A stretch of 24,583 nt of DNA, from positions 1 through 24,583 of the forward strand of contig JAUQYZ020000119.1 of NCBI GenBank assembly GCA_030587475.2, in the 5' to 3' direction. The notes under the pieces are model-generated. The model made no database searches, was not told the origin of the DNA, and was given only the letters and a program-made list of their open reading frames with translations. The translations under genes and the position numbers were made by a program. The stretch comes from Candidatus Sigynarchaeum calidifontis (GTDB lineage Archaea > Asgardarchaeota > Lokiarchaeia > Sigyniarchaeales > Sigyniarchaeaceae). Of this stretch, positions 1 to 24,583 are shown in pieces (within the stretch, counting starts at the first letter, position 1; each line of letters starts with the position of its first letter).

Positions 1-1
1 C

Positions 2-481
2 TACGCGCGCCCCGACGCGACCGACGCGGACATCGCAGAGGCGCTTCGCAGCGCACAGCTGTGGGAGCTCGTGTCCTCGCTCCCCGACGGGCTCGACACG
101 GTGGTCGGCGAGCGCGGCTACCGCATGTCGGGCGGCGAGAAGCAGCGCCTCGCGATCGCGCGCGTGCTGCTCAAGGATCCGGCGGTGCTCGTGCTCGACG
201 AGGCCACGAGCGCCCTCGACTCGTACTCGGAGATGTTACTCCAAAAGGCTATCGAGGAGATCACCAAGGATCGAACGTCCATCATAATTGCCCACCGTCT
301 TTCCACGATTCGCAATGCTGACAAGATTCTGGTCCTAGATAAAGGCGAGGCCGTCGAATACGGCACGCATAATGAGCTGCTTGCCAAAAATGGATTGTAT
401 GCCAAGTTATACAAGCTCCAATTCAAGGATCTTGAGCTTACGAGGGAAGCCGAGGCTGCCAGCTCCGCGGGAACACAGTGA
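2..481 (+). CDS. ABC transporter ATP-binding domain, C-terminal part (ABCB/MsbA-like exporter), truncated at window start
   Basis: Frame is open from base 2 ([15 protein letters not shown]...). Signature [13 protein letters not shown], Walker [12 protein letters not shown] and H-loop [10 protein letters not shown] are present. Confidence 0.93.
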
Positions 482-515
482 TACCTTTATCAACCTTCTT
501 TTCAAGTTCCATCAC

Positions 516-1475
516 ATGGCCGGGCTCGAATGGCTGGCGATTACCATCCAGATCGCCTCAGTCACCGCGTTGAATATCGGCACTATTTTCCAAAAAAGAG
601 GTGCCGATCAAGTTCCGAGCGTGCACGGCACGACCGTATTGAACAGCATTAAGAATTTTTTGAAGAACAAGACGTGGATGCTCGGGTACTTCTTCATCGT
701 GCTCGGCAGCATTGGAAGCTTCGTGGCACTTGGATTCGCTCCCTTTAGCATTCTACAACCATTCATGGCCGTCGGGATAATTGTTCAAGGCATTGCATGT
801 CGCTGGTACTTGAAGGAAACCATCAGCAAGCAGCAGATCGCTTCAATGACGATCATGGTCCTCGGTGTCACGTTCGTGGGGATCTCAACGACATCGAGGG
901 ATTTGACCTGGCCTGCATCGATCGCCATGATCTTGCGCCCTGTCCCGTTCACGCTCGTGATCGTCCTCAATGCCATTGGGATAGCCGCCTATGCCTACAC
1001 GAAATTCCGGAATTACAAGAACGCGGATATCTGGATTTGTATCTTCACCGGCATCAACTCCGTGTTCTCTTACCTGTTTGCAAAGGTCGTCATGTCGGCC
1101 GTGGTCACCTATGCCGAGGCCGGGCACGTCTTAAGCGTGTTCGGCGATTGGGTAGCGTGGCTCATCCTCGTGATCGCCTTCGTCGTCTCCACTGCGGCTT
1201 TCTTGTCCAAGAACGTTTCCTACCAGCACGGGCGCGCGGTGCTCATCAACAACATCTTCAACGCATTCAACATCGCGTTGCCCGTTCTCGTTGGCATCGT
1301 CGTCCTAGATGAATGGGCCGGTGTTCCGCTGATTAACATTGCCTTGCAATCCATCGGCGTCGTGATTATCATGTTTGGCGTTGTCTGGCTCATGTCCGTC
1401 GAGCTCAAGTTGAAAACCGGCGCCGGTGCATGCCAAGCGAGAACCGTTCAACCGGATCCCATGACCGATAAGTAG
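516..1475 (+). CDS. DMT-superfamily transporter, NIPA (Mg2+ transporter)-like
   Basis: About 9 hydrophobic segments. QKRG after TM1 and FLKNKTWMLG...GSFVALGFAPFSILQPF...YLKE match the NIPA pattern (W..G...NFxAYxFAPxxLVxPL...LxE). ATG 516 chosen because the 372 start overlaps the ABC gene. Confidence 0.75.
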   Translation: MAGLEWLAITIQIASVTALNIGTIFQKRGADQVPSVHGTTVLNSIKNFLKNKTWMLGYFFIVLGSIGSFVALGFAPFSILQPFMAVGIIVQGIACRWYLKETISKQQIASMTIMVLGVTFVGISTTSRDLTWPASIAMILRPVPFTLVIVLNAIGIAAYAYTKFRNYKNADIWICIFTGINSVFSYLFAKVVMSAVVTYAEAGHVLSVFGDWVAWLILVIAFVVSTAAFLSKNVSYQHGRAVLINNIFNAFNIALPVLVGIVVLDEWAGVPLINIALQSIGVVIIMFGVVWLMSVELKLKTGAGACQARTVQPDPMTDK

Positions 1476-1531
1476 GCCGGGACATTCAAGCACCTGGTTA
1501 TGTACGTGTTGGAGCGATCCCGTGAGCGAAC

Positions 1532-2482
1532 ATGGTTGACCTGACCAATCTCAACGTGCAATTCGCCATATCGCTCGCGATCATTGTCGTCGGGTATCTC
1601 CTGAAGCGAACCGGGATCGTGGACAAGGATGGTGGCGGGAAGGCCCTTGCGAGGATCATCTTCAACGTGACCCTTCCCTCCGTCATTCTCCGCACCTTGA
1701 CACGGATTCAAATGGATGTCGCCATGATCACCATGCCGTTCCTCGCGTTCTTGATCACGGGGATCGTTCTTGGCGTGGCATTTGTCATTCATAAGGAGGA
1801 GCGATCGAGGAAACTGCGAGGCCAGTATATCATGATGAGCCTCGGGTATAACGTGGGCAATTTCGCATTTCCGCTCGTCCAGGGCATTTTCGGCGACGAA
1901 GGACTCAAATACGCTGCCATGTACGACGTCGGGAACGCGATGGTGATTTTCTGCTTGTGCTACATCATCGCGGTGACGTATTCCGCGAAGGAGGGGGAAC
2001 CATTTAAAGCTCGATTCATTGCCAAAAAGGTGCTCACCTCCCCGCCCCTTCTCTCCTATATCATCGGGCTCATCTTGAACTTGGTATCATTCAAGTTTCC
2101 CGACTTTCTTTCCAATATCGATGACATGGGATTGATCGACGTGATTGCCCGGGCCAATACCTTCATTACCTTTCTGGTACTCGGCATATACCTCGATTTC
2201 AATCTTGAAAAGAAGTATTGGAAGGATCTCTCGAAAATCCTCTTGACCCGCTATGGCATTGGCATCCTTCTCGGCGTCATATTCCTCTTGTTCTGGCCCG
2301 TGAGCTTGATGGCTCGTATCATCCTGCTCATTTGTTATATCTTGCCCGTTGGCATGGGATTGCTCGTGTTCGTGGTGCAGTTTGGCTATGACGAGCGGTT
2401 CGCGGGAATGCTGTCAAATATCATGAATGTCTGTTCGTTTGCGATGCTTTGGCTAGTCTTGCTTGCATTCTGGGGGCGTTGA
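1532..2482 (+). CDS. AEC (auxin efflux carrier / Mem_trans) family transporter
   Basis: IIVVGYLLKR, IIFNVTLPSVI, YNVGNFAFPLVQGIFGDEGL and SPPLLSYIIGL are typical AEC motifs; about 10 TMs. Confidence 0.88.
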   Translation: MVDLTNLNVQFAISLAIIVVGYLLKRTGIVDKDGGGKALARIIFNVTLPSVILRTLTRIQMDVAMITMPFLAFLITGIVLGVAFVIHKEERSRKLRGQYIMMSLGYNVGNFAFPLVQGIFGDEGLKYAAMYDVGNAMVIFCLCYIIAVTYSAKEGEPFKARFIAKKVLTSPPLLSYIIGLILNLVSFKFPDFLSNIDDMGLIDVIARANTFITFLVLGIYLDFNLEKKYWKDLSKILLTRYGIGILLGVIFLLFWPVSLMARIILLICYILPVGMGLLVFVVQFGYDERFAGMLSNIMNVCSFAMLWLVLLAFWGR

Positions 2483-2734
2483 TCATTGGATGCTACCTTT
2501 TGATGGTAGCAACTCACCTTAGAGCACAGAAAAAGCCAAATAAGAGGCTTTAGAAGGTAAGAAAGGATCAATTATATCGCCCCTAAAATATATGAAAAGA
2601 AAAGACATTTTCTACATATGAGCCCTGGATTCTCTTGTTTTCGGAGACAGAAGCAATTCATCGTTCCCTTCGGTTTCATAGCTACTGCATTGACAAGACA
2701 AGCAGCCCGCGTGAGAACTACCATCGTTTCCTTT

Positions 2735-3928
2735 ATGGAATTTGCACGGAAATACTGGTACGCTTTGCTCGTGAATTTCTTGATTTGCTTGATAACCACG
2801 ATCGCGACCACGGAGATTTCTTTGAAGCATCAATTCCCTTATCTCATCGATTATCCCATTTTTTATTACGTGTCGCGCATGTTCTTTAATCCATCCGAGA
2901 TCCTGTTGATTTACGACACGGCCTACATCAACGCCACGTATCACACGATGCAGTTCCGATATTTACCCTCGTTTTTGCTCGCTTGGTTCCCTTTCACGAT
3001 TCCTGATCTCATCACCTCCTATTATATCTTCAATTTTACTTGTTTTGTGCTTAACGTGGTTATAATGCAACTCGTCGTTCACATCATAGAAGTGCATCTA
3101 CATCGTCCCACCACCAAGGCTTCGAAATTGCTTCTCTTTATCTTTTCCAGCGCGCTCTTCCAGGTCGGTACTTTTCTAACAGGCCAACCGGTCATCATCG
3201 TGGCTGTTCTTGCCTTGCTGAGCTTAAAGAAGTTTCTCGAGAAGAGGGATGTAGCAGGCTCATTATTGCTCGCAATGTCGATCATTATAAAACCCGTTCT
3301 ATATTTCACGGTTTTATTCGTCTTGATGAGCCGAAAATCATCTAGATCGAAATTATTATATATGGGATCGATAGCACTTCCCTTTCTCATGGATGCGATG
3401 CTATTCTTAAATTTTCCGGACTTGCTTCGCGGTTTCCTAAATAACAATTTTTCCGGGGGGATAGAACGCGGCTTTTTCTCCACATCGGTTGCGAACTTGT
3501 TTTATTCGATATTTATGGCAGATCCTTTCCTTTCCTTCATCATCACGACTGCCGTTATGGCTTTCCTGGGCTGTGCAGTGACGGTCAAGATCCAAGATAA
3601 TACCAAGCAGATGGTATTTTGCTTTCTCTTCGGCATTATCGGATTTATGGTCGCGCAAATACAGATGTGGCCCATAACCCTACTTATTTTCTTTCCTTTT
3701 ATGCAGCTCGGGATGGTGGCTTGCGATTTCAAGCACATCTACAGGCAAACCGGCTTTTTGCACGTGTACAGCATAATCATTAATTTATGCATCGACAATT
3801 GGATATTGAACGACATCGCGGTTTGGGCGCCATACGTGATGGTCGCGAACGTGATCATCTTGTGCGTGTTGGTCGTCCAGGTAATCGACATGTTTCTTTC
3901 AACACGATGTCTTGTTTCTCAACGATAG
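2735..3928 (+). CDS. GT-C fold glycosyltransferase, family 87 (DUF2029)-like
   Basis: Polytopic membrane protein with FRYLPSFLLAWFPF, GQ...LL and AGSLLLAMSIIIKP motifs. Start taken at MEFARKY (2735); the ORF track extends to 2618. Confidence 0.75.
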   Translation: MEFARKYWYALLVNFLICLITTIATTEISLKHQFPYLIDYPIFYYVSRMFFNPSEILLIYDTAYINATYHTMQFRYLPSFLLAWFPFTIPDLITSYYIFNFTCFVLNVVIMQLVVHIIEVHLHRPTTKASKLLLFIFSSALFQVGTFLTGQPVIIVAVLALLSLKKFLEKRDVAGSLLLAMSIIIKPVLYFTVLFVLMSRKSSRSKLLYMGSIALPFLMDAMLFLNFPDLLRGFLNNNFSGGIERGFFSTSVANLFYSIFMADPFLSFIITTAVMAFLGCAVTVKIQDNTKQMVFCFLFGIIGFMVAQIQMWPITLLIFFPFMQLGMVACDFKHIYRQTGFLHVYSIIINLCIDNWILNDIAVWAPYVMVANVIILCVLVVQVIDMFLSTRCLVSQR

Positions 3929-4009
3929 ATAGGCTGCCTTGGTGTGATAGAGTTGGCAGCGTGCATGAACCAAAGTTTTTTCCGATAGAAAGCCTCGATT
4001 CATCCAAAG

Positions 4010-4999
4010 ATGTCGATTGTCATCAATGTACCCGCCAGGGCGGGGGTTTTAGGCAATCCCTCCGACGGTTTCTTCGGAAAGACACTTTCAATTCCCGTGC
4101 GAAATTTTCGAGCTCAAGTCGTGCTCTTCGAATGGGAAAAGATCGAGATCTTGCCGGGCCAGAGCGACACGGGGAATTACAACTCCATCGACGAGCTGCT
4201 CGCCGATATCCGCCTCAATGGCTTCTACGGGGGCATGCGCCTCATCAAGGCCACGATCAAGCAGTTCTTCGATTACGTGAAAGCCAATGGACTCAAGGTT
4301 CCCTCGAAAAATTTCACGCTTCGTTACACGTCGAATATTCCTCGCCAGGTTGGCCTCGCAGGCAGCTCGGCCATCATCACGGCAGCTATGAAGGCATTGT
4401 GCCAATTCTACGGGGTGGCGATGGACAAGGCGATCATGGCCAACCATGTCTTGTGGGCCGAGACCAAGGAGCTAGGCATTGCAGCCGGCTTGCAAGACCG
4501 CGTTGTTCAAGTTTTCGACGAGCCCGTGTTCATGGATTTTGACCGGGAATACATGGAAAGATATGGTTATGGAAAATACGAGCCGGTTCCGAAGGAATTG
4601 GTTCCCCAATTATACCTGGCCTACCAAGTCGACTTGACACACAAGGATGTCGTTCATAACGACGTGCGGAAGCGATGGGAATCCGGTGACAAAGACGTGA
4701 TAAATATTATGGCACAGCTGGCTAACAACGCGGTGGAAGGCTACGCAGCACTGAAGGCCAAGCAAATTGACGTGTTCAAGGCGTGCATCAATAAAAACTT
4801 CGACCTCCGCGCGAGCATCTACCCCATCGCCGAGAAGAACATGCGAATGATCAAGCTCGCGAGGGATATTGGCGCAACGTCCAAGTTTCCAGGCTCGGGC
4901 GGTGCCATCATCGGCACCTACGAGTCCGAGGCCCAGTTCAAGGAATTATTCCACGCTTTCGCTGAAATCGGTTGTAATGTCATAAAGATCGAGATATAA
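4010..4999 (+). CDS. GHMP kinase, glucuronokinase (plant GlcAK)-like
   Basis: ARAGVLGNPSD, GFYGGMRL, NFTLRYTSNIPRQVGLAGSSAII (GHMP motif 2), ELGIAAGLQDRVVQV, VHNDVRKRW, NFDLR and SKFPGSGGA are colinear with plant glucuronokinase motifs as I recall them. Confidence 0.85.
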   Translation: MSIVINVPARAGVLGNPSDGFFGKTLSIPVRNFRAQVVLFEWEKIEILPGQSDTGNYNSIDELLADIRLNGFYGGMRLIKATIKQFFDYVKANGLKVPSKNFTLRYTSNIPRQVGLAGSSAIITAAMKALCQFYGVAMDKAIMANHVLWAETKELGIAAGLQDRVVQVFDEPVFMDFDREYMERYGYGKYEPVPKELVPQLYLAYQVDLTHKDVVHNDVRKRWESGDKDVINIMAQLANNAVEGYAALKAKQIDVFKACINKNFDLRASIYPIAEKNMRMIKLARDIGATSKFPGSGGAIIGTYESEAQFKELFHAFAEIGCNVIKIEI

Positions 5000-5017
5000 A
5001 CTACGGAGAGATTTGTA

Positions 5018-6520
5018 ATGGATCAACAAAATCGCCACACGCGCGTGGTCATCCACGCGGACGAGCAGATCGCGCATATCAACCCGAACATCTACGGACA
5101 CTTTGCTGAACACCTCGGCAGTTTGATTTACGATGGTTTGTGGGTCGGCCCCGAATCGAAGATCCCGAACGATAAGGGCATCCGGCTCGACGTCGTGAAC
5201 GCCCTCAAGAAGATCAAGGTCCCGGTTGTGCGATGGCCCGGCGGTTGCTTCGCGGACGATTACCACTGGCAAGACGGGATCGGCCCGCGAGAAAAACGAC
5301 CCACGCGCATGAACCTCTGGTGGGGCGGGATCGAGACCAACGCGTTCGGCACCCACGAGTTCTTCCAGCTGTGCGAGATGCTCGGGGCCGAGCCGTACAT
5401 ATGCGGCAACGTGGGCACCGGCACCCCGCGAGAGATGCGCGAATGGCTCGAGTACATGAACGTGGAGCTCGACACGACGATAACACGAGAGCGGGCGAAG
5501 AACGGCGCGCCGGAGCCGCTAGGCGTCAGGTACTTCGGCATCGGGAACGAGAGCTGGGGTTGCGGCGGGAACATGACACCACAGTACTACGCGAACGAGT
5601 ATGCACGGTTCGCAACATTTGCGGACCGCATGTTCCTCGTGAAGATCGCATCTGGGGCAAACGCCGACGATTATGACTGGACCCGGAAGTTTTTCGAGAC
5701 GATTTCCGGGCGGGCATGCGGCTGCCGGCAGTCACGGACGGCACTCGTCAACGGCTTTGCTTTCCACTACTATTGTGGCACGTCGGGCACGGCAACCGAT
5801 TACACGGTGCTTGATTGGTACAAGCTCATAGGAAAGGCGCTGAAGATCGAGGAGATTATGAAGCGCCACAGGATGGTGATGGATGATTTCGATCCCCGGC
5901 GGCAAATCATGTTAATATGCGACGAGTGGGGCACCTGGCACCCGCAGATGTACAACGTGAGTGATCCCTCGAAGCGACTCATGCAGCAAAATACCATTCG
6001 TGATGCGGTGGTCGCTGCACTCACGCTCGACATCTTTAACCGCAACGCCGACATCATCGCCATGAGCAACATCGCCCAGATGGTAAACGTCTTGCAAGCC
6101 ATGATCTTGACGGATGGCCCGCGCATGCTTTGCACCCCCACGTACCACGTCTACGAGATGTACAAGGAGCACCAGGGCGGCGTGTCATTGCCAATCCGCA
6201 TCGACACGGGACGCATCGCGTTCGATCGCGAGTTCCCGGACATCAAGAGCGTGGCGGGGTCTGCTTCACGAAAAGGTAAAGAAGTGACGGTCAGCCTCGT
6301 GAACGTGGACGCGAAGGAACATTCAAGCGTCGGCATCGAGCTCCGCGGCACCCGCAGCGCGAGGCTCAAGCGATGGCGTGTGCTCGCCGGGAATGACATC
6401 CATGCTATGAACACGTTCGATGCTCCCGACGCCGTGCAGCCCCGCGACAATGATGTCCCTGCTGGGGTGCTCGAGCTCGACCCGGCATCCGTGAACGTGC
6501 TCACCTTCGAGATCGAATAG
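5018..6520 (+). CDS. abfA: Alpha-L-arabinofuranosidase, GH51, cytoplasmic
   Basis: IYGHFAEHLG, RWPGGCFADDYHW, GNESWGCGGNM (acid/base Glu), DEWGTW (nucleophile) and NIAQMVNVLQ; no signal peptide. Confidence 0.93.
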   Translation: MDQQNRHTRVVIHADEQIAHINPNIYGHFAEHLGSLIYDGLWVGPESKIPNDKGIRLDVVNALKKIKVPVVRWPGGCFADDYHWQDGIGPREKRPTRMNLWWGGIETNAFGTHEFFQLCEMLGAEPYICGNVGTGTPREMREWLEYMNVELDTTITRERAKNGAPEPLGVRYFGIGNESWGCGGNMTPQYYANEYARFATFADRMFLVKIASGANADDYDWTRKFFETISGRACGCRQSRTALVNGFAFHYYCGTSGTATDYTVLDWYKLIGKALKIEEIMKRHRMVMDDFDPRRQIMLICDEWGTWHPQMYNVSDPSKRLMQQNTIRDAVVAALTLDIFNRNADIIAMSNIAQMVNVLQAMILTDGPRMLCTPTYHVYEMYKEHQGGVSLPIRIDTGRIAFDREFPDIKSVAGSASRKGKEVTVSLVNVDAKEHSSVGIELRGTRSARLKRWRVLAGNDIHAMNTFDAPDAVQPRDNDVPAGVLELDPASVNVLTFEIE

Positions 6521-6543
6521 CGTTAGAAAAGGAGATAGGGAAA

Positions 6544-7950
6544 TCAAGGAGCATTGTCCGCGATGCTTCTCAATTTTTCCTGGATTTCCTTCACTTCTTT
6601 TTTACCGAGCTTGAAGACCTTGAGCAACACCATCCCTATGGCCAAAGCGATCGCGGGGAACACGGACATCAGCAACCGGACGCCAAATACTTGACTCGGG
6701 TCAATCGGGATATTCGCGGCGTCTTCCCAGCCGTTGAACGTGAACACGATGTTTATCGAGAGGATCACGAGGATAGCCGCGAGCCGGATGAAGATGGCAT
6801 GGATGCCGAAATACGACGCCTCGCGCCTGCAACCGGTCTTGATCGTGTCCATGTCCGCGATGTTGCTTATGTTGCGATCGATGAAATAAGTTGGCCCACC
6901 CAACCCGAATCCCACGAATATCATCGCGATAGCGGCGATAGCATAATCCGTGATAAATAGAAGCACGAGAAGGGAGATGGCCCACCACAGCATCGAGTAA
7001 AACATTCCATCCCTGCTCCCTACACGCGCATCGATCTTTGACCAGATAAACGCACCCGGGATCGTCATTAAGAATGCAATGAGGAGCAACAGCGTCGTCA
7101 TGAACGAATCGGGTTCGCCAAGAACTCGGGCACCGTATAGCGGCATGAGCATTGGCAGCAAAGTGAAGCAATACCACGAGGTCGTTGAAGCGCCAACAAG
7201 AAGCAAGAACTGCTTGTTGAAAAAGGAAAGCTTCAACGAGCTTAATAGCCCGGGCAGTCTTGCATCCTGTTTTGTCTCATAGAACGGCTCCGTCACGCCG
7301 AATTTCAAGTGGACGATCATCGTTACCGCAATGATGATGCCAAACACTATCCCGGTCAATTGATACTGCGATATCGTTACTGAAGCATCGCCTGTATACT
7401 TTCCAATGAACACCGATGGAAGGGCGAACGCGATGATGAGCCCGATCACCATGAACACCCGGCGCGCGACGCCGACGGCCTCCCTTGCCCGGTCGCTCGA
7501 GAACATCTCCGGGTAGAGTGACGTGTGGTTGAGCGAGTAGGCCGTGTAGAACGTGTCGAAGAGCACCATGATCGCCAGCATGTACATGGCCAAGATAATA
7601 TCATCGTCCACCGGGGGCGGCGTGAACAAGAAAAACATCACGAGGGACAACGGCACGATCATGGCTATCATCCACGGGCGACGGCGACCACCTCCAAGTT
7701 TCGAGGTTCGCGTCCTGTCCGACAGCGTGCCGAGCACGGGATCGTTGAACGCGTTGTATATCGACCAAATGATGTATACGATCGTGACGAGATTGACGTC
7801 TACCTCGAGGACAACGTAATAAAACGTGAAGATCAAGAAGGAGAAGCCCTGGTACGCGACCATGTCCGGTATCTCGCCGAGCGCAAAGGCATTTTTCAAC
7901 AATCCTGGCACGGGTGATTCCGTTGGATGTCGTTCTTTTTTTTCTGCCAT
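6544..7950 (-). CDS. MFS transporter, GPH (glycoside-pentoside-hexuronide):cation symporter family
   Basis: IYNAFNDPVLGTLSDRTRT...GRRRPW, SLYPEM, and ADMD...TGCRREASYFG; about 12 TMs. Start at MAEKKER (7950); the longer ORF overlaps the thiolase. Confidence 0.9.
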   Translation of the reverse strand: MAEKKERHPTESPVPGLLKNAFALGEIPDMVAYQGFSFLIFTFYYVVLEVDVNLVTIVYIIWSIYNAFNDPVLGTLSDRTRTSKLGGGRRRPWMIAMIVPLSLVMFFLFTPPPVDDDIILAMYMLAIMVLFDTFYTAYSLNHTSLYPEMFSSDRAREAVGVARRVFMVIGLIIAFALPSVFIGKYTGDASVTISQYQLTGIVFGIIIAVTMIVHLKFGVTEPFYETKQDARLPGLLSSLKLSFFNKQFLLLVGASTTSWYCFTLLPMLMPLYGARVLGEPDSFMTTLLLLIAFLMTIPGAFIWSKIDARVGSRDGMFYSMLWWAISLLVLLFITDYAIAAIAMIFVGFGLGGPTYFIDRNISNIADMDTIKTGCRREASYFGIHAIFIRLAAILVILSINIVFTFNGWEDAANIPIDPSQVFGVRLLMSVFPAIALAIGMVLLKVFKLGKKEVKEIQEKLRSIADNAP

Positions 7951-8028
7951 GATGTTACTTTCGGGTGAACGTGCAATTAAGGTTATGGCGGGTGACACAG
8001 AACCTTCGTTGCACGTGCAGGGCTCGGT

Positions 8029-8072
8029 GAAAAAAAAAACAAGCTGCGGGCCCTTTAAAATGGAAAGAAAGA
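8029..8072 (-). terminator. Probable oligo-T terminator of the thiolase gene
   Basis: On the minus strand, TTTCTTTCCATTTT and a long T run directly follow the thiolase stop. Confidence 0.4.
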
Positions 8073-8080
8073 GATTCGGA

Positions 8081-9316
8081 TCACAGCAACTCGTATTCCG
8101 TGGCGATCGAGACCCCGCCACCACCGCATAGCGTTGCCAGGCCTCGCTTGACACCGCGCTTCCGCATCTCGTGTATGAGCGTGACGACGATACGTGTGCC
8201 CGTGGCACCAACCGGGTGACCAAGTCCAATGCCGGAGCCGTTGACGTTCGTGATTTCGCGCTTGAAACCGATCAAGCGCTCGCACGCGATGTATTGCGTC
8301 GCGAAGGCCTCGTTTATCTCGATAAGCCCGTAGTCGTCGAGAGTGTGTCCCGTGCGTTTGAACAAGTCATCGACCGCTGGCTTCGGGCTCTCGCCCATGT
8401 ACTCGGGCGCGCATGCTCCCATCCCTACCCCCGTGATCTTGGCAAGTGGTTTCAAGCCGAGTTCCTTGGCCTTGTCCGCGCTCATGATGATCATCGCCGC
8501 GGCTCCATCGTTAATACCCGAGGAATTTCCCGCCGTGACCGTGCCTGTTCCATCAAATAAAAATGCGGGTGGTAGCTTCGCGAGCGCCTCCATCGTGAGG
8601 CCAGGACGGAAGTGCTCGTCCTTGTCGAATACTTTTGGATCCCCTTTTTTCTGCGGGATCGTGACCGGGACAATCTCGTCCTTGAACCTGCCCTCTTTGG
8701 TGGCCCGCTCCGCGTTATTCTGGCTGCGGAGGGCGACCTCGTCTTGTTCCTGGCGGGTGATGTTGTGTTTCCGTGCTAGAAATTCCGCCGTTAACCCCAT
8801 TATGTATGGCTTGCCTCGAGCCCACTCGATGGGCCCATCCTTCGGGTACTTGACGACATGGGAACCGGCATGAAGGCCGTTGGTGAGCGCGTCGACCATG
8901 GTTTTATCGCCCAGGCGCGCCCCCCAGCGGGCATCTGGGAGGACGAACGGCACGTTGCTCATCGACTCGACGCCGCCCACGAGCACGATGTCCAAGAACC
9001 CGGCCTGGATCTGGAACATGCCACTCACGATGGCTTCCATTGCCGATATGCAAACCCGATTCAAGGTGACCGCAGGAACCGTGTTTGGAATGCCCGCGAG
9101 CAATGCAGCAACACGTGCGACGTTTAGCGCGTCCCACGGCTCGAGGCAGCACCCGAAACGAACATCGCCGAGTAATTTCGGGTCGAGATTGTTCGCGCGC
9201 TTCAAGGCCTCCTTCATGACAATTGCTCCGAGATTATATGCTTGCAAATCCTTCAGCGAGCCGCCGAACGTCCCGATGGCGGTCCTGCATGCTGAAACGA
9301 TAACGACATCCTTCAT
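8081..9316 (-). CDS. Acetyl-CoA C-acetyltransferase (thiolase)
   Basis: RTAIGTFGG, NRVCISA (catalytic Cys), GGVESMS, TAGNSSGINDGAAA, EINEAFA, GHPVGATG and LCGGGG. Start at MKDVVIV (9316). Confidence 0.95.
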   Translation of the reverse strand: MKDVVIVSACRTAIGTFGGSLKDLQAYNLGAIVMKEALKRANNLDPKLLGDVRFGCCLEPWDALNVARVAALLAGIPNTVPAVTLNRVCISAMEAIVSGMFQIQAGFLDIVLVGGVESMSNVPFVLPDARWGARLGDKTMVDALTNGLHAGSHVVKYPKDGPIEWARGKPYIMGLTAEFLARKHNITRQEQDEVALRSQNNAERATKEGRFKDEIVPVTIPQKKGDPKVFDKDEHFRPGLTMEALAKLPPAFLFDGTGTVTAGNSSGINDGAAAMIIMSADKAKELGLKPLAKITGVGMGACAPEYMGESPKPAVDDLFKRTGHTLDDYGLIEINEAFATQYIACERLIGFKREITNVNGSGIGLGHPVGATGTRIVVTLIHEMRKRGVKRGLATLCGGGGVSIATEYELL

Positions 9317-9499
9317 TGTGTTTTCATCTTTCGTCGGTGAATGATGCATTTCGATCATTGGTAGGTCTGATCTGATAAGAACTTACTTCAGCCGCGGTGA
9401 AACAAAGGTCATTTAAGGTGCTCGTGCCTCGTGATAACGATGATATAGCCTAAAAGTAAATCATATTAGTCCTCAAAAAAACAAGAATGATCATCACCG

Positions 9500-10015
9500 G
9501 TGCCCGGAAATTTGATGAAGCTCAAGATCGTGCTCGTGGGTTCGAATGCAGTCGGTAAAACCAGCATTGCGAACCGTTACACGAGAAATCTCTTCTCGAA
9601 CCGTTATATCAACACGATTGGCTGCGATTTTTACATCAAGACGCTCGATTTTCGCGGCGAGGAATGCAAGCTCATCATCCACGACATCGGAGGTCAGCTC
9701 GAGTTCCGCGAGTTCCGGAAAAAATACATGGACAACGCGGACATGGTGCTGGTCATTTTCGACTTGAATGATCGCACCACTTTTGAGATAGGCGATTACG
9801 TGAACGACGTGCTCACGCTGCCGGTGAAGGCGACCTGGGCTATCGTGGGCAACAAGATGGACCTCGTTGACAAGGACAAGGTAGACCTTTCCACGATAAA
9901 CGCCTTCGTTGAAAAATACAAGGTTCCATTGTATTTCACGTCCGCCAAGGAAAACACCAACATTCAAGAAGTGTTTCTCGACCTGGTCAAGCGATGTGTC
10001 GATGCAAAGGCGTGA
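9500..10015 (+). CDS. Ras-superfamily small GTPase, Rab-like
   Basis: G1 GSNAVGKT, G2 YINTIGCDF, G3 DIGGQ, G4 NKMD, G5 TSAK. Alternative start ATG 9515. Confidence 0.93.
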   Translation: MPGNLMKLKIVLVGSNAVGKTSIANRYTRNLFSNRYINTIGCDFYIKTLDFRGEECKLIIHDIGGQLEFREFRKKYMDNADMVLVIFDLNDRTTFEIGDYVNDVLTLPVKATWAIVGNKMDLVDKDKVDLSTINAFVEKYKVPLYFTSAKENTNIQEVFLDLVKRCVDAKA

Positions 10016-10143
10016 ACGTGAAATGCATTTCCGTTCGCAATGCTCGGGCGCATTTATGAAACATTAAGAATTCTCCTAAATTCCTTTTGAATGACGCGCG
10101 GCTTCCCCGTCATGGAAGCATTGCATCGCGCTCGTGATCGTCG

Positions 10144-11862
10144 ATGGCAGAGCACAAGGACCAGAAGCAAGGCAACGAATTCGAGATACACTGGCTGGAG
10201 GATGTCAAGAAGGAGATTCTCGCTCGCAACGCGGACGTGTACACGCTGAGCACGGGAAAAACGCCATCTGGTTCGATTCATCTTGGTATCCTCCGCGAGA
10301 TCACGATATGCGATTCAATCAAGCGGTTGCTCGTCGCGGAGGGGAAAAAAGTCCGCTTCTTACTCTTTTTCGACAGTCTCGATGCCGCCAAGCGCTTCCC
10401 CCCATACATTCCTCGAGATTTCGAGGTGCATCTCGGGAAACCCTTTGCAGACATCCCGTGCCCCGAAAAAAGCTGTGGCTGCGAGAGTTACGCGCACCAT
10501 TGGGGAAGGGAGCTTGTTTCCACGTTCTCGGACTTCGGACTCACGCCAGAGATCGTATGGACGCACGAGCTCTACCACACGCCAGAGATGAAAGCCCAGA
10601 TCAAGAAGGCGCTCGATAACACGGCGGTCTTGCGGGAGATCATCACGAAAAACATCACGCAGACCATCGACGATGAGAGCGGTGCAGCGTACCAGGAACA
10701 GATGCAGAACTGGTTTCCCGCCATGGTGGTGTGCTCCAAGTGCGGCACGACGCAGTTTTACGACAAGAAAGCAGACAAGATCTTGCCGAACCGGATCGTC
10801 GCATACCACGCGGAATCAAGCGAGGTCGATTACGAATGCCCCAACCCGCGGTGCAACAACAAGGAAAGTGTCCAGATCGACAGTCCATCGACGCGCTTGA
10901 AGATGAACTGGCGCGTGGATTGGCCTGCCAAGTGGAGCCTGTTCAAGACCACGCTCGAGCCCGCGGGAAAGGATCATGCCACGCCCGGCGGCTCGTACGA
11001 CACGGGGCTGGAAATCTGCAAGAAAGTCTACGGCTACGAGGGCCCGGTCAAGCTCGGATACGAGTGGCTTCGCCTCGGCGATGCGGACATGGGCACGTCC
11101 CGCGGGAAAACCTTCACGCCGCGGGAATACCTCGACATCGGCGGGCTCCCGGAAGCATTCCGCTATATCATCATCAAGACGAAAGCGTCGACGCACATCT
11201 CTTTTCGCGTGGATAATCTGCCACAATTATTCGAGGATTACGAGAAGTTCGAACGTGTTTTTTACGGCATCGAAAAGCCTGCCGATGCAACCGATGAAAA
11301 GGTCACGAAATACATGTACCCGCTCACGCAGGTAAAAAAAGTGGCCCGGGAGATGCCTGCCAGACTTCCCTTCAAGTATGCCATCGTTATGGCTCAAATC
11401 CGCGAGATCCTCGATGAAACCATTGTACGTGACAAGTGCAACGAGATGGTCCGAAGGATCACCCCGGGGGCTAAAGTGAAGCCGCTCTCTGCCGCGGTGA
11501 TAAAGAACACGCTCGACAAGGTCGCCTACTGGGTCAAGACCTACGCGCCACCGCAATACCGGTTCAACGTGTCGAAGTCGCTCCCGCCAGAGATCAAGAA
11601 TGCCTTGAACGATGAGGAAAAGGCAGCCCTCAAGAGACTCAAGACCTTGCTCGAAACAAAGGCATACGATGACGAGCAAGCGCTGCAAAACGACATCTTT
11701 GCAATCGCCAAGGATGACATGAAGGTGCCACCGACGAGGGTCTTCCAGGCAATTTACAAGGTTTTCGTGGGCGCGAAGTCGGGGCCCCGCATCGGGCCGT
11801 TCTTGCTCGCGCTCGACACGGAATTCATCTTGAAACGCCTGGCGGATGCCCTCGATCCTTGA
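10144..11862 (+). CDS. lysS: Lysyl-tRNA synthetase, class I
   Basis: GKTPSGSIHLG..RE, LGKPFADIPCP...SYAHHW, CxxC zinc ribbon, KMNWRVDWPAKW, EPAGKDHATPGGS, and C-terminal SGPRIGPF. Confidence 0.96.
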   Translation: MAEHKDQKQGNEFEIHWLEDVKKEILARNADVYTLSTGKTPSGSIHLGILREITICDSIKRLLVAEGKKVRFLLFFDSLDAAKRFPPYIPRDFEVHLGKPFADIPCPEKSCGCESYAHHWGRELVSTFSDFGLTPEIVWTHELYHTPEMKAQIKKALDNTAVLREIITKNITQTIDDESGAAYQEQMQNWFPAMVVCSKCGTTQFYDKKADKILPNRIVAYHAESSEVDYECPNPRCNNKESVQIDSPSTRLKMNWRVDWPAKWSLFKTTLEPAGKDHATPGGSYDTGLEICKKVYGYEGPVKLGYEWLRLGDADMGTSRGKTFTPREYLDIGGLPEAFRYIIIKTKASTHISFRVDNLPQLFEDYEKFERVFYGIEKPADATDEKVTKYMYPLTQVKKVAREMPARLPFKYAIVMAQIREILDETIVRDKCNEMVRRITPGAKVKPLSAAVIKNTLDKVAYWVKTYAPPQYRFNVSKSLPPEIKNALNDEEKAALKRLKTLLETKAYDDEQALQNDIFAIAKDDMKVPPTRVFQAIYKVFVGAKSGPRIGPFLLALDTEFILKRLADALDP

Positions 11863-11920
11863 GCGGCTCCGCGCTTGTCTACCCAAAATCTGCACTCGTA
11901 CCAAAGAAAAGTGAACATCC

Positions 11921-12625
11921 ATGGTCATGGAAAAACTGCGGAACGTTTCTAACAAGATCATCACGCCTCTCGCAAAAAGGTTCCAGGGATCCCGCGTTTC
12001 ACCAAATATCATCACCATCCTGGGCCTCGCCGCCATGGTCGTTGCATCAGCGTGGACGGCGGTCGTCGGATACCTGCGCCTCCATCCTGCCTTCTTGTGC
12101 ATCACGATCTCCTTTATCTTCTTGAGCGGGTTCTTCGACCTTCTCGACGGGGGGGTCGCGAAGGTAACCGGCCAGAAGACGAAATTCGGTGGCGTGCTCG
12201 ATTCCACGTGCGACAGGTACTCGGACGCGCTCTTTATCTTGGGGTTGATTTTCGGGAATTACTTGAACCCGCCTGATTACGTTCCATTGCCGAATCCAGA
12301 AGCCTGGGGCGTCATCATGGGCTTTTCTGGCATCATCGGGGCGTTCATGACAAGTTACGTTCGATCTCGTGCAGAGATCGAGGGCGTGAAGATGGCGGGT
12401 GTTGGCTGGATCGAACGTGGCGAGCGACTCTCGGTGTTTTTCCTCGGAACGATTGCCGAGACACTGGCCTCCGCTAACGGCGTTCATGGGATCATGTTCT
12501 GGACGTTTCTCGTGCTCATGGCGTTAATGCACTTGACCGCGCTCCAGCGGATCGTCCACGCGCGAAAGGAACTCAAGCGAATCGACGAGGCAATCGTGAA
12601 ACCAGCGAGCCCGCCACCAGCATAA
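11921..12625 (+). CDS. CDP-alcohol phosphatidyltransferase (probable archaetidylinositol phosphate synthase)
   Basis: SPNIITILG, signature DLLDGGVAKVTGQKTKFGGVLDSTCDR, SYVRSRAE, GWIERGER and TALQR. Confidence 0.88.
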   Translation: MVMEKLRNVSNKIITPLAKRFQGSRVSPNIITILGLAAMVVASAWTAVVGYLRLHPAFLCITISFIFLSGFFDLLDGGVAKVTGQKTKFGGVLDSTCDRYSDALFILGLIFGNYLNPPDYVPLPNPEAWGVIMGFSGIIGAFMTSYVRSRAEIEGVKMAGVGWIERGERLSVFFLGTIAETLASANGVHGIMFWTFLVLMALMHLTALQRIVHARKELKRIDEAIVKPASPPPA

Positions 12626-12725
12626 ACTGCATCCGCGTGAGCGAGCAAGGCATTTATCCTTCTATTCTTTTCCAGGATTGCCTAAAAAGAAACGTGAAAG
12701 CAAGGGATCTTCCCAAAATGGCGGT

Positions 12726-13010
12726 TTAACGCAAGGGGGTATGTTCCTTGCGCTCCTCCTTGGGTCGAGAGGAAAGCACGTGCCTGTGAATGGCACAAGA
12801 AACGCAATAATTTTGCGTGACCATGGTCTTTGGGATGATGGTTCCTGACTCTTCGAGCTCCTTGCGCATCTTGAAATCGACGACCGATACCGAGCGAGTG
12901 ACGGTCTTTACCTTGTCTCTCGGGACGAACCGGCCACAGCCAGAGCATTGAACGTTGCTCACGTTACCACCCTTCCTGCTACGGCCCCCATTTTTTCTTT
13001 TCTTTGAAAT
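12726..13010 (-). CDS. rps26e: 30S ribosomal protein S26e (eS26), 94 aa, apparent ATT start
   Basis: (I/M)SKKRKNGGRSRKGGNVSNVQCSGCGRFVPRDK...YCVSCAIHRHVLSSRPKEERK. The conserved KKR.N.GR N-terminus lies 16 codons upstream of the track's GTG, and GGTGAG lies 6 nt before the ATT. Confidence 0.93.
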   Translation of the reverse strand: MSKKRKNGGRSRKGGNVSNVQCSGCGRFVPRDKVKTVTRSVSVVDFKMRKELEESGTIIPKTMVTQNYCVSCAIHRHVLSSRPKEERKEHTPLR

Positions 13011-13016
13011 TGCGAA

Positions 13017-13022
13017 CTCACC
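13017..13022 (-). promoter_or_regulatory. Shine-Dalgarno motif GGTGAG for rps26e
   Basis: Minus strand reads TTTGGTGAG-TTCGCA-ATT-TCA-AAG-AAA. Confidence 0.65.
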
Positions 13023-13221
13023 AAACCTTTTATATTGTTGAACTTCTTCAGAATATATTACTTTGAATAAATCCGCCTATTATTAATTATTTATGAAATA
13101 ATTGCATTACTAACGACTATCTCGCGCGAGCAGCAAATAACCTAATGCACTAATCTTTAAGTCCCTACCTAGTTAACGTTACCCCATCACCCCACAGTCG
13201 TGTTATCCCGAGACTCCGTTA

Positions 13222-13234
13222 GGAGTCTATCTAA
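13222..13234. repeat. IS terminal inverted repeat (downstream of transposase)
   Basis: GGAGTCTATCTAA is the reverse complement of 14928-14940 with one mismatch. Confidence 0.85.
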
Positions 13235-13267
13235 CCATTTTTCTGCACCTCGTTCTCTTTAATCTTC

Positions 13268-13693
13268 TCATCCAAAGAAAAATGTCGGCCGTAGATACGC
13301 ATCTTCCACGCCTATCTCGGCTGCCACGACCGAAACGAACAGCATCGAGATGCCTTTCAGGAGCGTGTCCTTGTGCACGTTTTCAAGACCCCGGACGCGA
13401 GTTTGTTCCAGCCCGAGACATTGCTGCCCGATCCCGATGATCCCCTCGATGCACTTGCGTTGGTTGCGCCTTTTCTTGGGTACCTTGACGGCACTGGACT
13501 GTCGCCGCGCGATGCTGTTGTTGATCCCTCGAATCGCGTGATCCTCGGCATTCTTCGGGCTTTGATACCCATTATCCGCGTTGAGATTACCAATTTGTAA
13601 TTCTGGCTTTTCGCAGCGCAGCTCGTCCACCAGCGGCACGAGCGGGATGGAATCGTGCACGTTTGCTGGATAGACCTTGATCTTCACGGGCAC
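13268..13693 (-). CDS. Transposase, C-terminal frame (second Asp and Glu); joins upstream frame by a -1 shift at an A7 run
   Basis: PANVHD, LNADNGY and RKCIEGIIG...RVRGL. Junction reads GAC AAA AAA AGG TGC CCG TGA versus -1 frame AAG GTG CCC GTG. Confidence 0.85.
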   Translation of the reverse strand: MPVKIKVYPANVHDSIPLVPLVDELRCEKPELQIGNLNADNGYQSPKNAEDHAIRGINNSIARRQSSAVKVPKKRRNQRKCIEGIIGIGQQCLGLEQTRVRGLENVHKDTLLKGISMLFVSVVAAEIGVEDAYLRPTFFFG

Positions 13694-14736
13694 CTTTTTT
13701 TGTCGTCGATCAACAATTGCACGCGGTAACCAAGGAAAACCTGCTTCTTCGTGGCACGATAACCGAGACGGGCATCCGGGTCAATGTACGAGTAGTTCGT
13801 TTGCAACGCGGCAAAGAGGCCTGGGAAAAGTAACTCGACAGACGTGTCCCTCGGTGTCGAAACACCGGCGAGGTATTTTTCCACGTGCGATCGGAATGCC
13901 TCGAATGCTGGCGATTGGATTACTGCCATGAGCTGTTTCTTGAAGCTCGACATCGTAAGTTCGGAGGGCGTCTTGATCCCGCCAGAAACTGCCTTCAAAA
14001 ACGCGGCGTGTTCTGGTTTTTCAAGATATTTGTTCACCTTGGCTTGAGACAAGAAACCGCCGAGCTCGTATAAAACCACGAGATTCAGGTTCGTGATCCG
14101 CTTCTTGATGTTCCCAACACCGCTTTTTTTGTATCCCATGGCGGCTATCACGTCGGCTGCAAGTGATTGGTAGGTGGGATCCTCGATGAGCGCACAAGCG
14201 ACTGCATCATTCAACTTGATCTCCTTGTTCGCCTTCCCAAGATTAACAAACGCATCCACGGGCGCGGAATCGATGGTCACGCTTGAGAAGTCGATCCAAC
14301 CAGCTTTAACTAGATGATCGCGCAAGGTGTTGAAGATCTCGTCTAAAAGGTCCACGGTGAGCCGTTCGCGCTTGAATAGGCTGATGGTTTGATGGTCCGG
14401 CACATCGTCAAAGCCAAGCGCTGCAGCGACGTGTGGATTGCGGCGCAATTCACGTTCCAACTCGCAGTCAGACATGTTCTTGTTCAATTTTGCATGTAAC
14501 ACGGCTTTGAACATGGCGACTGGCGGAAATGGCGGCATGCCCGGTTTGCCCGGTTTCCATTTGTATAACAGGCTGAATTTCTCCTCGAAGGGCTTTAATA
14601 TATCATCGAAGGGGATAGAAAAAAAGATCTTCGTTTCGACGCGAGCCCCGTCTTCGTCACGCACCTTGAAAATCTTATCAGCGACGAGCTGAAGATTTTG
14701 TCTCTCGAAATAGGTTGTTTCCATCTCGGTAGCCAC
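13684..14736 (-). CDS. Transposase, N-terminal frame (DUF772/InsH-N domain and first catalytic Asp)
   Basis: PPFPPVAMFKAVL...SDCELE...LGFDDVPDHQTISLFK (DUF772-like), IDSAPV, and DPDARLGY...LGYRVQLLID. GGTGA RBS 7 nt before the GTG. Confidence 0.88.
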   Translation of the reverse strand: MATEMETTYFERQNLQLVADKIFKVRDEDGARVETKIFFSIPFDDILKPFEEKFSLLYKWKPGKPGMPPFPPVAMFKAVLHAKLNKNMSDCELERELRRNPHVAAALGFDDVPDHQTISLFKRERLTVDLLDEIFNTLRDHLVKAGWIDFSSVTIDSAPVDAFVNLGKANKEIKLNDAVACALIEDPTYQSLAADVIAAMGYKKSGVGNIKKRITNLNLVVLYELGGFLSQAKVNKYLEKPEHAAFLKAVSGGIKTPSELTMSSFKKQLMAVIQSPAFEAFRSHVEKYLAGVSTPRDTSVELLFPGLFAALQTNYSYIDPDARLGYRATKKQVFLGYRVQLLIDDKKRCP

Positions 14737-14927
14737 GAGTGCTTCACCTGCGCATCACGGGTTCTATATTCACGTGGGCATCACACGGATATAAATTTCA
14801 CGTGAGATCGGGTGATGATCGTTATAATTTGCCGAGACGGCACGGCACGGGCATGAAACGAGACGGCTCTAGCCCGATCTTGTTAACGCGATCGAACTAA
14901 AACGTTTAAGAAAGCTAGTGAAGGATA

Positions 14928-14940
14928 TTAGATAGGCTCC
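14928..14940. repeat. IS terminal inverted repeat (upstream of transposase)
   Basis: TTAGATAGGCTCC; partner of 13222-13234. Confidence 0.85.
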
Positions 14941-15060
14941 TAAGGAAATAAACTTTATATACAATCTTGGGGAATCAAGTCTTTGCTTTTCATGAGTATG
15001 GTAACACGCGCTCGGGAAAGCTTGATGCTGCAATGAATCACGCGTGATGGGGGATAACAC

Positions 15061-15576
15061 ATGAGGTTCAATCGAAAAATCGTCACGCTTTGCGGAGCAA
15101 TCGCAGTCTTAGTATGCGTGTCACTGACACCTACATCGCGAGGATATGGGACGAGTTTTGCGAACGCCGAGGTCATCACCCCCGGTACGATATCGGAACC
15201 CTTTAATCCATCTTATTGGGACGCGTATTTCAAGATCTCGTGTGGTACTGGCAATGTCTTGAAGGTCGGGTTGACATTCAACACGGCTAGTAATGATTTC
15301 GAACTCAGGCTCTATGATCCGAACCAGGTCTTCATTACCGAAGATGAATCCGGTGCAAGCCGCACGTCATTACATGTGCAAACGATGTGCAGGTCATCAG
15401 GCTACTATTTCATCCGTATCTGGGAAAATGGAAGCGGGACAGACACGATAGTTCTTACTGTTGAGTTGACGAGCTCAATCGTGTCCGGTTTCGACACGAT
15501 GACCATAATCGTGTCCATCATGTTGGCTATCGGGATAGCTTGGTATTTCGTTAGCAAGCGTTCCCGACCTGCTTGA
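15061..15576 (+). CDS. Secreted, C-terminally anchored protein with a PPC (pre-peptidase C-terminal)-like domain
   Basis: Basic/hydrophobic signal peptide; DAYFKI...DFELRLYDPN...SGYYFIRI beta-sandwich pattern; VSGF, then a TM helix, then a basic tail KRSR. Confidence 0.75.
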   Translation: MRFNRKIVTLCGAIAVLVCVSLTPTSRGYGTSFANAEVITPGTISEPFNPSYWDAYFKISCGTGNVLKVGLTFNTASNDFELRLYDPNQVFITEDESGASRTSLHVQTMCRSSGYYFIRIWENGSGTDTIVLTVELTSSIVSGFDTMTIIVSIMLAIGIAWYFVSKRSRPA

Positions 15577-15708
15577 ATAGCCGTGTGTGTATTCAATGAA
15601 TATTGAATGTTTCTTTCTTTCCTTTTGTTGAATTCGCCTGATTTGACATCTCATTTCTGAGAGAACCCGGCAAAAATCAAATATAATTGAAGATGATAAA
15701 GCGTCGCC

Positions 15709-16227
15709 TTATGGCTTGTTCTGCTGCATGATCAGGTCGATCATGCGCATGAAAAGTTCCCGCACGTTCTCGCCCGCCTTGGAGCTGGTTCTCATGTAGA
15801 TGATGCCGTGTTCCTTGCAAAAGGCGTGGATGTCCTCTTGTTTTACCTTTTGCTCGATGTCACCCTTCGTGCCCACGAGAATGACGGGGATCTTTTGCGG
15901 CTTGATGCGGTACACGTCCTTGAGCCAGTTCTCGCACGTCGTGAACGTCGCCGGGTTGTTCAAGTCGAAGCAGATCAAGGCACCATTGGCCCCGTGCATG
16001 TAGTACTGGCGCAAGATCGCGAAGCTGGGGTGGCCTGCGAGGTCCCACAAGTACAAGTGGAACTCGTCGCCATTCGCCAGTTTCTCCTCCTTGATGATGA
16101 AGTCGGCACCGATCGTTGGCTTATAATTCTCCTGGAACGTGTTCTTGGAATATTTCAGCAACAAAGAAGTCTTACCAACTTCTTGGTCTCCCACAACGCA
16201 AACTTTGCTTGTAAAGATCTTGGGCAT
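15709..16227 (-). CDS. Ras-superfamily small GTPase, Rab-like
   Basis: G1 GDQEVGKT, G2 YKPTIGADF, G3 WDLAGH, G4 TKGD, G5 TSSK. Confidence 0.93.
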   Translation of the reverse strand: MPKIFTSKVCVVGDQEVGKTSLLLKYSKNTFQENYKPTIGADFIIKEEKLANGDEFHLYLWDLAGHPSFAILRQYYMHGANGALICFDLNNPATFTTCENWLKDVYRIKPQKIPVILVGTKGDIEQKVKQEDIHAFCKEHGIIYMRTSSKAGENVRELFMRMIDLIMQQNKP

Positions 16228-16421
16228 TTTCCGGTCTCTTGGATGGTTTTTCTTGAATAATAGGTTAATTCGGATAATAAATTTGAAGATTTCCGCCCCA
16301 ACGTGCGAAACGTATTGGTCGAGCCTCTCTCGATCTGGAAAGATATCCCTCCAGTTTCGATTTCGTGGGCATGTGAGTTCCTCGTTATTATGAATGTATA
16401 GAGTTTTTGCTCATATGAAGG

Positions 16422-17252
16422 TTATTTCCGCGTGACAGGCGCGGCAAGATTGCCGTTCTTTGCGAAATCCTTGTCGAGTTGAACGTGGTCTTTGAGGGTG
16501 TATAGAAAAAAGTACTCGACACCCTTGAGCTGGGTTGGTGAAACGTTATTCCCGTATATGCCGAAATTGTACTCCGGGGCGGGATCGAAGGTGGACAAGG
16601 ACAGCTGGATGAACTTGTTGTTGTCGACGAGGAGCAACGCGAGCGGTAGAAGTAACTCGCGCCGATTATAGACCTCGATCCCCGCATCGACCAATCGTTT
16701 CACCTGGAGAATGTTTTCGTCGTTGACTTGCAAGGACACCTTGATCTCGCGCACGTGGTTGTCGGCCTTGCACGTCACGAGGCGGTCGAACGCCCACTTC
16801 TGCATAGGCGGGCCGAACAAGTCGGGTGACATGAGCCAATAGACGCGTTGCTTTGCCGTTTCGAGATAGTTCTCGATCGTGTCCCGCACGTTCTTCTTTC
16901 CCTGGATGGCCCACACGAGGCGCTGCTCGTCCTCCTTTCTCTTCTCGATGTCCTTGAGTTGCTGCTTCAGCTGGGCGGCGATTTCAAGTTGCTTCTTTAG
17001 GGTCTCGACCTCTTGCGTGAACACGTCGTCGACCGGCATGGCCTGGTATTTCCCGCCCCATTCCCGGTCCTCCTTTAATACCTTGCCGGCCGCGATGAGC
17101 CGCTTGAGCGAGTCGTACACCCTCGTGCGGTCGATGCCCGTCGATTCCGAGAGGGCTTGCGGCGTCGTCGCCCCGAGCTTGACCAGCGCGATGTAGACGA
17201 TCGCGTCGTTCTTGTTCCAATTCAGTTTTATCAGATCGTCTTCCAAGCTCAA
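16422..17252 (-). CDS. TrmB family transcriptional regulator
   Basis: N-terminal wHTH (VYIALVKLG...LSESTGIDRTRVYDSLKRL), coiled coil, then VWAIQGKKNV and an effector domain. TTG at 17252 has GAGGTG 6 nt upstream; track start is GTG 17261. Confidence 0.88.
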   Translation of the reverse strand: MSLEDDLIKLNWNKNDAIVYIALVKLGATTPQALSESTGIDRTRVYDSLKRLIAAGKVLKEDREWGGKYQAMPVDDVFTQEVETLKKQLEIAAQLKQQLKDIEKRKEDEQRLVWAIQGKKNVRDTIENYLETAKQRVYWLMSPDLFGPPMQKWAFDRLVTCKADNHVREIKVSLQVNDENILQVKRLVDAGIEVYNRRELLLPLALLLVDNNKFIQLSLSTFDPAPEYNFGIYGNNVSPTQLKGVEYFFLYTLKDHVQLDKDFAKNGNLAAPVTRK

Positions 17253-17332
17253 GCTCTGCACCTCATTTCATACCGGAGTTGGGGTCACAACGCGGCACTA
17301 TATGATAAGTCATTCGGTGGTAAGGGAATTTA

Positions 17333-17920
17333 TTATTTTCGACTTCGTGCCTTTTTCACGACGTCAGCATACAAGTCGGCACCGTGGGCATCCTGGGCCA
17401 CGATCAAGGGGCCGAACTTCTCCACTTCGAGGATCCAAGCCGCCTCGGGGATGCCGAGATCGATCCACGCCACGTCGACGACATACTTGATGGCTTGCCT
17501 TGCCAGCAATGCTGCCCCGCCCACGAAAGCGAGGTAACAGCCCCCGAGCCCGTGCCAGTCGACCCCCCGCATGCCCGCCTTGCCGATGATCGCGTGGATG
17601 TCATATCGTTTCATCACGTCTCTCTCGACGGCACTCATCCGGGCACTCGTGGTCGGCCCAGCTGCCTTGATGTCCCAGGTGCCGTCCTCCAGCTTCCTGG
17701 CGACGGGCCCGCAATGGTAGAGCACTTTATGCTCGATTGCCGAGGCGAGAGCACGCGGGATGTTCACACCAGGATCCAGCAAACGTTCGTGGGTCGCGTC
17801 TCGGGCAGTGATGATCGTGCCGCTCAAGAACACGACATCGCCGGCGTGGAGCGACCTTGCTTTTTCAGCCGTGAATGGCGTCTCGATGGTCATCGGCGTT
17901 TTTTTACCCTCGGGACTCAT
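17333..17920 (-). CDS. Fe-S hydro-lyase (class I fumarate hydratase / tartrate dehydratase) beta subunit
   Basis: LHAGDVVFLSGTIITARDATH, YHCGP, AGPTTSARM, IIGKAGM and FGPLIVAQDAHG. ATG 17920 overlaps the alpha-subunit stop (ATGA). Confidence 0.92.
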   Translation of the reverse strand: MSPEGKKTPMTIETPFTAEKARSLHAGDVVFLSGTIITARDATHERLLDPGVNIPRALASAIEHKVLYHCGPVARKLEDGTWDIKAAGPTTSARMSAVERDVMKRYDIHAIIGKAGMRGVDWHGLGGCYLAFVGGAALLARQAIKYVVDVAWIDLGIPEAAWILEVEKFGPLIVAQDAHGADLYADVVKKARSRK

Positions 17921-18801
17921 TCGTGCGCTTCCTCCTTCACCTTGTAGGAACCATCGGCGTTCACGCGCACGTGCGCGTGGCGATGGGCGTAACATTCCAC
18001 CACGACGCCCACGGGATAGGAGGCCGGGTGACGGGGCATGGCCTCCACGTGCACGGCGATGCATGTAGTGTCCCCTCCGAGGCCCATGGGACCGATGCCC
18101 GTCTCGTTCACCTCGCCGAGGACCCGCTGCTCGAGAGCCGCCGTTGCCGTGTCGTGATTTGGTTTCCCGAGATCTCGCAAGAGCGCTTTCTTGGCGAGCG
18201 CGATGCAGCCGCTAGCCCCACCGCCGAGGCCGATGCCGATGATGACCGGCGGGCATGGCTTGCCGCCGGCTTCGATCATCAAATCGGCAACGAGTTCCGG
18301 GATGCATTCGAGTGCCCCGATGGGCTCCAGCATAAATAAACGCGACATGTTCTCCGACCCGCCTCCTTTGAGCATCACGTCCATCTCCAGCGCGTCGCCA
18401 GGCACGATCCTTATCGTGACGTCGGGTAGGCCGGGGCCGGTGTTGTCCGGATACTTTTGCTCGGAGACCGGGTCGATCGAGTTAGGCCTGAGCGGGACAT
18501 CCCTTGTTGCCCGCACGATTCCGGCCTCGATGGCGGCGTAGATGCCAGCCTGCACCGGGAATTTCTCGCCGAGCGCTGCGAAAACATGGATGATACCTGT
18601 ATCCTGGCAATACGGGGCGCATTGCTTAACACCGAGATCGAGATTTGCCAGGATAATTTCCAGCTGCTGTCTTGCGAGCGGGAACGACTCCTTCTCAAGC
18701 GCTGCGGCGAGCAAACCACGCACATCCTTCCGCACGCGCGTCGCAGCGACGCCCATCGCCTTGGCGAGGGCCTCGGCAATGCGGGGAATCATGTCAACCA
18801 T
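17917..18801 (-). CDS. Fe-S hydro-lyase (class I fumarate hydratase / tartrate dehydratase) alpha subunit
   Basis: PYCQDTG, PLRPN, KGGGSEN, KPCPP, GIGPMGLGG and HPAS...ECYAHR. Confidence 0.93.
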   Translation of the reverse strand: MVDMIPRIAEALAKAMGVAATRVRKDVRGLLAAALEKESFPLARQQLEIILANLDLGVKQCAPYCQDTGIIHVFAALGEKFPVQAGIYAAIEAGIVRATRDVPLRPNSIDPVSEQKYPDNTGPGLPDVTIRIVPGDALEMDVMLKGGGSENMSRLFMLEPIGALECIPELVADLMIEAGGKPCPPVIIGIGLGGGASGCIALAKKALLRDLGKPNHDTATAALEQRVLGEVNETGIGPMGLGGDTTCIAVHVEAMPRHPASYPVGVVVECYAHRHAHVRVNADGSYKVKEEAHE

Positions 18802-19070
18802 GGCACACCAGCAATGTAATGATCACGCCTCCCAATAAAAAGCAGTGTCGAAGCCGCGCTGGACACCGTGTCGCCAGCAAGTGTTTACCTACATTTTCCC
18901 GCGCAATCCTAGGTGATCTGTTATCATTTTTTTTTGTCCACTTGGACTCGCTCGTTAATTGCCTGGATCTGGTTCCCGGCTCGCGCGGCTCGTGGATTAC
19001 CCCCGTGTAGCTCGCTCATAAATCGACCTTTCTCTGGAGTCTCCCCGATCAAGGAAGGCACCGATGCCCG

Positions 19071-21020
19071 ATGGAACAGCAGCCGTTCGTCGATTTCTAC
19101 AGGCGGTTCGTCCGGTTCAAGCAAGGGCATCCGGAAACGTGGGTCGAGCAAGCCGCCGACTTCTTCTCGGCCGAGGCCCGGCGCAAGTGGAAGCGGTTTC
19201 CGGCCTATTGCAAGGCGCTCAAGAAAGCTTTCCTTTCGGTGCCCGCGTTCCGCGAGCACGGCATCGTGGAGGGGGTCGAACCCTCTGTTTCTGCTTTCAT
19301 CCTGAAAGATTTTTTCCCGTTCGTGCAGCGTTGGTTCCAGCTCGCCACGGGCATCTCCCCGCCGAACGTGACCCTCCGCGACGCGCGCATCGTGTACAAG
19401 GGCGAGGCCATGTACCAGTTCCAGCTTCTGATCCCCGCGGCGACGTTCAAGGCTTTGGACGAGGGCGTGCTCGACTTCGGCGAATTGGCAAAACCCATGA
19501 ACGCGCGATCCATGGTACATTTCATTTTCAGCAAGCTCATCGCTTCTTTGAATCCAATTCTTAAAAAAGTTATCAACATCAACTGGCAAGTCGTCCAGCT
19601 CACGAACCTTCTTGAAATCGGCCTTGATGGCATGCGCATCACGGTACTCATGTCCTTCAACGATTATTCTTGCAAGGATCTCCAGATGGCCTATTTTAAC
19701 GGGCATTTGCTCGATTTCATAGAAGAAACGTTCGGAGCCATAGAAAATGCTCAAACAAGGAAATTACTGCTCCAAAAGAAGAAGCAGTTCCAGGAACTCG
19801 CCCGTGCCAGCTTCAACACTAGCCAGGAAGATGTACTCGGTACGGTCAAGCACTTCGAAGCGAAAGCCATCATCACGGGACGTGTCGATCCCCTCTACGA
19901 GCTGCTTGCTGCCTTGATCTCCAAGCTCGACCTCGGCATCACGCCGGTGCAGCAGCTCATGCGCGAGTTTAACGATGCCAACGACTTCACGGAGCAAGAC
20001 ACGCTGCTCTGGGGATACTTGTTCGACCTGGTCCTCCGCCAGGCGCTGCTCTACGAGACATTCCACGCTAACCTCGCCATTTTCAAGGAAAACGCCCGCC
20101 AGGTTTTCATGATCATCTTGCAGTACTACCTCATCGACCTGGGGCGGGATGCCTTGTCAGAGAAGATGTTCCGCGGCGTGGAGCTGCACGACAAGATCCA
20201 TGCGATGATCTCCGTAGCCAAAAGCCGCGAGGATGCCGAGCCATCGATCAAGGCGTTTTCGACCAGTTTCCAGCAATTTCTCGTAAACCATTTCAAGATC
20301 CAGGGCATGGATGAATACGACACCTTCATAACGTGCTTGTTCGGTAAATCTGTCGAGCGCCTTAACTCGAGATTTTTTGCAGCCTTTCTCAAGACAAGCC
20401 ACGAGCAGATTATCGCGAACCTGGAAAAATTGAATGAGAACGTGCCGGTTAAGCGACGGATCACGTTTTCAAGCCTCGTGCACTATATCTCGGAATTCTT
20501 GCTGTTTTGCTTGAAGCGGGTATTTTTCAAAGGAGATCTCGCTATGGCCTCAAGACAATTCAAGGATCCCGTGAGTCGCTTCTCCGAGGATAACATTGCG
20601 AATGCCATAGTCGAGATCCTCTTGTACCGCGAGCTACCATTTCACGAGAATCACTGGATGGCGACGATGGCGGTCGAGTTTAAAAACAGGATCGACATGG
20701 CCATCCTTGCCGACGTGCGCGATCGCATCAATGCAATATCCCCGGCGGTTCTTGTCAACTACGCGATGCACGACCGAGCCCTCAAGCCCACCACGGCCCT
20801 CTTGCACGAGCGTTTCTTTTCGGAGATCATCGAACCTTTCTTCGCGTTCCACCAGTTCCTCGAGACAAACGTGGCCAGAAAGGATCTCGATTGGGTCTCG
20901 TTCGTTACGGTAGTCAACCGGTTCTTCACGGATCGTTGCCACGATCGAAAGTTGGATGCCCGTGCCGCGGAGCGCATCGCGCGGATCGTTGCCACCATTA
21001 TCGACCGGCCTCATGAGTGA
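19071..21020 (+). CDS. Hypothetical protein, 649 aa, soluble, Phe-rich, probably mostly helical
   Basis: Long ORF with host-like codon usage and AAGGAAGG upstream; no recognised motif. Confidence 0.8.
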   Translation: MEQQPFVDFYRRFVRFKQGHPETWVEQAADFFSAEARRKWKRFPAYCKALKKAFLSVPAFREHGIVEGVEPSVSAFILKDFFPFVQRWFQLATGISPPNVTLRDARIVYKGEAMYQFQLLIPAATFKALDEGVLDFGELAKPMNARSMVHFIFSKLIASLNPILKKVININWQVVQLTNLLEIGLDGMRITVLMSFNDYSCKDLQMAYFNGHLLDFIEETFGAIENAQTRKLLLQKKKQFQELARASFNTSQEDVLGTVKHFEAKAIITGRVDPLYELLAALISKLDLGITPVQQLMREFNDANDFTEQDTLLWGYLFDLVLRQALLYETFHANLAIFKENARQVFMIILQYYLIDLGRDALSEKMFRGVELHDKIHAMISVAKSREDAEPSIKAFSTSFQQFLVNHFKIQGMDEYDTFITCLFGKSVERLNSRFFAAFLKTSHEQIIANLEKLNENVPVKRRITFSSLVHYISEFLLFCLKRVFFKGDLAMASRQFKDPVSRFSEDNIANAIVEILLYRELPFHENHWMATMAVEFKNRIDMAILADVRDRINAISPAVLVNYAMHDRALKPTTALLHERFFSEIIEPFFAFHQFLETNVARKDLDWVSFVTVVNRFFTDRCHDRKLDARAAERIARIVATIIDRPHE

Positions 21021-21059
21021 CGCGGGCGTATCAAGCGAATAAAAAAGTATTGAATGGAA

Positions 21060-22049
21060 TTAAGACTTGAAGAAGGAGAGCTCGATCGCCACGTGCTGTT
21101 TCTTGTCACACGCATCCTTGCACTTGCCGCAAAGGATGCATTCGCCATTCCCGCTTATCTTTGCATATGGTTCATCTATAATTCGGATTTGCATGGGACA
21201 AGCGAGTTCACACGCACCGCATTCCTTGCGGCCGACGCATTTCGTTGGATTACGCGAAAGTGCGATGATGGCGTGTTTGGCAAATGGGCGAGTAAGCGCC
21301 CCGTAGGGGCACAAGTACCGGCAATACGAACGGGGAAAGTAAAAGGTCAAGATGATGACGACGAGGTAGAAGAGCCCCTGGATGATGACCAACCAGTTGT
21401 TGGCCAAGTAATCGAGGTTTTGATCGACCGCCAGCTCGTTCGTGACCCGGGGGACGAACACGAAAAGAAATTCGTCGAGACTCCAGAAGCCGAGTGGATT
21501 TTTGCCAAAATCGCCTAGCGTCTGGAGATAGAGCGTGTAGGTTGTCTTGTCCGTGATGAAAACAGCAGGGACTGTGAAGATCAAGAGCAGTCCAAGAATC
21601 CAGTTCTTGACGCGTGACAAGAAGGGGTGCGAGGTCACGCTCACTTGCCGGGTGTTGTTGGTTACTTCTCCGGCCCAGCCGAAGATATCTTGGATGAAAC
21701 CCGCCGGGCACATCCAGCCGCATGCCGAACGGCCGAAAATGATCGTGATGATGATAACGAGCCCCAACAAGAAGAGCGGGAAAATCTGGGCCACGAACGA
21801 GCCAAGCATGATCTCGAGAAACCCGCCGCTGTCGGAGAACGTCGACCGGGGCGAGCTTAAGAAGGGAACATAGCGAAAGAGGGTCTCGAAGAACGACAGA
21901 TCGGTCGCAAACACGCCACCCCAGAACACCGCGTTCAAGAAGATGATCACGAACAATTGGATTATCCGGCGGGCAAGCGTTAGCTTGGAGACCTGGGATA
22001 TTTGCGATTTGAAGGACTTTCGTGGTTCAACCGTCTCGGACTCTTGCAT
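21060..22049 (-). CDS. 4Fe-4S binding membrane protein (NapH/MauN/YccM-like)
   Basis: RRIIQ, GRSACGWMCPAG, YCRYLCPYGAL, C....ECGACELACPM and ECILCGKCKDAC; 4-5 TMs. Confidence 0.9.
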   Translation of the reverse strand: MQESETVEPRKSFKSQISQVSKLTLARRIIQLFVIIFLNAVFWGGVFATDLSFFETLFRYVPFLSSPRSTFSDSGGFLEIMLGSFVAQIFPLFLLGLVIIITIIFGRSACGWMCPAGFIQDIFGWAGEVTNNTRQVSVTSHPFLSRVKNWILGLLLIFTVPAVFITDKTTYTLYLQTLGDFGKNPLGFWSLDEFLFVFVPRVTNELAVDQNLDYLANNWLVIIQGLFYLVVIILTFYFPRSYCRYLCPYGALTRPFAKHAIIALSRNPTKCVGRKECGACELACPMQIRIIDEPYAKISGNGECILCGKCKDACDKKQHVAIELSFFKS

Positions 22050-22113
22050 GTCGCGCTCGACCAGGGGTTCGGTATGGATCGGGAACGCGTGTTGGTTTAA
22101 TACACTTGCTGGT

Positions 22114-22602
22114 TCAGTTCTTTGCCAGGTTTACCATCGATGGTTGCAACCCGGCCCCGCGAAACGCTGCACGCACCATGTTGTCCAAGGAATCCGGTTC
22201 ATCGCCAAGTAGCCCCTCGTAAAGATGGGAAGGGCACGTGTCGCAATCCGAGTTGCCGAAATTCATGATAGGCGTGAAGCGACCATCCATGGTATTTAAT
22301 GCCATCGATATCTCGCATTCCTTGCGGGTGGTCGTGATGGCGAGGTAGATCGCGCGGATGTCAAGGTGTTCGAGCAAGTAATCGATGTGCCAGTGCTTGT
22401 TCTTGGCCGGTGCCGCGAGGTGTCGCCCGACACGTCTCGCCAGGCCGTTCAGCGCGGACCCGATGTAGAAGTAAGACTTGGTCGGGGCGACTTGCACGGT
22501 TCCGAGCCTCCCGATGTCGATGCTTTTGCGTTCTTTAGCGATCATGCAAAGCACGTACATGCCAGGATCTCGAGGAATGGCCACCCTTCCAGGAATCGTC
22601 AT
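22114..22602 (-). CDS. GIY-YIG (Uri superfamily) nuclease-family protein, DUF123
   Basis: PGMYVL, YFYIGSALNGLARRVGRH, HWHIDYL, EC and FGNSDC..CPSHL. Confidence 0.9.
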   Translation of the reverse strand: MTIPGRVAIPRDPGMYVLCMIAKERKSIDIGRLGTVQVAPTKSYFYIGSALNGLARRVGRHLAAPAKNKHWHIDYLLEHLDIRAIYLAITTTRKECEISMALNTMDGRFTPIMNFGNSDCDTCPSHLYEGLLGDEPDSLDNMVRAAFRGAGLQPSMVNLAKN

Positions 22603-24215
22603 GTAGAGACCTCTGATGCTATGAGCTTGACGATTTTTCCCGGGATATCGATAACGTCATCGTATAAAACGGGCACCGCCCCTCGTTCAAGGAAGAGTTG
22701 GTAGTTCTCCTTGTTATAATTGTCTCGAGGCACGGGCACGAAGAATTTCTTGCATGATTTGATGACTTGTTCAGCGAGATCGAAGTCTATCCGCCCGCCG
22801 ATGGTCTCTTGCAAGTCCGAGATGAAGAATACGATAGTCTCCTCTGGCATGGGCGGCTTGAACGGGTCGCCTCGTGTCGGTTTCCCTGTGAGCAGCGTCT
22901 CGAGAACGGCATTCATGTCAGTCATGCCCATCGTGTTCTCCGTGAGCAAGCCGAGGAATTCCTCGCGGGCACGGGCGCGGGACATGCGAGAATGGTTGAT
23001 CGCGAACGTGTCGTTTGAAAATGACACGAACACGATCTCGGATTCCATGTCCTTGTCGAGGGCGTCGATCAAGCCTTGGAAGAGCTCGACCTGACCGATA
23101 TACGAGGCGATCATGGAGCCTGACATGTCGTTCACGAGGATGAGGTTCCTCGACGATGCCTTGATACGCTGCTTGTAAACCGGCGTCCACATCTGCATCT
23201 TCTTCATGGTGCTGAAGAGCGTCCCCTTCACGTCGAAATCCTTTTGCAAGAAAGCTTGGACGAGGGCGTTCAAGTCCTTGAGCAAGCCCTCTCGCGTGAA
23301 GAATTCCTTGAAAAACGACGCTACCAGGCCGATGATCGCCTTCCGTCGCCCTTGCGGGAGGTCACGCTGGAGGTATTTGCGGATGAGCGAGGACACGGGG
23401 TCGTCCGCGTCGACTATTTGGATTTTCAAGCGCTCGGCGGGGCTGGATCGCATGAGCAAGCTGAGTGTGGTGAGCTCGTCCGTGTTCTCGAACTCCAGGA
23501 TGTCGTCGAACTTGATGATGCCCGTGAGGAACGCATTGACCGAGAAGCGCGTGAATTCTTGCTTGACGGTCTCGGTCTGCGCCGCGATCTTGTCGATCGT
23601 GAGCATGCTCTCCTTGAGATATAGCATGTCGTTCTGCGTGAGCAAGTGCATGTTCTCGGACAGCGTCTTCAGTGCCGAGACGGCCTTGTCGCTGATCTTC
23701 TCCTTGTGCTTGAAGAACCGCAAGGCTTCTTGGAAACTCATGAGCCCGGTCGGATCGCTCGCGTGGATCGCAAAGAGTCCTTTCACCGCTTCGACGACGA
23801 TTTCCCTCTCGATGTTCAGGTTCTGGATGAGGAAATTGGCCTGCGTGGGGAGCGTGTCGAGGTACTTCAAGTACCGCCCGAGGTCTTGCATGCGTTTCGA
23901 GACGCGGATACCAAACCGGTTGCGCAATATTTCGAGGAGGTGCGGCCACAAGTTCAATTCCTCTGACACGATGGGGTGCAGCTGCACGCGGCCCGCTTCG
24001 TCGACCTTGACGAGCTTGTACCTCTCGAGCGCGGCGATTGGATCGAAAGTCACGCCGAGTTTTTTCAATGCGGCGGAAATTTCCTTCACGGTCGGTACCT
24101 TGCCGGCCAGGCTCTGCTGGATGAGATTGTCCAGCACGATTTCCAGCGTGGACCGCTTGATGTCGCTCGAGGAGAAGAGCCGCGCCAGGTCGGCTGGGGA
24201 GAAGGTAAAACTCAT
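22599..24215 (-). CDS. vWA domain protein, CoxE/ViaA-like, with possible N-terminal winged helix
   Basis: FDVKGTL linker, MIDAS LVNDMSGSM, VSFS, GMTD and FFISD; the N-terminal two-thirds look helical. Confidence 0.82.
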   Translation of the reverse strand: MSFTFSPADLARLFSSSDIKRSTLEIVLDNLIQQSLAGKVPTVKEISAALKKLGVTFDPIAALERYKLVKVDEAGRVQLHPIVSEELNLWPHLLEILRNRFGIRVSKRMQDLGRYLKYLDTLPTQANFLIQNLNIEREIVVEAVKGLFAIHASDPTGLMSFQEALRFFKHKEKISDKAVSALKTLSENMHLLTQNDMLYLKESMLTIDKIAAQTETVKQEFTRFSVNAFLTGIIKFDDILEFENTDELTTLSLLMRSSPAERLKIQIVDADDPVSSLIRKYLQRDLPQGRRKAIIGLVASFFKEFFTREGLLKDLNALVQAFLQKDFDVKGTLFSTMKKMQMWTPVYKQRIKASSRNLILVNDMSGSMIASYIGQVELFQGLIDALDKDMESEIVFVSFSNDTFAINHSRMSRARAREEFLGLLTENTMGMTDMNAVLETLLTGKPTRGDPFKPPMPEETIVFFISDLQETIGGRIDFDLAEQVIKSCKKFFVPVPRDNYNKENYQLFLERGAVPVLYDDVIDIPGKIVKLIASEVST

Positions 24216-24278
24216 GTTAATGTCAGTATATTTGGGTGACCAACCTACATATATTTGAACGATGGGCTACCAGGTAGC

Positions 24279-24583
24279 GTGAGTCGCGTGAGCAATCCCG
24301 ACGAGAATCCAGTGGACGCGTTCAAGAAGCTCTTGAACGAGGAGACGACGGTGCAGAAAACCGTCCGGAGCGTTTCATCGAAGCCGACCCTCGAATACTT
24401 GATGAATCCGCTTCCCTTGTCCCCCATGTTGCTGGATGCTTTCAAAGATCCGGTCAAGGCCTTGAAAAAATTCATGGCCCAGCATGTATCGAAGGTCCAG
24501 GAGGATCTTGTCGAATTCGAGGGCTTGATACTCCCGCGCAACGCGGTCTCGCTCGCCGTCGCCTCTATATTCGAATACGCCAT
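24279..24583 (+). CDS. Hypothetical protein, N-terminal part, runs off the window (not in the ORF track)
   Basis: Open frame from GTG 24279 or 24288: VSRVSNPDENPVDAFKKLLNEETTVQK...EFEGLILPRNAVSLAVASIFEYA, with host-typical AAG/TTC/GAG codons. Confidence 0.7.
   Translation, partial: MSRVSNPDENPVDAFKKLLNEETTVQKTVRSVSSKPTLEYLMNPLPLSPMLLDAFKDPVKALKKFMAQHVSKVQEDLVEFEGLILPRNAVSLAVASIFEYA

Follow-up and report, generated by a model that had tools for sequence, protein, structure and literature searches.

Genes and features of the locus

The window, namely the whole stretch of 24,583 nucleotides that was analysed, carries a gene for a predicted sugar kinase that is followed closely by a glycoside hydrolase gene and a convergent transporter gene. 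The features are as follows.

372..1475, + strand: NIPA-type Mg transporter, part of the syntenic backbone and not of the system (Pfam Mg_trans_NIPA, 48.7 bits)
1532..2482, + strand: AEC-family membrane transporter (PF03547, auxin-efflux-carrier type; Pfam Mem_trans, 78.7 bits)
2618..3928, + strand: GT87-like polytopic membrane protein (weak match, PF09594, 30.3 bits against a cut-off of 25)
3976..3981, + strand: run of six T, 28 nt ahead of the kinase start codon; candidate TATA-like promoter element or terminator of the upstream gene
4010..4999, + strand: GHMP kinase of the GlcAK family, predicted D-glucuronate 1-kinase (329 aa; TAA stop at 4997-4999)
5005..5010, + strand: GGAGAG, a purine-rich, Shine-Dalgarno-like element in the spacer between the kinase and GH51 genes
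5018..6520, + strand: cytoplasmic GH51 alpha-L-arabinofuranosidase (500 aa; Alpha-L-AF_C, 147 bits; ASD1_dom, 44 bits)
6544..7947, - strand: GPH/MFS_2 glycoside-cation symporter, convergent with GH51 (467 aa; MFS_2, 174 bits)

The preliminary description of this DNA had listed a set of kinase motifs, an 18-nt gap, a cytoplasmic GH51 and a convergent GPH symporter, all of which are present (the GH51 is intact), together with a GT87 glycosyltransferase, for which the match is weak. The conserved backbone of the region runs from the NIPA gene through the AEC transporter to the kinase and, further on, to genes for a thiolase, a Ras protein and LysRS, with the NIPA gene holding the same place in three related loci (L003, L023 and L024). 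Within the Asgard family no neighbour of the kinase is better conserved than the AEC transporter, which scores under the cut-off of TIGR00946 (47.7 bits); it is directly upstream of the kinase in L003, L023 and L007, present as a remnant in L009 and represented by a 43%-identical copy in L024. A run of six to eight T stands at the same distance before the kinase ATG in L003, L023 and L007. In L009 and L011 the kinase has a 407-aa gene of unknown type beside it, and these two genes proved unrelated to each other.

The GT87-like gene is a recent, lineage-specific insertion of low GC content, younger than the juxtaposition with GH51. It has a GC fraction of 0.44-0.45, compared with 0.52-0.58 for the flanking DNA, its sole paralogue in the genome (on contig C97) is only 29% identical, and it is missing from the loci L003 and L023 of the same genus, where 39-45 nt separate the stop codon of the AEC transporter from the kinase ATG; no repeats flanking the insertion were found. 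Enzymes of the GT87 family use polyprenyl-phosphate sugars as substrates, and the preliminary description had counted the gene as part of the system, a role that its absence from syntenic loci of the same genus speaks against.

A kinase of the glucuronokinase family

The kinase is assigned by Pfam to GHMP_kinases_N alone (46 bits), and its finer classification comes from motifs and pairwise comparison. Along the protein lie LGNPSD (residues 14-19), GFYGGMRL (71-78), NIPRQVGLAGSSA (109-121), ELGIAAGLQDRV (154-165), HNDVRKRW (216-223) and SKFPGSGGA (291-299), so that the GlcAK signature set (GNPSD, PRQxGLxGSSA, AGLQDRV, MDF and KFxGSGGA) is complete. Identity reaches 42% over 328 aa with plant GlcAK1 from Ziziphus (E 2e-81) and 40-45% with the kinase domains of animal GKUP proteins, covering at least 95% of the query, the value for Danio aesculapii, a congener of the species whose zebrafish enzyme has been assayed, being 40%. 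The two Lilium GlcAK peptides given in PMC2823444 can be aligned, in register, to residues 12-25 and 222-238, and many homologues carry the JGI name glucuronokinase. Scores against the NCBIfam models of other GHMP kinases fall well under their cut-offs (MVK, 46 against 163 bits; HddA, 35 against 600; GalK likewise), which, with the identity to known GlcAKs, agrees with the earlier proposal of a GlcAK-type enzyme distinct from HddA, GalK and MVK. Judged by its sequence, the kinase is thus a member of the glucuronokinase family (GlcAK, K16190, EC 2.7.1.43).

Conservation within the protein is high. Of 80 columns that are invariant among 15 eukaryotic members, the kinase keeps 69 (86%), equal to the mean of 69.2 for bacterial homologues linked to a nucleotidyltransferase (NT), and a dN/dS of 0.06-0.08 indicates purifying selection. 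An AF2 model (pLDDT 92.6) has the GHMP fold with galactokinases as its best structural matches; no GlcAK structure on which substrate contacts could be mapped was found in the PDB.

The plant enzyme (Arabidopsis At3g01640; Pieslinger et al. 2010, PMC2823444) belongs to the same GHMP subfamily, has all the signature motifs in common with the Asgard kinase and is likewise a stand-alone protein of ~330-360 aa. It differs in its setting, as plants have MIOX before the kinase and a broad-specificity USP (PF01704) after it, neither of which was found here, and in two archaeal features, namely a clade-specific LTHK loop and the loss of a glycine at position 171, which is Glu or Gln in Asgard kinases and otherwise conserved across eukaryotes and most bacteria. 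GlcAK homologues were noted in ‘a few bacteria’ in the same study, and no assayed bacterial or archaeal GlcAK was found in the literature searched, so the substrate is an extrapolation, across 40-42% identity, from the enzymes of plants and fish. On that footing the protein is most likely an ATP-dependent anomeric sugar kinase that would convert cytoplasmic D-glucuronate to alpha-D-glucuronate 1-phosphate.

Separation from the nucleotidyltransferase partner

A GalU-like NT is the conserved partner of this kinase family, adjacent in bacteria and fused in animals. In 55 of 78 bacterial loci a PF00483 gene of ~295 aa directly adjoins the kinase gene on the same strand, one representative scoring 366 bits with the GalU equivalog model, whose cut-off is 327, and the closest non-Asgard relatives of the kinase (56-58% identity) retain it. 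This two-gene module, known from Acidobacteriota, Planctomycetota, Verrucomicrobiota and Bacteroidota with kinases 47-58% identical to that of the window, is the radiation within which the Asgard clade branches. Animal GKUP, a bifunctional glucuronokinase/putative UDP-GlcA pyrophosphorylase described from zebrafish (Gangl et al. 2014, PMC3938481), resembles the Asgard protein in its kinase domain and differs in an N-terminal NT domain of ~260 aa. In these bacteria and animals the pair would act in sequence, a GalU-like UTP:sugar-1-phosphate uridylyltransferase turning the kinase product into UDP-glucuronate.

Asgard loci depart from this pattern, as no NT gene is present at any Asgard kinase locus examined; the kinase there follows the AEC transporter and, in a single genus, precedes GH51. 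Elsewhere in the 89%-complete genome, a search for a UDP-sugar pyrophosphorylase, as envisaged in the preliminary description, returned no orthologue of the partner NT (the best match to three partner NTs being 26-28% identical) and no match to USP-type PF01704, a search that, like that for MIOX (PF05153), which also had no match in this genome, matched none of 14 control genomes, so both of these negatives are weak. The idea of salvage from a sugar 1-phosphate to a UDP-sugar therefore stands in part: it fits the GalU-like context of the bacterial homologues, but no dedicated pyrophosphorylase was found in the Asgard genome. Five generic PF00483 NT genes do lie elsewhere in the genome; an Arch_glmU-type NT is encoded on contig C233, and on C70 an NT adjoins a UGDH/AglM-like nucleotide-sugar dehydrogenase.

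Glucuronate does figure in the metabolism of this organism, but no source of the free sugar was found. The genome encodes a UxaC glucuronate isomerase (511 bits against an equivalog cut-off of 387), which implies that cytoplasmic glucuronate is metabolised. The alpha-glucuronidases GH67 and GH115 (PF07488 and PF15979), which like MIOX could supply free glucuronate, were sought in the same 89%-complete genome and gave no match, and GH51, once put forward as a source of uronate, frees arabinose.

Phylogeny and distribution

In a quick PMSF tree the kinase lies inside a clade of GlcAK homologues with a support of 98, and hence, as the preliminary description had anticipated, apart from other GHMP kinases; the two outgroups, an HddA-like protein and another GHMP kinase, have branches 5-10 substitutions per site long. 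A split with a support of 98 unites the Asgard clade with bacteria, separate from all named eukaryotes. An AU test of Asgard plus eukaryotes versus bacteria gave a borderline p of 0.049 for a grouping chosen after viewing a FastTree, and the Asgard-eukaryote grouping is accordingly not supported, rather than rejected. Relatives of the kinase are encoded by at least 585 prokaryotic species and the Asgard clade is nested among bacterial sequences, so that the label ‘eukaryote-like’ given to the pathway is not supported. The gene looks bacterial in origin and not a matter of inheritance from Asgard archaea to eukaryotes, and the finding has no bearing on eukaryote origins.

Within the phylum all four genomes of its own family have the kinase, whereas it is absent from the other 37 genomes of the order and from a sample of 300 belonging to other families. 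Such patchiness, taken with the missing partner NT, would suit a leftover of a two-gene module acquired by transfer, with neither pyrophosphorylase nor current role in a pathway; we regard this as very improbable, given the low dN/dS, the share of family-invariant residues retained, and the occurrence of the kinase in all genomes of its family as well as, at 60-85% identity, in many Asgard-labelled MAGs.

A young juxtaposition with GH51 and GPH

The GH51 enzyme has no N-terminal hydrophobic signal and contains the GNE and DEW motifs of the catalytic glutamates. It aligns over its full length (residues 6-495) with AbfD3 of Thermobacillus xylanilyticus (PDB 2vrk, E 5e-140), likewise an enzyme of the intracellular type with both motifs, and there being no notable difference between the two, the gene of the window is an ordinary GH51. 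It is present in a single copy, with a dN/dS of 0.10. The GPH symporter scores 132 bits against TIGR00792 (gph), under the model cut-off of 231, and is one of at least ten GPH-type genes in the genome; a longer TTG-started reading frame running to 8229 probably does not mark its real start.

Between the kinase stop and the GH51 ATG lie only 18 nt without a T-run, and the window, L003, L004 and L023 all have GGAG or GGGG 7-9 nt ahead of the GH51 start codon. Given this spacing and the Shine-Dalgarno-like element, the kinase and GH51 are probably co-transcribed.

The adjacency is nevertheless confined to genus g1 (the window, L003, L004 and L023). In L007, of a 71%-identical lineage, ~6 kb separate the two genes, in the sister-genus genome G303 they are 1.1 Mb apart, GH51 is absent from the kinase neighbourhood at L005, L009, L010, L011 and L024, and it occurs near the kinase in none of the 78 bacterial loci. 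Four genomes of the order hold a GH51 orthologue but no kinase. GPH travels with GH51 in L003 and L007; GH51 orthologues elsewhere in the order have no neighbour in common with the window, their neighbours varying by genome, which makes the GH51/GPH pairing shallow too. The kinase-GH51 juxtaposition is therefore young and of genus level, not a conserved kinase-hydrolase system, and the coupling across genomes that had been predicted fails beyond one genus.

These data bear directly on the reading in which the kinase works together with GH51, GPH importing arabino-oligosaccharides, GH51 freeing L-arabinose (or xylose being freed from the backbone) and the kinase 1-phosphorylating the pentose, which would then be recycled into nucleotide sugars or enter a new catabolic route. 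We consider this unlikely. The 18-nt spacer and its Shine-Dalgarno-like element are conserved in all four loci of the genus, both genes are under purifying selection, and GH51 and GPH stay within ~6 kb of the kinase in the 71%-identical lineage, so that a genus-wide link of this kind could reflect a real functional tie. Against it stand the shallow distribution set out above, the kinase-free genomes with GH51, and residues invariant in GlcAKs that are kept as fully as in NT-coupled homologues. A pentose substrate is further disfavoured by the configuration of L-arabinopyranose, which is galacto and not gluco, and by seven FGGY kinases in the genome, available for conventional pentulose phosphorylation. 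The plant GlcAK, moreover, is reported to be specific for glucuronate (PMC2823444).

A sulfosugar-like context in a sister genus

The kinase locus of L024, from a sister genus, offers a different setting: a tight same-strand run of genes for a sulfoquinovose-isomerase-like protein, a transaldolase/FSA, a dehydrogenase resembling tartronate-semialdehyde/sulfolactaldehyde reductase and the AEC transporter, with the kinase last. An orthologous block on contig C86 of the genome that holds the window has SftI, 2-hydroxy-3-oxopropionate/sulfolactaldehyde reductase and FSA as its best NCBIfam matches. Together with the missing NT partner and the LTHK loop of the Asgard clade, this raises the possibility that the kinase acts on another C6-anionic hexose (sulfoquinovose or galacturonate) or in catabolism, and not in UDP-GlcA salvage. 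We judge this distinctly unlikely, since a single genome shows this gene order, the C86 scores are far under their cut-offs (201 against 700, 218 against 341 and 188 against 246 bits), and a kinase is not required for the sulfo-TAL pathway (PMC7491151). The Gly171 change and LTHK loop were also weighed as signals of a substrate switch and rejected as such, the NT-coupled homologues P0052 and P0058 carrying the same signature. A PHP gene beside the kinase in L009 lends no weight to a recurrent link with a C86-type block either, its identity to the C86 PHP being only 32%.

Taking both settings together, a bacterial-type glucuronokinase split from its pyrophosphorylase might have been wired into operons for the uptake and catabolism of plant sugars (AEC, GH51 and GPH in one genus; a sulfo-TAL-like isomerase, transaldolase and reductase in another), serving as a 1-kinase for L-arabinose, xylose or sulfoquinovose, or in an undescribed sugar-1-phosphate route; this broader version we hold to be unlikely.

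Proposed explanation and significance

The account we favour, as probable though well short of certain, is that of a glucuronate 1-kinase feeding UDP-GlcA by way of a generic archaeal NT, with a GH51/GPH cassette that has come to follow it only recently. The Asgard clade, inside the bacterial radiation, would have kept the kinase and lost its NT partner, so that GlcA-1-P would need to be uridylylated by one of the generic NTs; in the genus of the window, the GH51 and GPH cassette would then have come to lie directly downstream of the backbone kinase.

The Asgard kinase is an odd member of its family, as it is missing the NT that accompanies the kinase at 55 of the 78 bacterial loci and is fused to it in animals. 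Its substrate, and the enzyme that accepts its product, would tell whether archaea salvage uronates into surface glycans, and the same knowledge would test how far the ‘glucuronokinase’ annotation, drawn from plants and fish, reaches across domains.

The kinase and its locus

The gene content of the window is Asgard-like, with Ras-family GTPases and a class I LysRS, and the top match of its kinase, at 91% identity, is named Candidatus Sigynarchaeum springense. The features under discussion are as follows.

2618-3928, + strand: GT87-like ORF, upstream of the kinase and co-oriented with it; GT87 match of 30 bits (cut-off 25)
3976-3981: T-run upstream of the kinase ATG (at 7967-7974 in the same-genus locus L003 and about 7971-7977 in L007, from a 71%-identical lineage)
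4010-4999, + strand: GHMP kinase, 329 aa, TAA stop at 4997-4999
5018-6520, + strand: GH51 arabinofuranosidase, 500 aa, its ATG 18 nt past the kinase TAA; Pfam Alpha-L-AF_C 147 bits, PDB 2vrk E 5e-140
6544-7947, convergent with GH51: GPH/MFS_2 symporter
13684-14736 and 13268-13693 (span 13268-14736), - strand: DUF772/DDE transposase, split in two ORFs (a side observation)

The preliminary description of this locus is borne out for the kinase motifs, all of which are present, the 18-nt gap, the intact GH51 and the convergent GPH symporter; the upstream GT87 gene has the position and orientation claimed for it, its family match being weak. The GH51 protein carries GNE and DEW motifs and lacks a signal peptide.

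Pfam recognises only a generic GHMP N-domain in the kinase. With NCBIfam it reaches 22-46 bits on the mevalonate kinase, HddA and galactokinase models, whose cut-offs are 163-600. It does not group with any of these, and its earlier description as a glucuronokinase homologue stands. Against the plant glucuronokinase 1 from Ziziphus jujuba it has 42% identity over 328 aa (E 2e-81). Animal proteins named ‘glucuronokinase with putative uridyl pyrophosphorylase’, one from a Danio species among them, have kinase halves 40-45% identical to it over at least 95% of its length. Lily GlcAK was originally cloned from two peptides (PMC2823444), both of which align in register with the kinase, at residues 12-25 and 222-238. 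Among 80 columns that are nearly invariant across 15 eukaryotic members, 69 are retained, the mean for bacterial homologues being 69.2. An AlphaFold model (pLDDT 92.6) has the GHMP fold, its nearest solved structures being galactokinases, mevalonate kinases and a heptokinase at 12-19% identity, with no closer relative in the PDB, and dN/dS within the genus is 0.06-0.08. Together, the comparisons, the fold and the dN/dS place the kinase in the GlcAK family as a functional protein.

Bacterial relatives and origin of the kinase

More than 8000 clusters (90% identity) match the kinase, and a scan that took a single genome for each species finds a relative in at least 585 of them. We compared gene neighbourhoods in the best 80 of these loci, two archaeal and 78 bacterial, the latter from Acidobacteriota, Planctomycetota, Verrucomicrobiota, Bacteroidota and others. 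Clustering of the neighbours reveals a same-strand gene of about 295 aa directly adjoining the kinase in 55 of the 78 bacterial loci, and an NAD-dependent sugar epimerase/dehydratase in eight loci. The adjoining gene encodes an NTP_transferase (PF00483), one representative of which clears the GalU equivalog cut-off (366 vs 327 bits), and the pair is an unfused version of the nucleotidyltransferase-kinase fusion found in animals (PMC3938481). This adjacency supports a putative route from sugar-1-phosphate to UDP-sugar; a literature search found no paper with an assay of a bacterial or archaeal member. In one further locus (GCA_900174565.1, 1184-7776), the nucleotidyltransferase-GlcAK pair adjoins a diphthamide-synthase-like gene, and the host of this complete two-gene module may therefore be archaeal or unusual.

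All four genomes assigned to the window's GTDB family have the kinase. Searches of 37 more genomes from the order, and of a sample of 300 from other families in the phylum, did not find it; other Asgard-labelled MAGs carry homologues at 60-65% identity. In a quick IQ-TREE analysis (LG+C20 PMSF, 71 sequences), the 19 archaeal kinases form one clade, with a sequence of a Saccharibacteria-labelled MAG and three unlabelled ones as sisters (support 99). This larger set then groups with 18 bacteria and three unlabelled sequences (support 98), away from all named eukaryotes. Constraining Asgard and eukaryotic sequences together costs 31 log-likelihood units, with a borderline p-AU of 0.049 for a grouping chosen after the first tree had been viewed. 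The pathway is thus not specifically ‘eukaryote-like’, the label suggested for it earlier. The nearest non-Asgard relatives retain the partner nucleotidyltransferase. The simplest history would be transfer between bacteria and an Asgard lineage, accompanied by loss of the nucleotidyltransferase. One MAG, WJJB01000116.1, is labelled Candidatus Bathyarchaeota at NCBI and is the same record as genome G302, which the genome search places in the window's own GTDB family; the NCBI label is therefore probably wrong.

Linkage of the kinase to GH51

The preliminary description coupled the kinase and GH51 as a salvage system, a proposal that the comparative data do not uphold. Three more loci of the same genus share the order NIPA, AEC transporter, kinase, 18-nt spacer and GH51, with GPH, thiolase, Ras and LysRS genes further on. 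The 71%-identical lineage retains the transporter-kinase pair, with GH51 and GPH about 6 kb downstream, past unrelated genes; in a 73%-identical lineage no GH51 was found within 8 kb of the kinase. The family has two other genera; in these the backbone (NIPA or transporter, kinase, thiolase) is recognisable with no GH51 in it, and in one of their genomes, G303, the kinase and a GH51 orthologue lie 1.1 Mb apart on one contig. Helarchaeota-labelled relatives have unrelated genes around the kinase. Four genomes of the order have a GH51 orthologue and no kinase, and the neighbours of these orthologues have none in common with the window. Among the 78 bacterial loci of the best 80, none has GH51 within 7 kb of the kinase. 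Adjacency is thus confined to one genus and, at the comparative level, the pairing is not a system; the most economical reading would be insertion of a GH51/GPH cassette downstream of the kinase within a conserved backbone. In one genus, then, the kinase stands upstream of an ordinary GH51/GPH cassette. Within that genus the spacer is constant in length, has GGAG or GGGG 7-9 nt before the GH51 ATG and contains no T-run, features which make co-transcription of the two genes likely.

Upstream, the GT87-like gene, encoding a polytopic membrane protein, lies between the AEC transporter and the kinase. Its GC is low (44%), and the same-genus loci lack it, their transporter stop being 39-45 nt from the kinase start, which marks the gene as a recent insertion; no repeats were found flanking it, and its sole paralogue in the genome (contig C97) is 29% identical. 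Four lineages share a conserved run of six to eight T residues, 25-32 nt before the kinase ATG, despite the differing upstream gene; the run may serve as a promoter element or as a terminator.

Glucuronate metabolism and the substrate

The genome assembly is 89% complete. Searches of it gave no match to a USP-type pyrophosphorylase or to MIOX, both being run without a positive control, and found no GH67 or GH115 alpha-glucuronidase. Nor was an orthologue of the partner nucleotidyltransferase found in it, the best match being 26-28% identical where the bacterial partners are 36-87% identical among themselves; the UDP-sugar pyrophosphorylase sought for the salvage proposal was thus not recovered. 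A glucuronate isomerase, UxaC, is encoded on contig C189 (4221-5666 of locus L107; 511 bits vs an equivalog cut-off of 387); its neighbours are a 379-aa gene without a family match and an EamA-type carboxylate transporter. Contig C70 carries a UGDH/AglM-like nucleotide-sugar dehydrogenase adjoining an rmlA_long-like nucleotidyltransferase, contig C233 an Arch_glmU-type nucleotidyltransferase, and contigs C207, C27 and C205 three more PF00483 genes. On this gene content, free glucuronate is metabolised in this cell, and UDP-glucuronate is probably made de novo. The kinase could plausibly divert glucuronate to GlcA-1-P, which a generic archaeal nucleotidyltransferase would then take.

In the Asgard clade a widely conserved Gly (position 171) is replaced, and an LTHK loop takes the place of the Ser-rich loops of bacteria and eukaryotes. 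We considered these changes as marks of leaving nucleotide-sugar salvage; two nucleotidyltransferase-coupled relatives, P0052 and P0058, share both, which therefore mark no such exit.

In one sister genus (G302; 3431-10251 of locus L024), the kinase closes a tight run of FSA/transaldolase, HIBADH-type dehydrogenase, AEC transporter and FucI_C-like isomerase genes, and an orthologous isomerase/dehydrogenase/transaldolase block lies in the window's genome on contig C86 (6491-10126; L117:4492-8127). The best NCBIfam matches of the block are sulfoquinovose isomerase SftI (201 vs 700 bits), 2-hydroxy-3-oxopropionate (tartronate-semialdehyde) or sulfolactaldehyde reductase, and FSA (fructose-6-phosphate aldolase), and it resembles the sulfo-transaldolase (sulfo-TAL) pathway (PMC7491151), with all family matches under cut-off. 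The block could equally split fructuronate into F6P and tartronate semialdehyde. Both sulfoquinovose and glucuronate are glucose analogues with an anionic group at C6, so the association of the block with the kinase, seen in one genome only, agrees better with an anionic hexose as substrate than with arabinose. Judged from sequence, the kinase is a new archaeal member of a known family, a glucuronokinase without its partner gene, and the block, if it does split fructuronate, would represent an undescribed uronate route.
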